Below, piece by piece: positions 1-64,000 of a DNA stretch of 64,000 nucleotides (positions within the stretch are counted from its first letter, which is position 1; each line of letters opens with the position of its first letter). Under the pieces are notes generated by a model. The model was not told the origin of the DNA. It searched no databases and saw only the letters and a list, made by a program, of their open reading frames with translations. The position numbers and the translations under genes are program-made. The stretch comes from an uncultured Eubacteriales bacterium (GTDB taxonomy: Bacteria; Bacillota; Clostridia; Oscillospirales; UBA644), in assembly GCA_959604355.1 (NCBI GenBank), contig CAUHAO010000008.1, positions 1,784 to 65,783 of the forward strand. The letters run 5' to 3'.

Positions 1-75
1 GCGGGAAATTTGCTTGCCGCGCGCCGCTTCGCGGCGCACGGCCGCGCGCTTCGCGCGCTGCCGCGGCAGCACGCC
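1..75. repeat. GC-rich stacked-hairpin intergenic element (copy A of a dispersed family)
   Basis: Adjacent short palindromes, two with TTCG loops: gcgccgcTTCGcggcgc and gcgcgcTTCGcgcgc, plus the loopless palindrome ctgccgcggcag. The same module types recur at 7375-7465, 9677-9772 and 46160-46255. Confidence 0.55.
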
Positions 76-90
76 TCCTTGTCCGTACAC

Positions 91-116
91 AAAATATACG
101 GCTCTTAAGAGCCCGT
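91..116 (-). terminator. Putative intrinsic terminator after the 140-466 gene
   Basis: Palindrome ggctcttaagagcc inside ccgtac/gtacgg arms. On the minus strand it is followed by tatatttt. Confidence 0.45.
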
Positions 117-139
117 ACGGTCTGCGTCGGTTTCGCCGC

Positions 140-466
140 TCAAGTTGCCCATTTTTCCGCGTCGTCGCCGAAAACTACCCTCACCACGGTCTCGGGCTGT
201 GCGCTCGAGCCGACGAGCACGACGCCTTTGTCACTTTCCGCGTCCGCCGCGCCGACTTTTGCCTCTTCGAGCGTCATTTTTCGCTCGTCAAGCGTCATCT
301 TTCGCTCGTCAAGCGCCATTTTCCGCTCCTCCAGCGCGATTTTTCTCACGTCCAGAGCCGCACGCCGCTCCGCCACGGTCATGGCCTGCGCATCTGCCGC
401 GGTCTTCGGCTTGCGACCGCGTTTTTTCTCGGTATCGCTCTGTGCCTGAACTTCGTTTTTGTCCAT
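140..466 (-). CDS. Small hypothetical coiled-coil protein with ERKMxLD heptad repeats
   Basis: 108-aa ORF with SD aaggag 7 nt upstream. It is last in a three-gene minus-strand module. Function unknown. Confidence 0.7.
   Translation of the reverse strand: MDKNEVQAQSDTEKKRGRKPKTAADAQAMTVAERRAALDVRKIALEERKMALDERKMTLDERKMTLEEAKVGAADAESDKGVVLVGSSAQPETVVRVVFGDDAEKWAT
271..354. repeat. In-frame 21-bp tandem repeat (4 units) inside the 140-466 CDS
   Basis: gcgtcatttttcgctcgtcaa-type unit repeated. It encodes the (L/V)(D/E)ERKM(A/T)L heptads. Confidence 0.8.
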
Positions 467-496
467 TTCAATACTCCTTTTTCCTGTTTTATCGTT

Positions 497-1267
497 TTAT
501 TCCTCTTTGTTGGCCGCTTCTTTCTCTTTCTCTTCTTCTTGCTTGACCATGCGCAGTATGTATTCATAGTCGTCCTTCTCCGTCAACAAAGGCGGCGGAA
601 GCTTCGACTCATAACGCTTTTTCGGCTTGGGCGGCGCACGTTTTTCCGCCTCCTGCCGCTCCCGATACCTGTTCCAGTTGCGCACAAGCGCCTGCCAGTC
701 ATGCACCTTCACCTTGCCCACAAGCCACCCCTTCGACGCGTAATAGTCGCAGAATTCGTCCGCGTCCACATATGAAAGCTTTTCCTTTTCCGCGTACTCT
801 CTCACCTGCGCCGCCGTCGGCGCAGCGAACTCCTTTTTGCCGCCGCCGCGCGCCGTCACGCCTCTCGGCTTGTCCCGAGAGGGCGGGGAAGAAGGAAAAA
901 GAGTCTGCGTAAGCAGAATTTCATTCTCATTTTCATTCTCATTCTCGTTCTCGTTCTCATTCTCATTCTCGTTCTCATTCTCATTCTCATTGTCTTTAAA
1001 AAGACCCTTTTCAGAACGATGCTCTTTGGATTTTTCGTCGCGCGCGATTTTTGCCCTGTCGCATTTCGCCTTGTACGCCTCGATATCCTTGTCTATCCAA
1101 AACTGTATCGACGGGAACACCGCCGCCGCCATCGTGCTCATCTCGGGCAAAGTGCCCCCCTGCGCGTACTCCAGACACGCCGTGAATATCTCGCCGCGCT
1201 CCTGCATCGACAGCCGTTCCATCGTTTTGAGAAAGCTGAAATGCGCGCGAAAATAGTCTCTTGCCAT
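497..1267 (-). CDS. Phage-associated-type protein (DUF6291-like N-terminus) with an internal (Asn-Glu)12 tract
   Basis: 256-aa ORF with SD aagagga upstream. The N-terminus MARDYFRAHFSFLKTMERLS..ERGEIF and the C-terminal ..QVREYAEKEKLSYVDADEFCDYYASKGWLVGKVKVHDWQALVRNW resemble small phage or plasmid accessory proteins from memory. The family assignment is not verified. Confidence 0.7.
   Translation of the reverse strand: MARDYFRAHFSFLKTMERLSMQERGEIFTACLEYAQGGTLPEMSTMAAAVFPSIQFWIDKDIEAYKAKCDRAKIARDEKSKEHRSEKGLFKDNENENENENENENENENENENENEILLTQTLFPSSPPSRDKPRGVTARGGGKKEFAAPTAAQVREYAEKEKLSYVDADEFCDYYASKGWLVGKVKVHDWQALVRNWNRYRERQEAEKRAPPKPKKRYESKLPPPLLTEKDDYEYILRMVKQEEEKEKEAANKEE
919..990. repeat. 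Hexanucleotide microsatellite (GAGAAY on the + strand) x12, in frame
   Basis: attctc/gttctc repeated 12 times. It translates as NENENE... on the minus strand. Confidence 0.9.
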
Positions 1268-1279
1268 CTTTTTCCTCTT

Positions 1280-1462
1280 TCAAATTTCATCCTCGTCCGC
1301 TTCGTACACGTCCTCGCCGCCGCAATAGGGGCATCGCGCAAGCCGAAACCTCACCGCTTCTCCTTCGCCGTACGCAACGTATTCCGCCGACCCTTCCTCC
1401 GCGTCGTCCTGCGAAAACCTCTCCGCACAGCCGCCGCATACAAGAATTTTTTCTCTGTACAT
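1280..1462 (-). CDS. Small zinc-ribbon protein (CGGC...CPYCGG)
   Basis: The ORF track gives 1280-1543. The internal start MYREKILVCGGC at 1462 is preferred, but both starts have weak SDs. Two CxxC pairs are present. Confidence 0.5.
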   Translation of the reverse strand: MYREKILVCGGCAERFSQDDAEEGSAEYVAYGEGEAVRFRLARCPYCGGEDVYEADEDEI

Positions 1463-1478
1463 TTTTTTTCGTTCTCTC

Positions 1479-1507
1479 TTGACTTTTTCATAAATATGGT
1501 GTATAAT
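1479..1507 (+). promoter_or_regulatory. Sigma-A-type promoter, TTGACT-17-TATAAT
   Basis: ttgact at 1479-1484 and tataat at 1502-1507 with a 17-nt spacer. It points toward the 1707 gene. Confidence 0.5.
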
Positions 1508-1594
1508 ATGTACAAGGTAATGATTATCCCTTGCCGTGAGCATTTTTCCGCGGCATGTCCGCCGATTGTATGCTCGTCCTTGTGGGATGTATAT

Positions 1595-1623
1595 ATTATA
1601 TCACAAAAAGTGAAATAAGTCAA
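1595..1623 (-). promoter_or_regulatory. Divergent sigma-A-type promoter, TTGACT-17-TATAAT on the minus strand
   Basis: agtcaa at 1618-1623 and attata at 1595-1600 on the + strand, with a 17-nt spacer. It points toward the 1462-140 module. Confidence 0.5.
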
Positions 1624-1706
1624 GGGCAAAATTGTAAAAAATTTGAAACATATATTGATATGATTACGGCAAGCCACCCGACACGGTAACAGAAGAGGTA
1701 AGAAAC

Positions 1707-2357
1707 ATGGCTCAGCTTTTTTGTCCCAAATGCGGCGCCGAGCTCAACGGGAACAGATGTCCGAATTGCGCGCCCGCGCGGAAGAATTTCGACGAAATGA
1801 CGCCCGAGGAGAAAAAGGCGTCTCTGCGCGCCGATCTTGCGGCGGGACGTCTCGAAAAATGGCAGTATAACGTGGAAATGAGCAAGTTAAGAGGCGATTC
1901 CGACGCGGGTACGACGCATGTTTCGCGCGGCTCCGTGGCGTACGTCGGCGGCAGATACACCGTCAAACGTCAGGGCTTCTTGCTTGCGGCGGCAATAATC
2001 TCCACGGTGCTCTCGGTATTCCTCATCGTCATGCCCATAGTTCTCGGCGCGGTGGTCGAGGCCCGTGTCGGCGACTATATAAAAGACGCGCTCGAGTCGG
2101 GCGAGATAACGCAGCAGGAGGCAGACGAGCTGCGTGACGAAGCGATTTCCCCGATGCAATGGTATTTTTCGCTCGTAAGTCCCGTATCTCTGCTGCCGTG
2201 TGTCGCGGGGAGCGTGTTTGCGTGGATAGGCTGGGGCGCGAGAAAGCGCTGGGCGGCTCTCGTCGCGGGCATTGCGTTTGTCTGCGGCGGTTTGGCGATG
2301 CTCACGCTCGTGTGTGCGGTGTTCTCGTTCATCTCCTATGCGCGTATGACGCAGTAG
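1707..2357 (+). CDS. Zinc-ribbon membrane protein
   Basis: The N-terminus is MAQLFCPKCGAELNGNRCPNC, and several hydrophobic segments lie in the C-terminal half. SD agaagagg upstream. Confidence 0.8.
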   Translation: MAQLFCPKCGAELNGNRCPNCAPARKNFDEMTPEEKKASLRADLAAGRLEKWQYNVEMSKLRGDSDAGTTHVSRGSVAYVGGRYTVKRQGFLLAAAIISTVLSVFLIVMPIVLGAVVEARVGDYIKDALESGEITQQEADELRDEAISPMQWYFSLVSPVSLLPCVAGSVFAWIGWGARKRWAALVAGIAFVCGGLAMLTLVCAVFSFISYARMTQ

Positions 2358-2482
2358 CCGTCACGCCGAGGGAAATATTCCTTCCTATGCGCGTATGACG
2401 CAATAGCCGTCACGCCGAGGGAAATATTCCTTCCCATGCGCGTATGACGCAGTAGCCGTCACGCCGAGGGATATATTCCTTT
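2334..2482. repeat. 49-bp tandem repeat x3 that starts inside the last codons of the 1707-2357 CDS
   Basis: The unit tatgcgcgtatgacgca(g/a)tagccgtcacgccgaggga(a/t)atattcctt begins at about 2337, 2386 and 2435. Confidence 0.9.
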
Positions 2483-2499
2483 AAAAAAGCATAAAAAAG

Positions 2500-2528
2500 C
2501 CCGTCGGTTTCCCGACGGGTCTGTTTTT
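2500..2528 (+). terminator. Intrinsic terminator
   Basis: cccgtcgg-ttt-cccgacggg hairpin followed by a T-run. Confidence 0.75.
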
Positions 2529-2542
2529 GCGCAAAAACACGA

Positions 2543-2576
2543 ACGCCCCGGCGTTTCTGCGCCGGGGCGTTTTTCT
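2543..2576. terminator. Second, bidirectional-looking terminator hairpin
   Basis: acgccccggcg / cgccggggcgt stem. It is followed by ttttt on the + strand and gtgttttt on the minus strand, and lies 8 nt past the stop of the 2578 gene. Confidence 0.7.
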
Positions 2577-2577
2577 T

Positions 2578-3027
2578 CTATAAGTCGATACGTTTCAGTT
2601 TTTTCGGGGCTTTCGGCTCATTCTGCGCCGTCTGTGCCGCCTCGTTTTTCGCCTCATTTTTCACCGCGTTGTCGGGCTTTGCCTCGTTTTTCGCCTCATT
2701 TTTCGCCGCATTGCCGGGCTTTGCCTCGTTTTTTGCCTCATTTTTCACCGCGTTGCCGGGCTTTGCCTCGTTTTTCGCCGCGTTTTTCAGTTCGCGTGTT
2801 TCTCTGCGCCGTATCTGCGCTATCATCGCCACGGCAGTCCACACGGATGAGAATATCCACACCGGCAGAACCGCCTGCTTTGAGAGCGCGTGGGATATGA
2901 ACGACGCGTAGGGGTTGAATATCTCGATTATCAGGAACGTCAGCACCATCGCGGCACATATCATCGAGACGTGAGCCATTATCTGCGTCACCGTCCGCAG
3001 AAATCTTTTTGATCTGTTTTTACTCAT
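2578..3027 (-). CDS. Membrane protein with a C-terminal KNEAK(P/N) repeat tail
   Basis: The ATG at 3027 (MSKNRSKRF) has a GGAGG 6 nt upstream. The track start at 3042 is a TTG. Two TM segments precede repeated AKNEAKPGNAVKNEAKNE units. Confidence 0.75.
   Translation of the reverse strand: MSKNRSKRFLRTVTQIMAHVSMICAAMVLTFLIIEIFNPYASFISHALSKQAVLPVWIFSSVWTAVAMIAQIRRRETRELKNAAKNEAKPGNAVKNEAKNEAKPGNAAKNEAKNEAKPDNAVKNEAKNEAAQTAQNEPKAPKKLKRIDL
2639..2790. repeat. In-frame 48-bp tandem repeat (~3 units) inside the 2578-3027 CDS
   Basis: gcctcgtttttcgcctcatttttc(a/g)ccgc(g/a)ttg(t/c)cgggcttt is repeated. Confidence 0.85.
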
Positions 3028-4039
3028 CGGCGACCTCCGCAATGTAAAGAATGTCGCTGAGCTTACGCACTCCTTCGTCGGGCGGCGCGATATTTATCAT
3101 TTTGTCGCCGAACGTCATCGTCGAGGACTGTCCGCCGTCGAGATTGTACGCCAGCCTGCAGCCCAGCCCGAGCATCAGCTCCGCCAGTTCGCGCATTTTC
3201 ATGCCCTGCGACACGTCGCTGCGCCCGTCAACGGTCACGAAGCAGTAATGCCCCGGCTCGAAATATCCCAGCGCGGTGCGCGGATTTGCGGCGTTGATAT
3301 ACGAGTACCATTTTTCGGGGATTGCTCCGTTGCGCACGAGCGTCGGGCCGAAGCACCATGCCTGCCATGCTCCCGCCGCAAGCTCCGCCTGAGCGTCAAA
3401 GCCCTTCACGGTGCGGTTGCGGTCCGCGGCAAAGTCCTTCATCGAGCCGTCCGAGTACATCACGAGCACGTCGTTGTCGGGTTTGCCTCGGTACAGCACG
3501 CCGTTTCTCAGTACGACGCCGCCGTCGCCCATGCCGAAGCCGTTGTAGTCGCCGTTTATCGCGCATACGGCAGAGTTTTCCAGCGCCATCGAGAGCCCTG
3601 TCTGCTTTGTTCCGTCAAGCCTGCCGCTCGAAAACGCGGTGCGGAAATTCTGCGGATTCCTTATATAAATATCCTGCACATAGTAGTTCGAGCCGTTGAC
3701 CCTGCCGCGATAGCATTTCACGTAAATGTCGTGCGACCTGTATTCGGTGTCCGTCACCGTCACGTCGTCGCCGTCGGCAAACTTGTCCGCGAATTTCTTG
3801 CCGAACATGCCCTGCCACACCTCGTCCGTCGGCTTTTCGGAGGGGTCTTGCGAAGTGGAATGCGTCGGTGTCTCCTGCGTCGGCTCGAAAACGGGAGAGG
3901 ACGGGCCGAACGTAAGCACATGGTCAAACAGCGCAAACACACAAAGCGCCGCACCGAGCGCCACCGTGTCTATGACCACGAGCGCCCACAACGGCAATAT
4001 ATGTTTTTTCATCTTACTCATTTCCGTCGGATACCTCAT
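3020..4039 (-). CDS. Phosphodiester glycosidase family protein (DUF2233/NAGPA-like), membrane anchored
   Basis: Motifs ..AINGDYNGFG..GVVLRNG.., ..FGPTLVRNG.., ..PRTALGY..FVTVDGRS.. and ..AYNLDGGQSS are typical of this family. An N-terminal TM segment is present. The start codon is uncertain (M1, M7 or M10). Confidence 0.8.
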   Translation of the reverse strand: MRYPTEMSKMKKHILPLWALVVIDTVALGAALCVFALFDHVLTFGPSSPVFEPTQETPTHSTSQDPSEKPTDEVWQGMFGKKFADKFADGDDVTVTDTEYRSHDIYVKCYRGRVNGSNYYVQDIYIRNPQNFRTAFSSGRLDGTKQTGLSMALENSAVCAINGDYNGFGMGDGGVVLRNGVLYRGKPDNDVLVMYSDGSMKDFAADRNRTVKGFDAQAELAAGAWQAWCFGPTLVRNGAIPEKWYSYINAANPRTALGYFEPGHYCFVTVDGRSDVSQGMKMRELAELMLGLGCRLAYNLDGGQSSTMTFGDKMINIAPPDEGVRKLSDILYIAEVADE

Positions 4040-4056
4040 ATGCTTTTTCGGTATCC

Positions 4057-4085
4057 ATAATACTTTTTTTTACACGATTTGTCAA
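4057..4085 (-). promoter_or_regulatory. Sigma-A-type promoter, TTGACA-17-TATTAT (minus strand)
   Basis: tgtcaa at 4080-4085 and ataata at 4057-4062 on the + strand, with a 17-nt spacer. Confidence 0.5.
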
Positions 4086-4173
4086 GTGCTTTTGCGAATA
4101 TGCCACGAATTGGACTAAATAATGTATTATTTGCCGAAAAAAGGGTTTTTATGTCGCGGCAGGGCAGGGGGCT

Positions 4174-6320
<2,147 letters not shown>

Positions 6321-6465
6321 GCGCCGCGCCGCCGCTTGCCCCGTCCGTCGCTTCTCCCATGTCGTTGCCGCTTGCTCCGTGTCGTTGCCGCCTGCTCCGT
6401 GTCGTTGCTCCTTGCACGCGCCGCCGCTTGCCCCTGTGCCGTCGCTCCTTGTCGCGTGCCGTCGT
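6321..6465. repeat. Composite GC-rich tandem repeats
   Basis: gtcgttgccgc(t/c)tgctccgt occurs twice plus a partial copy. gccgccgcttgccc..gtcgct also occurs twice. Confidence 0.6.
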
Positions 6466-6501
6466 TGTACCTATGCCCGAGACGTGCATGAATTTCCCGT
6501 T

Positions 6502-7104
6502 TTATCTGTTAAACGGCACACTGCCCACGATCACCGTTTCCGCCGCGACGACCTGTGTTTTGACCGTGCGCCGCACCGTCTGCGTCGGCATGAGCAGGCA
6601 GATCTCCGCCACGACCTCAAGCGTCACCCGATGCACCGTCTGGTTGAGTCCAGCGCCGACAAATTCGGTTATGTAGTTCGCGCTCACGGTCTGCACAAGC
6701 ACCACCTTTACGGGTATTGCCGCACCTTTTCCAGCGAGCATGTCAAGCCCCGTCAATGTTCCCACAGGCACCTCTACCTTCGCCGTGTCGGGCGTTGATA
6801 TCGCACTTGTTACTTTCTCCACAACGTCGCTCTTTATTCGGTTCATCGCCGCCGTGTCGAGCCGCAGAGCCGTAAGCGCGCCGCTCGAGTCCACCTCCGT
6901 GCGCACAATATCCACCCCGTCCAGCGACAGCGTCACCGTGTCGTTGATCAGCCGCGTCAGCATTATGTCCGCCTTCGCCGCCGCCTCCTCACGCAGTATA
7001 GGGCGCACCGCCGCGTCAAGCCCTTGCAGCAGCAATATCACCGCCGTCGCGCATACGATGACCGTTGCCGCAGTCTTTATCCTTTTTATATTTCTCAATG
7101 TCAT
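6502..7104 (-). CDS. yunB: Sporulation protein YunB
   Basis: 200 aa with an N-terminal TM segment. ..INDTV.., ..VPVGTLTG..LAGKG..IPVK.. and ..VHRV.L.V.A.. fit the YunB family pattern. Confidence 0.8.
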   Translation of the reverse strand: MTLRNIKRIKTAATVIVCATAVILLLQGLDAAVRPILREEAAAKADIMLTRLINDTVTLSLDGVDIVRTEVDSSGALTALRLDTAAMNRIKSDVVEKVTSAISTPDTAKVEVPVGTLTGLDMLAGKGAAIPVKVVLVQTVSANYITEFVGAGLNQTVHRVTLEVVAEICLLMPTQTVRRTVKTQVVAAETVIVGSVPFNR

Positions 7105-7196
7105 TTTTCCGCCCCGCCTTTTGCTGTCTTTTCTTTAATATATATGCTGATATATATGCTTCATATTTCTTTTTATCGGAGCGTGACGTGCGAGCC

Positions 7197-7234
7197 GCAA
7201 AAAATATCGCGGAGCGTTTTTGTCTCGCTCCGCG
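7197..7234 (-). terminator. Intrinsic terminator (minus strand)
   Basis: cgcggagcg / cgctccgcg stem. On the minus strand it is followed by seven T (A7 at 7198-7204 on the + strand). Confidence 0.75.
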
Positions 7235-7249
7235 AATTGTTATATCTTT

Positions 7250-7344
7250 AATATGTCCGTGTTTTTAATCTGCTGCGTTTTAATATCTTCGTGTTTTAAT
7301 ATCTCCGTGTTTTAATATGTCAGCGTTTTTAATCTGCCGCGTTA
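7250..7344. repeat. 15-17-bp tandem repeat x6 (aatatNtccgtgtttt type)
   Basis: aatatgtccgtgttttt, aatctgctgcgtttt, aatatcttcgtgtttt, aatatctccgtgtttt, aatatgtcagcgttttt, aatctgccgcgtta. Confidence 0.8.
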
Positions 7345-7374
7345 TATTGAAATATGTGTACGTTCGGTTTTCTC

Positions 7375-7465
7375 GCCGCGACGCAAATTTCCTTCGGAAA
7401 TTTGCAGTCGTGCGCCTCTTTGAGGCGCACGACTGCGCGCTTCGCGCGCCGTCGCGGCGCGCTCT
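7375..7465. repeat. GC-rich stacked-hairpin element (copy B)
   Basis: gcaaatttccTTCGgaaatttgc, gtcgtgcgcctcTTTGaggcgcacgac and gcgcgcTTCGcgcgc lie back to back. Confidence 0.6.
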
Positions 7466-7513
7466 TTAACGTACAGATATTTTATTCTTTCTCTCCGCGC
7501 CGTATCCTGCACT

Positions 7514-8251
7514 TTATCTTTTCTTCCGCACGTCTCCGTATATGACTGCAGCGTCACTCTGCCCGTAATCATACACGTCTCCTTCGCAGCTCACGACACG
7601 CACGCCGTGCTCCGCGCAGAACGAACGTATCGCCGCCGCATCGGGCAAAAACGTGTCAATGTCGCCCGTGAAAACGATAACGTCGCCGTCGGGGCAGGGG
7701 ATACGGCACGACGCACCGCCTATGAACCCGCACCCGAACCCGTTGAGCCGCACGCCGTCATTCGTCACCTTCAGCACGTCAAGCCCGCACCGCACCGCCG
7801 CCTTCGCGATGCCCGCGTCCGACGTTATCAGCGCGTTTTCGCTCACCGACACGGTACTGCATTTCGCATACCCCTGCCTCACGTTGACAATGTCCATGCC
7901 CAGCCGCCGCGCCTGATGCAAAACCTCCGCGTCCGTGTACTTCTCCGCGCAGAACAGGCGCTTTCCCACCGCCGCCGCGTTGTACGCCACGTCATTCGGA
8001 TACGGCGAATACGGCACGCTCAGCCCGCACACGGCGTCCGCGAAAGGCGACACATTTTCAAACATTTCGGGCGCGCAGACAACAACGTCGTCAAGCACAC
8101 ACAGCGCCGCGTCCGTGTGACGGGCAACCTCGCCCTCAATGCCTCCGAGCCTCGGCAGAAACACCGCTTCCGCGTCGCTCCGCACGCGCTTTATCGCCTG
8201 TACGAACTCCGCCTTTATCCCTTCCGCCGCGAAAATAACGATACGTTCCAT
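7514..8251 (-). CDS. Conserved hypothetical protein (recalled as DUF6873-like)
   Basis: The start is moved to MERIVIFAAEG (8251). ..YPNDVAYNAA..QGYAKCS..ENALITSD..GFIGGAS.. is a conserved clostridial family pattern from memory. Function unknown. Confidence 0.8.
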   Translation of the reverse strand: MERIVIFAAEGIKAEFVQAIKRVRSDAEAVFLPRLGGIEGEVARHTDAALCVLDDVVVCAPEMFENVSPFADAVCGLSVPYSPYPNDVAYNAAAVGKRLFCAEKYTDAEVLHQARRLGMDIVNVRQGYAKCSTVSVSENALITSDAGIAKAAVRCGLDVLKVTNDGVRLNGFGCGFIGGASCRIPCPDGDVIVFTGDIDTFLPDAAAIRSFCAEHGVRVVSCEGDVYDYGQSDAAVIYGDVRKKR

Positions 8252-8274
8252 CACTCGCACGCTCCTTGTCCCGT

Positions 8275-8436
8275 TCTTTACCTTCCGAATCCCGCGTAAT
8301 CTGCGCATTATTCTTTATCCTGCACGTCCCCGTGCATTGCCTCAGCGGCTCGCTTTTGCCAGCGTCGGCAACGAGCCGAATCCCGCGTAATCTGCGCATT
8401 ATTTTTTATTCTGTACGTCCCCGTGCATTGGCTCAG
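8275..8436. repeat. 91-bp direct repeat x2 (about 70 nt conserved per copy)
   Basis: ccgaatcccgcgtaatctgcgcattatt..tgcacgtccccgtgcattg.ctcagcggctcgct occurs at 8275-8344 and 8366-8436. Confidence 0.85.
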
Positions 8437-8446
8437 CGGCTCGCTG

Positions 8447-8632
8447 TAAAAAAAAATCCCGCCCGGCCGTGCCTCATCTTACGGTAAAATCAAACCCTGC
8501 ATAAGCAGGTTGGGTTAAATCCTCTCCACCGCTTTGTGCTCCCAACGTCCGGACAATGTCCGGGAGGTCTGCATACCCGACAGCGGAAGCCGGATTCCCA
8601 TGTTCGAAGTGTAGGTTTTAATATACCGTAAT
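8447..8632 (-). ncRNA. Structured rod-like RNA candidate (6S-RNA-like architecture; identity unverified)
   Basis: On the minus strand, UUACGGUA (8631-8624) pairs with UACCGUAA (8486-8479), extended by AAACCU/AGGGUU. Irregular inner helices follow (AAUCC/GGAUU, CCGCU/AGCGG, CUCCC/GGGAG), with an apical CCGGACAUUGUCCGG hairpin and a U9 run at 8455-8447. No plausible ORF. Confidence 0.4.
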
Positions 8633-8678
8633 ACACGAACCGCGCAGGAAGTTTTGCTACGCTATGCGACGGTCAGGG

Positions 8679-8981
8679 TCAGATTTCGTCCGAATCCGTA
8701 TCGGTGTCGAAATCGTACTCATCGTCAAGCTTTGCCTCGATCGCTTCAAGGACTTCATTGAATTCGTCCTCGTCCGTGATCGTGTTGAAGACCTTCTCGT
8801 CTTCATCTTCTTCGTTATCATCCACTCTCAGGATCATGAACTCACACTCGGGATCGTCCACGTGCGCCGCTTCCACGACCGCAACGTATACGTTATCATT
8901 ATATTCAACGCTCTCGATTATCACATAGTCAATGTCTATACCGTCTTCGTCGGTAAGAGTTATTATTTCTCTGTCTTCCAT
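8679..8981 (-). CDS. DUF1292 domain-containing protein
   Basis: The start is moved to MEDREIITLTDEDG (8981) with GAGGAG 8 nt upstream. The acidic protein ..TLTDEDG..Y.....E......Y.A....D..E..ILR fits the DUF1292 pattern. Confidence 0.85.
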   Translation of the reverse strand: MEDREIITLTDEDGIDIDYVIIESVEYNDNVYVAVVEAAHVDDPECEFMILRVDDNEEDEDEKVFNTITDEDEFNEVLEAIEAKLDDEYDFDTDTDSDEI

Positions 8982-9011
8982 ATTTTCGGTCTCCTCGTTG
9001 TTACTGTTTAT

Positions 9012-9040
9012 ATTATACAATATGATATCTGTTTTGTCAA
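9012..9040 (-). promoter_or_regulatory. Perfect sigma-A consensus promoter, TTGACA-17-TATAAT (minus strand)
   Basis: tgtcaa at 9035-9040 and attata at 9012-9017 on the + strand, with a 17-nt spacer, upstream of the DUF1292 gene. Confidence 0.6.
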
Positions 9041-9203
9041 CACTTTTTTTTGAATAAGTGCGCATTTTCCTCGATTTTCCGTCGCATTGCGCCATTGCGA
9101 CACGGTTCGACATTTTACGACTCTTCCGCGCCGTATCCCGCAGTGACGCACATCATCCTTTGCCCGTATCCGTGCATGGGCGCCGCGTCACGTTGCCTCG
9201 ACC

Positions 9204-9428
9204 CCGTGCGCGCGCACAAATTCGCGTTACATTGCCTCGACCCCGTGCGCGCGCATAAATTCGCGTCACGTTGCCTCGCGCGCGTGTGCTCACAAATTCG
9301 CGTTACGTTGCCTCGCGCGTGCGCGTTCAAATTCGCGTCACATTGCCTCGCGCGTGCGTGCGCACAAATTCGCGTTACGTTGCCTCGCGCGTGCGCGCGC
9401 ACGCGAATACTATATATGAAATATGAAG
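9204..9428. repeat. 35-39-bp tandem repeat x6
   Basis: Unit cgcgt(c/t)ac(g/a)ttgcctcg..gtgcgcgcgcacaaatt. Unit starts are at 9204, 9243, 9282, 9319, 9354 and 9391, with no spacers between units. Confidence 0.9.
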
Positions 9429-9436
9429 CCGGCATT

Positions 9437-9690
9437 CCGCGATCTCTTTTTTTCCTGTGCCCGTCTCATTTTTCCCCGCGTAACCCTTTTTTCCCGCGCC
9501 CGTCTCATTTTCCCCGCGCAAGCCTCTTTTTCTTCCGTGCCCGTCTCATTTTCTCCGCGCCCGCCTCATTTTCTCCGCGCCCGCCTCTTTTTTTCTTGCG
9601 CCCGCCTCATTTTCTTCCGTGCCCGTCTCATTTTCCCCGCGCAAGCCTCTTTTTATTCTGTGCCCGTCTCTTTTTTGCGGCGGCACGCGC
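9437..9690. repeat. Degenerate pyrimidine-rich tandem repeat
   Basis: gcccg(t/c)ctcatttt(c/t)(c/t)ccgcg recurs about 8 times, interleaved with aagcctctttttNttc. Confidence 0.75.
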
Positions 9691-9772
9691 TCCGCGCGTC
9701 GCCGTGCGCCGCTTCGCGGCGCACGGCGTGCAAATTCCTGCGGAATTTGCGCCGCCGCGCTCTGCCGCAAAT
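9677..9772. repeat. GC-rich stacked-hairpin element (copy C)
   Basis: gtgcgccgcTTCGcggcgcac and gcaaattcCTGCGgaatttgc. The first hairpin is identical to one in copy A. Confidence 0.6.
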
Positions 9773-9864
9773 TCATTTTATACGTCTCTTTGTACGTGTG
9801 CCCACTCTGCCGCCGAGTTCACAAAAAGTTCAACGCGAAAATATACTTTTTTTTCACTTCGGTA

Positions 9865-9893
9865 TTGACAAAATCCCCCTATTGATGTATAAT
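9865..9893 (+). promoter_or_regulatory. Perfect sigma-A consensus promoter for the S10 operon
   Basis: ttgaca at 9865-9870 and tataat at 9888-9893 with a 17-nt spacer. Confidence 0.7.
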
Positions 9894-9899
9894 AACAAA

Positions 9900-10262
9900 G
9901 CATGGCAATAGCACCATACCCATTTTACAGCGCTATGATCCCGGAGGTTGCTGAAATTCTGCCCGAAAAGCAGACAGGGAATTCCGGAGGAGCGTAAATC
10001 CGATTTCAAATTGGATGATACCGAATTTTGCCGGTGTAACCGAAAGCGTTGCCCTGAAACGGAAACTTCCGACCGTGATTTTTGACGGCGGAAAGTCCTA
10101 CGCGACGCGAAAGTGTTACCGCCCGGTGCTTGGTTGATTCTGAACAGCTTGCCCTGATTCGGAATTTTTTTGCGTCTTTTTCAAGAAACGCACGGCTGAG
10201 TGTTCGGTTTTTCATCGCCAAAACGAAATCAATCAAATATGAAATTTCAGGAGGCGACACAA
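9900..10262 (+). promoter_or_regulatory. Long structured 5' leader of rpsJ
   Basis: About 370 nt lie between the promoter and the rpsJ ATG with no credible ORF. There are several GAAA-loop hairpins (cccGAAAAgc, accGAAAgcg, gcgGAAAgtcc, gcGAAAgtg) and an internal terminator. Confidence 0.55.
10136..10171 (+). terminator. Leader (attenuator-type) intrinsic terminator upstream of rpsJ
   Basis: gattctgaa (10136-10144) pairs with ttcggaatt (10158-10166) over 9 bp including 2 G-U pairs. It is followed directly by T7. Confidence 0.5.
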
Positions 10263-10574
10263 ATGGCACAGAACGAAAAAATGAGAATCAGACTCAAGGC
10301 ATACGATCACAACCTGATCGACGCGGCAGCGGAGAAAATCGTTGCTACGGCTAAGAGAATGGGCGCAACAGTATCCGGTCCGGTCCCGCTGCCGACAGAC
10401 AGAGAGGTCATCACGATACTCCGCGCAGTCCACAAATATAAAGACTCTCGTGAACAGTTCGAGATGAAGACACACAAGCGTGTCATCGACATCATAAAGC
10501 CCGGCCAGAAGGCAGTCGAAGCTCTTATGGGAATAGATCTTCCCGCGGGCGTCGAAATCGAAATCAAACTGTAA
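10263..10574 (+). CDS. rpsJ: 30S ribosomal protein S10
   Basis: [16 protein letters not shown].. with SD caggagg 8 nt upstream. The track ORF starts earlier, at 10200. Confidence 0.97.
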
Positions 10575-10661
10575 GCGGCAGACCGCTGTACAGCAATTGA
10601 TCGGAGCCATGCAGGTCAAGTCGGTAAACCCGACCAATAACCGAAAGGAGAATTTATCACA

Positions 10662-11303
10662 ATGGAAAAAGGCATCATCGGAAAGAAAATCGGTATGACC
10701 CAGATTTTCTCTGAGAACGGCAACGTGATCCCCGTAACGCTCATCGAAGCGGGACCTTGCCCGGTAGTACAGAAAAAGACCGTTGAGAACGACGGTTACA
10801 GCGCGGTTCAGATAGGTTTCGGCGACATTCGCGAGAAGCTCGTCAACAAACCCATCAAAGGACATTTCGACAAAGCACAGGTTGCTTATAAGAGAGAGCT
10901 TCGCGAGTTCAGACTCGACAACGCCGATTCTCTCAACGTAGGCGATATAATCAAAGCCGACGTTTTCGCCGCAGGCGACATCGTTGACGTCACAGGCACT
11001 TCCAAAGGTAAAGGATACCAGGGCACGATCAAGCGCTGCGGATTCCACACGGGTCCCATGGCTCACGGCTCCGGTTACCACAGACATCAGGGCTCTATGG
11101 GTTCCAACACGGATCCTTCCAGAGTAATGAAGAACAAGGGCATGCCGGGACACATGGGCAGCGAACAGGTTACGATTCAGAACCTCTGCATTGCAAAGGT
11201 TGACGCTGAAAACAACCTCATCGCCATCAAAGGCGCTATCCCCGGTCCCAACGGCGGTCTGGTAGTGGTCAAATCCGCTATAAAGTCCGTTAAGAAGGCG
11301 TAA
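10662..11303 (+). CDS. rplC: 50S ribosomal protein L3
   Basis: ..[13 protein letters not shown].. and the conserved operon order. Confidence 0.97.
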
Positions 11304-11317
11304 GGGAGGATACAGAA

Positions 11318-11941
11318 ATGCTTAACGTAAAAGTTTATGATATGAACGGCAAGGAGACCGGCACGGTCGAATTGAACGAAAGCATCTTCGGTGTCGAGGT
11401 CAATGTAGCGCTGCTGCACGAGGCTGTCAAGAATTATCTTGCCAACCAGCGTCACGGCACACAGAGCACCCTCACCCGCACCGAGGTTTCCGGCGGCGGT
11501 AAGAAACCGTTCCGTCAGAAGGGCACAGGCAGAGCAAGACAGGGTTCCACCAGAGCTCCTCAGTGGACTCACGGCGGTATCGCTCTCGGCCCGAAGCCCC
11601 GCAGCTACAGATACTCCATGAACAAAAAGGCGAAGAGAGTCGCTATGAAGAGCGCTTTCTCCTCCAAGGTCGCTGAAAACAATATGATAGTCCTCGAAGA
11701 CCTCAAGTTCGACGAGATAAAGACCAAGAGCATGGTCGCAGTCCTCAAGGCTCTCAACGTTGAAGACAAGGCTCTCGTAGTTCTTCCCGGCCCCGATGCG
11801 AACGTCGTCAAGAGCGCCGCAAACATTCCGACCGTCAAGACCGCGTATGTCAACACCCTCAACGTATACGATATCCTCAAGCAGGACAAATTCATCGTTA
11901 CCAAAGAGGCGCTTCAGAAAATAGGGGAGGTGTATGTATAA
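11318..11941 (+). CDS. rplD: 50S ribosomal protein L4
   Basis: ..[19 protein letters not shown].. motif. Confidence 0.97.
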
Positions 11942-12237
11942 TGAAATCCGTACACGATATAATCCTCAAGCCTGTTGTCACCGAGCACAGCATGGCACTC
12001 ATGCGCGAACAGCGCAAATACACGTTCATCGTCGCACCCGACGCGAACAAAATCGAAATCAAAGAAGCAGTAGAGAAGATCTTCTCCGTTAAAGTTGCAT
12101 CGGTCAACACCATCAACTTCGACGGCAAGGAGAGAAGAATGGGCTACACCAGCGGCAAGACCGCTTCCGGCAAACGTGCCATCGTCACGCTCACCGCAGA
12201 CAGCAAGTCCATCGAGTTCTTCGACAGCTTGATGTAA
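11941..12237 (+). CDS. rplW: 50S ribosomal protein L23
   Basis: 98 aa, ..[10 protein letters not shown].. N-terminus, operon position. Confidence 0.96.
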
Positions 12238-12250
12238 AGGAGTGATACGA

Positions 12251-13084
12251 ATGCCTATAAAGAATTTCAAGCCGACGACCCATTCCAGAAGAAACATGTC
12301 CGTCTCGACGTTTGAAGAGATCACGAAGGTGGGCCCCGAGAAATCACTTCTTGCTCCCGTCAAGAAAAACGCAGGACGTAACAGCTACGGCAGAATCACC
12401 GTTCGTCATCAGGGCGGCGGCAACAGAAGAAAATACCGTATAATCGACTTCAAGCGCAACCGTCTCGACGATATCGCAGAGGTCATGTCCATCGAGTACG
12501 ATCCGAACAGAAGCGCAAACATCGCGCTGATCAAGTACGAAGACGGCGAAAAAGCTTACATCATCGCTCCCAACGAGCTTACCGTAGGCGACAAAGTCCA
12601 GTCCTCCGCAAACGCGGATATCAAACCCGGCAACTGCCTGCCCATAGAAAACATACCCGTCGGTACGTTCATCCACAACATCGAGCTCGTCGCAGGCAAA
12701 GGCGCACAGCTTTCCAGAAGCGCAGGCGCAGCAGCGCAGCTCATGGCTAAGGAAAACGGCATGGCACAGGTAAGACTTCCCTCCGGCGAAGTCCGTATGG
12801 TTCGTCTGAACTGCAAAGCCACGATCGGTATCGTCGGCAACCTCGATCACGAGAATGTCAAGATCGGTAAAGCCGGCAGAACCCGTCATATGGGTATCCG
12901 TCCTACCGTAAGAGGTTCCGTCATGAACCCCTGCGATCACCCCCACGGCGGTGGTGAAGGTAAGGCTCCGGTCGGCAGACCCGGCCCGGTCACTCCTTGG
13001 GGCAAACCCGCTCTCGGCTACAAGACCCGCTCCAAGAAGAACAAGTCCAACAAATACATTGTAAAACGCAGAAATGCGAAATAA
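12251..13084 (+). CDS. rplB: 50S ribosomal protein L2
   Basis: [10 protein letters not shown].., ..[15 protein letters not shown].. and ..[13 protein letters not shown]... The ATG at 12251 has an AAGGAG SD. Confidence 0.97.
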
Positions 13085-13098
13085 GGAGGTGCCGATAA

Positions 13099-13374
13099 AT
13101 GAGCAGAAGCGTTAAAAAAGGCCCTTATGTTGAAGCGTCGCTTATGAAAAAGGTCCTTGATATGAATGCAAAAGGCGAAAAACGTGTTATAAAGACATGG
13201 TCCAGAGCCTCTACTATATTCCCCGATTTTGTCGGACACACCTTTGCTGTCCACGATGGCAGGAAGCACGTTCCCGTTTATGTCGTTGAAGACATGGTCG
13301 GTCACAAGCTCGGAGAGTTTGCGCCCACCCGCCTCTTCAAAGGTCACTCGGGCTCGAAGACTTCCAACACCTAA
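13099..13374 (+). CDS. rpsS: 30S ribosomal protein S19
   Basis: [11 protein letters not shown]...[11 protein letters not shown]. Confidence 0.97.
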
Positions 13375-13395
13375 GACACAGGAGGGTAATAGATA

Positions 13396-13731
13396 ATGGA
13401 AGCTAAAGCATATCTGAGAGAGCTTCGGATCTCTCCTCGTAAAGTAAAGATCGTTCTCGACCTTATCCGCAACAAGCCCCTCGGTCAGGCGGTCGCAATA
13501 CTCGAAAATACTCCGAAGGCGGCAAGCGAGCCCCTGCTCAAACTCGTAAAGAGCGCGGCTGCTAACGCCGAGAACAATTTCGGCATGGATGTCTCCAAGC
13601 TCTACGTCAAGACCTGCTATGTAGGCGCAGGACGTACCCTTAAGAGAATGATGCCGAGAGCCAAGGGCAGCGCTGACAGAATCCTCAAGAGATCATCCAA
13701 CATCACGATGATCCTTGCGGAGAAAGAATAA
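13396..13731 (+). CDS. rplV: 50S ribosomal protein L22
   Basis: MEAKAYLRELRISPRKV... Confidence 0.97.
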   Translation: MEAKAYLRELRISPRKVKIVLDLIRNKPLGQAVAILENTPKAASEPLLKLVKSAAANAENNFGMDVSKLYVKTCYVGAGRTLKRMMPRAKGSADRILKRSSNITMILAEKE

Positions 13732-13744
13732 GGAGGACGTATAA

Positions 13745-14443
13745 ATGGGACAGAAAGTTAATCCGCACGGCCTTCGTGTTGGTGTCATCCGCAACTGGGA
13801 TTCCAGATGGTTCGCCCGCGACGATAAGTTCGGCGACATCCTCGTTCAGGACGACAAAATCAGAAAGTTTATCAAAGCAAGAACCTACGCCGCAGGCGTC
13901 TCCAAGATCGAGATCGAAAGAGACTTCAACGGCAGAATAAAGATCTTCATTCACTGCGCTAAAGTCGGTATCATCGCCGGCAGACAGGGTGCGGAGATCG
14001 AAAAGCTCCGTCAGGACGTCGAGAAGCTTGTCGGTCAGAGAGTTTACATCTCCATTGTCGAGATCAAACGCCCCGACCTCAACGCTCAGCTCGTAGCCGA
14101 GAGAATAGCAAGCGACCTCGAAAGACGTATCACCTTCAGACGTGCTACCCGTCAGGCCATCGACAGAACGATGAAGGCCGGCGCAAAGGGTATCAAGACA
14201 ATGGTCTCCGGACGTCTGGGCGGTGCGGAAATTGCCCGCAGAGAGCACTATCATGAAGGAACCATCCCGCTGCAGACCCTCAGAGCCGACATCGACTACG
14301 GCTTTGCCGAGGCTCACACCACCTACGGTAAGATCGGCGTCAAGGTCTGGATCTACAAGGGCGAAGTTCTCGCAGCAAACAAGAAAGTAACCGAAAAGAA
14401 GGAGGGTGAACGCCATGTTAATGCCAAAAAGAGTAAAATATAG
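13745..14443 (+). CDS. rpsC: 30S ribosomal protein S3
   Basis: [13 protein letters not shown].. followed by KH and S3-C domains. Confidence 0.97.
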
Positions 14444-14852
14444 ACGCGTTCAGCGCGGCCGTATGAAGGGCAAAGCAATTCGCGGCAGCAAGATCAGCAG
14501 CGGTGAATACGGTCTCGTAGCTCTTGAGCCTTCCTGGATCACCAGCAATCAGATCGAAGCAGCCCGTATCGCTATGACCAGATACGTCAAAAGAGGCGGT
14601 CAGGTCTGGATCAAAATATTCCCCGACAAGCCGATAACCGAGAAACCGGCTGAGACCCGAATGGGTTCCGGTAAAGGTTCTCCCGAGTACTGGGTAGCAG
14701 TCGTCAAGCCCGGACGCATAATGTTCGAGATGGCGGGTGTTCCCGAAGAGACCGCGAGAGAAGCTATGCGTCTCGCGTCCTATAAATTGCCGATCAAATG
14801 CAAGTTCGTCAAGAGATCTGACATGGAAGCGGCGAACGGAGGTAACGCATAA
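14415..14852 (+). CDS. rplP: 50S ribosomal protein L16
   Basis: [19 protein letters not shown]... The ATG at 14415 overlaps the rpsC tail. Confidence 0.96.
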
Positions 14853-15043
14853 TGAAAGCAGAACAGATCAGAAATATGTCTGTCTCCGAACTGGAGGCAA
14901 AGCTCAAAGACCTCAAGGAAGAGCTGTTCAACCTTCGTTTCCAGCACGCGACCAAACAGCTGGATAACCCGATAAGACTCGCGGACGTCAAGAAAGACAT
15001 CGCAAGAGTTAAGACGATACTGCACGAGAAGCAGTCAGTATAA
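14852..15043 (+). CDS. rpmC: 50S ribosomal protein L29
   Basis: 63 aa, ..ELKEELFNLRFQ... Confidence 0.96.
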   Translation: MKAEQIRNMSVSELEAKLKDLKEELFNLRFQHATKQLDNPIRLADVKKDIARVKTILHEKQSV

Positions 15044-15061
15044 GCGGAGGAGGACACAATA

Positions 15062-15316
15062 ATGGAAAGATCTTTGAGAAAAACCAGAACGGGACTCGTC
15101 GTTTCCGATAAAATGGATAAGACGATCGTCGTCGCGGTTAATGAACACGTCAGACACCCGCTGTACAATAAGGTTATGAAGCGTACCTACAAGCTCAAGG
15201 CTCACGACGAACTCAACGAGTGCAAAGTGGGCGACAGAGTAGAAGTCATGGAAACCAGACCTCTGTCCAAGGACAAGAGATGGCGTCTGGTCCGTGTCAT
15301 CGAGAAGGCAAAATAA
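15062..15316 (+). CDS. rpsQ: 30S ribosomal protein S17
   Basis: ..[19 protein letters not shown]... Confidence 0.96.
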
Positions 15317-15335
15317 GCGGTAAAGGAGAAATACT

Positions 15336-15704
15336 ATGATACAGCAGCAAACCTTTCTGCAGGTTGCCGACAACACGGGCGCTAAGGAACTGATGTGCAT
15401 CCGCGTTCTTGGCGGCACAGGCAGAAGATATGCCAATATAGGCGACATCATCGTTTGTTCGGTCAAAAAGGCAGCCCCCGGCGGCGACGTCAAAAAAGGC
15501 GACGTTGTCAAGGCAGTCGTTGTCCGCAGCGTAAGAGGCGTGCGCAGAGCAGACGGAAGCTATATCCGTTTTGACGAAAACGCAGCCGTAATAATCAAAG
15601 ATGACAAGACCCCGAAGGGGACCCGTATTTTCGGGCCCATCGCGAGAGAACTCAGAGATAAGGACTTCACGAAGATCCTCTCTCTGGCTCCCGAAGTTCT
15701 GTAA
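15336..15704 (+). CDS. rplN: 50S ribosomal protein L14
   Basis: [18 protein letters not shown]... Confidence 0.97.
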
Positions 15705-15715
15705 GGAGGACGCAA

Positions 15716-16033
15716 ATGAATACAATTCATATCAAAAAAGGCGATACCGTCAAGGTCCTCTCCGGCAAGAGCAAGGGCAAGCAGGGCAAGGTCATCGCAA
15801 CCGCTCCGGCTGAGCAGAAGGCTATGGTCGAGGGCGTAAACATGGTATCCAAGCATCACAAGGCTCGCACCAATACCGACACCTCCGGCATCGTCAAGAC
15901 CGAAGGCGCTCTGTATGTAAGCAAGCTCCAGCTCGTTTGCCCCAAATGCGGCAAAGCGACCCGCGTCGGCACAAAGGTCACCGCAGACGGCAAAAAAGTC
16001 AGAGTCTGCAAAAAATGCAGCGCAGAGTTTTAA
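15716..16033 (+). CDS. rplX: 50S ribosomal protein L24 (with a C-terminal CxxC...CxxC pair)
   Basis: KOW motif ..IKKGDTVKVLSGKSKGKQGKV... The C-terminus is ..VCPKCGKATRVGTKVTADGKKVRVCKKCSAEF. Confidence 0.96.
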   Translation: MNTIHIKKGDTVKVLSGKSKGKQGKVIATAPAEQKAMVEGVNMVSKHHKARTNTDTSGIVKTEGALYVSKLQLVCPKCGKATRVGTKVTADGKKVRVCKKCSAEF

Positions 16034-16047
16034 CGGAGGTATAAGAA

Positions 16048-16587
16048 ATGTCGAGACTTAAAGAACTTTATAAATCCGAAATCGCTCCCGCTCTGATGAA
16101 GAAGTTCGAATATAAGAGCACAATGCAGATTCCCAAGCTCGAAAAGATCGTCATCAACGTCGGATGCGGCGACGCGAAGGATAACTCCAAGGTTATCGAA
16201 GCAGTTTCCAACGACCTCTCGAAGATCACCGGTCAGAAGCCGATGGTTTGTAAGGCAAGAAAGTCTGTCGCAAACTTCAAGATCCGTAAGGGCATGCCCA
16301 TCGGTGTAAAAGTCACCCTCCGCGGCGACCGTATGTATGAGTTCATGGACAGATTCTTCAACGTGGCACTTCCGAGAGTCCGCGACTTCCGCGGTATCAA
16401 TCCCGATGCGTTCGACGGCAGAGGTAACTACTCCGTCGGCGTAAAGGAACAGCTGATATTCCCCGAGATCGAGTACGACAAGATCGACAAGGTCAGAGGT
16501 ATGGATATCATGTTCGTAACGAGCGCGACCAAAGACGAAGAAGCAAAAGAGCTTCTCGCAGCTTTCGGCGCACCGTTCGCAAGATAA
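16048..16587 (+). CDS. rplE: 50S ribosomal protein L5
   Basis: [20 protein letters not shown]... Confidence 0.97.
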
Positions 16588-16606
16588 GTAGGAGGAGGAT
16601 ATAGAA

Positions 16607-16792
16607 ATGGCTAAGACTTCCATGAAAATCAAGCAGCAGAAGGCACCCAAGTACAGCGCAAGAGCATACAACAGATGCAAGATCTGCGGCAGACCTCACG
16701 CTTATCTCAGAAAGTTCGGCATTTGCCGTATCTGCTTCAGAGAGCTCGCTTACAAAGGCCAGATTCCCGGCGTAAAGAAAGCAAGCTGGTAA
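16607..16792 (+). CDS. rpsN: 30S ribosomal protein S14, type Z (zinc form)
   Basis: 61 aa with CKICG..CRIC. Confidence 0.96.
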
Positions 16793-16812
16793 TTCATTAA
16801 GGAGGAAAGAAA

Positions 16813-17211
16813 ATGCATATCACAGACCCTATTGCCGATATGTTGACCCGTATCCGCAACGCTAACACAGCAAAACATGAGACTGTTGAGATACCTGCCT
16901 CCAATATGAAGAAGCAGATCGCGCAGATACTTGTCGACGAAGGCTATATCAAGTCTTACAACGTCATCGACGACGGTAAGCAGGGCGTAATCAAGGTCAT
17001 CCTTAAGTACGGCCCGAACAAGAGTGCAGTCCTCAGAGGCGCAAAGAGAGTATCCAAACCCGGCCTTCGTATCTACGTCGGCAAGGATGAGATTCCGAAG
17101 GTCATGCGTGGCCTCGGCGTCGCGATAGTCTCCACCTCCAAGGGCGTTATGACAGACAGAGCTGCGAGAAAGAACGGCGTAGGCGGCGAAGTTCTCGCAT
17201 TCATCTGGTAA
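16813..17211 (+). CDS. rpsH: 30S ribosomal protein S8
   Basis: ..[14 protein letters not shown]... Confidence 0.97.
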
Positions 17212-17229
17212 TCGAAAGGAAACGCTGAA

Positions 17230-17781
17230 ATGTCAAGAATTGGTAGAAAGATTATTGATATACCCGCAGGCGTAACGGTCGATGTTGCCGAAAACAACAC
17301 CGTCACCGTCAAGGGCCCCAAGGGAACCCTTACACGTACACTGCGTCCCGAAATGAAAATCACCGTAGAAGGTGCGACCGTCAAAGTCGAAAGACCCGAC
17401 GACTCCAACCTCCACAAATCCCTCCACGGCCTTACAAGAACCCTCATCGCAAACATGATCGAAGGCGTTGTAAACGGCTACTCCAAGAAGCTCGAAGTTC
17501 AGGGTATCGGTTACAGAGTCCAGAAACAGGGCAACACAGCCGTATTCACCATCGGCTTTTCTCACCCCGTAGTTATTGCTGAGGAACCCGGCATCACCAT
17601 CGACGTACCGGACGGCCTGACGGTCGTTATCTCCGGTGCCGATAAGCAGCAGGTCGGTCAGTTCGCAGCTATGGTCCGCGCGAAGAAACCTCCGGAGCCT
17701 TACCACGGCAAAGGCATACGCTATGCCGGCGAAGTTGTAAGACATAAGGAAGGTAAAGCCGCTAAGGGCTCCAAGAAATAA
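17230..17781 (+). CDS. rplF: 50S ribosomal protein L6
   Basis: MSRIGRKIIDIPAGV... Confidence 0.97.
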   Translation: MSRIGRKIIDIPAGVTVDVAENNTVTVKGPKGTLTRTLRPEMKITVEGATVKVERPDDSNLHKSLHGLTRTLIANMIEGVVNGYSKKLEVQGIGYRVQKQGNTAVFTIGFSHPVVIAEEPGITIDVPDGLTVVISGADKQQVGQFAAMVRAKKPPEPYHGKGIRYAGEVVRHKEGKAAKGSKK

Positions 17782-17796
17782 GGAAGGAGAAAAGTC

Positions 17797-18156
17797 ATGT
17801 TTTCCAGAAAAGATTCCAATAAGGCAAGACTTGCCAGACATAAGCGTGTTCGCGGTAAGGTTGTCGGTACTGCTGAGTGCCCGCGTCTGAGCGTCTATCG
17901 TTCGCTCAAACACATCTACGCTCAGATCATCGACGATGCCACCGCAACAACACTCGTCTCCTGCTCCACCGTCGAAAAGGCGTTTGAAGGATACGGCGGC
18001 AACAAAGAAGCTGCAAAAAAGATAGGCCTTGAGCTTGCTAAGCGCGCAGCGGAAAAGGGCATCAAAGATGTCGTTTTCGATCGCGGCGGTTACACATACC
18101 AGGGCAGAGTCGCTGAAGTTGCCGAAGGCGCAAGGGAAGGCGGACTGAACTTCTGA
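17797..18156 (+). CDS. rplR: 50S ribosomal protein L18
   Basis: ..[29 protein letters not shown]... Confidence 0.97.
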
Positions 18157-18186
18157 GTTCGGACGATATAGGAGGATAAAACATTC

Positions 18187-18690
18187 ATGTACGAAAAAAT
18201 AGATGCACAGGGACTTAACCTGACCGAAAAGCTCGTATCTCTGAACCGTGTATCCAAGACTGTCAAAGGCGGTAGAAAAATGAAGTTCTCCGCACTTGTA
18301 GTTGTTGGTGACGGCAACGGTGTCGTAGGCGTCGGTCTAGGCAAATCCGTTGAAATCCCCTACGCCGTCAACAAGGCGATAGAGGACGCTAAGAAGAACC
18401 TCGTCAGAGTTACTCTGAGAGGCACCACGATCCCCCATGAACTCGTTTCGACCTACGGTTCGAGCACAGTCGTTCTGAAACCGGCTCCGGCAGGAACCGG
18501 CGTCATTGCAGGCGGTGCTGTCCGTGCTGTCGTAGAACTTGCGGGCATAAAGGATATCAGAACCAAGGCTCTGTACTCCCGTAATCCCCAGAACGTAGTT
18601 CAGGCAACGATCAAAGGTCTTGCAAGCCTGAAGGACGCGAAAGAAGTCGCGGAGATCAGAGGCAAGTCCATCGACGAGATCTTGGGTTAA
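18187..18690 (+). CDS. rpsE: 30S ribosomal protein S5
   Basis: ..[29 protein letters not shown]... Confidence 0.97.
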
Positions 18691-18703
18691 GGAGGGCAGA
18701 GAC

Positions 18704-18901
18704 ATGGCTAAAAAGACCGAGAGCTCAGCTCTTAAGATAACCCTTACCAAAAGCCTCATAGGCAGACTCGAATCTCATATCGCGACTGCCAAAAGCATGG
18801 GACTTTACAAAGTCGGCGACGTTACGGTACAGCCGAATAACGAAGCCACAAAGGGCAAAGTAGCGAAGATCTCCTACATGCTCAAAGTTGAAGAAGAATA
18901 A
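18704..18901 (+). CDS. rpmD: 50S ribosomal protein L30
   Basis: 65 aa, ..[12 protein letters not shown].., operon position. Confidence 0.93.
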
Positions 18902-18915
18902 GGAGGCAGTCAGTA

Positions 18916-19359
18916 ATGAAATTACATGATCTCACACCTGCCTACGGTTCGACAAAAGAACCCAAAAGAAAGGGCAGAGGCGCAGGTACCGGAAACGGCA
19001 AGACTGCCGGCAAGGGTCATAAGGGCCAGAATGCACGTTCCGGCGGCGGCGTAAGACCCGGCTTTGAAGGCGGCCAGATGCCCCTCCAGAGAAGAATGCC
19101 GAAGCGTGGCTTCAGAAATTACCCCTTCAGAACCGAATATCAGATTGTCAACATCGACTTCCTGAACGAATTCGACTCCGATGCGGTAGTCACAGCAGAG
19201 GAACTCTATAACAAAGGCTTTATCAGTGATCCCGCAAAAGCAATCAAGATACTCGGCGACGGCGAATTGAATGTCAAGTTGACTGTGAAGGCCAACAAAT
19301 TCTCTGAGTCTGCCAAGCAGAAAATCGAAGCGGCAGGCGGGAAAGCTGAGGTGTTATAA
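18916..19359 (+). CDS. rplO: 50S ribosomal protein L15
   Basis: [29 protein letters not shown]... Confidence 0.97.
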
Positions 19360-19362
19360 GGA

Positions 19363-20691
19363 ATGCAGATCCTTCAGACACTCAGAAACGCATGGAGGAC
19401 TGCGGAGCTTCGTCAGAAGATTCTCTACACTCTCTTCATCATCATCCTCTTCAGACTCGGCGCAGTCATTCCCGTACCGTTCATCGATGCAACGGCGGTC
19501 TCGTCGTTCTTCCAGAACACCGCGGGAGGCTTCTTCGGGTATCTGAATATGATCTCAGGCAACGCGCTGGCTCAGGGCACGGTCTTCGCGCTCACCATCC
19601 AGCCGTACATCAACGCAAGCATTATCATGCAGCTGCTTACCGTCGCTATTCCCGCTCTTGAGAGACTCTCGAAAGACGGCGGCGAGATGGGCAGAAAGAA
19701 GATAAACCAGATCACCCGCTATGTCACGCTGGGTATCGCGGCAATCCAGGCTTACGGCTACTACGTCACGCTTCAAGCGTCCGGCGCTCTCGCGCCCATG
19801 ACGGGTGCTGCTCACTGGCTCCAGCTCGCAACAATACTCCTCACGCTCATGGCAGGTTCCAGTTTGGTAATGTGGATCGGCGAAAGCATCAATGAAAAAG
19901 GCGTCGGCAACGGCGTTTCCATCATTCTCTTCGCGTCCATCATCTCCAGAGGCGTTAATCTTCTCACTACTTCCATCGCAGTATGGCAGAGCAAAATGTG
20001 GTATGCGGACGTCGCGGCGCTTCTCCTCTTCCTTGCGATGATCGCCCTCGTTGTCTTCTTCGATAACGGCGAACGCCGTCTCCCGATCATGTACGCAAAA
20101 CGCCAGGTCGGCAGAAAAATGTACGGCGGCCAGAACACCCACCTTCCGATAAAGGTCGTTATGACGGGCGTTATGCCTATCATCTTTACCTATTCCATCG
20201 TAGGTATCCCCGCGACTATCGCGCAGTTCATCCCGAACTCCGGTTTCGCGAAATGGGTCGAGGCGAACTTCAACCAGCGTTCCGCGCTCTACATCATAAT
20301 CACCTTCGCTCTTATAATATTCTTCAACTATTTCTACATAGCCATCCAGTACAACCCCGTGGAAATAGCGAATAATATCAAGAACAACGGCGGCACAATC
20401 CCGGGTATCCGTCCCGGTAAGCCCACCTCAGACTTCATCATCAAGACAGTTAACCGCGTCACCCTCTTCGGCGCACTGTTCCTGAGCGTTATAGCGATTC
20501 TGCCCCTCATATTCGGCGTAATCTTCTACCCGATTGCAGAGTCTGTTGGCGGCGCGAACCTCGCATATTACGTTCAGTCCCTCGCCATCGGCGGTACGTC
20601 CATACTGATTATTGTTGAAGTCGCTCTCGAAACGATCAAACAGATCGAATCCCAGCTCATAGTCAGAAACTATAAGGGATTCCTTGAATAA
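19363..20691 (+). CDS. secY: Preprotein translocase subunit SecY
   Basis: 442 aa, about 10 TM segments, ..ELRQKILYTL..I.R.G..IP.P.I.., position after rplO. Confidence 0.97.
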   Translation: MQILQTLRNAWRTAELRQKILYTLFIIILFRLGAVIPVPFIDATAVSSFFQNTAGGFFGYLNMISGNALAQGTVFALTIQPYINASIIMQLLTVAIPALERLSKDGGEMGRKKINQITRYVTLGIAAIQAYGYYVTLQASGALAPMTGAAHWLQLATILLTLMAGSSLVMWIGESINEKGVGNGVSIILFASIISRGVNLLTTSIAVWQSKMWYADVAALLLFLAMIALVVFFDNGERRLPIMYAKRQVGRKMYGGQNTHLPIKVVMTGVMPIIFTYSIVGIPATIAQFIPNSGFAKWVEANFNQRSALYIIITFALIIFFNYFYIAIQYNPVEIANNIKNNGGTIPGIRPGKPTSDFIIKTVNRVTLFGALFLSVIAILPLIFGVIFYPIAESVGGANLAYYVQSLAIGGTSILIIVEVALETIKQIESQLIVRNYKGFLE

Positions 20692-20709
20692 ACCGAAGGA
20701 GACTCAAGC

Positions 20710-21354
20710 ATGAACCTGATATTGCTCGGAGCCCCCGGTGCCGGCAAAGGCACCCAGGCCGAACGTATTTCGGCAAAGCTCTCCATCCCGCAGATCTCCA
20801 CCGGAGCGATCCTCCGCGCCGCGATCGCCGCGGGTACTCCACTCGGTCTTAAAGTCAAGTCCATAATCGACGCGGGCAACCTCGTTCCCGATGACGTAGT
20901 CGTCGCGATAGTCAAAGAGAGGCTGCAGCAGCCCGATTGCGAGTCCGGATTTATCCTGGACGGCTTCCCCCGCACGATCCCGCAGGCAGAAGCGCTCGAC
21001 GTTATTCTCGGCGAGCTCGGCAAGGAAATGGACAAAGTCATAAGCATCGAAGTCAAAGACGAGGCAATAATCGCGAGAATGTCCGGCAGACGCACCTGCA
21101 AAAAGTGCGGCGCCACATTCCATACCGTCTATAAGCCCTCCGCTAAAGGCGACGTTTGCGACGCTTGCGGCGAGCCCCTGACTATCCGCGATGACGACCG
21201 CCCCGAAGTCGTAGCCGACAGACTGCGCGTCTACCACGAGCAGACCGCACCCCTAAAGGATTACTACGGCGCACAGGGCAAACTCGTTATCGTCGAAGGT
21301 CAGGAACAGCTTGCGGACACGTCCGCACTCGTTGACAAAGCACTTGATGCTTGA
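20710..21354 (+). CDS. adk: Adenylate kinase (zinc-lid form)
   Basis: P-loop GAPGAGKGTQ. The lid is CKKCG...CDACG. Confidence 0.97.
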   Translation: MNLILLGAPGAGKGTQAERISAKLSIPQISTGAILRAAIAAGTPLGLKVKSIIDAGNLVPDDVVVAIVKERLQQPDCESGFILDGFPRTIPQAEALDVILGELGKEMDKVISIEVKDEAIIARMSGRRTCKKCGATFHTVYKPSAKGDVCDACGEPLTIRDDDRPEVVADRLRVYHEQTAPLKDYYGAQGKLVIVEGQEQLADTSALVDKALDA

Positions 21355-21366
21355 TGAAAGGCGAAA

Positions 21367-22116
21367 ATGATCATCATCAAAACAAAGCATGAGATCGAAA
21401 AGATGCGCATTTCCGGAGCTATCGCGGCTGAAGCCCTCATTCGCGGGGGCGAGGCCGTGAAGCCCGGTGTAACAACGAAGCACATCAACGATGTCATCGC
21501 AAAATTCATCAGAAGCAAGAACGCCGTCGCGTCTTTCAAAGGATACGGCGGGTTCCCCGCGGAAGCGTGCATATCCGTCAATGACGAGGTCATTCACGGT
21601 ATTCCTTCCGACGGGCGCGTAATACAAGACGGGGATATAGTGAGTATTGATGTCGGTGTTCTTTTCAACGGCTACCATTCCGACAACGCGGCAACCTTCC
21701 CCGCCGGCAACGTCAGCGCGGAGGCCGCGCGGCTTATTGAAGTGACTAAAGAATGTTTTTACAGAGGCATCGCTCAGGCGACTGCGGGCGCACGTCTCGG
21801 AGACATCGGTCACGCGATAAGCGAATACGCACACAAAAACGGTTTCGGAGTTGTGTATGACTATGTCGGACATGGCGTAGGAACACAGTTACACGAAGAC
21901 CCCAACGTCCCGAATTACGGTATGCAGGGCAAGGGTCGGCGCCTCGAAAAAGGCATGACCATAGCCGTGGAACCCATGATAAACGCGGGCGTTCCGGACG
22001 TCAGAGTCCTCTCCAACGACTGGACGGTAGTAACTAAGGACGGCAAACTCTCGGCTCATTACGAGAACACTATCGCCGTCACCGACGAAGAGCCGTTAAT
22101 ACTCACATCTCTGTAA
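21367..22116 (+). CDS. map: Type I methionyl aminopeptidase
   Basis: ..IKTKHEIEKMR.., the metal-ligand pattern D..D..H..E..E, and position after adk. Confidence 0.95.
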   Translation: MIIIKTKHEIEKMRISGAIAAEALIRGGEAVKPGVTTKHINDVIAKFIRSKNAVASFKGYGGFPAEACISVNDEVIHGIPSDGRVIQDGDIVSIDVGVLFNGYHSDNAATFPAGNVSAEAARLIEVTKECFYRGIAQATAGARLGDIGHAISEYAHKNGFGVVYDYVGHGVGTQLHEDPNVPNYGMQGKGRRLEKGMTIAVEPMINAGVPDVRVLSNDWTVVTKDGKLSAHYENTIAVTDEEPLILTSL

Positions 22117-22142
22117 CAACGGGGCAACAACCCGGGAGGATT

Positions 22143-22439
22143 ATGTCAGAAACATCAATCGTCAGGGGCTGTACAGTGATTTCGACCGCGGGACGCGACG
22201 AGGGCAGGATATTCCTCGTTCTCGACGTGACAGCGGACGGAAATTACGCCGTCATCACAGACGGGAAGCTCCGCAAGGTGGAAAAGCCTAAAACCAAAAA
22301 AATGAAACATTTACGCTTTTGCGCCGCAACAGCCGGAGACAGGCTTACGGCAAAGGTCATTTCGGGTATACGACCCGAGAACGCCGAAGTCCGGAAAGCC
22401 TTGAAAATGTTCTCAACGGAGGAATCCATAAATGGCTAA
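22143..22439 (+). CDS. KOW domain-containing RNA-binding protein
   Basis: 98 aa, ..[16 protein letters not shown]... A small gene commonly sits between map and infA in Clostridia. Confidence 0.8.
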
Positions 22440-22674
22440 AGAAAGTCTTATTGAAGTTGAGGGTGTCGTTACCGATACTCTGCCGAACACGAAGTTCATC
22501 GTCGAACTTTCCAACGGTCACAAAATAACCGCGTATATCTCCGGCAGACTTCGCGACAACAACATCCGCATACTGCTCGGCGACAAGGTCATAGTCGAGA
22601 TGTCTCCCTACGACCTGACAAAAGGCAGGATCAAATGGCGCGGCGCACCGCGCAAACCCGCACAGGAGCAGTAA
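22432..22674 (+). CDS. infA: Translation initiation factor IF-1 (about 8-aa C-terminal extension)
   Basis: [25 protein letters not shown]...[27 protein letters not shown]. The tail [12 protein letters not shown] is longer than the usual ..YR.K end. Confidence 0.95.
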
Positions 22675-22753
22675 GCTCTCAGGCACGTCCATGTTCGCCG
22701 GCGGAGAACGGACGTGATACAAAACCTCAGCCGCCGGAGAAACGGAGTTTATC

Positions 22754-22867
22754 ATGAAGGTACGTCCTTCCGTAAAACCCATGTGCGATAAGTGCAGAGT
22801 TATCAAGAGAAAAGGCAAAGTTATGGTAATCTGCTCCAATCCCAAACATAAGCAGAGACAGGGTTAA
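22754..22867 (+). CDS. rpmJ: 50S ribosomal protein L36 (zinc form)
   Basis: Not in the ORF track because it is under 60 aa. Read from the sequence as [37 protein letters not shown]. Confidence 0.93.
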
Positions 22868-22901
22868 GTCTCTGTAAAAATTCGGAGGTGTTTTAACAAG
22901 T

Positions 22902-23270
22902 ATGGCAAGAATAGCCGGTGTAGATTTGCCCAACTCCAAAAGAGTTGAGATCGGTCTTACTTACATCTACGGTATAGGCCCCGGCAAATCCAAAGATATC
23001 CTTACAGCAACAAATATTGACCCCGATATCCGCGTGAAAGATCTTACCGAAGATCAGATCGCAGCTCTTCGTGAATATATCGACCACAACCTCACCGTTG
23101 AAGGCGACCTTCGCAGAGAAGTCGCGCTCAACATCAAGAGACTCGTCGAAATAGGCTCTTACAAAGGCAGCCGCCACAAGAAGAACCTCCCCGTTCACGG
23201 GCAGAGAACCAAAACCAACGCAAGAACACGCAAAGGTCCTTCCAAGACCGTTGCGAACAAGAAGAAATAA
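22902..23270 (+). CDS. rpsM: 30S ribosomal protein S13
   Basis: [25 protein letters not shown]... Confidence 0.97.
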
Positions 23271-23288
23271 GGCAGGAGGGATATAGAA

Positions 23289-23687
23289 ATGGCACAGGAA
23301 GCAAGAAAAAAGACTGCCCTGAGACGTAAGGACAGGAAAAATATCAGCAAAGGTTCAGTTCATATCTGCTCCACCTTTAATAACACCATTGTCACCATCA
23401 GCGACGTAAACGGTAACGCTATATCGTGGGCATCTGCAGGCGGACTCGGCTTCAAGGGTTCCAAGAAGAGCACACCTTTCGCTGCTCAGATGGCATCCGA
23501 AAAGGCTGCTAAAGCCGCAATGGAACACGGTCTGCAGACTGTTGAAGTTTTCGTTAAAGGCCCCGGTTCCGGCAGAGAATCCGCTATCCGCGCTCTTCAG
23601 ACGGCAGGTCTCGAAGTCACGATGATCAAAGACGTGACCCCGATCCCGCACAACGGCTGCCGCCCGCCGAAGAGACGCCGCGTATAA
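23289..23687 (+). CDS. rpsK: 30S ribosomal protein S11
   Basis: ..[15 protein letters not shown]...[16 protein letters not shown]... Confidence 0.97.
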
Positions 23688-23705
23688 TAGGAGGAGATAA
23701 ACGAT

Positions 23706-24335
23706 ATGGCAAGATATACAGGCCCCGTTTGCAGACTTTGCAGACGAGAGAAAGAAAAGCTCTTTCTCAAAGGTGACAGATGCTATTCCGAAAAGTGCCC
23801 GATGAGCAAGAAGGACGTTCACGTCCCCGGCCAGCACGGCGCGGCTCGTAAGAAGCTTTCCGACTACGCGGTTCAGCTTCGCGAAAAGCAGAAGGTCAGA
23901 AGATATTACGGCATTCTCGAAAATCAGTTCGCATCTTACTTTGAGATGGCTGCAAAGAAGCCCGGCATGACCGGCGAAAACCTGCTCCAGATCCTCGAAA
24001 CCCGTCTTGACAACGTTGTCTACAGACTCGGTTACGCTATGTCCAGAGCAGAAGCAAAGCAGCTCATCACCCACGGACACTTCACCGTCAACGGTAAGAA
24101 AGTCGATATCCCGTCCTACCTCGTATCCGTCGGCGACGTAATCGCTCTCAAGGACAAGAGCAAGGACAGCGCGAAGATAAAGGCAATTCTCGAATCCAAC
24201 GAGAAGAAGCCCGTTCCGAAGTGGCTCGAAGCAGACAAGGCAAACGTCTCCGGTAAGGTTGCGGTTCAGCCCACATCCGAGGACATCGACCTTGCTATCG
24301 AAGTCCACCTCATCGTCGAGTTGTACTCGAAGTAA
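23706..24335 (+). CDS. rpsD: 30S ribosomal protein S4 (Cys4 form)
   Basis: [31 protein letters not shown]... Confidence 0.97.
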
Positions 24336-24342
24336 TCGGAAT

Positions 24343-24407
24343 AATCTTAGTGAATGTATCCCGAACCGCGCGTCGCCGCTGTTTGAGGCGGCGATACGCC
24401 TAAGATT
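24343..24407 (+). promoter_or_regulatory. Long hairpin in the rpsD-rpoA spacer (possible processing or partial-termination site)
   Basis: aatcttag (24343-24350) pairs perfectly with ctaagatt (24400-24407). An inner cgccgc/gcggcg stem is present and only a short T-run follows. Confidence 0.4.
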
Positions 24408-24426
24408 TTAAGAAAGGGTGCGTTAA

Positions 24427-25380
24427 ATGATAGAAATTGAGAAGCCTACGATAGAAGTATCCGAAGCAACCGAAGACGGTACTTATGCCAGATTCGTCGT
24501 CGAGCCCCTCGAAAGAGGCTACGGTATCACGCTGGGCAATTCGCTCAGACGTATACTGCTCTCCTCTCTGCAGGGCGCGGCTGTCACATCTATCAAGATT
24601 GACGGCGTGCAGCATGAGTTCTCCACGATCCCCGGCGTCAAGGAAGACGTTGCGGAAATCGTCCTGAACCTCAAAGGACTCATTGCCCGTCTGCACGGCA
24701 CATCCTCCAGATTCTGCTATATAGAAGCTCAGGAGGAAGGCGAAGTTAAGGCAAAGGATATCCGTGTTGACTCCGATATCGAAATACTCAACCCCGAGAT
24801 GCATATTGCAACTCTGGGCAAGGGTGCAAGGCTCTATATGGAAATAACGATCAGTACCGACAGAGGCTATGTTCCTTCGGAGCGCAATAAGCCCGAGAAT
24901 TCGCCCATAGGTCTGATCGCGATGGATTCCTCGCATTCTCCGGTCACGAAGGTCAACTTCAACGTCCGCAACACCCGTGTCGGTCAGATGACGGACTACG
25001 ATAAACTCGAGCTCGAAGTCTGGACAAACGGCACCATTTCCGCCCGCACGGCGGTAAGCATGGCGGCAAGAATAATGAGCGAGCATCTTGCTTTGTTCAT
25101 CGACCTTGCGCAGCCGCAGGACCTCGCGGACGACGTCTGGAAGGGCGGCGAGGAGGAAAGCAAGGAGAAGATCCTGAGCATGACTATCGAAGAGCTCGAT
25201 CTTTCCGTGCGTTCGTTCAACTGCCTCAAGCGCGCGGGCATCAACACCGTTGACGATCTTATAAACAGATCTCCCGACGATATGATGCGCGTACGCAACC
25301 TGGGTAAAAAATCTCTCGAAGAGGTCATACAGAAGCTCGAGGCTCTCGGCCTGAACTTCTCGGCCGATAAAGATAACTGA
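24427..25380 (+). CDS. rpoA: DNA-directed RNA polymerase subunit alpha
   Basis: MIEIEKP.I.., ..GYG.TLGN.LRR.LLSS..G.A.. and a C-terminal ..[16 protein letters not shown]...L domain. Confidence 0.97.
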
Positions 25381-25404
25381 TTTAGGAAAGGAGGATGCTG
25401 AATA

Positions 25405-25743
25405 ATGGGAACACGCAAACTCGGAAGAACAACCGATCACAGAATGTCAATGCTTCGCGGCATGGTTACTTACCTCTTTGAAAACGGTCAGATCGAAACG
25501 ACCGACACAAGAGCGAAGGAAGTCCGCGACCTCGCAGATAAAATGATAACTCTCGGCAAGAAGAACACTCTCGCCGCAAAGAGACAGGCACTCAGCTTCA
25601 TTACAAAGGAGGACGTCGTCAAAAAGCTTTTTGACGAGATCGCTCCGAAGTACGCAGACCGCAACGGCGGCTACACCCGTATAATCAAGACGGGCCCGCG
25701 CCGCGGCGACGCTGCAGAGATGGCTATAATCCAGCTTATCTGA
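25405..25743 (+). CDS. rplQ: 50S ribosomal protein L17
   Basis: ..RKLGR...HR..MLR.....L......I.TT..RAKE... Confidence 0.97.
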
Positions 25744-25757
25744 CGCATATAAAACAA

Positions 25758-25795
25758 ACTCCCTTACACACAGAACGGTGTAAGGGAGTTTTTTA
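25758..25795 (+). terminator. Intrinsic terminator ending the ribosomal cluster
   Basis: actcccttacac / gtgtaagggagt 12-bp stem followed by T6. Confidence 0.85.
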
Positions 25796-25808
25796 CATGA
25801 GTTATATT

Positions 25809-26780
25809 TTATTTCTCTTCGGACAGGTACATATCAAAAACAGAAGCATCTTTCTCGTCAGCGCCTATGTCTGATATCAGAGAAATAAAGCTGTTTTCGG
25901 CAACATCAAAGAATTTGTCCGCCATATCGGTCTGTTTCAGCGAGAGCATGTATGTGCAAACAGAGTAAGGATATTCTCCGCTCAGCACGCTTTCGGGGGA
26001 TATCTGTATTCCGTCCGGAGTGATTATCTTTGTGCCGTCCTCACCCACCAGCGAAAAGTGCCAGATGTAGGACATATATGGCGTGGGCTCAAGAACAAAA
26101 TCTGAATTTACACTATACGATGCGGCTACCGACTGGTTTTTCCTAAGTTCTATCGCCGCTTTGGCTTTATCGGAAATATCGGATTTTGCTTTGAAGTCCT
26201 TGATCATGGTCATCTGAGTGATTATGTTTGCGTTGGGGTAAGTTATCTTATCTGCCAGTAATACGATTTCGCCTTTCTCACCGCCGACCTGTGACCAGTC
26301 GGAAATGCTGCCGCCGAGAATAGACTTGAGCTGTTCGGCTGTAAGCATGGAAACCGGATTTGTCTGGGAAGTTCTGAACACAAGCGCGTCGGATGAAAGC
26401 TTGCGTGCGGTGATACCGTCGGGAAAGTCCGTGGCCGAGGAAACACGCTGTATAAGCGCAATATCGATCTTGCCGTTTTTCAATGCGTCAATAAGCGCAT
26501 TTTCGGATTCGTATTTTTTCGGATAAAGGGGGTGGGTGGTAATGTCTTTTCCTTCCGGAGCCGCGAACTGCGCCGTAAACATCAATTCGGCAAAGGAATA
26601 GGTGTATTGAACCGCGCCGATTCTCGGGAACTCTTGCTGTGTCAGAACAGTGTCCGTGTAATGGTTCCTTTGCGGGTTGGGCTGTAACTCAAAACCCGTA
26701 TTATTTGAGCCGCAGGCGTAAAGCGAAAATATTAAAAAAGACGCGAGCGCTATAATCGGGAGAACTTTACATTTTTTCAT
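25809..26780 (-). CDS. Lipoprotein with a PstS-like periplasmic-binding (PBP_like_2-type) region
   Basis: Signal peptide with lipobox ..FSLYAC|GSNN. ..LTAEQLKSILGGSISDWSQVGG.. is characteristic of the phosphate-binding-like fold. The gene is AT-rich. Confidence 0.7.
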   Translation of the reverse strand: MKKCKVLPIIALASFLIFSLYACGSNNTGFELQPNPQRNHYTDTVLTQQEFPRIGAVQYTYSFAELMFTAQFAAPEGKDITTHPLYPKKYESENALIDALKNGKIDIALIQRVSSATDFPDGITARKLSSDALVFRTSQTNPVSMLTAEQLKSILGGSISDWSQVGGEKGEIVLLADKITYPNANIITQMTMIKDFKAKSDISDKAKAAIELRKNQSVAASYSVNSDFVLEPTPYMSYIWHFSLVGEDGTKIITPDGIQISPESVLSGEYPYSVCTYMLSLKQTDMADKFFDVAENSFISLISDIGADEKDASVFDMYLSEEK

Positions 26781-26795
26781 CTTTCAACCTTTCTT

Positions 26796-28037
26796 TCAGG
26801 AAAAATATCCGTCAAGTACAATAACACGGAATTCATAGTCCGGGTTATCATATACCAAAGTCAATGCCTCATTGTTCGTATACAATGTGAAATTTGAACG
26901 GGATGTTATACATGGAATTACCGAGTACAGAAATCTTGTTATTATCATTGAATGATTCCATGTAGTCGATGAGGGGTCGTTCTTTCTCTGCATCAAGTCT
27001 CCGACATCGTATGTGTAATACACATATTCGGGCGTGTAGGGTTCAATGAATTCAACATAATGTCCATACGGGCCGGAGCCTGAGGAGTTGGAAGTCAGAA
27101 AACTATATAGGCTGTTAACGCTGCTCCATGTTGCAGAACGGTTGTTCATTCCGTGGAAATACCAGCCTGAACTCGAACTGCCGTTGTCTTTAAAGTTGCT
27201 TCCGCCTGCGAGAATCGCATGGGAGACAAAATTTGTACAGTCCCAGCCCCCCTGTGTCGCAAAATCCACATACGAAGTGGCAAGAGACGACCCTCGTGTA
27301 GGATTTGTTAAAGAGCAGTTTGCTTTTGCCCATGTTACCATAGCGGATTTGTCAAGCGCGTTAACGCTTCTTTGGAGATTCGCACTGTTTGTTTCCGGAA
27401 TATATACAGAATCGTTGTTAAGCTTTTCCTTTAACTTGGAAATCGATATCTTTGATTTTCCGGCAAGTTCGGAAGCTTTGCGCTGAACATTTTCCTTATT
27501 AACGGAAATTTCCGGATTTTCAATAAATTCTTCAAAGGAAATTATTCCTCTTGTTGATTCGTCAAAATGGTTTTCGCAATATATGTCTTCGATTTTATAA
27601 ACGCCGTTTCTAACGGAAATCCTCACATAAGCACCTTCGCCGAAACCCGAAGCATCTGCCGGGTCGTCATAATAGAAAGACACATCGTTTTTTATGAAAC
27701 AATAGTAGTTGCTTCCGATTACTTTTTCTTCCAGAATTTCCTGCTTTACTGTGAAGTCGTGATGTATGATCCCTAATACTTTTATTGCGGTATTACAAGC
27801 GGCTTTATGTTCCATATAAGATTTAAGGTCATTGCTTAAAGAATACTTGTCATCTGCGATTTTTTTCTCTGTATAAACAGAGCAATAGAAATCTTTGATA
27901 TAATCTTTTGCTATTTCAGAACATTGTTTGCGTGATATGGCGTCTTTTTCAGTCACTGCACTTATAGAAACGGACGCTGCGAACAATGTGAATATAAGAG
28001 ATGAGATCAAAATAAATATAATTGTTTTTTTAAACAT
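26796..28037 (-). CDS. Putative amidase-domain (Amidase_6-type) secreted or membrane-anchored protein
   Basis: N-terminal TM or signal segment. The C-terminal ..GGWDCTNFVSHAILAGG...SSSGWYF......WSSVNSLYSFL...G......DVGDLMQ....WNHSMIIT fits the putative amidase domain family from memory. The gene is AT-rich. Confidence 0.7.
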   Translation of the reverse strand: MFKKTIIFILISSLIFTLFAASVSISAVTEKDAISRKQCSEIAKDYIKDFYCSVYTEKKIADDKYSLSNDLKSYMEHKAACNTAIKVLGIIHHDFTVKQEILEEKVIGSNYYCFIKNDVSFYYDDPADASGFGEGAYVRISVRNGVYKIEDIYCENHFDESTRGIISFEEFIENPEISVNKENVQRKASELAGKSKISISKLKEKLNNDSVYIPETNSANLQRSVNALDKSAMVTWAKANCSLTNPTRGSSLATSYVDFATQGGWDCTNFVSHAILAGGSNFKDNGSSSSGWYFHGMNNRSATWSSVNSLYSFLTSNSSGSGPYGHYVEFIEPYTPEYVYYTYDVGDLMQRKNDPSSTTWNHSMIITRFLYSVIPCITSRSNFTLYTNNEALTLVYDNPDYEFRVIVLDGYFS

Positions 28038-28346
28038 ATTGACGCCTCCTGTTTTTCTGATTTCTAAAAATTTGACCGATTCAATTATACAACACAGATT
28101 GCTGTTTTGTATTAAATCACCTCCTGATTTTTTCTGATTTGTAAAAAGTTGATTGGATTAGTTATGAAACGCGAACATGCCGTTTCATATTAAACCACCT
28201 CCCAAAAGGTTTATACTATATATATGGTACCATATCTGCCATAATTTGTCAATAATATTTTACTGATATTTATATTTTTGTGTTATTTTTATAATAAACT
28301 CACATATTGAGCTTAGTAATACAAAAGTCTTTTGTAATAAATTTAT

Positions 28347-28378
28347 AAGCCTCCAAACTGTCAAGTTTGGAGGCTTTA
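28347..28378. terminator. Strong hairpin at the island/argF boundary
   Basis: aagcctccaaact-gtca-agtttggaggctt 13-bp stem. The flanks are only moderately T-rich on either strand. Confidence 0.45.
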
Positions 28379-28444
28379 CATTATTTATCCACAGTTTCAA
28401 CGCGCCGGGACACGCTTTTCCGCCTTTTCGCGCGCTTTTTGCGC

Positions 28445-28508
28445 CTTTGAAAGGCTCTTTTTCGTACCTTTTGCGTCTTTGAAAGGCTCTTTTTCGTACC
28501 TTTTGCGT
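28445..28508. repeat. 32-bp tandem repeat x2
   Basis: ctttgaaaggctctttttcgtaccttttgcgt occurs twice. Confidence 0.85.
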
Positions 28509-28558
28509 CGTCGTTTTCACGTCTTAAGCATCGTAGCCGATTTATCGCCGCTGCCGCG

Positions 28559-29545
28559 TCACAGCGTTTCCGCCATGACTGCCTTTATGGTGTGCATACG
28601 GTTTTCCGCCTGGTCGAACACGATCGAGCGGTCGCTCTCGAACACCTCGTCCGTGACTTCCATGCAGTCCAGACCGAATTTATCGAAGATCGCTTTGCCG
28701 GTCGTCGTCTTGAGGTCGTGGAACGCGGGCAGACAATGCATGAACTTCGCGTTCGGCTTTGCAACGTCAAAAAATTCCTTCGTCACGCGGTACGGCGCAA
28801 GGTCACGTATACGTTCCGCCCAAACCTCTTCGGGTTCGCCCATCGACACCCACACGTCCGTATATATCACGTCCGCGTCCGTTAGGGCTTTTATCGGGTC
28901 GGTCTCGTACGATATCTTCGCGCCCGTCTGCGCGGCTATCTCGTCGCATTTCGCTTTCAGCTCCGCGACGGGGAAGTAGCTCTCCTTCGGCGCGCAAGCC
29001 GTAAAATCCATGCCCATCTTCGCGCAGCCCACCATAAGCGAGTTGCCCATGTTGTAACGCGCGTCGCCCATATAGACGAATTTTATTCCCTTGAGATATC
29101 CGAAATGCTCTTTTATCGTCATGAAGTCGGCGAGTATCTGCGTCGGGTGCGCCTCATTTGTCAAGCCGTTCCAGACGGGGACACCCGCGTATTTTGCCAG
29201 CGTCTCGACGATGTCCTGCCCGTAGCCGCGGTATTCGATGCCCGCGAACATACGTCCGAGAACACGCGCCGTGTCGGGGATGCTCTCCTTTTTGCCTATC
29301 TGCGAGCCGACGGGGTCGAGGTAGACACAGCTCATTCCCAGGTCTGCCGCCGCGACTTCAAACGAGCAGCGCGTTCTCGTACTCGTTTTTTCAAAAATCA
29401 GCGCAATGTTCTTGCCCTCGTGCAGACGGTGCGGAATGCCCGCCTTTTTCATGCTCTTGAACTTCTCCGCGCTGCCTATCAGCCACGATATCTCCTCGGG
29501 CGTAAAATCCAGAATTTTGAGAAAACTCCTGCCTTTGAGTATCAT
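28559..29545 (-). CDS. argF: Ornithine carbamoyltransferase
   Basis: [24 protein letters not shown] and HCLPAFHD motifs. It lies downstream of argG-argH. Confidence 0.93.
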
Positions 29546-29567
29546 AGTCCCTTCCTTTCCGCGCCTT

Positions 29568-30938
29568 TCACAGCGCTTTTCTCACCGCCGCTATCTGCGC
29601 GTCGACGGAAGCCTTTGCCGTTCCGCCCTGCGACGTACGCTTTTGCATGCATGCGGTGATGTCTATCTCTTTATATAAATCTTCATCAAAAAGCTCGCAT
29701 ATTGCTTTGTATTCGCTCATCGCAAGCTCTTCCGCCACGACGCCGAGCGACGTGCATTTCGCAACGACCTGCCCCGCGACCTTGTACGCCGCACGGAAGG
29801 GCATGCCTTTGCCGACGAGCCAGTCCGCTATGTCGGTCGCGTTGATGAAGCCTTCCTGCGCCGCGCGTTTCATCGTGTCCGCGTGTACCGTCATCTGCGC
29901 CACCATCGGAGTCATCACATCCACGCACATTTTCAGCGTGTCTGCCGCATCAAAGACATTCTCCTTGTCTTCCTGCATATCCTTATTGTACGCCAGCGGG
30001 AGGCCCTTGAGAACCGTCAGCATCGCCACGAGGTCCCCGTAAACGCGCCCCGTCTTGCCGCGCACAAGCTCCGCCATGTCGGGATTTTTCTTCTGCGGCA
30101 TTATCGACGAACCGGTCGTGTACGCTTCGGGCAGAGTGACGAAGCCGAATTCCTTCGTCGACCACAGTATCATCTCTTCCGCGAAACGCGACAGATGCAT
30201 CATCGTCATGGCGCAGCACGAAATGAATTCCACGCAGAAGTCTCTGTCGGAAACGCTGTCAATGCTGTTTGCGGTAACGCCGTCAAAACCGAGCGCCGCC
30301 GCCTCAAACTCTCTGTCGGTAGGGTAAGTCGTGCCCGCCAGCGCGCACGCGCCGATGGGGGATATGTTGATTCTTTTGCGGCAGTCGGAAAATCTGTCGA
30401 TGTCGCGCAGAAGCATCATCGCGTAAGCCATTATCTGATGCGCGAAGCTTACGGGCTGAGCGCGCTGTAAATGCGTGTAGCCGGGCATGACGGAGTCCGT
30501 GTTTTCCTGCGCGCGGTCACATATCGCGCCGATGAGGGCTTTTATCGCCGAAACGAGGCTGTCCGTCACGTCACGCAGATACATTCGCGTGTCAAGCGCC
30601 ACCTGGTCGTTGCGGCTGCGCGCAGTATGAAGCTTTTTACCTACGTCACCCACGCGTTCCGTCAACACCTGCTCGACGAACATGTGTATGTCCTCGGCGG
30701 TCATGTCTATCTGCAGACGTCCGGCGTCGAGGTCTTCAAGTATGCCTTTGAGCCCCGCCGTGAGCGCGTCCGCGTCATCGGGAGTTATTATTCCCTGCTT
30801 TGCAAGCATGCGCGCGTGCGCAATGCTTCCTTTTATATCCTGGGCGTACATACGCTTGTCGACCGCGATGGACGAGTTGAAGTCGTCCGCGAGCTTCGCC
30901 GTCTGAGCGTCTGTCAGTCCCTGCCACATCTTAGCCAT
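29568..30938 (-). CDS. argH: Argininosuccinate lyase
   Basis: ..[12 protein letters not shown].., ..[10 protein letters not shown].. and ..[12 protein letters not shown].. signatures. Confidence 0.95.
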
Positions 30939-32163
30939 TTTTCTTCTCCGTCTTTGCGTCTGCCAACGCCTGTACCTTTATCGGCAGACCGAAGAGGTTG
31001 ATGAATCCAGCGGAATCCTTTTGGTCGTAGTCGCTCTCGCCGAATGTCGCGATATCCTCGCTGTAAAGAGAATACGGGCTGGTAACGCCGGCGTTGATGA
31101 TGTTGCCCTTGTAGAGCTTGAGTTTTACGGAACCTGTGACGCGCTCCTGAGTCTTGTCGACGAACGCGGAGAGCGCTTCGCGCAGGGGGGTGAACCATTG
31201 ACCGTTATATACGAGTTCGCCGAAGGTTATCGAAAGCTTCGCCTTCTCGTGAGCGGTGAGCTTGTCAAGGCATATCGTTTCAAGAACGTTGTGCGCGTGA
31301 TAAAGTATCGCTCCGCCGGGAGTTTCGTAAACGCCGCGGCTCTTCATGCCGACAAGACGGTTTTCGACGATGTCGAGCAGTCCGATACCGTTTTTGCCTC
31401 CGAGCTCGTTGAGCTTGAGGATTATATTCTTCGCGCTCATTTTTTCGCCGTCGAGCGCAACGGGACAGCCCTTTTCAAAGTCGAGCGTCACATAAGTCGG
31501 AACGTCGGGCGCGTTGATGGGGGATACGCCCATTTCCAAAAAGCCTTCCTTCTCGTACTGCGGCTCGTTTGCCGGGTCTTCGAGGTCGAGACCTTCGTGC
31601 GACAGATGCCAGAGGTTCTTATCTTTGGAGTAGTTCGTTTCGCGGTTTATCTTGAGCGGTATGTTGTGCGCTTCGGCGTAGTCGATTTCTTCATCACGGG
31701 ATTTTATCGACCACTCACGCCACGGAGCGATTATCTTCATGTCGGGAGCAAAATGCTTTATCGCAAGCTCGAAACGCACCTGGTCGTTGCCTTTGCCGGT
31801 GCAGCCGTGAACGATTGCGTCGGCTTTTTCCTTGATGGCAATTTCAACAAGCGCTTTCGCAATGCAGGGGCGCGCATGGCTCGTGCCGAGCAGATATTCT
31901 TCGTACTTCGCGCCCGCCTTCATCGTCGGAATGATGTAATTGTCAACATAGTCGTCGGTAAGATCGAGCACGTACAGCTTCGACGCGCCCGTCTTGAGTG
32001 CCTTTTGCTCAAGTCCTTCAAGCTCGTCCGCCTGACCGACGTTGCCCGAAACGGCGACTACTTCGCAGTTGTTGTAATTTTCCTTGAGCCACGGGATGAT
32101 TATCGACGTGTCAAGTCCGCCGGAATACGCCAGAACTACCTTTTTTATGTCTTTCTTATCCAT
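30931..32163 (-). CDS. argG: Argininosuccinate synthase
   Basis: ..[12 protein letters not shown].. and ..[14 protein letters not shown]... It overlaps the argH start by 8 nt. Confidence 0.95.
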
Positions 32164-32204
32164 TTTAATGTACCTCTCCGAATGATTTTTTTCATGTTGC
32201 GGCT

Positions 32205-32233
32205 ATTATACTCTTTTTAGCACGGTTTGTCAA
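32205..32233 (-). promoter_or_regulatory. Perfect sigma-A consensus promoter for argGHF
   Basis: tgtcaa at 32228-32233 and attata at 32205-32210 on the + strand, with a 17-nt spacer. Confidence 0.6.
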
Positions 32234-32239
32234 TAGAAA

Positions 32240-32312
32240 ACATGAATATTTATCCTATTATTCCGAATATCTTCACAATTAAATGAATATTATCGAAAAA
32301 ATATGAATATAT
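32240..32312. promoter_or_regulatory. Cluster of TGAATAT half-sites (candidate ArgR/AhrC operators)
   Basis: catgaatat, ccgaatat, aatgaatat and tatgaatat lie within about 70 bp just upstream of the -35 box. Only the left halves of ARG boxes are evident. Confidence 0.35.
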
Positions 32313-32499
32313 CCACTTATAATTGCATAAAAACTCCTCATTCGTCGTTCGGGAGGAGAAATTCTGTATTTATATACCGGGCTTATCCTGTTTCCCTTTT
32401 TATAAAAAAGAATTTTCTTATATAAAGTTCACGTTTTTGACGCATGTAGAATCATCTTGGGAAGTATAATACCCGTAACAGCGAAAAGGGGTGATGAAA

Positions 32500-33102
32500 A
32501 TGGCGCAGGATCCGTATTCCGTCCTCGGCGTGCCGTCCACGGCGACCGATGACGAGGTCAAACGCGCCTATAAAGCGCTTGCGAAAAAATACCACCCCGA
32601 CCTAAACCCCAACGATCCCACCGCGGAAGCGAAAATGAAGCAGATAAATGCCGCCTACGACGAAATAACCGCTATCCGCAGCGGCAAAAAGACATACACC
32701 CAACAGCGTCAGAACCCCTACGGCGGCTACACGGACTACGGACATGGCTACGGCAATTACACGGGCTACGGACACGGCTACGGCAATTACACGGGCTACG
32801 GACAGGATAACGGCAGCGGCGGCTATACGGATTACGGCAGAAAGCGCCGCACGAATCCATATGCAGACGACCCCGCGACGGATGATCCCGCAAATGATAC
32901 GCCGCGCTACACACGCGTAACGTTGACTCCGTTCGGCTTGCTTCGCGTGATAGGCAAAATCATTCTCGTGCAGCTGATTCTCTCGTTCCTGCTGCGCGCA
33001 TGCTCCGTGTTGGCTGCCGCGCCTTTCCGCTATACGGACGCAGGCACGGGCGCAAAAACCGAGCAGACTGAAATTTATGACGAAAAAGAGGTTTATTCAT
33101 AA
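32500..33102 (+). CDS. J-domain (DnaJ-like) protein with a Gly/Tyr repeat linker and a C-terminal TM segment
   Basis: ..DPYSVLGV...A.DDEVKRAYKALAKKYHPDLNPND..AE.KMKQINAAYDEI with the HPD tripeptide. GYGHGYGNYT repeats and a hydrophobic ..VIGKIILVQLILSFLL follow. The ATG at 32500 is preferred on SD spacing. Confidence 0.85.
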   Translation: MAQDPYSVLGVPSTATDDEVKRAYKALAKKYHPDLNPNDPTAEAKMKQINAAYDEITAIRSGKKTYTQQRQNPYGGYTDYGHGYGNYTGYGHGYGNYTGYGQDNGSGGYTDYGRKRRTNPYADDPATDDPANDTPRYTRVTLTPFGLLRVIGKIILVQLILSFLLRACSVLAAAPFRYTDAGTGAKTEQTEIYDEKEVYS

Positions 33103-33527
33103 TGTCAGGCAACGGTAAAAAATGGACGGAACGCGCCAAAGACTCCGTCATACGCTTCATGTACGGCAGATACGGCGCTGACGAACTGTATAAAGCGCTC
33201 ATCATTCTCACCTTCGTGCTCATCGTCGCAAATCTTTTCGCGCGCACGTTTATTCTCTCCCTGCTCGAAGTTGCGGTATTCGTCTACGCGCTTTTCCGCT
33301 TCTTCTCTCGCAACCTTGAGGCACGCCGCAAAGAAAACGCATGGTATACCGCACGTCTCGCGTCCGTCAAAAAGAGCTTCCGCATCGCAAAAGCCGCGTG
33401 GCGCGACCGCAAAACAAAGGTCTACCGCGCCTGCCCGTCATGTAAAGAGGTGCTTCAGATCCCCAAAACGATGCGCGGCAGGGAAGTGCGATGCCCTAAA
33501 TGCGGCTTCGTATTCCGCTTGAAGTGA
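33102..33527 (+). CDS. Membrane protein with a C-terminal zinc ribbon
   Basis: Two TM segments, then ..CPSCKEVLQIP...RCPKCG... Its ATG overlaps the upstream TAA (TAATG). Confidence 0.8.
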   Translation: MSGNGKKWTERAKDSVIRFMYGRYGADELYKALIILTFVLIVANLFARTFILSLLEVAVFVYALFRFFSRNLEARRKENAWYTARLASVKKSFRIAKAAWRDRKTKVYRACPSCKEVLQIPKTMRGREVRCPKCGFVFRLK

Positions 33528-33557
33528 TATTTTCTCATTACTCCCTTAAAATACAGA

Positions 33558-33594
33558 AAAGCGTCGGAGCATTTATGCTCCGGCGCTTTGTGTT
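33558..33594. terminator. Bidirectional terminator hairpin
   Basis: gcgtcggagca / tgctccggcgc stem with tttgtgttt downstream on the + strand. It lies between convergent genes. Confidence 0.65.
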
Positions 33595-34439
33595 TATGTC
33601 TGTGAATTGCATGACGTGCAGGGTGACACGTCGCACGCGGTCGCTGCGGGCGGGAAAAATTCGTCCTGCGGGAACTCCATGCGATAGAACAGCGAGCACG
33701 GGTCGTTCTCGTCGGGACCGCAGCATTCCTTTTCGGGGATGCAGAAGTCGAAGGACGGCACGATTATCTGCACATCGCGCATGAGTCTCACGATAGAGAA
33801 CACGCCTATCGTCGCGAAAAGACGGTTGCCGTCTTCGGGGTCAACAAGGTCGCCGCTGAACGCCGCCTTGACTGCGGCGGGTATGGATGTTATGTCGCAG
33901 CAGCCGCATCCGCAGTTGCATTTCGGCTCTACGATCTTCGCGTCAAGAATGAGCGGAGTTACTACCTCGACTGTCGCTTTCGGCAGATTCGTGCGTCTGC
34001 CCAGCGCTATGTCGTCCGCACTCGGCACATACAGCGATGAGAATATGCTTGCGCCGCCTTCCGAGCCGAAAAGAATGACCTTTTTGTCCGCCGTCGCAAG
34101 TCCCGCAACTCTGGTGGGACGGCCTATTCCGGTGTAAACGTCGAACTGGGTAAGGAAAAAGTAGCGTATGTCAACGGTGTAGAAACCGCGGTTGAAGGGC
34201 AGTGCCTCCACGTCGATATACGACCATATTATCTCCGCGCTGATGGGTTTGACGCTTACGGCGTTATTGATTACCTGCTGGGAATGCGCGTCAACGTATA
34301 TGCGCAGATCCGTCATGCAGTCTCTGTCGCGGCAGCTGTCGTATACGCGGCTCACGTCCACACAGACGCGGTCCTCGCAGTGATGCTGTTCGCAGTTACA
34401 GCAGTTACAGCTGTTACAGTTATTATTGTTATTTGCCAT
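33594..34439 (-). CDS. Cysteine-rich protein of unknown function (possible spore coat or exosporium-type)
   Basis: The start is moved to MANNNNNCNSCNCCNCEQHHC (track-based coordinate) with AGGAGG upstream. Cys clusters lie at the N-terminus, in the middle (KCNCGCGCC) and at the C-terminus (CCGPDENDPC, CDVSPCTSC). ..CVDVSRVYDSCRDRDC.. recalls the CotY/CotZ N-terminal pattern. Confidence 0.7.
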   Translation of the reverse strand: MANNNNNCNSCNCCNCEQHHCEDRVCVDVSRVYDSCRDRDCMTDLRIYVDAHSQQVINNAVSVKPISAEIIWSYIDVEALPFNRGFYTVDIRYFFLTQFDVYTGIGRPTRVAGLATADKKVILFGSEGGASIFSSLYVPSADDIALGRRTNLPKATVEVVTPLILDAKIVEPKCNCGCGCCDITSIPAAVKAAFSGDLVDPEDGNRLFATIGVFSIVRLMRDVQIIVPSFDFCIPEKECCGPDENDPCSLFYRMEFPQDEFFPPAATACDVSPCTSCNSQT

Positions 34440-34522
34440 AGAAAATTTTCCTCCTGAGATGTCACAATAAAAGGACTTTGTGTCCGTTACCATATTATGA
34501 CGGATCAGGAGGAAAGGTTCTT

Positions 34523-34735
34523 TCAGGGCATGTTCTTTTCCAGCTCGTCGATATCGTCGAGGCTGTCAAAATCGTTGCGGCGGATATGTGTCAGCTCGTG
34601 ACACAGGGTAAGCTTCTGCTGGGACTGCGCCATGTTCTGATTGATGAAAATATTGTAGTCTCCGTTATCGTCCACGACGGTGACTCCTTTGACTGTCGCC
34701 GGGAACCCGGCAAGTCTCACAAAAATATCGTTCAA
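34523..34735 (-). CDS. Mini ImmA/IrrE-type metallopeptidase-like protein (HExxH)
   Basis: 70 aa, ..G....D.NGDYNIFIN.......Q..TLCHELTHI... It lies immediately downstream of an XRE regulator. Confidence 0.7.
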   Translation of the reverse strand: MNDIFVRLAGFPATVKGVTVVDDNGDYNIFINQNMAQSQQKLTLCHELTHIRRNDFDSLDDIDELEKNMP

Positions 34736-34755
34736 CCGTACCTTTCCTTTCTTTA

Positions 34756-35145
34756 TTATTTTGACGTCTTTATTGCTTCTATAATCGCTACCGCTCTTTC
34801 TATATCTTCGCGACTTGCGTTCTTCGTTATAGAGAAAAGCATCTTCATTTCGGGTCTGTCCTTGAGCATACGGCGTATGTCGCGCACGTCTTCGTCGAAA
34901 AGCGGCGACGCGTCGTCATGTATTACTTGCGTTACATCGTTTATGTCGAGCTTGTCGTTGAGAAGCACCTCAAGTGATATCGAGAAACAGTCGGATATCT
35001 TCTTGAGCATCGAGATGTCGGGCTCGCGGTTCGCGGTTTCCCACATTGCCACCGTGCTCAGCGCGACGCCGAGTTTTTCCGAAAGCTCTTTCTGTGTCAA
35101 TCCGTCCCTTTTTCTTAACGCCTTGAGTTTTATATTAAATGTCAT
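34756..35145 (-). CDS. XRE-family helix-turn-helix transcriptional regulator
   Basis: ..LKALRKRDGLTQKELSEKLGVALSTVAMWE...REPD...L..I...F. Confidence 0.9.
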   Translation of the reverse strand: MTFNIKLKALRKRDGLTQKELSEKLGVALSTVAMWETANREPDISMLKKISDCFSISLEVLLNDKLDINDVTQVIHDDASPLFDEDVRDIRRMLKDRPEMKMLFSITKNASREDIERAVAIIEAIKTSK

Positions 35146-35176
35146 TTTATATCGACCTCACATAAATTCTGAATAT

Positions 35177-35205
35177 ATTGTATATCACAAATCGTGATTT
35201 GTCAA
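35177..35205 (-). promoter_or_regulatory. Promoter TTGACA-17-TACAAT with an inverted repeat in the spacer (candidate XRE operator)
   Basis: tgtcaa at 35200-35205 and attgta at 35177-35182 on the + strand. The perfect inverted repeat acaaatc-gt-gatttgt (35187-35202) lies between them. Confidence 0.5.
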
Positions 35206-35299
35206 GTGCAAACCCTCAAATTTCCGTATTTTGTCACTTTTTAATCTGAATTTTTCGCGTTTTTGAGCATAAGATAGAAACAAAAAGTCGGAGGCAATC

Positions 35300-35779
35300 A
35301 TGAAAAAGACGGCAAAAACCGTATGGACTTACATCCTTTTCATTCTCATACCTCTCGCGGTCGGAGGCCTTGCGTCTTTGCTCACGATGGACTCAATGAG
35401 GAATTTCGAAAACATCGCAAAGCCCGAGATAACACCTCCCGCGATACTTTTCCCGATAGTATGGACGGTGCTTTATATCCTTATGGGCATCGGCGCGGGA
35501 CTTGTCGCGACTGCGAAAGCCAAACATTCGAATAAACGTACCTCGCTCGCAGTCTGGGCGTTCCAGCTTGCATTGAATTTTTTGTGGACGCTCGTGTTTT
35601 TCGGCGCGCGGCAGTATCTGACGGCATTCATCCTGCTCATTCTGCTGTGGCTCGTGATATTGATAATGATACTCTCGTTTGCGTCGATACGTCCGTGGGC
35701 GGGGTATCTGCAGATACCGTACCTGCTGTGGGTCACGTTCGCGGGATACCTGAATTATATGATATGGCAGCTCAATTGA
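35300..35779 (+). CDS. tspO: TspO/MBR family tryptophan-rich sensory protein
   Basis: 159 aa, 5 TM segments, ..PP..FP.VWT.LY.LMG......W..QL.LNFLW...FF.., Trp-rich. Confidence 0.9.
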   Translation: MKKTAKTVWTYILFILIPLAVGGLASLLTMDSMRNFENIAKPEITPPAILFPIVWTVLYILMGIGAGLVATAKAKHSNKRTSLAVWAFQLALNFLWTLVFFGARQYLTAFILLILLWLVILIMILSFASIRPWAGYLQIPYLLWVTFAGYLNYMIWQLN

Positions 35780-35815
35780 AAAATCAAAAAAAAATGTAAA
35801 TCACGCCCGGAGCTA

Positions 35816-35844
35816 TTGCAACGGGTGTGATTTTATGATATACT
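35816..35844 (+). promoter_or_regulatory. Promoter TTGCAA-17-TATACT with a TGn extension
   Basis: ttgcaa at 35816-35821 and tga-tatact at 35836-35844. Confidence 0.45.
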
Positions 35845-35897
35845 CTACGGGTAAACGCGCGGTTTTTGTCGAAAACCGACGAAAGGAGGAACCAAAA

Positions 35898-36530
35898 ATG
35901 AAGAACTACCGTTATGTGCTGTGGGACTTCAACGGCACTCTGCTCGACGACGTTTCGACAGGCATTGCCGCAGTCAATACGCTCCTGCGCCGCCGCGGAA
36001 AGCCCGAGATACCGTCGCGGGACGCTTACAGACGTGTTTTCCGCTTCCCGATAATCGACTATTACAAGGACATCGGTTTCGATTTTTCGGCGGAGGATTT
36101 CGACACCGTTGCCGTGGAATGGATGCGCGAATATGAGCTCAACGACCGCCCCGTGCTCTGTCACGGCGTGAAAAACGCGCTTGAAAAATTCCGCCGCATG
36201 GGGGTCCAACAGCTGATAATCTCCGCGTCCGAGATACGGCTCCTGCGCCGTCAGCTCCGAGACCTCGGCATCGACGGCTATTTTTCAGATGTTCGTGCAA
36301 GAAATGATATCTATGCAGCGGACAAGACCTCCATTGCCGTCAACTGGGCGGCACACGCGCCTCCGGCACCGACTGTTTTCATCGGTGACACGACACATGA
36401 CGCCGAAACAGCACGCGCGATAGGCGCGGACTGCGTACTCGTCGCGAACGGTCACCAATGCCGCGAAACACTCGAAAAATGCGGTTTCCCCGTTGCGGAT
36501 ACCGCGGATGAAATATTTGATCTGCTTTAG
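35898..36530 (+). CDS. HAD-family hydrolase (phosphoglycolate-phosphatase-like)
   Basis: The start is moved to MKNYRYVLWDFNGTLLDD (DxDGT-type motif I as WDFNGT) with GGAGGA upstream. ..IISAS.. is motif II and ..FIGDT.HD.. is motif IV. Confidence 0.85.
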   Translation: MKNYRYVLWDFNGTLLDDVSTGIAAVNTLLRRRGKPEIPSRDAYRRVFRFPIIDYYKDIGFDFSAEDFDTVAVEWMREYELNDRPVLCHGVKNALEKFRRMGVQQLIISASEIRLLRRQLRDLGIDGYFSDVRARNDIYAADKTSIAVNWAAHAPPAPTVFIGDTTHDAETARAIGADCVLVANGHQCRETLEKCGFPVADTADEIFDLL

Positions 36531-36542
36531 GAGGATTTATAT

Positions 36543-37499
36543 ATGTGGTTCATTTTTACCGTAGTCTGTATGCTCGGATGGGGCATGGCAGACCTGTTTT
36601 ATAAGAAAGGCTCTGACGAAAACGACCGTTTCTCGCATCTGCGCATAGCCGTCTGGGTCGGTATCGTCATGGGCGTGTGCGCGTTCGCGCTTCTCCCGTT
36701 TGCGGAAAGCGGAATTCAGGTGCTCAATTTATCCAACATCGTCAAATACGCTCCCGCGTCACTCTGTTACATAATTTCAATGGTCATCGGCTATGCGGGC
36801 CTGCGTTATCTTGAACTTTCCATCGTCTCGCCCGTTCAGAACGCGTCGGGTGCTCTGTCTGCGGTCTGCATTCTTGTCTGGTTCATCGCTGCGGGAAAGA
36901 TAGAAAGCATCTGGGACGAATTTTCCGCGCTCGATATCATAGGCACGGTGTGCATCGTTGCGGGTGTTATCGTGCTTGCGTTTGTCGAACAGCGTCTTTC
37001 CCGTGCGGAAAGCAAGCTTCCCGAATCCGAGAGAAAATACCGCTTCGGCGCGCTCGCGCTCCTTTTCCCCTTGCTTTACTGCGTTTTTGATACCATCGGC
37101 ACCGCTGCGGACGGAATAATCCTCGACGAGGAAACGGGCCTCGGTCTCGGAGAGATAGACGTGATCGTGCTCTACGGGCTTACGTTCTTCGCCGCGGGCA
37201 TCGTCGCGTGGATATATCTGCTCCTGCGCGAGAAAAAGCCCTATAACCCGTTCGCTAAGGGGCAGCGCACAAAAGGCGTCGCCGCTCTCTGTGAGGAGTT
37301 CGGACAGGTCTTCTACGTCTACGCAATGTCGTCAAAGCCCATTCTTGCCGCACCCATGATTGCGTCCTACTGCATCGTGTCAATGCTTTTATCTCGCGTC
37401 CTGCTCAAAGAAAAACTCAAAGCGTCACAGTACGCGTGTGTCGCAGCCGTCGTCGTCGGTATAGTCATGCTCGGCATCTCGGAAGGCCTTGCGGAGTAA
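36543..37499 (+). CDS. EamA/DMT-family transporter
   Basis: 318 aa, about 10 TM segments, two EamA-like halves, AGGAGG SD. Confidence 0.8.
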   Translation: MWFIFTVVCMLGWGMADLFYKKGSDENDRFSHLRIAVWVGIVMGVCAFALLPFAESGIQVLNLSNIVKYAPASLCYIISMVIGYAGLRYLELSIVSPVQNASGALSAVCILVWFIAAGKIESIWDEFSALDIIGTVCIVAGVIVLAFVEQRLSRAESKLPESERKYRFGALALLFPLLYCVFDTIGTAADGIILDEETGLGLGEIDVIVLYGLTFFAAGIVAWIYLLLREKKPYNPFAKGQRTKGVAALCEEFGQVFYVYAMSSKPILAAPMIASYCIVSMLLSRVLLKEKLKASQYACVAAVVVGIVMLGISEGLAE

Positions 37500-37528
37500 T
37501 AAAGATATAGAATAAATCGAAACAAAAG

Positions 37529-37700
37529 AGGTGCGGCTTCGGTCGCACCTCTTGTTCTTTATAGGTTCGGCTTCAGTCGTAATTCTTGTTTTTTATAGGT
37601 GCGGCCTCGGTCGTACCTCTTGTTTTCTTTATAGGTGCGGCTTCGGTCGTACCTGTTGTTCTTTATAGGTTCGGCTTCGGTCGTAATTCTTGTTCTTTAT
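37529..37700. repeat. 34-36-bp tandem repeat x5 derived from a terminator hairpin
   Basis: The first unit aggtgcggcttcggtcgcacctcttgttctttat is a clean hairpin plus T-run. Units at 37563, 37597, 37633 and 37667 are degenerate copies. Confidence 0.9.
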
Positions 37701-37702
37701 AA

Positions 37703-37740
37703 CGAAAAACAGAGCTCCCGATTTCCGTCGGGAGCTCTGA
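37703..37740 (-). terminator. Intrinsic terminator of the 37756-38442 gene
   Basis: cagagctcccga / tcgggagctctg stem, followed by T-rich sequence on the minus strand. Confidence 0.8.
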
Positions 37741-37755
37741 AAAATAATGTTAAGC

Positions 37756-38442
37756 TTAAGCAAGAGGCGCGGGAATGTAGGGGCTGAAGAACGTGCCGAT
37801 GGCGGCGAGTATCTGCGGCGCGAAGATCGCAATGATAAGTACCGCCGCAAGCACGACCGCGAGGATTATCAGCGCCGCTATGAGCTGACCTCTGATATAA
37901 TTCACCTTCGTCTGATATTTCGAGCCGCCGCACAGAAGCACGAGCCATACGATTATGTTTACGACGGGTATCGCGAGGAGAATGTGCAGGCCTATCCATC
38001 TGCCGAGGCCCATCGGGTCCTCGATTTTGTTGTCTGCGGGCACATAATACTGCTGCGCGGGAGCCGCGGGAACGGTCTCCGCCTTCGGCTCGGGCGTTTT
38101 CTTTTTCGCCGCGGGAACATAGACGTGCTGTGCCGCGGGTTTTGCTTCTTCAACAGTCGCCTTTGCTTCTTCGACAGGCGCTTTTGCTTCTTCGACGGGT
38201 GCTTTTGCTTCTTCGACGGGCGCCTTTGCCTCTTCGACAGGCGCTTTTTCTTCTTCGACGTGCGCCTTTGCCTCTTCGACAGGCGCTTTTTCTTCTTCGA
38301 CGTGCGCTTTTTCTTCTTCGACGTGCGCCTTTTCTTCTTCGACGGCTTTTGTCTCGTCCTCTGCGATTACCTGCGCGCCGCACGTCGGGCAGGATCTTAC
38401 GCTTTCGTCGAGCTCCGCACCGCATTTTTCACATTTTGCCAT
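37756..38442 (-). CDS. Zinc-ribbon membrane protein with an (E/A)EEKA(H/P)VE repeat linker
   Basis: MAKCEKCGAELDESVRSCPTCGAQV.., about 10 heptad-like repeats, then two C-terminal TM segments. AGGAGG SD. Confidence 0.85.
   Translation of the reverse strand: MAKCEKCGAELDESVRSCPTCGAQVIAEDETKAVEEEKAHVEEEKAHVEEEKAPVEEAKAHVEEEKAPVEEAKAPVEEAKAPVEEAKAPVEEAKATVEEAKPAAQHVYVPAAKKKTPEPKAETVPAAPAQQYYVPADNKIEDPMGLGRWIGLHILLAIPVVNIIVWLVLLCGGSKYQTKVNYIRGQLIAALIILAVVLAAVLIIAIFAPQILAAIGTFFSPYIPAPLA
38140..38345. repeat. In-frame 21-bp tandem repeat (~10 units) inside the 37756-38442 CDS
   Basis: cttcttcgac(a/g)(g/t)gcgc(c/t)tttgc-type unit encoding VEEAKAP / VEEEKAH. Confidence 0.85.
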
Positions 38443-38499
38443 ATCGGAATCCTCCTGTAAAATTTATATCGTTGTCCCCGAAGGGAATGTTTCACACGG

Positions 38500-39327
38500 T
38501 TATTTTTTTGCCGCGTTTTTAACCTCGCCTGCCGCCGCGAACGCGATAAACGCGATGATGTTCGCGCATACGACGCTTGCGCCCGCGGGAGTGTCCCACA
38601 TATACGAAACGGTCATGCCCGCGAAGAAGCACAGAAGGCTTATTACAGCCGAAACGACTATCACGGACGAAAATTTCTTGCATACGCGCATCGCCGAAAG
38701 GGCGGGGAAGATGATGAGACTCGATATGAGCATCGCGCCCATCATGCGCATGCCCAGCACTATCGTCACCGCCGTAAGCAGGGCAAGCAGCGCGTTATAC
38801 GCGTCTGCGTTCGTTCCCGTCGCGCGTGCGAAAGTCTCGTCGAACGTCACCGCGAAAAGACGTGAGTAAAACAGCACGAACAGCACAAGCACCGCCGCCG
38901 CGAGCGCAAGGCTCACCCACACGTCCGTGTGGCTCATTGAAAGGATACTGCCGAACATATAATTATATACATCCGTGTTCATGCCGTTGCCGAGGGATAT
39001 CGCCATAACGCCCACCGCGAGCGCGCCCGTAGAAATGAGCGCCACCGCCGCGTCTCCCTTTATCTTTGCCGACGAGCTTATCCGCAGCAGCAGAAACGCC
39101 GCCGCTATCACGACGGGTACTGCGACCGCGAGCGGAGCGAGATTCAGCACCGCCGCCACCGCCATCGCGCCGAAACCGACATGACTCAGCCCGTCGCCTA
39201 TCATAGAGTAGCGTTTAAGCACGAGGCTCACGCCGAGCAGAGCCGAGCAAAGCGCCACCGCAGCGCCCACGAGCAGAGCACAGCGCATGAAATCGTAGCC
39301 CAGCATTTCTTTTATCGCGTCAATCAT
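38500..39327 (-). CDS. znuB: Metal (zinc/manganese) ABC transporter permease
   Basis: The start is moved to MIDAIKEMLGYDFMRCAL... The protein has ..GDGLSHVGFG.. and 8-9 TM segments. It overlaps the ATPase stop by 8 nt. Confidence 0.85.
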   Translation of the reverse strand: MIDAIKEMLGYDFMRCALLVGAAVALCSALLGVSLVLKRYSMIGDGLSHVGFGAMAVAAVLNLAPLAVAVPVVIAAAFLLLRISSSAKIKGDAAVALISTGALAVGVMAISLGNGMNTDVYNYMFGSILSMSHTDVWVSLALAAAVLVLFVLFYSRLFAVTFDETFARATGTNADAYNALLALLTAVTIVLGMRMMGAMLISSLIIFPALSAMRVCKKFSSVIVVSAVISLLCFFAGMTVSYMWDTPAGASVVCANIIAFIAFAAAGEVKNAAKK

Positions 39328-40039
39328 CGTCGTGCACACAGCCTTTCTGTAAAAAAGCCCTGCCCACGTCGCTCGTGACATAATCCTCTGTCTTTCCGAA
39401 AAAAAGGGGGGTTGCTTTCATATGTAATATATGCGACGCGCGGTGAACGGATTCATGCACGTCGTGCGATACCATTATCACGGTTATGCCGTCGTCGCGG
39501 TTAAGGGATGTTATTATATCGTACATTTCCGCCGTCACTATCGGGTCAAGACCTGCCGTCGGCTCGTCGAGCAGAAGCATTTTCGAAGTCGCGCAGAGCG
39601 CGCGTGCAAGCAGCACTCGCTGCTGCTGTCCGCCCGAAAGGTCCTGATACGACTTGCGCGCGATGGACGTGATGCCGAGTTTTTCCATGTTGCGCGCCGC
39701 ACGTTCGCGGTCAGCTTTCGTGTAAAACGGCGTGAACGAGTGGTTGTTGAGCGTGCCCGAAAGCACGACCTCGTTTACGGACGCGGGAAAGTCCTTCTGT
39801 ATGCCCGTCTGCTGGGGCAGATATCCTATCTGACTGCGGCGCAGTCCGTCGCCGAGAACGATCTTTCCCTCCGATGGGCGTATCAGTCCGAGAAGCGCCT
39901 TTATGAGAGTGCTCTTTCCCGAACCGTTTTCGCCTATGACACAGAGAAAATCCCCCGGGCAGACCGAAAACGTCAGGCGGGTAACTACATTGCAGCCCTC
40001 ATACGCGAGGGAAACGTCTTTACATTCTATAAGTGCCAT
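39320..40039 (-). CDS. znuC: Metal ABC transporter ATP-binding protein
   Basis: Walker A GENGSGKST, signature LSGGQQQR, Walker B LLLDEP. Confidence 0.9.
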   Translation of the reverse strand: MALIECKDVSLAYEGCNVVTRLTFSVCPGDFLCVIGENGSGKSTLIKALLGLIRPSEGKIVLGDGLRRSQIGYLPQQTGIQKDFPASVNEVVLSGTLNNHSFTPFYTKADRERAARNMEKLGITSIARKSYQDLSGGQQQRVLLARALCATSKMLLLDEPTAGLDPIVTAEMYDIITSLNRDDGITVIMVSHDVHESVHRASHILHMKATPLFFGKTEDYVTSDVGRAFLQKGCVHDDD

Positions 40040-40040
40040 T

Positions 40041-40991
40041 TTATCCTCTGTTAAGTGCTTTTTTCAGCGCCGCGGCGTTCGCCGTCATAAGGTCGATGTA
40101 GGTCACGCCCGCGTCAAATTCCGCTTTTGTCACGTTGTGGCACGAGTGCAGCAAAGCGGTGTCCGCACCCGTCGCATCGGCTATCGTCCGCGCCGTCTTC
40201 ATGTTTGAAAACTCTATGTAAAACACGCACGGTATGCCATACTGCTTCACTCTGTCAATCAGCGCCGCCACGGTCTTCGCGCTCGGCTCGGTGTCCGACG
40301 CGCATCCGGGAAACGCCGCGTAATATTCAAGCCCGTATTCTTCCGCGAGATAACGGAACGGAAAGCGTTCGCCGACGACTATCGTTTTCAGCTCTGCGGA
40401 GTCTACGACCTCACGCAGAAGAGTGTCAAGACCCTTGAGCTCTTCCGTATACGCCGCGAGAGCCGCCCTGTAAGTCGCGTCCCCGTCGGTGTCTGCCGCG
40501 CAGAGCTTTTCGCATATCGCGTCGCATATCTTCATCGCGTTTTTCGGCGACGTCCAAACATGCGGGTCGGGTTCCGCGTCTTCATGCCCGTGTTCAAGTC
40601 CATGCCCCGTGCCGTCAACGTCCTCGTCTTCTTCGAGAAGCACCACGCAGTCGGTCATTTTGAGCACTTTCGAGCCGTCGAGCCCCACCGACGCGAGCAC
40701 TTTCTCCACCCACACGTCGTTTTCGTCGCCCGTGCAGATGAACAGGTCACACTTGCCTATCGCCGCGATGTCCTTCGGGCTCGGCTCGTAGGAATGCGTC
40801 TCTTCACCGGGGGAGAGCAGCATCTTCACGTCCGCTCGGTCTCCCGCTATCTGCCGCGCGAAATCGTAGCCGGGAAAAATCGTGGATATAACGCTTATTT
40901 TACCGCTGTCGGACTGCGTCGGAGCGCATGCCGAAAATATCGCGCACATCGCCGCGCAGAACAGAGCGAGCAATATCAGTTTCTTTGCCAA
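40041..40991 (-). CDS. znuA: Metal ABC transporter substrate-binding lipoprotein with a His/acidic loop (ZnuA/AdcA-like)
   Basis: Lipobox ..IFSAC|A. His-rich loop ..DGTGHGLEHGHEDAEPDPHVW... TTG start with GGAGG 8 nt upstream. Confidence 0.88.
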   Translation of the reverse strand: MAKKLILLALFCAAMCAIFSACAPTQSDSGKISVISTIFPGYDFARQIAGDRADVKMLLSPGEETHSYEPSPKDIAAIGKCDLFICTGDENDVWVEKVLASVGLDGSKVLKMTDCVVLLEEDEDVDGTGHGLEHGHEDAEPDPHVWTSPKNAMKICDAICEKLCAADTDGDATYRAALAAYTEELKGLDTLLREVVDSAELKTIVVGERFPFRYLAEEYGLEYYAAFPGCASDTEPSAKTVAALIDRVKQYGIPCVFYIEFSNMKTARTIADATGADTALLHSCHNVTKAEFDAGVTYIDLMTANAAALKKALNRG

Positions 40992-41016
40992 GGGTAATGC
41001 CTCCGAGGGTTGAATT

Positions 41017-41031
41017 TGAAAATCGTTTTCA
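41017..41031. promoter_or_regulatory. Fur-family-type (Zur-like) operator candidate
   Basis: TGAAAAtcgTTTTCA 6-3-6 inverted repeat lies just downstream of a minus-strand TATAAT, in front of znuA. Confidence 0.4.
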
Positions 41032-41189
41032 TATTTTCAATTATATCATCATATCCCCGAAAAGTAAATAGGCGCGTGTGACTTTTTAATGAAATTTGTA
41101 TGTACGCGTACTCTCTTGTGAGGCACAAAAGCGCATTTCTTCGGCTTTTTTAGCCCTTGTCCGCGCGGGAGCGGCAGGTTGATTCCGGA

Positions 41190-41218
41190 TTGACATATCG
41201 GGCGCGAGGTGCTATAAT
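41190..41218 (+). promoter_or_regulatory. Perfect sigma-A consensus promoter with a TGn extension
   Basis: ttgaca at 41190-41195 and tgc-tataat at 41210-41218, with a 17-nt spacer. Confidence 0.6.
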
Positions 41219-41250
41219 ATGTCCAATACGGAGAATTTCACGGAGACTGA

Positions 41251-41766
41251 ATGAAGCGTATGCTTAAAATATCAAAATACGCCGCATACATCCTTGCGGC
41301 AATCATCATCGTCTGCGCCGCGGCGCTCGCGGTACTGTCGATATGCGGTTACGTGCCGATACCCGTGCGTACCGAGGCCATGCATGAGCTGTACCCCGAG
41401 GGCTCACTGCTTTTCGTCACGCCTGCAGACCCCGAGGATATCAAAAAAGGCGACGTCATCACATATTATTACACCGACGGCACGCCTCTTACACAGCGCG
41501 TCGTCGAATTATCCGACGAGGACCGATATTTCATCACCAAGGGAGACTCTTTCGCCGTCTCAGACGCCGCACCCGTCGCTTTTGAGAGCGTCATCGGCAT
41601 CCCCGCGTTCTCGATACCCGTTATCGGATTGGCAGCTGCCGCATTACAGACCTTTTGGGGCGGAGCGCTCGCGGTGCTTCTTCTCGTCGCCGTTGCTGCC
41701 GTCATTCTCATTCCCGAAAAGAAAATCGAGAAAAAAAACGAAAAGAAAATTAAAAGACAGAAATAA
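41251..41766 (+). CDS. SipW/archaeal-type signal peptidase I homologue lacking the catalytic Ser and His
   Basis: N-terminal TM segment. Boxes align with SipW: RTEAMHELYPEGSLLFV against SGSMEPEFNTGSLILV, KGDVITY, PLTQRVV against AVTHRIV, and ITKGDSFAVSDAAPV against KTKGDNNAAADSAPV. A C-terminal TM segment and a Lys-rich tail follow. Confidence 0.75.
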   Translation: MKRMLKISKYAAYILAAIIIVCAAALAVLSICGYVPIPVRTEAMHELYPEGSLLFVTPADPEDIKKGDVITYYYTDGTPLTQRVVELSDEDRYFITKGDSFAVSDAAPVAFESVIGIPAFSIPVIGLAAAALQTFWGGALAVLLLVAVAAVILIPEKKIEKKNEKKIKRQK

Positions 41767-41784
41767 AGCAGAGAGGGTTTATCC

Positions 41785-42711
41785 ATGAAAAAGAAAAATG
41801 AGGCGGTTTCGCTTCTTCTGATAGTCATCGCGGGCATCTCGTGGGGCTTCACGGGCATTTTTGCGCGCTATTTCCAGAATATGGGTGTCGATTCCGCGTC
41901 CGTCACCGCAATACGCATCGTTTCCGCGGCAATATGCCTCACTCTGACGCTGTTTTTCTATGACAGGTCTCTTTTTCGCATAAAATTCCGTGATATATGG
42001 ATATTCCTCTGCACGGGTCTTGTGAGCCTGCTTGTGCAGACGCTTCTTTATTTTAAATGTATGCACCTTACGTCCATCGCCGTCGCCGCAGTGCTCCTTT
42101 ACACCGCTCCCATGTTCGTCATTCTGCTTTCGGCGCTCATTTTCAAGGAAAAGCTCACCGCCGTCAAATGCGTGTCCGTCATTATCGCCGTCGTCGGCTG
42201 CGGCTTCGTCACAGGTATTTTCGGCGCGCCCCAATCCGTCAACGTCACGGGCATCCTGTTCGGTCTCGGCGCGGGCCTCGGCTACGCGTCATACTCAATT
42301 TTCAGCCGCTTTGCGATAAACCGCGGCTACCGCTCGCTCACGATAACGCTCTACACGTTCCTGCTCTCGCTGCTCGGCATCGTCCCGATGCTTCTTATAA
42401 TGAAGTCCGATATCTCTGTCACGCTCTCCGCGTTCCGCACCGGCGGCACCCTCGCCGTACTCATGGCACTCGGTATGGGAATTATCGGCGCGGCGCTTCC
42501 GTATATGCTCTATACGATGGGACTTGAAGGCACCGAGGGCGGCAAAGCGTCCGTAACAGCGTCCGTCGAACCCGTCGCCGCCGCGATATTGGGCTTGATA
42601 TTCTACGGCGAAAAGCTTTCGCCGCTCGTCATCTTCGGAATGGCGCTTGTCATTTTCGCTATCGTCCTTACTTCCGGTGTCATCAAATCCAGAAAGGGTG
42701 GGAATAAATGA
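41785..42711 (+). CDS. EamA/DMT-family transporter
   Basis: 308 aa, 10 TM segments, ..AGISWGFTGIF... It overlaps the nrdG start (ATGA). Confidence 0.8.
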   Translation: MKKKNEAVSLLLIVIAGISWGFTGIFARYFQNMGVDSASVTAIRIVSAAICLTLTLFFYDRSLFRIKFRDIWIFLCTGLVSLLVQTLLYFKCMHLTSIAVAAVLLYTAPMFVILLSALIFKEKLTAVKCVSVIIAVVGCGFVTGIFGAPQSVNVTGILFGLGAGLGYASYSIFSRFAINRGYRSLTITLYTFLLSLLGIVPMLLIMKSDISVTLSAFRTGGTLAVLMALGMGIIGAALPYMLYTMGLEGTEGGKASVTASVEPVAAAILGLIFYGEKLSPLVIFGMALVIFAIVLTSGVIKSRKGGNK

Positions 42712-43394
42712 TTTTCAGCGGCTTGCAAAAACTTTCTCTTCTCGATTTTCCCGCGCACACCGCTTGCACGGTGTTCACGCCCGGGTGTAATTTCCGTTGT
42801 CCGTTTTGCCATAACGCGTCCGTCGTGCTCGACGAGGCGGAGCAGATAGACGAGAGTGAGGTTCTCGCCTTGCTCGACAAGCGCAAGGGGATCCTTGACG
42901 GTGTTGCCGTCACCGGCGGTGAGCCTCTGATGCACCCCGAGCTCGAAGGCTTTCTCGAAAAAGTCAAGCAGAAGGGCTTTCTCGTCAAGCTCGACACGAA
43001 CGGCTCTTACCCCGAACGTCTTGCGGCTCTCGTGCGCGCGGGGCTCGTTGACCGCGTCGCGATGGATATAAAAAACAGCCGCGAAAAATACGCCGTTACC
43101 TCAGGCGCGCCCGCGCTCAATATAAATAAGATAGAGCAAAGCGTCTCTTTCCTGCTTTCCGGCACCGTCGATTACGAATTTCGCACTACCGTCGTCAAGG
43201 GGCTGCATACCGAGGACGATTTCCGCGCGATAGGCGAGTGGATACGCGGCGCAAAAGAGTATTTTCTGCAGTCTTTCGTCAATTCCGGCGACATTCTCGG
43301 CTCGGGCTGCGATGCGTTTCCGCCCGAACAAATGCAGGCTTTTGCCGACATAGTCCGCCCGTATGTAAAGGCGGTAGCCTTGCGTGGTATCTGA
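42708..43394 (+). CDS. nrdG: Anaerobic ribonucleoside-triphosphate reductase activating protein (radical SAM)
   Basis: ..QKLSLLDFP......VFT.GCNFRCPFCHN.. (CxxxCxxC) and ..GVAVTGGEPL... Confidence 0.9.
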   Translation: MIFSGLQKLSLLDFPAHTACTVFTPGCNFRCPFCHNASVVLDEAEQIDESEVLALLDKRKGILDGVAVTGGEPLMHPELEGFLEKVKQKGFLVKLDTNGSYPERLAALVRAGLVDRVAMDIKNSREKYAVTSGAPALNINKIEQSVSFLLSGTVDYEFRTTVVKGLHTEDDFRAIGEWIRGAKEYFLQSFVNSGDILGSGCDAFPPEQMQAFADIVRPYVKAVALRGI

Positions 43395-43419
43395 ATATGG
43401 TATATTTTTTTTGAAAAAA

Positions 43420-43436
43420 ACATCAATATCTTGTGT
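43420..43436. promoter_or_regulatory. Single NrdR-box-like palindrome
   Basis: acatcaatatcttgtgt matches roughly 12 of 16 positions of the acaCwAtATaTwGtgt consensus recalled from the literature. It lies 8 nt upstream of the -35 box. No convincing second box was found. Confidence 0.25.
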
Positions 43437-43444
43437 TTTTGCTA

Positions 43445-43473
43445 TTGACAATCGCAGATTTATGTGCTATAAT
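43445..43473 (+). promoter_or_regulatory. Perfect sigma-A consensus promoter with a TGn extension, for nrdD
   Basis: ttgaca at 43445-43450 and tgc-tataat at 43465-43473, with a 17-nt spacer. Confidence 0.65.
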
Positions 43474-43581
43474 ATGAATTAAGCAAATAAGACCCTTGTC
43501 CCGGTGGAGAGGGAGAAGGTGTCAAATATTATACTATTACACCCGTGGGAAGGAAGCGGGGAAAGGAAACGGTGAACACAA

Positions 43582-45996
43582 TTGTATCAGGTAATCAAAA
43601 GAAACGGTTCGATCGCTGAATTCGACATTTCAAAGATAAGCGACGCAATCCGCAAGGCATTCGAGGCGCAGCAGAAACAGTATCATCCCAGCATAATTGA
43701 CTTGCTCGCGCTCAAAGTTACGGCAGACTTTGAGCCGAAGGTCAAGGACGGCAAGATCGCCGTTGAGGACATTCAGGACAGCGCGGAATCCGTGCTCATC
43801 CAGGCGGGTTACGCGGACGTCGCGAAAGCGTACATACTTTATCGCCGTCAGCGCGAGAAGCTGCGTGAGATGAAGAACGCGATGCTCGACTACAAAGAGA
43901 TAGTTGACAGCTACGTCAAAGTCACCGACTGGCGCGTCAAGGAGAATTCCACCGTCACATATTCCGTCGGCGGACTTATCCTTTCCAACTCGGGCGCGAT
44001 AACATCCCGTTACTGGCTGTCCGAGATATACGACGACGAAATATCAAACGCACACCGCAACGCGGATATACATATCCATGACCTTTCGATGCTCACGGGC
44101 TATTGCGCTGGATGGTCTCTGCGCCAGCTCATCAAGGAAGGCCTCGGCGGTGTTCCCGGCAAGATAACATCCTCTCCCGCAAGCCACCTTGCGACCCTCT
44201 GCAACCAGATGGTCAACTTCCTCGGCATAATGCAGAACGAATGGGCGGGCGCTCAGGCGTTTTCGTCTTTCGATACGTACCTTGCGCCGTTCGTCAAGGT
44301 CGATAATCTTACCTATGACCAGGTCAAGAAGAGCATCGAGTCTTTCATTTACGGCGTGAACACTCCCAGCCGGTGGGGCACTCAGGCACCCTTCTCCAAC
44401 ATCACCCTTGACTGGACCGTTCCCGCGGATCTCGCGGAGCAGAATTGTATCGTCGGCGGCAAGGAAATGCCGTTCAAATACAAGGACTGCCAGAAAGAAA
44501 TGGACATCGTCAACAAGGCGTTCATCGAGATCATGATTGAGGGCGACGCTAACGGACGCGGGTTCCAGTATCCCATTCCGACCTACTCCATCACAAAGGA
44601 TTTCGATTGGTCGGACACCGAAAACAACCGTCTGCTCTTCGAGATGACTGCCAAATACGGCACACCTTATTTCTCCAATTACGTCAACAGCGACATGCAG
44701 CCCAGCGACGTGCGCAGTATGTGCTGCCGTCTGCGTCTCGATCTGCGTGAACTCCGCAAGAAGTCGGGCGGCTTCTTCGGCAGCGGCGAAAGCACGGGCT
44801 CTGTCGGCGTTGTTACGATAAACATTCCGCGTATCGCGTATCTCGCGTCGGACGAGGCGGATTTCTACAAACGCCTCGACCACATGATGGATATTTCCGC
44901 TCGCTCGCTCAAGATAAAGCGCGATATCATCACCAAACTCCTCGACGAAGGGCTCTATCCGTATACGAAACGTTACCTCGGCACGTTCAACAACCACTTC
45001 TCGACCATCGGTCTTGTCGGAATGAACGAGGCGGGACTCAACGCGAAGTGGATCCGCAAGGATATGACTCATCCCGAAACTCAGGAGTTCTCCAAGAACG
45101 TACTCAACCATATGCGCGAACGTCTTTCCGACTACCAGGAAAAATACGGAGACCTGTTCAACCTCGAAGCGACCCCCGCGGAGAGCACGGCGTTCCGTCT
45201 GGCAAAGCATGACGTGAAGCGTTATCCCGATATCATCACAGCCTCTCAGAACGGCGGCACACCTTATTACACCAACTCGTCGCATCTGCCCGTCGGATAC
45301 ACCTCGGATATATTCGACGCGCTCGATATCCAGGACGAATTGCAGACCCTTTACACATCGGGTACGGTGTTCCACGCGTTCCTCGGCGAAAAGCTTCCCG
45401 ACTGGAAGAGCGCCGCGACACTCGTGCGCAAGATCTCCGAAAACTACAAATTGCCTTATTACACCCTCTCTCCGACATATTCCGTCTGCCGCACACACGG
45501 ATATATCGCGGGTGAACAGTATAAATGCCCCATCTGCGGGGAAACTACCGAAGTGTACAGCCGTATAACGGGCTATTACAGACCTGTCCAGAACTGGAAC
45601 GACGGTAAGACCGAAGAATTCAAGCAGAGAAAGGTTTACGATATCGCAAACTCTCATCTCACGCACTCCGGACCCGTTGACCGTGCCAGCTCATGCTGCT
45701 CCTCCGCCGGAGCGCAGGTCACAGTCGACACCGAGGCTCTCGGCAACGTGGATGTCGCGACGAAAACGTTCGAACTCTTCACCACCAAGACATGCCCGAA
45801 CTGCAAAGTCGCGGCGGCGATGCTCGAAAATGAGGGTATCGAATACGTCAAGACGGACGCGGAGAGCGATCCCGAGCGCACGAAGAGCTACGGCATCATG
45901 CAGGCGCCCACCCTCATCGTCACTTCACCCGACGGCACATACGAAAAATATGTCGGCGTGTGGGATATCAAGAAAATGATACAGGAACATAAATAA
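43582..45996 (+). CDS. nrdD: Anaerobic ribonucleoside-triphosphate reductase (class III) with a fused C-terminal NrdH/glutaredoxin-like domain
   Basis: TTG start. ATP-cone ..VIKRNGSIAEFDISKISDAIRKAF... Finger-loop ..RSMCCRLRLD... Zn site ..YKCPICGE... Glycyl-radical motif ..SRITGYYRPVQNWN.GK..E...R. About 117 extra residues follow, ending in KTFELFTTKTCPNCKVAAAMLENEGIEYVKTD...MQAPTLIV... Confidence 0.93.
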   Translation: MYQVIKRNGSIAEFDISKISDAIRKAFEAQQKQYHPSIIDLLALKVTADFEPKVKDGKIAVEDIQDSAESVLIQAGYADVAKAYILYRRQREKLREMKNAMLDYKEIVDSYVKVTDWRVKENSTVTYSVGGLILSNSGAITSRYWLSEIYDDEISNAHRNADIHIHDLSMLTGYCAGWSLRQLIKEGLGGVPGKITSSPASHLATLCNQMVNFLGIMQNEWAGAQAFSSFDTYLAPFVKVDNLTYDQVKKSIESFIYGVNTPSRWGTQAPFSNITLDWTVPADLAEQNCIVGGKEMPFKYKDCQKEMDIVNKAFIEIMIEGDANGRGFQYPIPTYSITKDFDWSDTENNRLLFEMTAKYGTPYFSNYVNSDMQPSDVRSMCCRLRLDLRELRKKSGGFFGSGESTGSVGVVTINIPRIAYLASDEADFYKRLDHMMDISARSLKIKRDIITKLLDEGLYPYTKRYLGTFNNHFSTIGLVGMNEAGLNAKWIRKDMTHPETQEFSKNVLNHMRERLSDYQEKYGDLFNLEATPAESTAFRLAKHDVKRYPDIITASQNGGTPYYTNSSHLPVGYTSDIFDALDIQDELQTLYTSGTVFHAFLGEKLPDWKSAATLVRKISENYKLPYYTLSPTYSVCRTHGYIAGEQYKCPICGETTEVYSRITGYYRPVQNWNDGKTEEFKQRKVYDIANSHLTHSGPVDRASSCCSSAGAQVTVDTEALGNVDVATKTFELFTTKTCPNCKVAAAMLENEGIEYVKTDAESDPERTKSYGIMQAPTLIVTSPDGTYEKYVGVWDIKKMIQEHK

Positions 45997-46015
45997 TTAT
46001 CCGAATACATAACGA

Positions 46016-46040
46016 AAAGCCCGATATTTCGGGCTTTTCG
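46016..46040 (+). terminator. Intrinsic terminator after nrdD
   Basis: aaaagcccga-tattt-cgggctttt hairpin followed by a T-run. Confidence 0.8.
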
Positions 46041-46046
46041 TTCAAT

Positions 46047-46137
46047 AAGGCTCAGCGCTTTACGAATACGCAATGCCTTACGAAGGCTCAATGCTTTACG
46101 AATACGCAATGCCTTACGAAGGCTCAATGCTTTACGG
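46047..46137. repeat. 36-bp tandem repeat x2.5
   Basis: aaggctca(g/a)(c/t)gctttacgaatacgcaatgccttacg begins at 46047, 46083 and 46119 (the last partial). Confidence 0.9.
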
Positions 46138-46159
46138 CACGGCGGATTTATTGCACAAA

Positions 46160-46255
46160 CGGCTCCTTCAGCGCCGCGCGAAAGTCCTGCGGACTTTCGG
46201 CGACGGTCTGCGACCGTCGCGCTTTGCTGCGCAAAGCCGCGCGGCGCGCCTGCGT
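46160..46255. repeat. GC-rich stacked-hairpin element (copy D)
   Basis: gaaagtcCTGCGgactttc, gacggtCTGCGaccgtc and ctttgCTGCGcaaag lie back to back. All three share the CTGCG loop. Confidence 0.6.
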
Positions 46256-46305
46256 AAAACATACTTTCACGTCCCCGCAAATCACATCTTAAGGAGACAA
46301 AATCA

Positions 46306-47217
46306 ATGAAAAAATACGACATCATCATCGTCGGCGCGGGCACAGCCGGCATGACCGCCGCGATATACGCTCTGCGCGCGGGAAAATCCGTCTGCATATT
46401 CGAAAACGAGGTGTTTGGCGGACAGATATCTTATTCCCCCAGAGTTGAGAATTACCCCGGAATCCCGTCCGTAAGCGGCGCGGACTTCTCGGACGCGCTC
46501 GTCACACAGATAACGGCGCTCGGCGCGACGATTGAGCTTGAAAACGTCATATCCGTCACCGTCAACGGCGACGGCACGAAAAAAGTCGTTACGGACTGGA
46601 ACGAGTACGAGTGCAGGGCGGTCATTCTCGCAACGGGCTCAAAACACCGCAAGCTCGGCGTCGAAAGAGAAGACGAGCTCGTCGGAAAAGGCGTGTCGTA
46701 CTGCGCGGTATGCGACGGTGCGTTTTACAAGGGCAAGCCCGTCGCGGTCGTCGGAGGCGGCTCAACGGCGCTTCAGGACGCGATATTCCTCTCCGCGTAT
46801 TGCTCTTCGGTTACACTCATTCACCGCCGCGACGAATTCCGCGGCGAGGAAAGACTTGTAAAGACCCTGCAAACAAAGGGCAACGTCAGCTTCATACTCA
46901 ACAGCACCGTCAAAAGCCTTGACGGCGCGAGCCGCATCGAGGGCGTCACCGTGACGGATAAAATAACGGGTGCGGAAACGAAAATACCCGTTGACGGCCT
47001 TTTCGTCGCCGTCGGGCAGATGCCTCGGAACGAAAAATTCGCAAACATCGTCACGCTCGATGACTACGGCTACATCGCTTCGGGCGAGGATTGCCGCACA
47101 AGTACGGACGGCGTTTTCGCCGCGGGCGACTGCCGTACGAAAACTCTCCGTCAGCTCACCACCGCCGCCGCCGACGGTGCCGTCGCAGGTACCGCCGCCG
47201 CCGAATACTGCGATTGA
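46306..47217 (+). CDS. trxB: Thioredoxin-disulfide reductase
   Basis: GxGxxG ..IIIVGAGTAGMTAA.., redox centre ..CAVCDG.. and a second dinucleotide fold ..VVGGGSTALQDA... Confidence 0.93.
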   Translation: MKKYDIIIVGAGTAGMTAAIYALRAGKSVCIFENEVFGGQISYSPRVENYPGIPSVSGADFSDALVTQITALGATIELENVISVTVNGDGTKKVVTDWNEYECRAVILATGSKHRKLGVEREDELVGKGVSYCAVCDGAFYKGKPVAVVGGGSTALQDAIFLSAYCSSVTLIHRRDEFRGEERLVKTLQTKGNVSFILNSTVKSLDGASRIEGVTVTDKITGAETKIPVDGLFVAVGQMPRNEKFANIVTLDDYGYIASGEDCRTSTDGVFAAGDCRTKTLRQLTTAAADGAVAGTAAAEYCD

Positions 47218-47246
47218 AAATCCCGAACGACCCCGTGAAGATACAA

Positions 47247-47280
47247 AAAGATATCCGCGCGATACGCGGATATCTTTTCT
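47247..47280. terminator. Bidirectional intrinsic terminator between trxB and the convergent ligase gene
   Basis: aaagatatccgcg-cgata-cgcggatatcttt with A/T runs on both sides. Confidence 0.8.
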
Positions 47281-47311
47281 TTATCTATTATTCTTTTTTA
47301 TACGTCTGCTT

Positions 47312-49024
47312 TTATGCGCCTGCCGCTTGATTTTCCGCCTCTTCCTTCTCGAGGACTGTGTATGCGACCTTGCCGACGAGCGTTTTCGGCAGCTCCTTGC
47401 GGAACTCTATGTCGTACGGCATCGCATATTTCGCGATGTGCTTGCGGCAATGCTCCATTATCGACGATTTGAGCTCGTCGGAGGGTTCATAGCCCTCTTT
47501 CGGGACAATGAACGCCTTGACTTTCTGCATCTTGTAGTCGTCCTTGACGCCGATGACACAGCTCATAACGACTGCCTCGTGCGCGTCGATTATATTTTCG
47601 AGCTGCGACGGGTAAACGTTGTAGCCGCTTGTTATTATCATTCTCTTGATACGCTGCTTGAAGTATACGAAGCCTTCATCGTCCATATATCCCATATCGC
47701 CCGTGTGCAGCCATACTCTGCCGTCCGCGTGCGTGTGCAGCGCCGCCGCCGTCTCTTCGGGATTATTCATATATCCGAGCATCACCGACGGGCCGTGGAT
47801 ACATATTTCGCCGTCTTCGCCGTAAGGCACTTCCTCATCCGTGCCGACTTTGCAAATAATGAAGTATGTGTCGGGGTAGGGCAGACCTATCGAGCCTTCC
47901 TTTTCCTTGTTGTACGGAGTCAAACAGCTCGCGGTAACACATTCCGTCGTGCCGTAGCCTTCGCGGATGCGTATTTGCGCGCCGTGGTCTGCGAGGAATT
48001 TATCGAATTTCTTTTTAAGCTCGATCGACAGAGAGTCTCCGCCCGAGAAAACGCCTTTGAGACATTTCAGGTTCACCTTATCCATATACGGGTTACGGGT
48101 TATCGCCTCAAAGAGCGTCGGCACGCCCGCGATATAGTTGGGCTTCTCGGTTTTGAGCAGTTTACTGTAGCTCTTGACGTTGAAACGCGGCACAAGTATG
48201 CTTCTGCCGCCGGCGGCGAGCATCGTGTGAACGCAAACACCGAGACCGAAGCCGTGGAACATCGGCATTGCCGCAAGCATGCTCATTCCCGGCTCGAAAT
48301 TGTTCGCCATTGCGATGGTCTGTCGGCCGAGAGCGTTGAAGTTGAGGTTTGACAGGCGTATACCCTTCGTCGTGCCCGTCGTGCCGCCCGAGAAGAGGAT
48401 GACTGCTTCGTCAGAGCCGCTTTTTTCGACTTTATATTCGCCCGTGAACTTTCTGCCGCCCGCGAGGAAGTCTTTCCACATCACAACTTCAGCGTCGGTC
48501 TTCGGAATGGGCGGGATTTTCGACGTGAGCTTGAACACCGCCGCCTTTATCGGGTCGAGCGCGTCCGCGACGGACGTAATGACGAGGCTTTGCAGAGGAT
48601 AATTTTTGCGCACGTTGACGAATTTTCCGTAAAACTGGTCGAGCGTCACCGCACATTTGCTGCCCGCGGTTCTGAGATAAAATTCTATCTCTCCCTCCGC
48701 GGAAAGGGGGTGTATCATCGACGCTATCGCGCCTATACGGTTAAGCGCGTACAGACAGTAGACCGTCTGCGGCACGTTGGGCATGCAGACCGTGACTTTG
48801 TCGCCTTCGCTGATACCTATGGCCTTGAACGCTTTCGCCGCAAGGTCGATACGCTCGAGCATTTTTTTGTAACTGATGTTCGAACCCATGAACGAAAGAG
48901 CAGTATATTCCGGATATTCTCGCGCCGTCTGCGTCACCGCGTCAAGCATTGAGCCTTGCGGATATTCCAGATGAAACTGCACGTCGCCGTAACTGCCCAG
49001 CCAGGGCATCCTGATTTCTTCCAT
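47312..49024 (-). CDS. Adenylate-forming enzyme (AMP-binding; acyl-CoA or acyl-carrier ligase-like)
   Basis: ..FSGGTTGTTKG.., ..GYGTTE.. and ..TGDMGYMDDEGFVYFKQRIKRMIITSGYNVYP.. motifs. Confidence 0.88.
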   Translation of the reverse strand: MEEIRMPWLGSYGDVQFHLEYPQGSMLDAVTQTAREYPEYTALSFMGSNISYKKMLERIDLAAKAFKAIGISEGDKVTVCMPNVPQTVYCLYALNRIGAIASMIHPLSAEGEIEFYLRTAGSKCAVTLDQFYGKFVNVRKNYPLQSLVITSVADALDPIKAAVFKLTSKIPPIPKTDAEVVMWKDFLAGGRKFTGEYKVEKSGSDEAVILFSGGTTGTTKGIRLSNLNFNALGRQTIAMANNFEPGMSMLAAMPMFHGFGLGVCVHTMLAAGGRSILVPRFNVKSYSKLLKTEKPNYIAGVPTLFEAITRNPYMDKVNLKCLKGVFSGGDSLSIELKKKFDKFLADHGAQIRIREGYGTTECVTASCLTPYNKEKEGSIGLPYPDTYFIICKVGTDEEVPYGEDGEICIHGPSVMLGYMNNPEETAAALHTHADGRVWLHTGDMGYMDDEGFVYFKQRIKRMIITSGYNVYPSQLENIIDAHEAVVMSCVIGVKDDYKMQKVKAFIVPKEGYEPSDELKSSIMEHCRKHIAKYAMPYDIEFRKELPKTLVGKVAYTVLEKEEAENQAAGA

Positions 49025-49079
49025 TTTCTTTCTCCGCGTTTAAAATTTTATGCTTTAAATTTTCATTGTCATATAGTTG

Positions 49080-49976
49080 TCATATATTTGTAAGGTCGAT
49101 TTCTTCCGCCGCGGGCGCGTCAAGCAGCTCGGGGTGAGCGAAAAGATGTTTCAGCAAACGTATGCTCTTTGCGAAATAAACGCCGTCGGCGATACGCTCG
49201 TCGAGAGTTATGCCGAGATTGAGACAGTCGCGCATCTCATACGAGCCGTCGTCCTCGAAGAACGGTTCCTTGTGCTTCTCGCCGATGACGAGGAATATCG
49301 AGTTCGTGCCCCAGTTCGTGAGATGATGGTAACTTGCGCTCATTTTTATGCTGCCGAGGTTTGATATGAACACCGTCGATTCATACGGGTCAACGTCGCT
49401 GAGTGCTTTGGGCAGTTTGCCGTAAAAGTCGAGTTTGAAAATTATATTCGTGAAAAACTGCAGCAGCCAGCGCGGCAGCTTTGTCAGTACATCCATCGTG
49501 TCCGTTGCGCCTTCACTTTTGTTCTCGTGGCGCACACCGTAAACGAATTTACATATCTTGCCGTGTATCTGCTCAATGAGAGGCTGCGGATCTTCTTTGT
49601 CCGTGATGAGCGTTGCGAGAGCCTCATGAGCGTCGTCGGTGAACATTTTCTTGACGACGAATGAGAACGAAATGTCGTTGCGCTCGTAGGTACGTCTGCC
49701 GATGATAAAGCGGTTCATTTTCGGGCGAAGGATTATCGTCTTTGATAGCGCCGCCGTGATGAAGTGAAAAAGAGTATACTTGAATTCGGGATTCTGCGCG
49801 TTTTTCGCGTCGAGATATGCTATGGCTTGAGTAAGGTCTATGCGCTCGACCGCGACAGCCTCGTTGTCTGCACGGTTGGGCAGAAGATAGGGCATGAACT
49901 GGTGCATCGAGTCTCCCTCACGCACAAGTCTGCCGTCACGCCTGTCGCCGCGCTGCCTCTTGATTTTTTCACTCAT
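49080..49976 (-). CDS. 2-oxoacid dehydrogenase E2/CAT-fold acyltransferase homologue (DERIADG in place of DHRxxDG)
   Basis: ..FISNLGS...(38 aa)...LGITLDERIADG.. aligns with the E2 catalytic-domain pattern ..ISNLG...LSLS.DHR..DG. It overlaps the TetR stop by 8 nt. Confidence 0.75.
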   Translation of the reverse strand: MSEKIKRQRGDRRDGRLVREGDSMHQFMPYLLPNRADNEAVAVERIDLTQAIAYLDAKNAQNPEFKYTLFHFITAALSKTIILRPKMNRFIIGRRTYERNDISFSFVVKKMFTDDAHEALATLITDKEDPQPLIEQIHGKICKFVYGVRHENKSEGATDTMDVLTKLPRWLLQFFTNIIFKLDFYGKLPKALSDVDPYESTVFISNLGSIKMSASYHHLTNWGTNSIFLVIGEKHKEPFFEDDGSYEMRDCLNLGITLDERIADGVYFAKSIRLLKHLFAHPELLDAPAAEEIDLTNI

Positions 49977-50613
49977 GGTCGTTTTCCGCCTTCCCCGCGT
50001 CCTCTTCGGACGGCGTTTCTTCTTTTTCTTCGTAATCTATCTGTGTGATGAGCTTGAGCAGGGAGAAATTGTCGTCAAAACGCTGTGTCAGGTTTGTCAC
50101 CCGCATCGAGATGTCTTCGGGAGGCTCCGTCATGCCTTTTTCTATCCACGCCACCGTCATCGTTGCTATGCCTCCGAGAAGGAACTTAACCGTGTCGCTG
50201 TTGAGCTTCGGGTCAATGTATTTTTCGGTATGCTTTGCGTATGAGCCGATAGCGTAATAGAATATCTGTATCAGCGACGCGTTGCGCAGTTTGATAAGAT
50301 TTTCTCGGTGCTCGTAAAAAGTCTTGAAATATATAAGATACAGCTCGTACGCGTCAAAACCGTCTTTTTTGTATTTGAGCTGCACCTTTTCGACATACTC
50401 GTCAACGATGCCTTCGATGAATTTGCGGATTATGTCATCCTTGCTTGTGAAATTGCGGTAAAACGATTGCCGCGCCACACCCGCCTCGTCCGTGATGTTC
50501 GCAATTTTTATCTCCTCGTACGGCTTTTTGCCGAGAAGAGTCATGAGCGCGTTGAATATCCAATTGCGTGTGCGCTTTGTCTGCTTGTTGCAGCTTTTTT
50601 TCTTGCCGAACAT
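49969..50613 (-). CDS. TetR/AcrR-family transcriptional regulator
   Basis: N-terminal HTH ..I.NALMTLLGKKPYEEIKIANITDEAGVARQSFYRNF... AAAGGAG SD. Confidence 0.9.
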   Translation of the reverse strand: MFGKKKSCNKQTKRTRNWIFNALMTLLGKKPYEEIKIANITDEAGVARQSFYRNFTSKDDIIRKFIEGIVDEYVEKVQLKYKKDGFDAYELYLIYFKTFYEHRENLIKLRNASLIQIFYYAIGSYAKHTEKYIDPKLNSDTVKFLLGGIATMTVAWIEKGMTEPPEDISMRVTNLTQRFDDNFSLLKLITQIDYEEKEETPSEEDAGKAENDHE

Positions 50614-50640
50614 TTACGTCTCCTTTCCGCGGGATACTGA

Positions 50641-50660
50641 AATGTAAAAAGTGTTACATT
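50641..50660. promoter_or_regulatory. Inverted repeat (candidate TetR operator) in the operon 5' UTR
   Basis: AATGTAA-aaagtg-TTACATT lies between the predicted -10 box and the TetR SD. Confidence 0.45.
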
Positions 50661-50676
50661 TGTCTCATTTGCCACA

Positions 50677-50705
50677 AGTATACCACATTTTTTTCCCGCT
50701 GTCAA
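50677..50705 (-). promoter_or_regulatory. Promoter TTGACA-17-TATACT (minus strand) for the TetR operon
   Basis: tgtcaa at 50700-50705 and agtata at 50677-50682 on the + strand, with a 17-nt spacer. Confidence 0.55.
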
Positions 50706-50817
50706 GTCCAAACAGCAAATATTGTCTGACATTTTTTACCTCTCTGAATTTATCCGCAGGGACAGGGAACAATAATGGCAAAAATCAGAAAAAAAAGTAT
50801 AAAAGCACGACAAAAAC

Positions 50818-50846
50818 TTGACAAACGGTATAGAAAGGTGTATAAT
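50818..50846 (+). promoter_or_regulatory. Perfect sigma-A consensus promoter
   Basis: ttgaca at 50818-50823 and tataat at 50841-50846, with a 17-nt spacer. Confidence 0.6.
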
Positions 50847-50889
50847 AAACATATGATGATATCACTTTGAGATGAAAGGATACGTTAAG

Positions 50890-51258
50890 ATGAAAGAACT
50901 CAGAAAAGAATATAAGATACTTCTCGGCGTCGCCGCGGGCGTTGCAGCCGCAGGTCTCGCGTTCGCAGCATACAAATCCTTAAAAGCGCTCCGGAAAGCA
51001 AAGGCTGAAATTTCCGAAAAGGAAAGCGACGGCGACGACAGTATCGCGTCTCCCGACGAGGCTGTCTATGTGGACGCGGAATATATACGGATAGGGAACG
51101 GCGACGACTCCGAAGCGCCTGCCTCGGACGGCGATGACGTACCGGAAAACGCTCCTGAAAAGGCTTCCGAAAACGCTCCCGTAAAAGAAGACGAGCCTTC
51201 GGCAGAACGCAACGCACCTTCCGAAGCAGCTCCCGAGACCGCCGAAGGCAGAGAATAA
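50890..51258 (+). CDS. Small membrane-anchored acidic protein, unknown function
   Basis: MKELRKEYKILLGVAAGVAAAGLAFAAY.. TM segment, then an Asp/Glu/Pro/Ala-rich tail. The second ATG (50890) is preferred on SD spacing. Confidence 0.6.
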   Translation: MKELRKEYKILLGVAAGVAAAGLAFAAYKSLKALRKAKAEISEKESDGDDSIASPDEAVYVDAEYIRIGNGDDSEAPASDGDDVPENAPEKASENAPVKEDEPSAERNAPSEAAPETAEGRE

Positions 51259-51287
51259 AGAATTTTCCGTTTGTCTTCATAAAACGA

Positions 51288-51319
51288 TGCGGTCTGAAAA
51301 AGACCGCACCGTGTTTTTT
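51288..51319 (+). terminator. Intrinsic terminator
   Basis: tgcggtct-gaaaa-agaccgca hairpin followed by T6. Confidence 0.75.
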
Positions 51320-51379
51320 ATATTTTACATCTTAAGTATGCGCCGCGGTTTTATCCGGGGCTCGGAAAGATAGGTCTTT

Positions 51380-52288
51380 ATGAAAAACGATTTTATTCTC
51401 TCATGTGAATCCACGGTAGACCTGCCGTATTCCTACATATCGGGCAGGAACATCCCCGTACTTTTCTATTCCTATACGGTCGACAACGAAGAATATGTTG
51501 ACGATATGGGCAGGGATCCCGAAGTTCTTCCACGTTTTTACGGGTTTATTGCAGACGGCAAGATCCCGACCACATCCCAGATCAACGAGTTCCGGTATGA
51601 GGAGTTTTTTGAAGAACAGATCCAAAAGGGCGACGTACTTCATATCGCTTTCGGCTCGGGCATGACCCCCTCTGTGACCCACGCGCTTGAGGCGGCTGAA
51701 ATAATACGCGAGAAATACCCCGACCGCAAGCTGACGGTAATAGATTCCCTTTGTTCGTGCTCCGGCTACGGTCTGCTTGTAGATATCGCGGCGGACATGC
51801 GTGACGCAGGCGCATCGATGGAAGAGATCGAAAAATACCTGCTTGAAAACCGTCAGGGCGTACATCATCAGTTTTTCAGTACCGACATCAAATATTTCCG
51901 CAGAAGCGGACGTGTTTCGGGCGCCGCGGCGACTGTGGCGACCATTCTCGGCATATGCCCGATTATGCGTCTTGACGATAAAGGGCGTATCATTGCTTAC
52001 GACAAGGTCCGCGGCAAAAAGGCGGCTATCGAAAAGACGGTTGATGCCATGCAGGCTCACGCGCGCGGAGGCAAGGATTACAGCGGCAAATGCTTTATCA
52101 GCCATTCGAACTGCATCGAAGACGCCGAAACGCTAAAAGCGGCCATAGAATCGCGTTTTCCGAATATTTCAGGCGGCGTGCGCATTTTCGATATAGGCAC
52201 AATAATCGCATCTCATTGCGGCCCCGGTACCGTTGCCGTGTATTTCCTCGGCGATGACCGCGTTCCCGACAAGAGTTCACATAAATAA
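51380..52288 (+). CDS. DegV-family (fatty-acid-binding) protein
   Basis: ..LSCESTVDLP.., ..TSQ.N.., ..I.SLCSCSGYGL... Length and pattern are typical of DegV/EDD-fold proteins. Confidence 0.85.
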   Translation: MKNDFILSCESTVDLPYSYISGRNIPVLFYSYTVDNEEYVDDMGRDPEVLPRFYGFIADGKIPTTSQINEFRYEEFFEEQIQKGDVLHIAFGSGMTPSVTHALEAAEIIREKYPDRKLTVIDSLCSCSGYGLLVDIAADMRDAGASMEEIEKYLLENRQGVHHQFFSTDIKYFRRSGRVSGAAATVATILGICPIMRLDDKGRIIAYDKVRGKKAAIEKTVDAMQAHARGGKDYSGKCFISHSNCIEDAETLKAAIESRFPNISGGVRIFDIGTIIASHCGPGTVAVYFLGDDRVPDKSSHK

Positions 52289-52307
52289 TAATTCAACACG
52301 CAAAAAT

Positions 52308-52345
52308 ACGGCTCCGCCATAAAGACGGAGCCGTTTCGTTTTTCG
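52308..52345. terminator. Bidirectional terminator between degV-like and htrA
   Basis: acggctccg / cggagccgt stem followed by ttcgttttt on the + strand. Confidence 0.7.
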
Positions 52346-52355
52346 TTTTTCGTTT

Positions 52356-53603
52356 TTATCTGCCGCGGTCTTCCATGAGCAGCAGCTCGACGGTCGTATA
52401 TTGCCCGTTGCGGTAGTACGTCACGGATATCGTGTCGCCGACGCAGAGAGAGTCGTCAAACGACTGTATATCCGCCATGGTCGTGACCTGCGTGCCGTTG
52501 ACCTGCGTGATTATATCATTGACCTTTATGCCCGCGAGGTCTGCGCCGGAGCCTGCGTCGACGCCCGTCACGATAACGCCCTGAGGCAGTCCGTAACGTC
52601 TTGCCACAGACGCCGAAAGCGTCTCTCCCGTGATGCCTGTCGCGGGTCTGTCTTTGACGTATCCGTAGTCTATGAGGTCACGGATTATCGGCATTGCATA
52701 GTCTGTCGGAATGGCAAAACCGATACCTTCGACGTCCGTGTCGACTATCTTGCTCGACGTTATGCCCACGACCTTTCCGTCCGCCGTAAACAGCGCGCCG
52801 CCCGAGTTGCCGGGGTTTATCGCCGCGTCGGTCTGGATGAGCGTTTCGGACGTATTTTCCTCGCTCACCACGCGGTCAAGCGCGCTCACGATGCCCATCG
52901 TCACCGTGCCTGCAAATTCTATACCGAGCGGATTTCCCACCGCGATGACGACCTGTCCCACGCGCAGAGAGTCGCTTTGACCTATCTGCGCTGCCGAGAG
53001 CGTAAGTCCATCCGCGTCGATTTTCAGCACCGCGAGGTCATTTTTCGCGTCGCCGCCGACGAGCGTCGCTTCACGCTGCACGCCGTCCGAAAGTGTCACG
53101 TCTATGGTCACGTCGTCGTATTCGTCGTAGTATGAAACAACGTGATAATTCGTCGCTATATAGCCGTCATCGGTGATGATTATTCCCGAGCCCGTCGCGG
53201 CGCCGCCGCCGGCTTTATATGTGTAAAAGCCAAACTGATACGTCTTTGACGGCACCGTCACCGTGACATTGACAATGCTTTTGGATACCAGCGCCGCGGT
53301 GTCTACGAGCGAGAATGTCCCGGCCTGAGTCGACGCCGCCACGGAGCCCCTCTGCATGTCCGACAACTGCGACGAGAGTGACGTGACCTGCGCGGAGAGG
53401 GAGGAGATTCTGTTTTCGTATTTCGATATGTCCGCCGCACCGACTTCTTTCGCCGTACGCTGCACATACACGCCTGCCACGAGCGTACCCAGCAGCATCG
53501 AAAGACAAATCAGCGCGCACACGACGCTTACGATTGCCGCACCCTTGCCTTTCTTTTCTTTAACATATACGGTCCTTGTCGGGCCGTTTTCGTAACCGTT
53601 CAT
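52356..53603 (-). CDS. htrA: S1C (HtrA/DegP-type) serine protease with a PDZ domain
   Basis: The start is moved to MNGYENGP (53603) with AAAGGAG upstream. TM segment, catalytic ..TNYHVV.., ..DLAVLKI.. and ..GNSGGALF.., and a C-terminal PDZ (..GVIVTGV..GS.A..AG.K..D.I...NG..). Confidence 0.9.
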   Translation of the reverse strand: MNGYENGPTRTVYVKEKKGKGAAIVSVVCALICLSMLLGTLVAGVYVQRTAKEVGAADISKYENRISSLSAQVTSLSSQLSDMQRGSVAASTQAGTFSLVDTAALVSKSIVNVTVTVPSKTYQFGFYTYKAGGGAATGSGIIITDDGYIATNYHVVSYYDEYDDVTIDVTLSDGVQREATLVGGDAKNDLAVLKIDADGLTLSAAQIGQSDSLRVGQVVIAVGNPLGIEFAGTVTMGIVSALDRVVSEENTSETLIQTDAAINPGNSGGALFTADGKVVGITSSKIVDTDVEGIGFAIPTDYAMPIIRDLIDYGYVKDRPATGITGETLSASVARRYGLPQGVIVTGVDAGSGADLAGIKVNDIITQVNGTQVTTMADIQSFDDSLCVGDTISVTYYRNGQYTTVELLLMEDRGR

Positions 53604-53792
53604 ATAAAGATCTCCTTTCGGTTCTTTTCTGTTTATGTTTTGTTTCACTTAGTATACTGCGGAAATTAAGAAAAAAAATTCCTTTTTTCCGTCCGAATTG
53701 TAGCAAAAGTCGCAGACTGTGTCGTATGCGTGCCGAAGCACGCGCGTAAATGCGCAAAAATCTATGAAATTTAAGGCATTTTCGAAAAAGAC

Positions 53793-53821
53793 TTGAAAAA
53801 ATGAAAAATATAGTGTATAAT
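53793..53821 (+). promoter_or_regulatory. Promoter TTGAAA-17-TATAAT for the PBP gene
   Basis: ttgaaa at 53793-53798 and tataat at 53816-53821, with a 17-nt spacer. Confidence 0.5.
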
Positions 53822-53905
53822 ATACCATGAATACTTATAGTATGTCCTCACGCGAGGAAGAACCTTTGTTTAACGCTTACATTGTAAGCCCGGGGAGAAT
53901 TAAAA

Positions 53906-56770
53906 GTGAGAAACACGACCGGAAAAAACGAAAATAACAATAAGAAAAAGTCCGGAGGTATTTCGGGCTTCTTCGCAAACCTTTTTCCGACCTTTGCGAA
54001 GAAACGCCGCGTCGCGCGCCGCCGTGCCGAAAAGCAGGCACGCCATGACGCAGTGCTCGATGCCGCCGATATTGCCGCTTCGACTCCCGACGTCGCGGAT
54101 GACCGCCCGCTGTGGGAGAAGGAGCCCGAGCTTTACCGAAAAAAACGCCCGTTCGCAGTACGCGCCCTTGCGAAAATAGGCTCGTTTATGCTGACCTGCC
54201 TTCTCTTAGGCGGAGTGCTGCTCACCGTCGCTCTCGGCGCGGGCTTTGCGCTCGTGTATTCCTTCTCCGACCCGGGACTTGACGCGACGCTTGCGAATCT
54301 CGAGCTTTCCTACACCACACAGATTCTCGCTACGAAAAACGACGGCACGGTCGTCGTCTACGAAGAGCTTTACAGCGAGGCAAACCGCGTCTGGACGTCG
54401 ATAAACGATATGCCTCAATACCTGCTCGACGCCACCGTCGCGATAGAAGACAAGCGTTTCTATCAGCACATGGGCGTTGACCCAATCCGAACAGCCTCGG
54501 CGACTCTGGGCTATGTCCTCGATAAAATCGGAATAAAAGGTATCGGCTCGGGCGGCGGCGGCTCAACGTTGACCCAGCAGCTCGTCAAAAACGTCACCGA
54601 GGACAAAGCAACGCAGGGCAAAGCGGGTCTTGAACGTAAATTCCGCGAGATACTGCGCGCACTGTATATCGAACGTAAATACGACAAGAGCCAGATACTC
54701 GAATATTACCTCAACGTCATTCCTTTCCACGGCAACGACAACGGCGTCGGCACCGCGGCAAAATATTATTTCGACAAAGAAGTGTCCGAGCTTTCTCTGA
54801 CGGAGTGCGCGGCGCTTATTTCGATAACGAACGCTCCGGCGTACTACGACCCTTACACATACCCCGAAAGAAACCGCGAACGCCGCAACATCGTGCTTTA
54901 CAATATGTATGATCAGGGAAAAATAAGCAAGGAAGAATACGATACGGCGAAGAATGAAGAACTCGTTCTCGCGGATCATACGGGCACGACCAAGTCCACG
55001 AAGGTATTCTCTTACTTTACCGATACCGTCATAGAATGGCTTGTTTCCGAGCTCGGCTCCCAGTACGGCTACACGCGCAAAGAGGCTCTCGACTATATCT
55101 ACACATCGGGTTTGCGCATCTACACCACCGTTGACCCCGACATACAGTCCCTCATGGAGGCGTATTTCGCCGACGAGAGCAGCTATCCCGAGCTTGAGGG
55201 CGACGTACAGCCTCAGGTCGCGATGGAAGTGCTCGACCCGCTCACGGGCAACATTCTCGGCATCATCGGCGGACGCGGCGAAAAGACGCAAAGCCTTTCG
55301 CTCAACCGCGCCACACAGTCCAAGCGTCAGATCGGAAGTGCGATAAAGCCTCTCACGGTCTACGGCATCGCCATCGAGGAAAACCTCATCACCGCGGCGA
55401 CAGCTGTCGACGACTCTCCGCTGTATATAACCGAAACGACTGAAAAAGACAAACTATATAAACCGTATCCGTCCAACTATGACAGCACTTACAGCGGTAT
55501 GCTCGACGTCAAGACGGTTTTCTCGAACTCTCTAAACACCACCGCGATGAAAGTCCTTGAGATGGTGGGTATAGATAAGAGTTACGATTTCGCGAAAAAC
55601 ATGTTCCGCCTTAAATCCCTTACTGAAGAAGACAAATACCTCGCGCCGCTCTCCGTCGGCTCGCTCTATAAGGGTGTCACCGTTCAGGAGGCTGTCGCGG
55701 CATATACCGTATACGCAAGCGGCGGCAAATACTCCGCTCCGCGCTGTGTGACCCGTGTTGAGACGTACGACGGCAAGGTCATCGTCGAGAATGGCGTTGA
55801 CAGTACGATAGTTTTCTCTCCCCAGACCTCTTACGTCGTCACGGATATCCTCAAACGCGCTGCGTCCGTCGGCTCGAGCAAGGTGGCAAACCTTTCGCCC
55901 ATCGCGACTGCCGGCAAATCCGGTACCACGTCCTCGTTCAATGACCGCTGGTTCATCGGCTACACTCCGTATTACCTCGGCGGTATCTGGTGGGGCTACG
56001 ATGAAAACGGTGTCAACGACAATACGGAGCATGTCCGTATGTGGCACGACGTAATGAAGCAGATACACGACCTGCGCGGCATAACCGAGGCGGAATTCGA
56101 GGTTCCCGACGGTCTCGTCACCGCGTCCTACTGCTCATGCAGCGGCATGGCACCCGGTCCGTATTGCTCGACCGACCCCGCCGGAAACTGCATAAAAACG
56201 GGCATTTTCAAAGAGGGCACACAGCCCACCGAGACCTGCACGGTGCACCATCAGGTCTATATATGCTCCGAGTCGGGTCAGATAGCACACGAAAACTGCC
56301 CCTCCGCGTATCTTGCGACTTTCCGCGACTACACGCGCAGCTACCCCAACGCATACGTCTACGTCAAAGACTCGGAATATATCTGCCCGCCGCTTTCGCC
56401 GACGCAGATACTTTACAACAGCAACCTTTTGCCCGTTTACACCTATATGCTTCCGGAGGGCGAGTACCCCACACTTTCAAGCTCTAAAAAGACGCGCTAC
56501 CGCAACTGTCTGTGCTCGACTCATGCGGCAAGCGAGAATCCTCATCCCTATACCTATAAGTTCCTTTCCTTCTGGGAGATAGGCGACGTGACCGAAGGTC
56601 TTGCAAAGCCCGCCGCTCTGCTCACTCCCTCCGAACTGCTGGCAAAGCAGCAGCTTGACCAGGAAATCGAGACAGCACGCCTGTTGTATGAGCAGACGGG
56701 GCAGCTCACCGAGGGCATAACAATGGAAATGATGTATCCTCATCTTGCATCGGGGGAGGCGAACGATTGA
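53906..56770 (+). CDS. Class A penicillin-binding protein (PBP1A-type transglycosylase/transpeptidase) with a Cys-rich C-terminal extension
   Basis: GTG start. GT51 motifs ..EDKRFYQHMGVDP.. and ..GGSTLTQQLVKN... Transpeptidase motifs SAIKP, SNS and KSGTT. About 200 extra C-terminal residues contain 11 Cys. Confidence 0.9.
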   Translation: MRNTTGKNENNNKKKSGGISGFFANLFPTFAKKRRVARRRAEKQARHDAVLDAADIAASTPDVADDRPLWEKEPELYRKKRPFAVRALAKIGSFMLTCLLLGGVLLTVALGAGFALVYSFSDPGLDATLANLELSYTTQILATKNDGTVVVYEELYSEANRVWTSINDMPQYLLDATVAIEDKRFYQHMGVDPIRTASATLGYVLDKIGIKGIGSGGGGSTLTQQLVKNVTEDKATQGKAGLERKFREILRALYIERKYDKSQILEYYLNVIPFHGNDNGVGTAAKYYFDKEVSELSLTECAALISITNAPAYYDPYTYPERNRERRNIVLYNMYDQGKISKEEYDTAKNEELVLADHTGTTKSTKVFSYFTDTVIEWLVSELGSQYGYTRKEALDYIYTSGLRIYTTVDPDIQSLMEAYFADESSYPELEGDVQPQVAMEVLDPLTGNILGIIGGRGEKTQSLSLNRATQSKRQIGSAIKPLTVYGIAIEENLITAATAVDDSPLYITETTEKDKLYKPYPSNYDSTYSGMLDVKTVFSNSLNTTAMKVLEMVGIDKSYDFAKNMFRLKSLTEEDKYLAPLSVGSLYKGVTVQEAVAAYTVYASGGKYSAPRCVTRVETYDGKVIVENGVDSTIVFSPQTSYVVTDILKRAASVGSSKVANLSPIATAGKSGTTSSFNDRWFIGYTPYYLGGIWWGYDENGVNDNTEHVRMWHDVMKQIHDLRGITEAEFEVPDGLVTASYCSCSGMAPGPYCSTDPAGNCIKTGIFKEGTQPTETCTVHHQVYICSESGQIAHENCPSAYLATFRDYTRSYPNAYVYVKDSEYICPPLSPTQILYNSNLLPVYTYMLPEGEYPTLSSSKKTRYRNCLCSTHAASENPHPYTYKFLSFWEIGDVTEGLAKPAALLTPSELLAKQQLDQEIETARLLYEQTGQLTEGITMEMMYPHLASGEAND

Positions 56771-59217
56771 TGAAAAAGACTTTTATCCGCCTTTTCGCTT
56801 TCGCGGCGGCTCTTGCCGTCCTGATGACGTTTTTCATTCCTTTCGCGTCGTCCGCGGCGACGGAATATGAGAGCGCGTATAATTTCAACTCCGCTACCGA
56901 TATGACGTGGGATCTTTCGGGCAGGAACAAGCTCATCAACCAGAGCTACGACCCGCTTACCCCCACCGCCGGCTACACGGGCATCGGTACGGCGAATTAC
57001 GTCGGCCTGCGCTCCGAAATGTTCCGCTCCAACAGCGAAATGACGTTCGCACTGCGCCTGAAGCTTACTCCGAACGGCGACGGACGTATATTCCATACGA
57101 GCTCCGCCAAGACCACCGAGCCGTATATGACGCTCGAATATCTCGAACAGAAAAACAAAGTCAGCCTTACCTATTTCGACGGCTCCGTGTCCGAGACTCT
57201 TTATATGGACGTGTCCGACGTGACGGGTGCAAATCTCGAATGGGTACACATCGCCTTCGTTTTCCGCGCATCCTCCGAGGGCACGCTCATCACTCTCTGC
57301 AAAAACGGCGTTATGGCGGACTGTATCCTCTCCTCCGCGAATCTTGCGGCACTTTCGCCGCGCCTTACATATCTCACAGGCTATCTCAAAGATGAAATAT
57401 ACGTCTCCAATACCGCGCGCACCGATGACGAGATCGAATTTCTTTCGACCACATCCGTCAAAGCGTTCCTGCAATCAAGGGGCGTCACGGTTATCGAGCA
57501 TGTGGATACCGAGCGGCCCACAGATCCGGAGCATCCTACGGGCTCTCCCGACGACCCCTCAGAGCCTTATGTCCCCGTAAACAACGGCATAAAGTTCGAC
57601 TGGATAGGCTATACGTTTGACGATTCTCTCGATATCACAATGGACTCGAACCGTCTTGTTTCGTGCGATATCAATGTTTACGCCGTCAACAAGATAGGCA
57701 CGCCCTCTTACGGCGGCAAGACCGGCTACGGCCTCACGCGCCGCACATCCGCGTACCCCGCCAAATATATGACTCTCGACCGCGATCTGCTCCATTCCGC
57801 GGAGACGTTCACCGTCGGTATGTGGGTATACCGCGCCGCGGACACGGGCGATAACGGCACGTCACAGATGAAACTGCTCGACTTCACCGGCAAGGACGGA
57901 TATCTCATTTTCGCGCCCTTTGCCGACGAGCCGTATCTCGCGGCGGGCTCTTCCTTCAGATATGTGGACAAATTCACGGGCGCCGTCTGCGACCCGTATT
58001 GGCCGTTCGCAGAGCAGGTACCCGACGCAATATGGAATCTTTCGGGTACATCGCTGTCGAAATTCAACAACAAATGGGTCTACGTTGCGCTTTCGTATTC
58101 CCTCACGGGGCAGGTGAGTATGTACATCAACGGAAGCCTTATCGGCGCCGTTGAAACCGGTTGCACTCTGCAATCGCTTTCGCTTACGAATCTCAATATA
58201 ATGACGGGAAGCTCGTCCTCGGACACAAGCAGATACATCATCGATGAGATATACATATCGTCCAAGGCTCTGCCTGCTGCCGAGATCGGAAAGCTTCGTT
58301 CCTACGGCATAAAAACATATTCGACCCAAGTCATTCCCGACACGGGCAACCAGGGAGAGCAGGGCGACGACCCCTCCGTTGTTCCCGATGAAAGCGACCT
58401 GCTCGAGGACAAATTCACTTCCTCGGCGCATATAAACGGTTTTGTAGGCACGACCTTTGACACTTCGTCATTCATCGGCAAGGACATCAACAATTCCGTC
58501 TCGGCGACCGTGCGCAGCCCCAGCCTATCGCAGGGTATACACAATTACGGTCTTACGCTCGACGGCATTTCCTCATATATCCGTTACCCCATGCAGATAC
58601 TCGACGACGAGGTACAGCTCACGGTCTCCGTGGCGTACAAGTGGAACGGTCCGTCGAACGGCAACACTCAGAAGCTCTTTGACTTTTCGTCCAAATCCTC
58701 GTCTGTCACCGCGCCCAATGCGTACTTCCGTCTTGAGATGGGCGACGGTCTTTCGGGACTCTGTCTGCGCATATACGACGGCAAAAACGAAGCGTCGATA
58801 AAGACGAACGTCAACACCGTCGGCTCATGGGTGCGCGTCACGGCGACTCTCGGCAACGGTGTCGCGCGTCTGTATGTCAACGGCTCGGAAGTCGGAAAAA
58901 CGAACACCGCGGTCATCCCCTCCGATATTAAGCCCAATTATATCTTTGTCGGACGTTCGGGCGTCAAGGGCGACGCGCTCTTCAAAGGCGTCGTCGATGA
59001 AATATACATCGCTCCGAGAGTCCTCTCAAACGAGGAAATACAGGCCTTTGAAACAAACGGCATCGATCCCTCCCAGCAGGCGACCGAAACGCCTACCGAA
59101 CGGGAAGATCAGCTCGATACGCTCTGGGATTCTTTGATAAAGGGCGTTATCGTCGTCTCGGTCATCCTTGTGCTCGTCATCGCCGCGGTTATCATTATCA
59201 CAGTCATAAGAAAATAA
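56770..59217 (+). CDS. Membrane-anchored protein with three LamG-like (concanavalin-type) domains
   Basis: Its ATG overlaps the PBP TGA (TGATG). A signal peptide is present. Three modules end in KDEIYVSNTARTDDEI, IDEIYISSKALPAAEI and VDEIYIAPRVLSNEEI, the hallmark last strands of Laminin_G_3-type domains. There is a C-terminal TM segment. Confidence 0.8.
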   Translation: MKKTFIRLFAFAAALAVLMTFFIPFASSAATEYESAYNFNSATDMTWDLSGRNKLINQSYDPLTPTAGYTGIGTANYVGLRSEMFRSNSEMTFALRLKLTPNGDGRIFHTSSAKTTEPYMTLEYLEQKNKVSLTYFDGSVSETLYMDVSDVTGANLEWVHIAFVFRASSEGTLITLCKNGVMADCILSSANLAALSPRLTYLTGYLKDEIYVSNTARTDDEIEFLSTTSVKAFLQSRGVTVIEHVDTERPTDPEHPTGSPDDPSEPYVPVNNGIKFDWIGYTFDDSLDITMDSNRLVSCDINVYAVNKIGTPSYGGKTGYGLTRRTSAYPAKYMTLDRDLLHSAETFTVGMWVYRAADTGDNGTSQMKLLDFTGKDGYLIFAPFADEPYLAAGSSFRYVDKFTGAVCDPYWPFAEQVPDAIWNLSGTSLSKFNNKWVYVALSYSLTGQVSMYINGSLIGAVETGCTLQSLSLTNLNIMTGSSSSDTSRYIIDEIYISSKALPAAEIGKLRSYGIKTYSTQVIPDTGNQGEQGDDPSVVPDESDLLEDKFTSSAHINGFVGTTFDTSSFIGKDINNSVSATVRSPSLSQGIHNYGLTLDGISSYIRYPMQILDDEVQLTVSVAYKWNGPSNGNTQKLFDFSSKSSSVTAPNAYFRLEMGDGLSGLCLRIYDGKNEASIKTNVNTVGSWVRVTATLGNGVARLYVNGSEVGKTNTAVIPSDIKPNYIFVGRSGVKGDALFKGVVDEIYIAPRVLSNEEIQAFETNGIDPSQQATETPTEREDQLDTLWDSLIKGVIVVSVILVLVIAAVIIITVIRK

Positions 59218-59242
59218 AATCATTCAAGGAGATATAACAGCA

Positions 59243-60283
59243 ATGACACTCATGAAACAGGAGATCTTCGAAGAACCGAAGGTCATGGAAAAATGCATCA
59301 AAACGAACGCCGACACGTTCGATAAGCTCGTTGCACAGCTCAACAGCAGAAAGATACGCAACGTCATCGTCGCCGCTCGCGGTACGTCCGATCATGCGGG
59401 CATTTACGGCAAATATATCATCGAAAAAATGGTGGGGATCCCCGTCGGCCTTGCGGCGTGCAGCGTCGTAAGCCTCTATGACGCGGAAATCAATATGGAA
59501 GACATGCTCGTCATCGGCATCTCCCAGTCGGGTGCGGCGGCGGACGTCCTCGAATACATGAACATGGCAAAGAAGAGCGGCGCTCTTACCGTCACAATCA
59601 CCAATACCGCGGATTCTCCGCTCGCAAAGGCGGCCGATTATCATCTGTTCTGCGACGCGGGTGAGGAAAAGAGCGTTGCGGCGACAAAAACCTTCGGCAC
59701 TCAGCTCTATCTCATGGCTCATCTCGCGGCAAAATGGGCGGGAAGAAACGACATTCTCGCAAAACTCGCCAAAGTCCCTGAACAGATGTGCAATATCATC
59801 CTTCAAGACGATACTATCGCCGAGATCGCACGCCGTTACCGCTTCATGGACGAGGCGTTCGTCCTCTCCAGAGGCATCAACTATCCCATAGCGCTCGAAG
59901 CGACGCTCAAAATTCAGGAAACGAACTACGTCCGAGCGAAAGCGTACCCGATCTCCGACTTTCATCACGGCCCGTTCGCAATGATAAGCGAAGGAATGCC
60001 CGTGTTCATCTATATGTCCGACGGCCCGATCAAGCAGGACACCTTTGAAATGATACACAAGCTCCAGGGTGCAGGCGCGGATATCTTCATGGTCTCCGAC
60101 GACGACGAACTCCTTGCCGAGGGCGTCGAGGGCTTCAAGATCCCTGCTTGCGACAAAGAAGACATGATCGCCACCTTCTATTTCGCGATCTTCGCCCAGC
60201 TTTTCGCGGCAAATCTGGCGGATGTCAAGGGTCGCAATCCTGACGCACCCAGAGGGTTGAAAAAAGTTACCATTACACATTAA
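59243..60283 (+). CDS. SIS-domain sugar-phosphate isomerase/deaminase (GlmS isomerase-domain-like)
   Basis: ..VAARGTSDHAG.Y.KY.., ..GISQSG...D.. and ..T.TN...SPLA..A...L....GEEKSVAATKTF.. indicate two SIS repeats. Confidence 0.85.
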   Translation: MTLMKQEIFEEPKVMEKCIKTNADTFDKLVAQLNSRKIRNVIVAARGTSDHAGIYGKYIIEKMVGIPVGLAACSVVSLYDAEINMEDMLVIGISQSGAAADVLEYMNMAKKSGALTVTITNTADSPLAKAADYHLFCDAGEEKSVAATKTFGTQLYLMAHLAAKWAGRNDILAKLAKVPEQMCNIILQDDTIAEIARRYRFMDEAFVLSRGINYPIALEATLKIQETNYVRAKAYPISDFHHGPFAMISEGMPVFIYMSDGPIKQDTFEMIHKLQGAGADIFMVSDDDELLAEGVEGFKIPACDKEDMIATFYFAIFAQLFAANLADVKGRNPDAPRGLKKVTITH

Positions 60284-60341
60284 GGGGATTGGCTTTTTTG
60301 TGCATAATTTTGAGGGGCTTAGCTTTTTTGTGCATAACTTT
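60283..60341. repeat. 29-bp tandem repeat x2
   Basis: gggg(a/c)tt(g/a)gcttttttgtgcataa(t/c)ttt occurs twice. Confidence 0.85.
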
Positions 60342-60413
60342 GTCAACTCTGCGTCCGCGGCTGCTCACATACACCAAGTATGCTCCGCGCCGACAGACTT
60401 GAGTTTTCGCGTT

Positions 60414-60590
60414 CTGCGCAAAAAATCGTCGCCCCGATAAGGCGGGAAAAAAGGTCTTGCGCAAAAAAATCGCCGCCCCGATAATGCGGGAAAGGCGGTT
60501 TTGCGCGAGAAAATCGTCGTCCCCGATAAGGCGGGAAAAAAGGCCTTGCGCGAGAAAATCGTCGTCCCGATAAGGCGGGAAAAAGGCTTG
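60414..60590. repeat. 43-45-bp tandem repeat x4
   Basis: tgcgc(a/g)a(a/g)aaaatcg(t/c)cg(c/t)cccgataa(g/t)gcgggaaa..gg..t units, each containing a cgcc..ggcg mini-hairpin. Confidence 0.9.
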
Positions 60591-60653
60591 AGCATAACCT
60601 ATAAAAATCATAAAAGCATTTTTAATATAACGAAAGAGATAAGAGAATATTCC

Positions 60654-62030
60654 ATGGACTTGAAAATAAAAGCAGAACTCGATCCCGGATTTGAGCCGCT
60701 TTCCGTGTTTTGCCGCGAATTTATTCGCAAAGTCGATAAAGACGGCGGACAGGCTCTCATAATCGGCGTTGAGCGCAACAACGGCTGTGTTTCGGTGTAT
60801 AAGACGAAAATTTTCGCCGACAACACGGGTCATGACAATGAAAACTACATCTACGCGGAGCGCATAGTCAAGACATTGCTTTGGGCGCGCGGCGGCTGGA
60901 AAGTCATCGTTGCGGGTTCGCCTGCAATTGTGAGCCGTCTGCGTGAGGATTACGCGAAGGGCGGAAAGCGCGAATTTGACGCGGATTTCATGAGCCGTGT
61001 CTACGAAAAACCGTTCGTCGTGGAAAGTTGCACCCTTGACCATCCGCCCGAGGCTCACGAGGTTTCCGAGCCCGTCGGCAGACATCTCGACGGCTGCCGC
61101 ATCGGTTTCGACGCGGGCGGAAGCGACCGCAAGGTCAGCGCCGTCATTGACGGACAGACGGTTTATTCAGAAGAAGTCGTCTGGAACCCGAAAACACAGT
61201 CCGACCCGAAGTACCATTACGACGGCATCCTTGCCGCCATGAAGACCGCGGCGTCGAAAATGCCCCGTGTTGACGCCATCGGCGTGAGCTCTGCGGGCAT
61301 ATATGTCGATAACCGCATAATGGTCGCGTCGCTTTTCCTCAAGGTAAGTGACGATGATTTTGAGAAAACCGTAAAAAATATGTACATAGACGTGGCTCGC
61401 GAAATAGGAGACGTGCCGCTGTGCGTTGCAAACGACGGTGACGTTACCGCGCTTGCCGGAGCGATGGATCTTGACGATACGAACGTGCTCGGCATCGCAA
61501 TGGGTACGAGCGAAGCGGGCGGCTATGTTGACGGCGTGGGCAATATCACGGGCTGGCTCAATGAGCTTGCGTTCGTTCCCGTCGATATCAACCTCGACGC
61601 GTCTCTCGACGAGTGGTCGGGCGACATCGGCTGCGGCGTGAAGTATTTTTCACAGGACGCCGTCATACGTCTTGCACCCGCCGCGGGCATCGAGCTTGAC
61701 CGCAACCTCACTCCTGCCGAAAAACTCAAAGTCGTGCAGGGACTCATGGCGCAGGGCGACGCGCGCGCGGAGAAAATATACCGCACCGTAGGTGTTTACC
61801 TCGGCTACGCGCTTGCGTATTACGCGCAGTTCTACGACATCAAGCACGTTCTGCTCATGGGCAGAGTAACCTCCGGCAACGGCGGAGCGCTCATCCTTGA
61901 AAAGGCACAGGCTGTGCTTGCCGAAGAGTTCCCCAGACTTTCCAAACAGATAACGCTGCATATTCCCGACGAAAGCAGCCGCCGCGTGGGGCAATCCATC
62001 GCCGCGGCAAGCCTCCCGGAAATAAAATAA
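60654..62030 (+). CDS. ROK-family sugar kinase-like protein with an N-terminal extension of about 140 aa
   Basis: The start is moved to MDLKIKAEL (60654), outside the repeat array. ..IGFDAGGSD.., ..IGVSSAG.. and ..ANDGDVTALAG.. are actin-fold/ROK motifs. No Cys-rich ROK zinc motif was noticed. Confidence 0.8.
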   Translation: MDLKIKAELDPGFEPLSVFCREFIRKVDKDGGQALIIGVERNNGCVSVYKTKIFADNTGHDNENYIYAERIVKTLLWARGGWKVIVAGSPAIVSRLREDYAKGGKREFDADFMSRVYEKPFVVESCTLDHPPEAHEVSEPVGRHLDGCRIGFDAGGSDRKVSAVIDGQTVYSEEVVWNPKTQSDPKYHYDGILAAMKTAASKMPRVDAIGVSSAGIYVDNRIMVASLFLKVSDDDFEKTVKNMYIDVAREIGDVPLCVANDGDVTALAGAMDLDDTNVLGIAMGTSEAGGYVDGVGNITGWLNELAFVPVDINLDASLDEWSGDIGCGVKYFSQDAVIRLAPAAGIELDRNLTPAEKLKVVQGLMAQGDARAEKIYRTVGVYLGYALAYYAQFYDIKHVLLMGRVTSGNGGALILEKAQAVLAEEFPRLSKQITLHIPDESSRRVGQSIAAASLPEIK

Positions 62031-62064
62031 ACAACAAAAATACTGAAAGGTTAGGAAAAAAACA

Positions 62065-62274
62065 ATGGACAAGATTGAAATCACAAAAGACATGACTATC
62101 GGACAGGTGCTCTCCCTCGTTCCCGACTGCGCGGAACTGCTCATGGGTGCGGGAATGCATTGTCTGGGATGCCCCAGCGCGAGAGCTGAGTCCATCGAGC
62201 AGGCATGCGCCGTTCACGGCGTTGACCCCGATGAACTCGTAGACGCGATAAATGTTCTCGCTGAAAATGTTTAA
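62065..62274 (+). CDS. DUF1858 domain-containing protein (hybrid-cluster-protein-associated redox disulfide type)
   Basis: 69 aa, ..I.KDMTIGQVL...P.....L...GMHCLGCP.A..ESI..A...HG.D...L. Confidence 0.85.
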   Translation: MDKIEITKDMTIGQVLSLVPDCAELLMGAGMHCLGCPSARAESIEQACAVHGVDPDELVDAINVLAENV

Positions 62275-62929
62275 GCTCACCCCGAGACTTGAAAAGGTCT
62301 GCGCTTATGTCGGCAGGTGCGATACGCTTGCCGATATAGGCACAGACCATGCTTTTGTTCCGATAACGCTCGTGCGTGACGGAAAATGCCGCCGCGCCTA
62401 TGCCTGCGACGTGGGCGAAGGGCCTTTGCGTAACGCGATGCAATACATAAACGACGCGGGACTTACACAGCGCATCGTCACGGTTCTTTCCGACGGCTTT
62501 GCTTCCGTGCCCGACGACTGGGATACCGCCGTTATAGCAGGAATGGGCGGCGAGCTCATCGCGCGTATAATTTCCGAAGCCGCCGTTTCAGCCGCGCAGA
62601 CGCTCGTGCTCCAGCCTATGACAAAAGCCGCGGAGCTGCGCCGTTTTCTTTATGAGAACGGGTTTACCGTCGCCGATGAGGATATCGTACGCGAAGGGGA
62701 AAAGCTTTACACTGTCATCAAGGCGGTGCATTCTCCGTGCGAATGGGACAGGGCGGACGTTTACGCCTCACGCGCCCTGCGTGCAAAAACATATCCCGAG
62801 GTAAAAGAATATTTTCTGCGTCTGCGCATGCGCCTTGAAAGAATATCCGCAGCTGCCGCGGACGCCGCCGATCCCGCCGCGAAAAACGACGCGGACCGCA
62901 TTTTACATATAATAAAGGAGTTCGTCTGA
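62267..62929 (+). CDS. trmK: tRNA (adenine(22)-N(1))-methyltransferase
   Basis: MFKLTPRLEKVCAYV......LADIGTDHAFVPI.L......RAYACDV..GPL. parallels the TrmK N-terminus. An alternative start lies at 62252. Confidence 0.85.
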   Translation: MFKLTPRLEKVCAYVGRCDTLADIGTDHAFVPITLVRDGKCRRAYACDVGEGPLRNAMQYINDAGLTQRIVTVLSDGFASVPDDWDTAVIAGMGGELIARIISEAAVSAAQTLVLQPMTKAAELRRFLYENGFTVADEDIVREGEKLYTVIKAVHSPCEWDRADVYASRALRAKTYPEVKEYFLRLRMRLERISAAAADAADPAAKNDADRILHIIKEFV

Positions 62930-63687
62930 TGAAAGTCGGAGAAATTTACGATTTTATTGACACCTTAGCCCCCTATTCCGAAGCCGCAGAGTGGGACAAC
63001 AGCGGCCTTAACATCGGAAGCCGTGACCACGAGGTACGCAAAGTTCTTCTCTCTCTCGACGTGACGGATGACGTTGCCGAGGAAGCCGCAAGAAAGCGCT
63101 GCGGACTCATAGTTTCGCATCATCCCGTTATCTTTTCGCCTCTTAAAAACATCGACGAACACAGCGTCGTGTATTCTTTGATACGTTTCAATATCGCGGC
63201 ACTTTCCGCACACACGAATTTCGACCGCGTGCCCGGAGGCGTATGCGACATTCTTGCGTATCTTGCCGGCGTTGACGCAATGAGCGACCTCGCGCCCGAG
63301 AACCCCGAGGTCATCGGACGGATAGGCATGGCGCCGCAGTCCACTCTCTACGCTTTTACCGCGCGCCTGAAAACGACGCTGGCCGCGCCTTGCGTGCAGT
63401 ATTTCGACGCGCACCGACCCGTGCTCAAAGTCGCGGTCGTCAGCGGTGCGGGCGGAAGCGAGGTCGAAGCGGCGGTGAAGGCGGGCGCGGACACTCTTCT
63501 GACGGGTGAAGTGAGCTATCACCATTGGCTCGAGGCACAGCATTACGGCATAAATCTCGTCGCTGCGGGTCATTTCGAGACCGAAGTACCCGCGATGCAT
63601 TACCTCAAAACGACGCTTGAACACAAATTCCCCGATGTTGCCTTTGAGCTTTCCGAGACATGCAGAGGCGTCATCGAACTTGCATAA
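62929..63687 (+). CDS. Nif3-like dinuclear metal centre protein (YqfO family)
   Basis: ..WDNSGL..G.., ..SHHP.IF.PL.. and ..AGHFETE... Its ATG overlaps the trmK TGA. Confidence 0.9.
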   Translation: MKVGEIYDFIDTLAPYSEAAEWDNSGLNIGSRDHEVRKVLLSLDVTDDVAEEAARKRCGLIVSHHPVIFSPLKNIDEHSVVYSLIRFNIAALSAHTNFDRVPGGVCDILAYLAGVDAMSDLAPENPEVIGRIGMAPQSTLYAFTARLKTTLAAPCVQYFDAHRPVLKVAVVSGAGGSEVEAAVKAGADTLLTGEVSYHHWLEAQHYGINLVAAGHFETEVPAMHYLKTTLEHKFPDVAFELSETCRGVIELA

Positions 63688-63699
63688 ACAGAGGATAAA

Positions 63700-64000
63700 A
63701 TGGCACTTGACGGAATAATGATGCGCGCGCTTTGCCACGAATTGCGCGCCGCTCTTGTCGGAGGACGGGTAGAGAAGGTAAATCAGCCCGAGCGCGACGA
63801 GATAATACTCAACATACATAACAAGACGGGGATGAAGCTGCTGCTGTCGGCTGACCCGTCTCACGCGCGTGTGCATCTGACGCAGGTGACGAAAGAGAAT
63901 CCCGCCGTCGCGCCGAATTTCTGCATGCTGCTGCGCAAACACCTTGTCGCGTCGCATATCGTCGACGTGTCACAGCCCGGTTTCGAGCGCGTACTGATAA
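63700..64000 (+). CDS. rqcH: Ribosome quality-control protein RqcH / fibronectin-binding protein A family (NFACT-N), 5' partial
   Basis: MALDGIMMRALCHELRAALVGGRVEKVNQPERDEIILNIH... It runs off the window end. Confidence 0.85.
   Translation, partial: MALDGIMMRALCHELRAALVGGRVEKVNQPERDEIILNIHNKTGMKLLLSADPSHARVHLTQVTKENPAVAPNFCMLLRKHLVASHIVDVSQPGFERVLI

Follow-up and report, generated by a model that had tools for sequence, protein, structure and literature searches.

The locus analyzed here, located in a 64,000-nucleotide stretch of DNA (hereafter the window) from gut-type Clostridia, carries a class III ribonucleotide reductase (RNR) gene, nrdD, whose product is covalently extended by a redoxin domain, with the activase gene nrdG upstream and the thioredoxin reductase gene trxB downstream. 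This NrdD-redoxin arrangement is genuine and is kept in hundreds of species; we show its domain architecture and fold, and we show that the three proteins retain their catalytic residues and that the synteny of their genes is conserved. According to these data, the locus probably constitutes a self-contained redoxin-dependent class III RNR system, in which electrons would pass from NADPH to TrxB, to the tethered redoxin and finally to the NrdD active-site disulfide.

Architecture of the fused protein

The fusion gene (43582-45996; all features given here lie on the + strand) has a TTG start and encodes 804 aa, sequentially organized in an ATP-cone domain (aa 3-92, 43588-43857; PF03477, 78 bits), a core comprising the class III catalytic barrel and the glycyl-radical domain (aa 121-686, 43942-45639; PF13597 NRDD, 626 bits), a disordered linker (~38 aa), and a thioredoxin-fold domain of 76 aa. 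NCBIfam NF006126 spans aa 1-688 (1131 bits), and the closest solved structure to the core is that of Thermotoga maritima NrdD (4COI/4U3E; E = 4e-42). The Zn-ribbon (C636-x2-H639 ... C649-x2-C652) and the glycyl-radical motif RITG664YY (45487-45579) occupy invariant or near-invariant alignment columns and align to the Gly621 region of the T. maritima enzyme. An earlier note on this DNA had described an 804-aa NrdD with a glycyl-radical motif, an SSCCSS linker and a CPNC module, preceded by nrdG and followed by trxB, and all these elements were recovered, with RITGYY at aa 661-666, SSCCSS at aa 703-708, CPNC at aa 738-741, and the KTFELF segment beginning at nt 45763. The full-length AF2 model (mean pLDDT 60; ATP-cone 79-90) was too poor to tell whether the tail docks on the core.

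The tail (aa 729-804, 45766-45993) is a minimal thioredoxin-fold domain, with the CPNC motif at nt 45793-45804 and the cis-Pro motif QAPTL at aa 774-778 (nt 45901-45915). Pfam Glutaredoxin matches aa 731-768 at 24.9 bits when the whole protein is searched and at 29.0 bits with the tail alone, both exceeding the gathering cutoff of 22.9 bits; furthermore, the AF2 model of the tail has a pLDDT of 92.2 and a β-α-β-α-β-β-α topology, and its best Foldseek matches are thioredoxins (probability 1.0, TM ~0.7), which bears out the thioredoxin fold previously proposed for this module. Its designation as NrdH-like, taken as family membership, was rejected, with TIGR02194 scores of 15-20 bits against a cutoff of 85.75, and neither CVQC nor WSGFRP is present in the tail. 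In profile and fold searches the domain is closer to thioredoxins, MJ0307 and PDO, and it forms a clade of its own found almost exclusively on NrdD. The best sequence matches, namely MJ0307/TIGR00411, YruB/TIGR02196 and the C-terminal unit of PDO, share with the tail a four-stranded thioredoxin fold of ~80 aa with a CPxC motif and lacking the N-terminal βα unit of classical thioredoxins; however, the tail scores 27-31 bits against family cutoffs of 89-93, and the members of these families are free-standing proteins, whereas the tail is tethered to NrdD.

The linker (aa 690-728, 45649-45765) includes the vicinal pair C705-C706 (nt 45694-45699), displays a pLDDT of 23-28 with no secondary structure in the full-length model, and is hypervariable, its alignment columns being unconserved and gap-rich and its length ranging from 3 to 56 aa across orthologues. 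A close Cys pair (CxC or CC) occurs in the linker of 31 of 80 orthologues (~40%), compared with 11.2±2.6 in shuffles. Conversely, both cysteines of CPNC (C738 and C741), whose conservation was in question, are kept in all 80 species loci, and conservation of the cis-Pro motif is 91-99% (P776, 99%). Since the CxxC and cis-Pro are conserved while the linker drifts in sequence and length, selection acts on redox chemistry and tethering rather than on a rigid interface.

Distribution of the fusion

The fusion was found in at least 598 species-level genomes, belonging to several orders of Clostridia and to some Lentisphaeria, and some carriers, for example Pseudoflavonifractor phocaeensis and Lacrimispora sp., are cultured isolates. 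From these matches, 80 species-level genome loci were retained for the locus survey, and the tail is encoded in frame in all 80. The best 120 database homologues (≥77% identity, from many independent assemblies) all have lengths fitting the fused form, with CPNC in 118, CPKC in one, and one not matched by the motif pattern; likewise, all 21 matches on viral contigs are fused. Taken together, the homologues, the in-frame species loci and the viral contigs exclude the frame-merging assembly error that had been considered as a source of the fusion. At one locus of the survey (L025), a second, different NrdD adjoins the fused one.

Gene neighbourhood

The upstream gene nrdG (42708-43394) encodes a 228-aa radical-SAM enzyme that activates NrdD (TIGR02495 NrdG2, 203 bits against a cutoff of 131, and a Pfam Radical_SAM match), with CxxxCxxC at aa 27-34; its start overlaps by 4 nt the stop of an upstream transporter-like ORF. 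In 58/76 loci, an nrdG gene precedes the fused nrdD at a distance of at most 500 bp. A consensus scan placed a promoter-like site upstream of nrdD (43445-43473; TTGACA, 17 nt, TG-TATAAT), a pattern match in 12/12 positions, and no Rfam element was found in the ~100-nt nrdD leader.

The downstream gene trxB (46306-47217) encodes a low-Mr thioredoxin reductase of 303 aa (TIGR01292, 342.6 bits against a cutoff of 343.45), with the motifs GKG (aa 127-129), CAVCDG (aa 133-138), GGGSTA (aa 150-155) and HRRDEFR (aa 173-179), and its best PDB match is the thioredoxin reductase 7AAW, at 257 bits, whereas FFTR (6GNA), a ferredoxin-dependent reductase, reaches 122 bits. The window's TrxB keeps the NADPH signature VxxxHRRDxFR, as defined in PMC5627308, together with the redox CAVC and the thioredoxin-docking residues GKG and Phe. 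Among 63 neighbouring TrxBs, however, 49 have lost the NADPH 2'-phosphate motif, carrying QNLxxxT in place of HRRxxxR, so that NADPH as the electron source fits the present organism and not the clade as a whole. The gene is followed by a terminator-like pattern match at 47246-47278, a hairpin with a 14-bp stem and then a T-run, CTTTATCTAT.

The nrdD-trxB spacer of the window is atypical, being 309 nt long, while orthologous loci have a median gap of 48 nt. It contains, 15 nt past the nrdD stop, a perfect hairpin of 14 bp with a 4-nt loop (46011-46042; inverted repeat 100% complementary, -24.7 kcal/mol, z = -5.84), which may act in termination, attenuation or mRNA stabilisation and was left uncalled by the terminator scan because no long U-tract follows the stem. 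Next to it is a 36-nt tandem repeat of 2.5 copies (46047-46136; TRF score 166, 96% matches), with no further copies elsewhere in the window. Given the strong hairpin and the long spacer, co-transcription of nrdD and trxB in the window is uncertain. Across orders, trxB lies at most 400 bp downstream of the fused nrdD in 59/75 evaluable loci (79%), and 14 of the 75 have no adjacent trxB.

These data also bear on a trivial explanation, according to which the locus would reflect an assembly frame-merge, a decaying domain or a chance synteny with trxB. The unusual spacer, with its hairpin and repeat, could be taken in its favour, as could the precomputed Pfam annotation of many homologues, which omits the tail because it scores near the threshold. 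Against it stand the in-frame fusion in hundreds of independent assemblies, cultured isolates included, a CxxC that is 100% conserved while the linker varies, the pLDDT of 92 of the tail, and the adjacency of trxB in 79% of loci across orders; in practice, this explanation is already refuted, and we assign it a negligible probability.

Active site of the catalytic core

By alignment to 4COI, the βA-strand Cys175 lies in GYCAGW (44098-44115) and corresponds to Y124-C125 of T. maritima; the finger-loop M380-C381-C382-R383 (44719-44730), a double-Cys motif with the Met kept, aligns to S328-C-C-R331; and Glu529, within FNLEATPAE (45157-45183), corresponds to E495, which has been proposed to donate the proton in redoxin-type NrdD. 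The YC of the βA strand, MCCR and NLEATP are each kept in 80/80 genome loci, and MCCR also in 18/19 viral loci. The triad of βA-Cys, CC and Glu, which defines the redoxin-using NrdD2 subtype (PMC4493059; PMC9669993; Table 1 of PMC9176816), is therefore complete in all 80 genome loci, as well as in all viral loci in which the probe alignment spanned an uninterrupted site.

The core gives a mixed answer to whether it is of the redoxin or the formate type: the whole Cys-Cys-Glu set is present, and the fused cores also retain the finger-loop Met (M380) used by E. coli NrdD in formate chemistry. In the scheme of finger-loop motif classes set out in PMC9669993, MCCR enzymes are equipped for either reductant, formate or redoxin, and formate use is hence still conceivable; the Met is kept in 83% of double-Cys NrdDs, for which dual reductant use was raised as a possibility (PMC9669993). 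Accordingly, the MCCR-plus-Glu core might take formate when present and resort to the tethered redoxin and TrxB when formate is scarce. This proposal draws on the strict conservation of the Met, the second Cys and the Glu, and on its outright statement for Met-keeping double-Cys NrdDs in that work; however, no class III RNR is known to work with the two reductants, conservation of the Met may be structural, and the separate NrdD at L025 suggests that different enzymes, rather than a single one, divide the labour. We regard dual use as improbable.

The redoxin might alternatively serve activation and maintenance, keeping the cysteines of the Zn-ribbon and glycyl-radical domain (C636, C649, C652) or other thiols reduced for radical installation by NrdG, and for re-installation after transient oxidation, with formate or free thioredoxin as the turnover reductant. 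According to Padovani 2001 (cited in PMC4390871), thioredoxin activates the formate-dependent class III RNR of E. coli; the fused cores keep the Met that belongs to formate-type catalysis, and the redoxin is attached right behind the glycyl-radical and Zn-ribbon module; in some viral variants, which lack the ATP-cone, a linker of only ~5-10 residues sets it beside that module, limiting the reach of the tail, and a target near the glycyl-radical domain fits these variants at least as well as the active site does. On the other hand, a dedicated syntenic reductase suits the stoichiometric electron demand of each turnover better than occasional repair, and the fusion was observed only on complete Cys-Cys-Glu cores and never on MGCR cores, an argument confounded by the membership of all fused sequences in one clade. 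We consider a role limited to activation and maintenance unlikely, and favour reduction of the active site by the tethered redoxin.

Relation to known systems

With at least 598 species-level genomes the fusion is not rare, and it was not wholly unnoticed either, since a single RefSeq case, 'Glutaredoxin:NrdD' of Lachnospiraceae bacterium TWA4 (NrdDd, WP_082039398.1), appears as an uncharacterised row in Table S1 of a 2018 study (PMC6187632). This entry, also from Clostridia and of subclass NrdDd, probably represents the same clade and the same architecture, presumably with its redoxin domain at the C-terminus, but its distribution, active site, synteny and function were not analysed there. 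Our literature search returned no biochemical study of an NrdD-redoxin fusion, in line with the earlier note, nor any assayed enzyme of subclass NrdDd.

Wei et al. reportedly described in 2015 an NrdH-like redoxin in the RNR operon of Methanosarcina barkeri, reduced by ferredoxin:disulfide reductase. The NrdD3 of this archaeon resembles the fused locus in having a dedicated small redoxin and a reductase genetically linked to nrdD (Table 1 of PMC9176816). It differs in its separate redoxin gene, its core without Glu and Met (QCCR/A) and its Fe-S reductase, whereas the fused locus has the redoxin as part of NrdD, a core with both Glu and Met, and a flavoprotein, TrxB, as the reductase.

The NrdD2 enzymes of Neisseria bacilliformis and T. 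maritima (4U3E/4COI) share with the fused protein a glycyl-radical NrdD with βA Cys, CC finger loop and Glu, an NrdG2-type activase and, as is proposed for the fused protein, a protein dithiol reductant recycled by thioredoxin reductase. The N. bacilliformis enzyme is described, in secondary citations (PMC9669993, PMC4493059, PMC4390871), as running on thioredoxin, thioredoxin reductase and NADPH. Known NrdD2 enzymes, however, use free thioredoxin and carry SCCR without the Met, while the fused NrdD has MCCR, an ATP-cone, a covalent redoxin and trxB in the cluster; the lineages are also distant, as judged from the E = 4e-42 to T. maritima NrdD and from the NrdDd classification of the one catalogued fusion.

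The closest functional precedent is Grx::ATP-cone::NrdB of Facklamia ignava, in which a CxxC redoxin is covalently placed on an RNR subunit and the fused Grx was experimentally shown to be the class I RNR reductant (PMC6187632). There, the radical-generating subunit, in an aerobic class I RNR, bears at its N-terminus a GSH-dependent GrxC-type domain that targets the class I C-terminal Cys pair, whereas the present redoxin extends the C-terminus of the catalytic subunit, which carries the glycyl radical, and has no classical CPYC motif.

Proposed mechanism

We infer every electron-transfer step, as well as the preference for redoxin over formate. NrdG would place the glycyl radical on G664, and in each turnover the active-site Cys pair, formed by βA C175 and either C381 or C382 of MCCR, would be oxidised to a disulfide, with E529 as the putative proton donor. 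The minimal thioredoxin domain (C738-P-N-C741), swinging on its disordered ~38-residue tether, would then re-reduce the disulfide of its own or of the partner subunit, with the linker Cys pair present in ~40% of orthologues, here C705-C706, as a possible relay. The oxidised redoxin would be recycled by the TrxB encoded directly downstream, presumably fed by NADPH in the present organism. The self-contained electron path of the earlier note is supported with regard to the fold, the CxxC, the trxB synteny and the Cys-Cys-Glu core, and it is amended in the NrdH label, in the use of NADPH, which does not hold for the whole clade, and in the retention of the formate-linked Met. Most likely, the tethered domain lets an oxygen-sensitive RNR carry its own electron supply.

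Domain architecture and gene neighborhood of the fused nrdD

The open reading frame (ORF) at 43582-45996 on the forward strand encodes an 804-aa protein, in which a Pfam ATP-cone (aa 3-92) is followed by a class III ribonucleotide reductase (RNR) catalytic domain (aa 121-686; PF13597, 626 bits against a cutoff of 26) and by a thioredoxin-superfamily match (aa 731-800; Pfam/NCBIfam). The NCBIfam models NF006126 (aa 1-688; 1131 bits, cutoff 548) and TIGR02487 (509 bits, cutoff 326) were also matched, and the glycyl-radical motif RITG664YY (aa 661-666), which aligns to Gly621 of Thermotoga maritima NrdD, is preceded by a Zn-ribbon (C636-x2-H ... C649-x2-C652), both being invariant or nearly so in the orthologue alignment. 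Together with the nearby nrdG, these domain scores and motifs identify the ORF, at the sequence level, as the catalytic subunit of a class III RNR (NrdD). The glycyl-radical domain is joined to a C-terminal tail (aa 729-804) by a linker (45649-45765, forward strand) that contains the motif SSCCSS (aa 703-708), with the C705-C706 pair encoded at 45694-45699; the sequence KTFELF starts at nt 45763, and the CPNC motif of the tail occupies aa 738-741. The positions that an earlier note on this DNA had quoted for RITGYY, SSCCSS, CPNC and KTFELF were all correct, and its placement of nrdG just upstream and of trxB downstream was borne out: nrdG (42708-43394, forward strand) encodes a NrdG2-type radical-SAM activase (TIGR02495, 203 bits, cutoff 131), and trxB (46306-47217, forward strand), judging from its best PDB matches, a low-Mr thioredoxin reductase, with a TIGR01292 score of 342.6 bits that falls 0.85 bit short of the cutoff of 343.45.

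The spacer between nrdD and trxB measures 309 nt in the window, the median across other species being 48 nt (best 80 of at least 598 loci). It contains a perfect 14-bp hairpin (46011-46042; -24.7 kcal/mol, z = -5.8), 2.5 tandem copies of a 36-nt repeat with an 18-nt sub-periodicity (46047-46136), an array absent from the rest of the window, and a GC-rich stretch (46140-46260); the repeat array looks like a local insertion. Ahead of nrdD, pattern matching found a σ70-like promoter with a 12/12 match (43445-43473), and a search of the nrdG-nrdD spacer for NrdR boxes and riboswitches gave no match. Upstream of nrdG, a 308-aa ORF (41785-42711), whose translation looks like a multi-pass membrane protein, has a stop that overlaps the nrdG start codon by 4 nt; this overlap suggests that nrdG is translationally coupled to the upstream ORF, while nrdD has its own consensus promoter.

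Occurrence of the fusion in genomes and viral contigs

With one genome scanned for each GTDB species, at least 600 pattern matches were obtained, of which at least 598 were confirmed. The tail is in frame with NrdD in all of the 80 loci examined (the best 80 of at least 598), the fused-form length was found in each of the 120 best database homologues, which share 77-100% identity and derive from many independent assemblies, and the tail profile recovered 21 loci from IMG/VR viral contigs, 21 of which are NrdD fusions. The in-frame fusion described in the earlier note was thus borne out, and an assembly or frameshift artefact is excluded. A regular expression found CPNC in 118 of the 120 homologues and CPKC in one, the remaining one being missed by the anchor.

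Carriers among the best 80 of the at least 598 loci belong to Christensenellales, Oscillospiraceae, Acutalibacteraceae, Lachnospiraceae and Erysipelotrichaceae, as well as to some Lentisphaeria bins, and include the cultured isolates Pseudoflavonifractor phocaeensis and Lacrimispora sp. Loci L045, L054, L061, L062 and L066, from bins labelled Lentisphaeria or Lentisphaerae, encode fused NrdDs 76-77% identical to that of the window, which suggests that the cluster was transferred horizontally from Clostridia, or that these sequences were mis-binned.

When the tail alone was compared with 1.8 billion cluster representatives at 50% identity, 538 matches were obtained (E <= 1e-3), mostly short proteins. 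Many among the best 150 of these 538 start inside the NrdD glycyl-radical domain or the linker, and are therefore regarded as fragments or internal-start gene calls; representatives of ~75 aa may equally be truncated gene calls. Since many of the best matches are NrdD fragments, this redoxin clade appears to reside largely on NrdD. Three short representatives (P0145, P0162 and P0209) join the N-terminus of TrxB directly to a CPNC redoxin sequence; they may represent rare fusions of TrxB with a redoxin, or else gene calls from metagenomes that are chimeric or fragmentary.

Fold and family of the tail domain

The window was aligned, from the glycyl-radical motif onward, with 79 of the 80 species loci (best 80 of at least 598). 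The CPNC cysteines, whose lack of conservation among orthologues was part of a refuting condition in the earlier note, are present in 100% of the 80 sequences (C738 and C741), with P739 conserved in 99%, N740 in 89% and the cis-Pro motif Q-A-P-T-L in 91-99%. The full-length AlphaFold2 model, with a mean pLDDT of 60.5 and a shallow alignment of 78% mean identity, was used solely for the confidence of linker and tail: aa 729-804 reached ~91-95, and the linker 23-28 with no secondary structure. Modelled alone, the tail reached a pLDDT of 92.2 with a β-α-β-α-β-β-α topology (strands 8-13, 35-38, 56-60 and 66-70, and helices 18-29, 43-49 and 72-82, in 83-residue numbering), and the top 50 PDB matches by Foldseek were thioredoxins (probability 1.0, TM ~0.7). 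The tail, as modelled, belongs to the thioredoxin fold and superfamily, its CxxC standing at the start of helix 1 and its cis-Pro before β3.

Profile searches of the kind proposed in the earlier note returned general family matches for the tail alone, both to PF00085 (24.0 bits, cutoff 23.5) and to PF00462 Glutaredoxin (29.0 bits, or 24.9 for the full protein; cutoff 22.9), the latter match being confined to 39 N-terminal positions of a 60-position profile. The curated glutaredoxin equivalogs were not matched (TIGR02181, 25.5 against 90; PRK10638, 21.8 against 129), and the site reads CPNC versus the CPYC type of the classical glutathione-dependent glutaredoxins. Similarly, the tail scored 27 against a cutoff of 96.8 for TrxA (TIGR01068), has TCPNC instead of WCGPC, and, with ~76 aa and four strands, falls outside the TrxA equivalog, the features of which include an N-terminal β1α1 unit.

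The hallmarks of NrdH are a C-V/M-Q-C active site and a WSGFRP motif. The tail has CPNC instead of the former and no sequence resembling the latter, its TIGR02194 scores (15.3 bits for the full protein, 20.2 for the tail) lie far from the cutoff of 85.75, and the PDB profile search places Trx and PDO ahead of NrdH structures, in agreement with the fold ranking; membership of the NrdH family is thus rejected. The best sequence relatives, all far below thresholds, were YruB-type glutaredoxin-like proteins, MJ0307-type small thioredoxins and the C-terminal unit of archaeal PDO. From the original description as "NrdH-like", the thioredoxin fold stood and the family assignment did not; judging from these scores, the tail is a minimal thioredoxin-fold domain forming an NrdD-specific clade, and "NrdH-like" names its proposed job rather than its family.

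Reductant signature of the catalytic core

The closest solved structure to the core is that of T. maritima NrdD (4COI/4U3E; E = 4e-42), and the alignment to it placed Y174-C175 (βA Cys) on Y124-C125, the finger loop M380-C381-C382-R383 (MCCR) on S328-C-C-R331, and E529 (FNLEATPAE) on E495 (FNIEQVPAE). The βA Cys, MCCR and Glu529 are invariant in 80 of 80 genome loci (best 80 of at least 598), as well as in the viral loci with an uninterrupted site. In the formate-dependent NrdD of E. coli, the finger-loop Met forms the thiosulfuranyl radical. According to published classifications, redoxin-using NrdD2 enzymes have a third Cys and an active-site Glu, formate-using NrdD1 enzymes a single Cys and MGCR, and NrdD3 enzymes no Glu (PMC4493059; PMC9669993; Table 1 of PMC9176816). 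Some NrdD2 enzymes carry the finger-loop Met as well (PMC4493059), its absence being a signature of thioredoxin-only clades (PMC9669993); it is kept in 83% of double-Cys NrdDs, which seem equipped for either reductant (Burnim et al., PMC9669993).

Regarding the core signature, which the earlier note had proposed as a check, the third Cys and the Glu of NrdD2 are present, and the finger-loop Met known from formate chemistry is retained as well. Met380 is invariant, which sets this core apart from the thioredoxin-only clades; it is compatible with NrdD2, because some enzymes of that group have it, but would also leave room for formate. A dual-reductant enzyme, using either formate or its redoxin, would be compatible with the retained Met, and we regard it as improbable. 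The reductant cannot be read from the residues of the core by themselves, and the fused redoxin therefore becomes the informative feature.

Linker and its cysteine pair

Among the 80 aligned sequences (best of at least 598), the linker (~aa 692-728 in the window protein) has no conserved column and a length of 3-56 residues, with Ala, Glu, Lys and Pro abundant. At least two cysteines occur in 32 of these 80 linkers, the closest two being no more than four residues apart in 31: 21 CxC, 5 CC (including C705-C706 of the window), 4 CxxC and 1 CxxxC. Within-linker shuffling gave 11.2±2.6 tight pairs versus the 31 observed, a number reached in 0 of 2000 shuffles, and pooling and redistributing the residues gave 21.9±2.2 linkers with two or more cysteines versus 32, all these counts coming from related sequences and hence not representing independent events. 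The position of the pair is variable across the same best 80 linkers of at least 598, and 35 of them are Cys-free, so that the pair is not essential; its presence showed no association with TrxB type (Fisher p = 0.77) or with trxB adjacency (Fisher p = 0.17).

According to Lundin et al. (PMC4390871), class III RNRs lack the flexible C-terminal or external shuttle Cys pair of classes I and II. The linker pair recalls those flexible C-terminal cysteines and, by analogy, could be their class III counterpart; it may act as a relay or as an optional helper, or may simply be tolerated.

Conserved synteny and two types of neighboring TrxB

In 59 of the 75 loci with enough downstream sequence, the gene for a TrxB homologue begins no more than 400 bp after the fused nrdD (median gap 48 nt), a co-occurrence that the earlier note had proposed to survey. 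On the other side, 58 of 76 loci have nrdG no farther than 500 bp upstream, both counts being drawn from the best 80 of at least 598 species loci. This trxB synteny suggests that the tail is reduced by a thioredoxin reductase and not by glutathione. Across taxa, the NrdD cores are ~78% identical versus only ~50% for the neighboring NrdG and TrxB (among the best 80 of at least 598), which indicates conservation of the gene arrangement itself and not a recent copying of the cluster as one block. In 14 loci without an adjacent trxB, unrelated genes lie downstream, and no alternative reductase was recognizable on reading the translated ORFs. One such locus, L025, has in place of trxB a second, different NrdD (207-2369 nt past the fused nrdD stop; 720 aa, with an ATP-cone and the glycyl-radical motif RRTCGYIG), so that two class III RNRs stand side by side.

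The best PDB matches of the window TrxB are all thioredoxin reductases, with up to 257 bits (7AAW) versus 122 bits to the clostridial FFTR 6GNA, which rejects its assignment as FFTR. The NTR signature described in PMC5627308 comprises CxxC, GGGxxA, VxxxHRRDx[F/L]R for the 2'-phosphate, and G[R/K]G plus Phe for thioredoxin docking, and the window TrxB carries it in full (CAVCDG, GGGSTA, VTLIHRRDEFR and GKG...CDGAF). Its NADPH-motif segment (46822-46842) served as comparison point for the orthologous TrxBs: among the neighbors in the best 80 of at least 598 loci, HRRxxxR is present in 14 of 63, and QNLxxxT(GE) in the other 49 (L003, L009, L018, L066 and 45 other loci), which keep GGGN[ST]A and CAVCD. 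The QNL type is likewise rejected as FFTR, the TrxB of L009 (8403-9299) scoring 133 bits to 6GNA versus 251 to the canonical 7AAW.

The three arginines of the HRR...R motif bind the 2'-phosphate of NADPH and, following the reasoning of PMC5627308, their loss argues against NADPH specificity of the QNL-type TrxBs, in which the pyrophosphate motif is retained and NADH would fit as donor. In Clostridia, the number of TrxBs is known to range from two to four, and both NADPH-dependent and NADPH-independent forms occur (PMC10880999). The NADPH donor originally proposed is thus upheld for the window enzyme (HRRDEFR) and not for the clade, in which 49 of 63 neighbors have QNLxxxT, and the conserved module becomes a TrxB-family flavoenzyme, a tethered redoxin and NrdD.

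Variants encoded by viral contigs

Two IMG/VR contigs, L086 (710-4231) and L087 (251-4234), have fused NrdD frames of 1174 and 1328 aa. An in-frame insertion of ~1.1 kb falls precisely on the MCCR finger loop (aa ~381-389 of the query), and L087 has additional insertions close to the βA Cys; inteins located at the catalytic cysteines are the probable explanation. Nine others (L088-L090, L093, L095-L097, L099 and L101) encode fused NrdDs of ~670 aa without the ATP-cone, in which the redoxin motif is CPNC, CPKC or CHNC and the linker has only ~5-10 residues, a short tether that limits the reach of the redoxin.

The attachment of the redoxin so close behind the glycyl-radical/Zn-ribbon module would suit the main rival explanation, namely that the tethered redoxin serves the activation or maintenance of NrdD, as would the activating effect of thioredoxin reported for the E. 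coli enzyme (Padovani, 2001, as cited in PMC4390871). We consider this role unlikely, and favor re-reduction of the active site by the tethered redoxin.

Discussion

With the integration of these findings, the best-supported scheme, which we hold to be probable, is that of the earlier note with corrections. NrdG would install the glycyl radical on the fused NrdD, turnover would oxidize C175 together with C381 or C382 to a disulfide, the tethered CPNC domain would re-reduce it, and TrxB would recycle the oxidized tail, with NADPH as the source in the window organism; each electron-transfer step is deduced from the residues and the fold, together with the fusion and the synteny. From the self-contained path initially proposed (NADPH to TrxB to redoxin to NrdD), the order is kept as the best-supported reading, the NrdH family is dropped, and NADPH is restricted to the window enzyme. 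A broader and doubtful extension is that the fused clade constitutes a class III RNR with a built-in three-stage relay (reductase to tethered thioredoxin, to linker CxC/CC, to active-site disulfide), which may be likened to class I and II RNRs, most modules perhaps being wired to a donor other than NADPH, such as NADH or ferredoxin, because the dedicated TrxB has lost its 2'-phosphate site. If this relay reading were true, a redoxin and not formate would drive the main anaerobic RNR in many gut Clostridia, and the fusion would be genomic evidence bearing directly on which reductant the large MCCR-plus-Glu group uses.

Formate, free thioredoxin and an NrdH-like protein have been shown as class III RNR reductants, each for few enzymes, and NrdDs with MCCR and Glu form the largest double-Cys group, for which either reductant has been proposed. 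Redoxin-dependent class III RNRs and RNR-redoxin fusions are already established, and the Grx::NrdB fusion of Facklamia is a functional reductant (PMC6187632). The RefSeq survey in Table S1 of that work has one "Glutaredoxin:NrdD" (Lachnospiraceae TWA4, subclass NrdDd) without further comment, a single entry that probably reflects the position of the tail at the edge of the Pfam threshold; among the 120 best homologues, many, including the window protein itself, have no precomputed glutaredoxin or thioredoxin match. Our full-text literature search retrieved no paper analyzing or assaying an NrdD-redoxin fusion, in agreement with the earlier note, which knew of no characterized covalent example; a 2022 analysis of RNR insertions and extensions mentions no class III redoxin fusion, and a 2026 GRE review sets class III RNRs aside. 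Several points appear to be new: the large number and wide taxonomic range of the carriers, viral contigs among them; the fact that the fusion goes strictly with the MCCR-plus-Glu core; the conservation of the cluster nrdG-nrdD::trx-trxB; the occurrence of two types of TrxB beside the fused nrdD; and the Cys pair in the linker.

The conservation of the fusion, together with its catalytic residues, in hundreds of Clostridia species from gut and rumen as well as in contigs of putative phages, usually beside a dedicated TrxB, would provide Rosetta-stone-style evidence that the MCCR-plus-Glu group uses a protein dithiol in vivo. For a specialist the finding is useful and only mildly surprising; the fused system is convenient to study, as one polypeptide and one reductase, and offers a direct handle on the reductant of the largest double-Cys group. 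It also raises the questions of whether the linker CxC is a class III counterpart of the shuttle cysteines, and which reductant serves the TrxBs without the NADPH motif. The carrier organisms dominate anaerobic gut communities, and the answer therefore bears on how the supply of dNTPs in these organisms is linked to the metabolism of NADPH, ferredoxin or formate.
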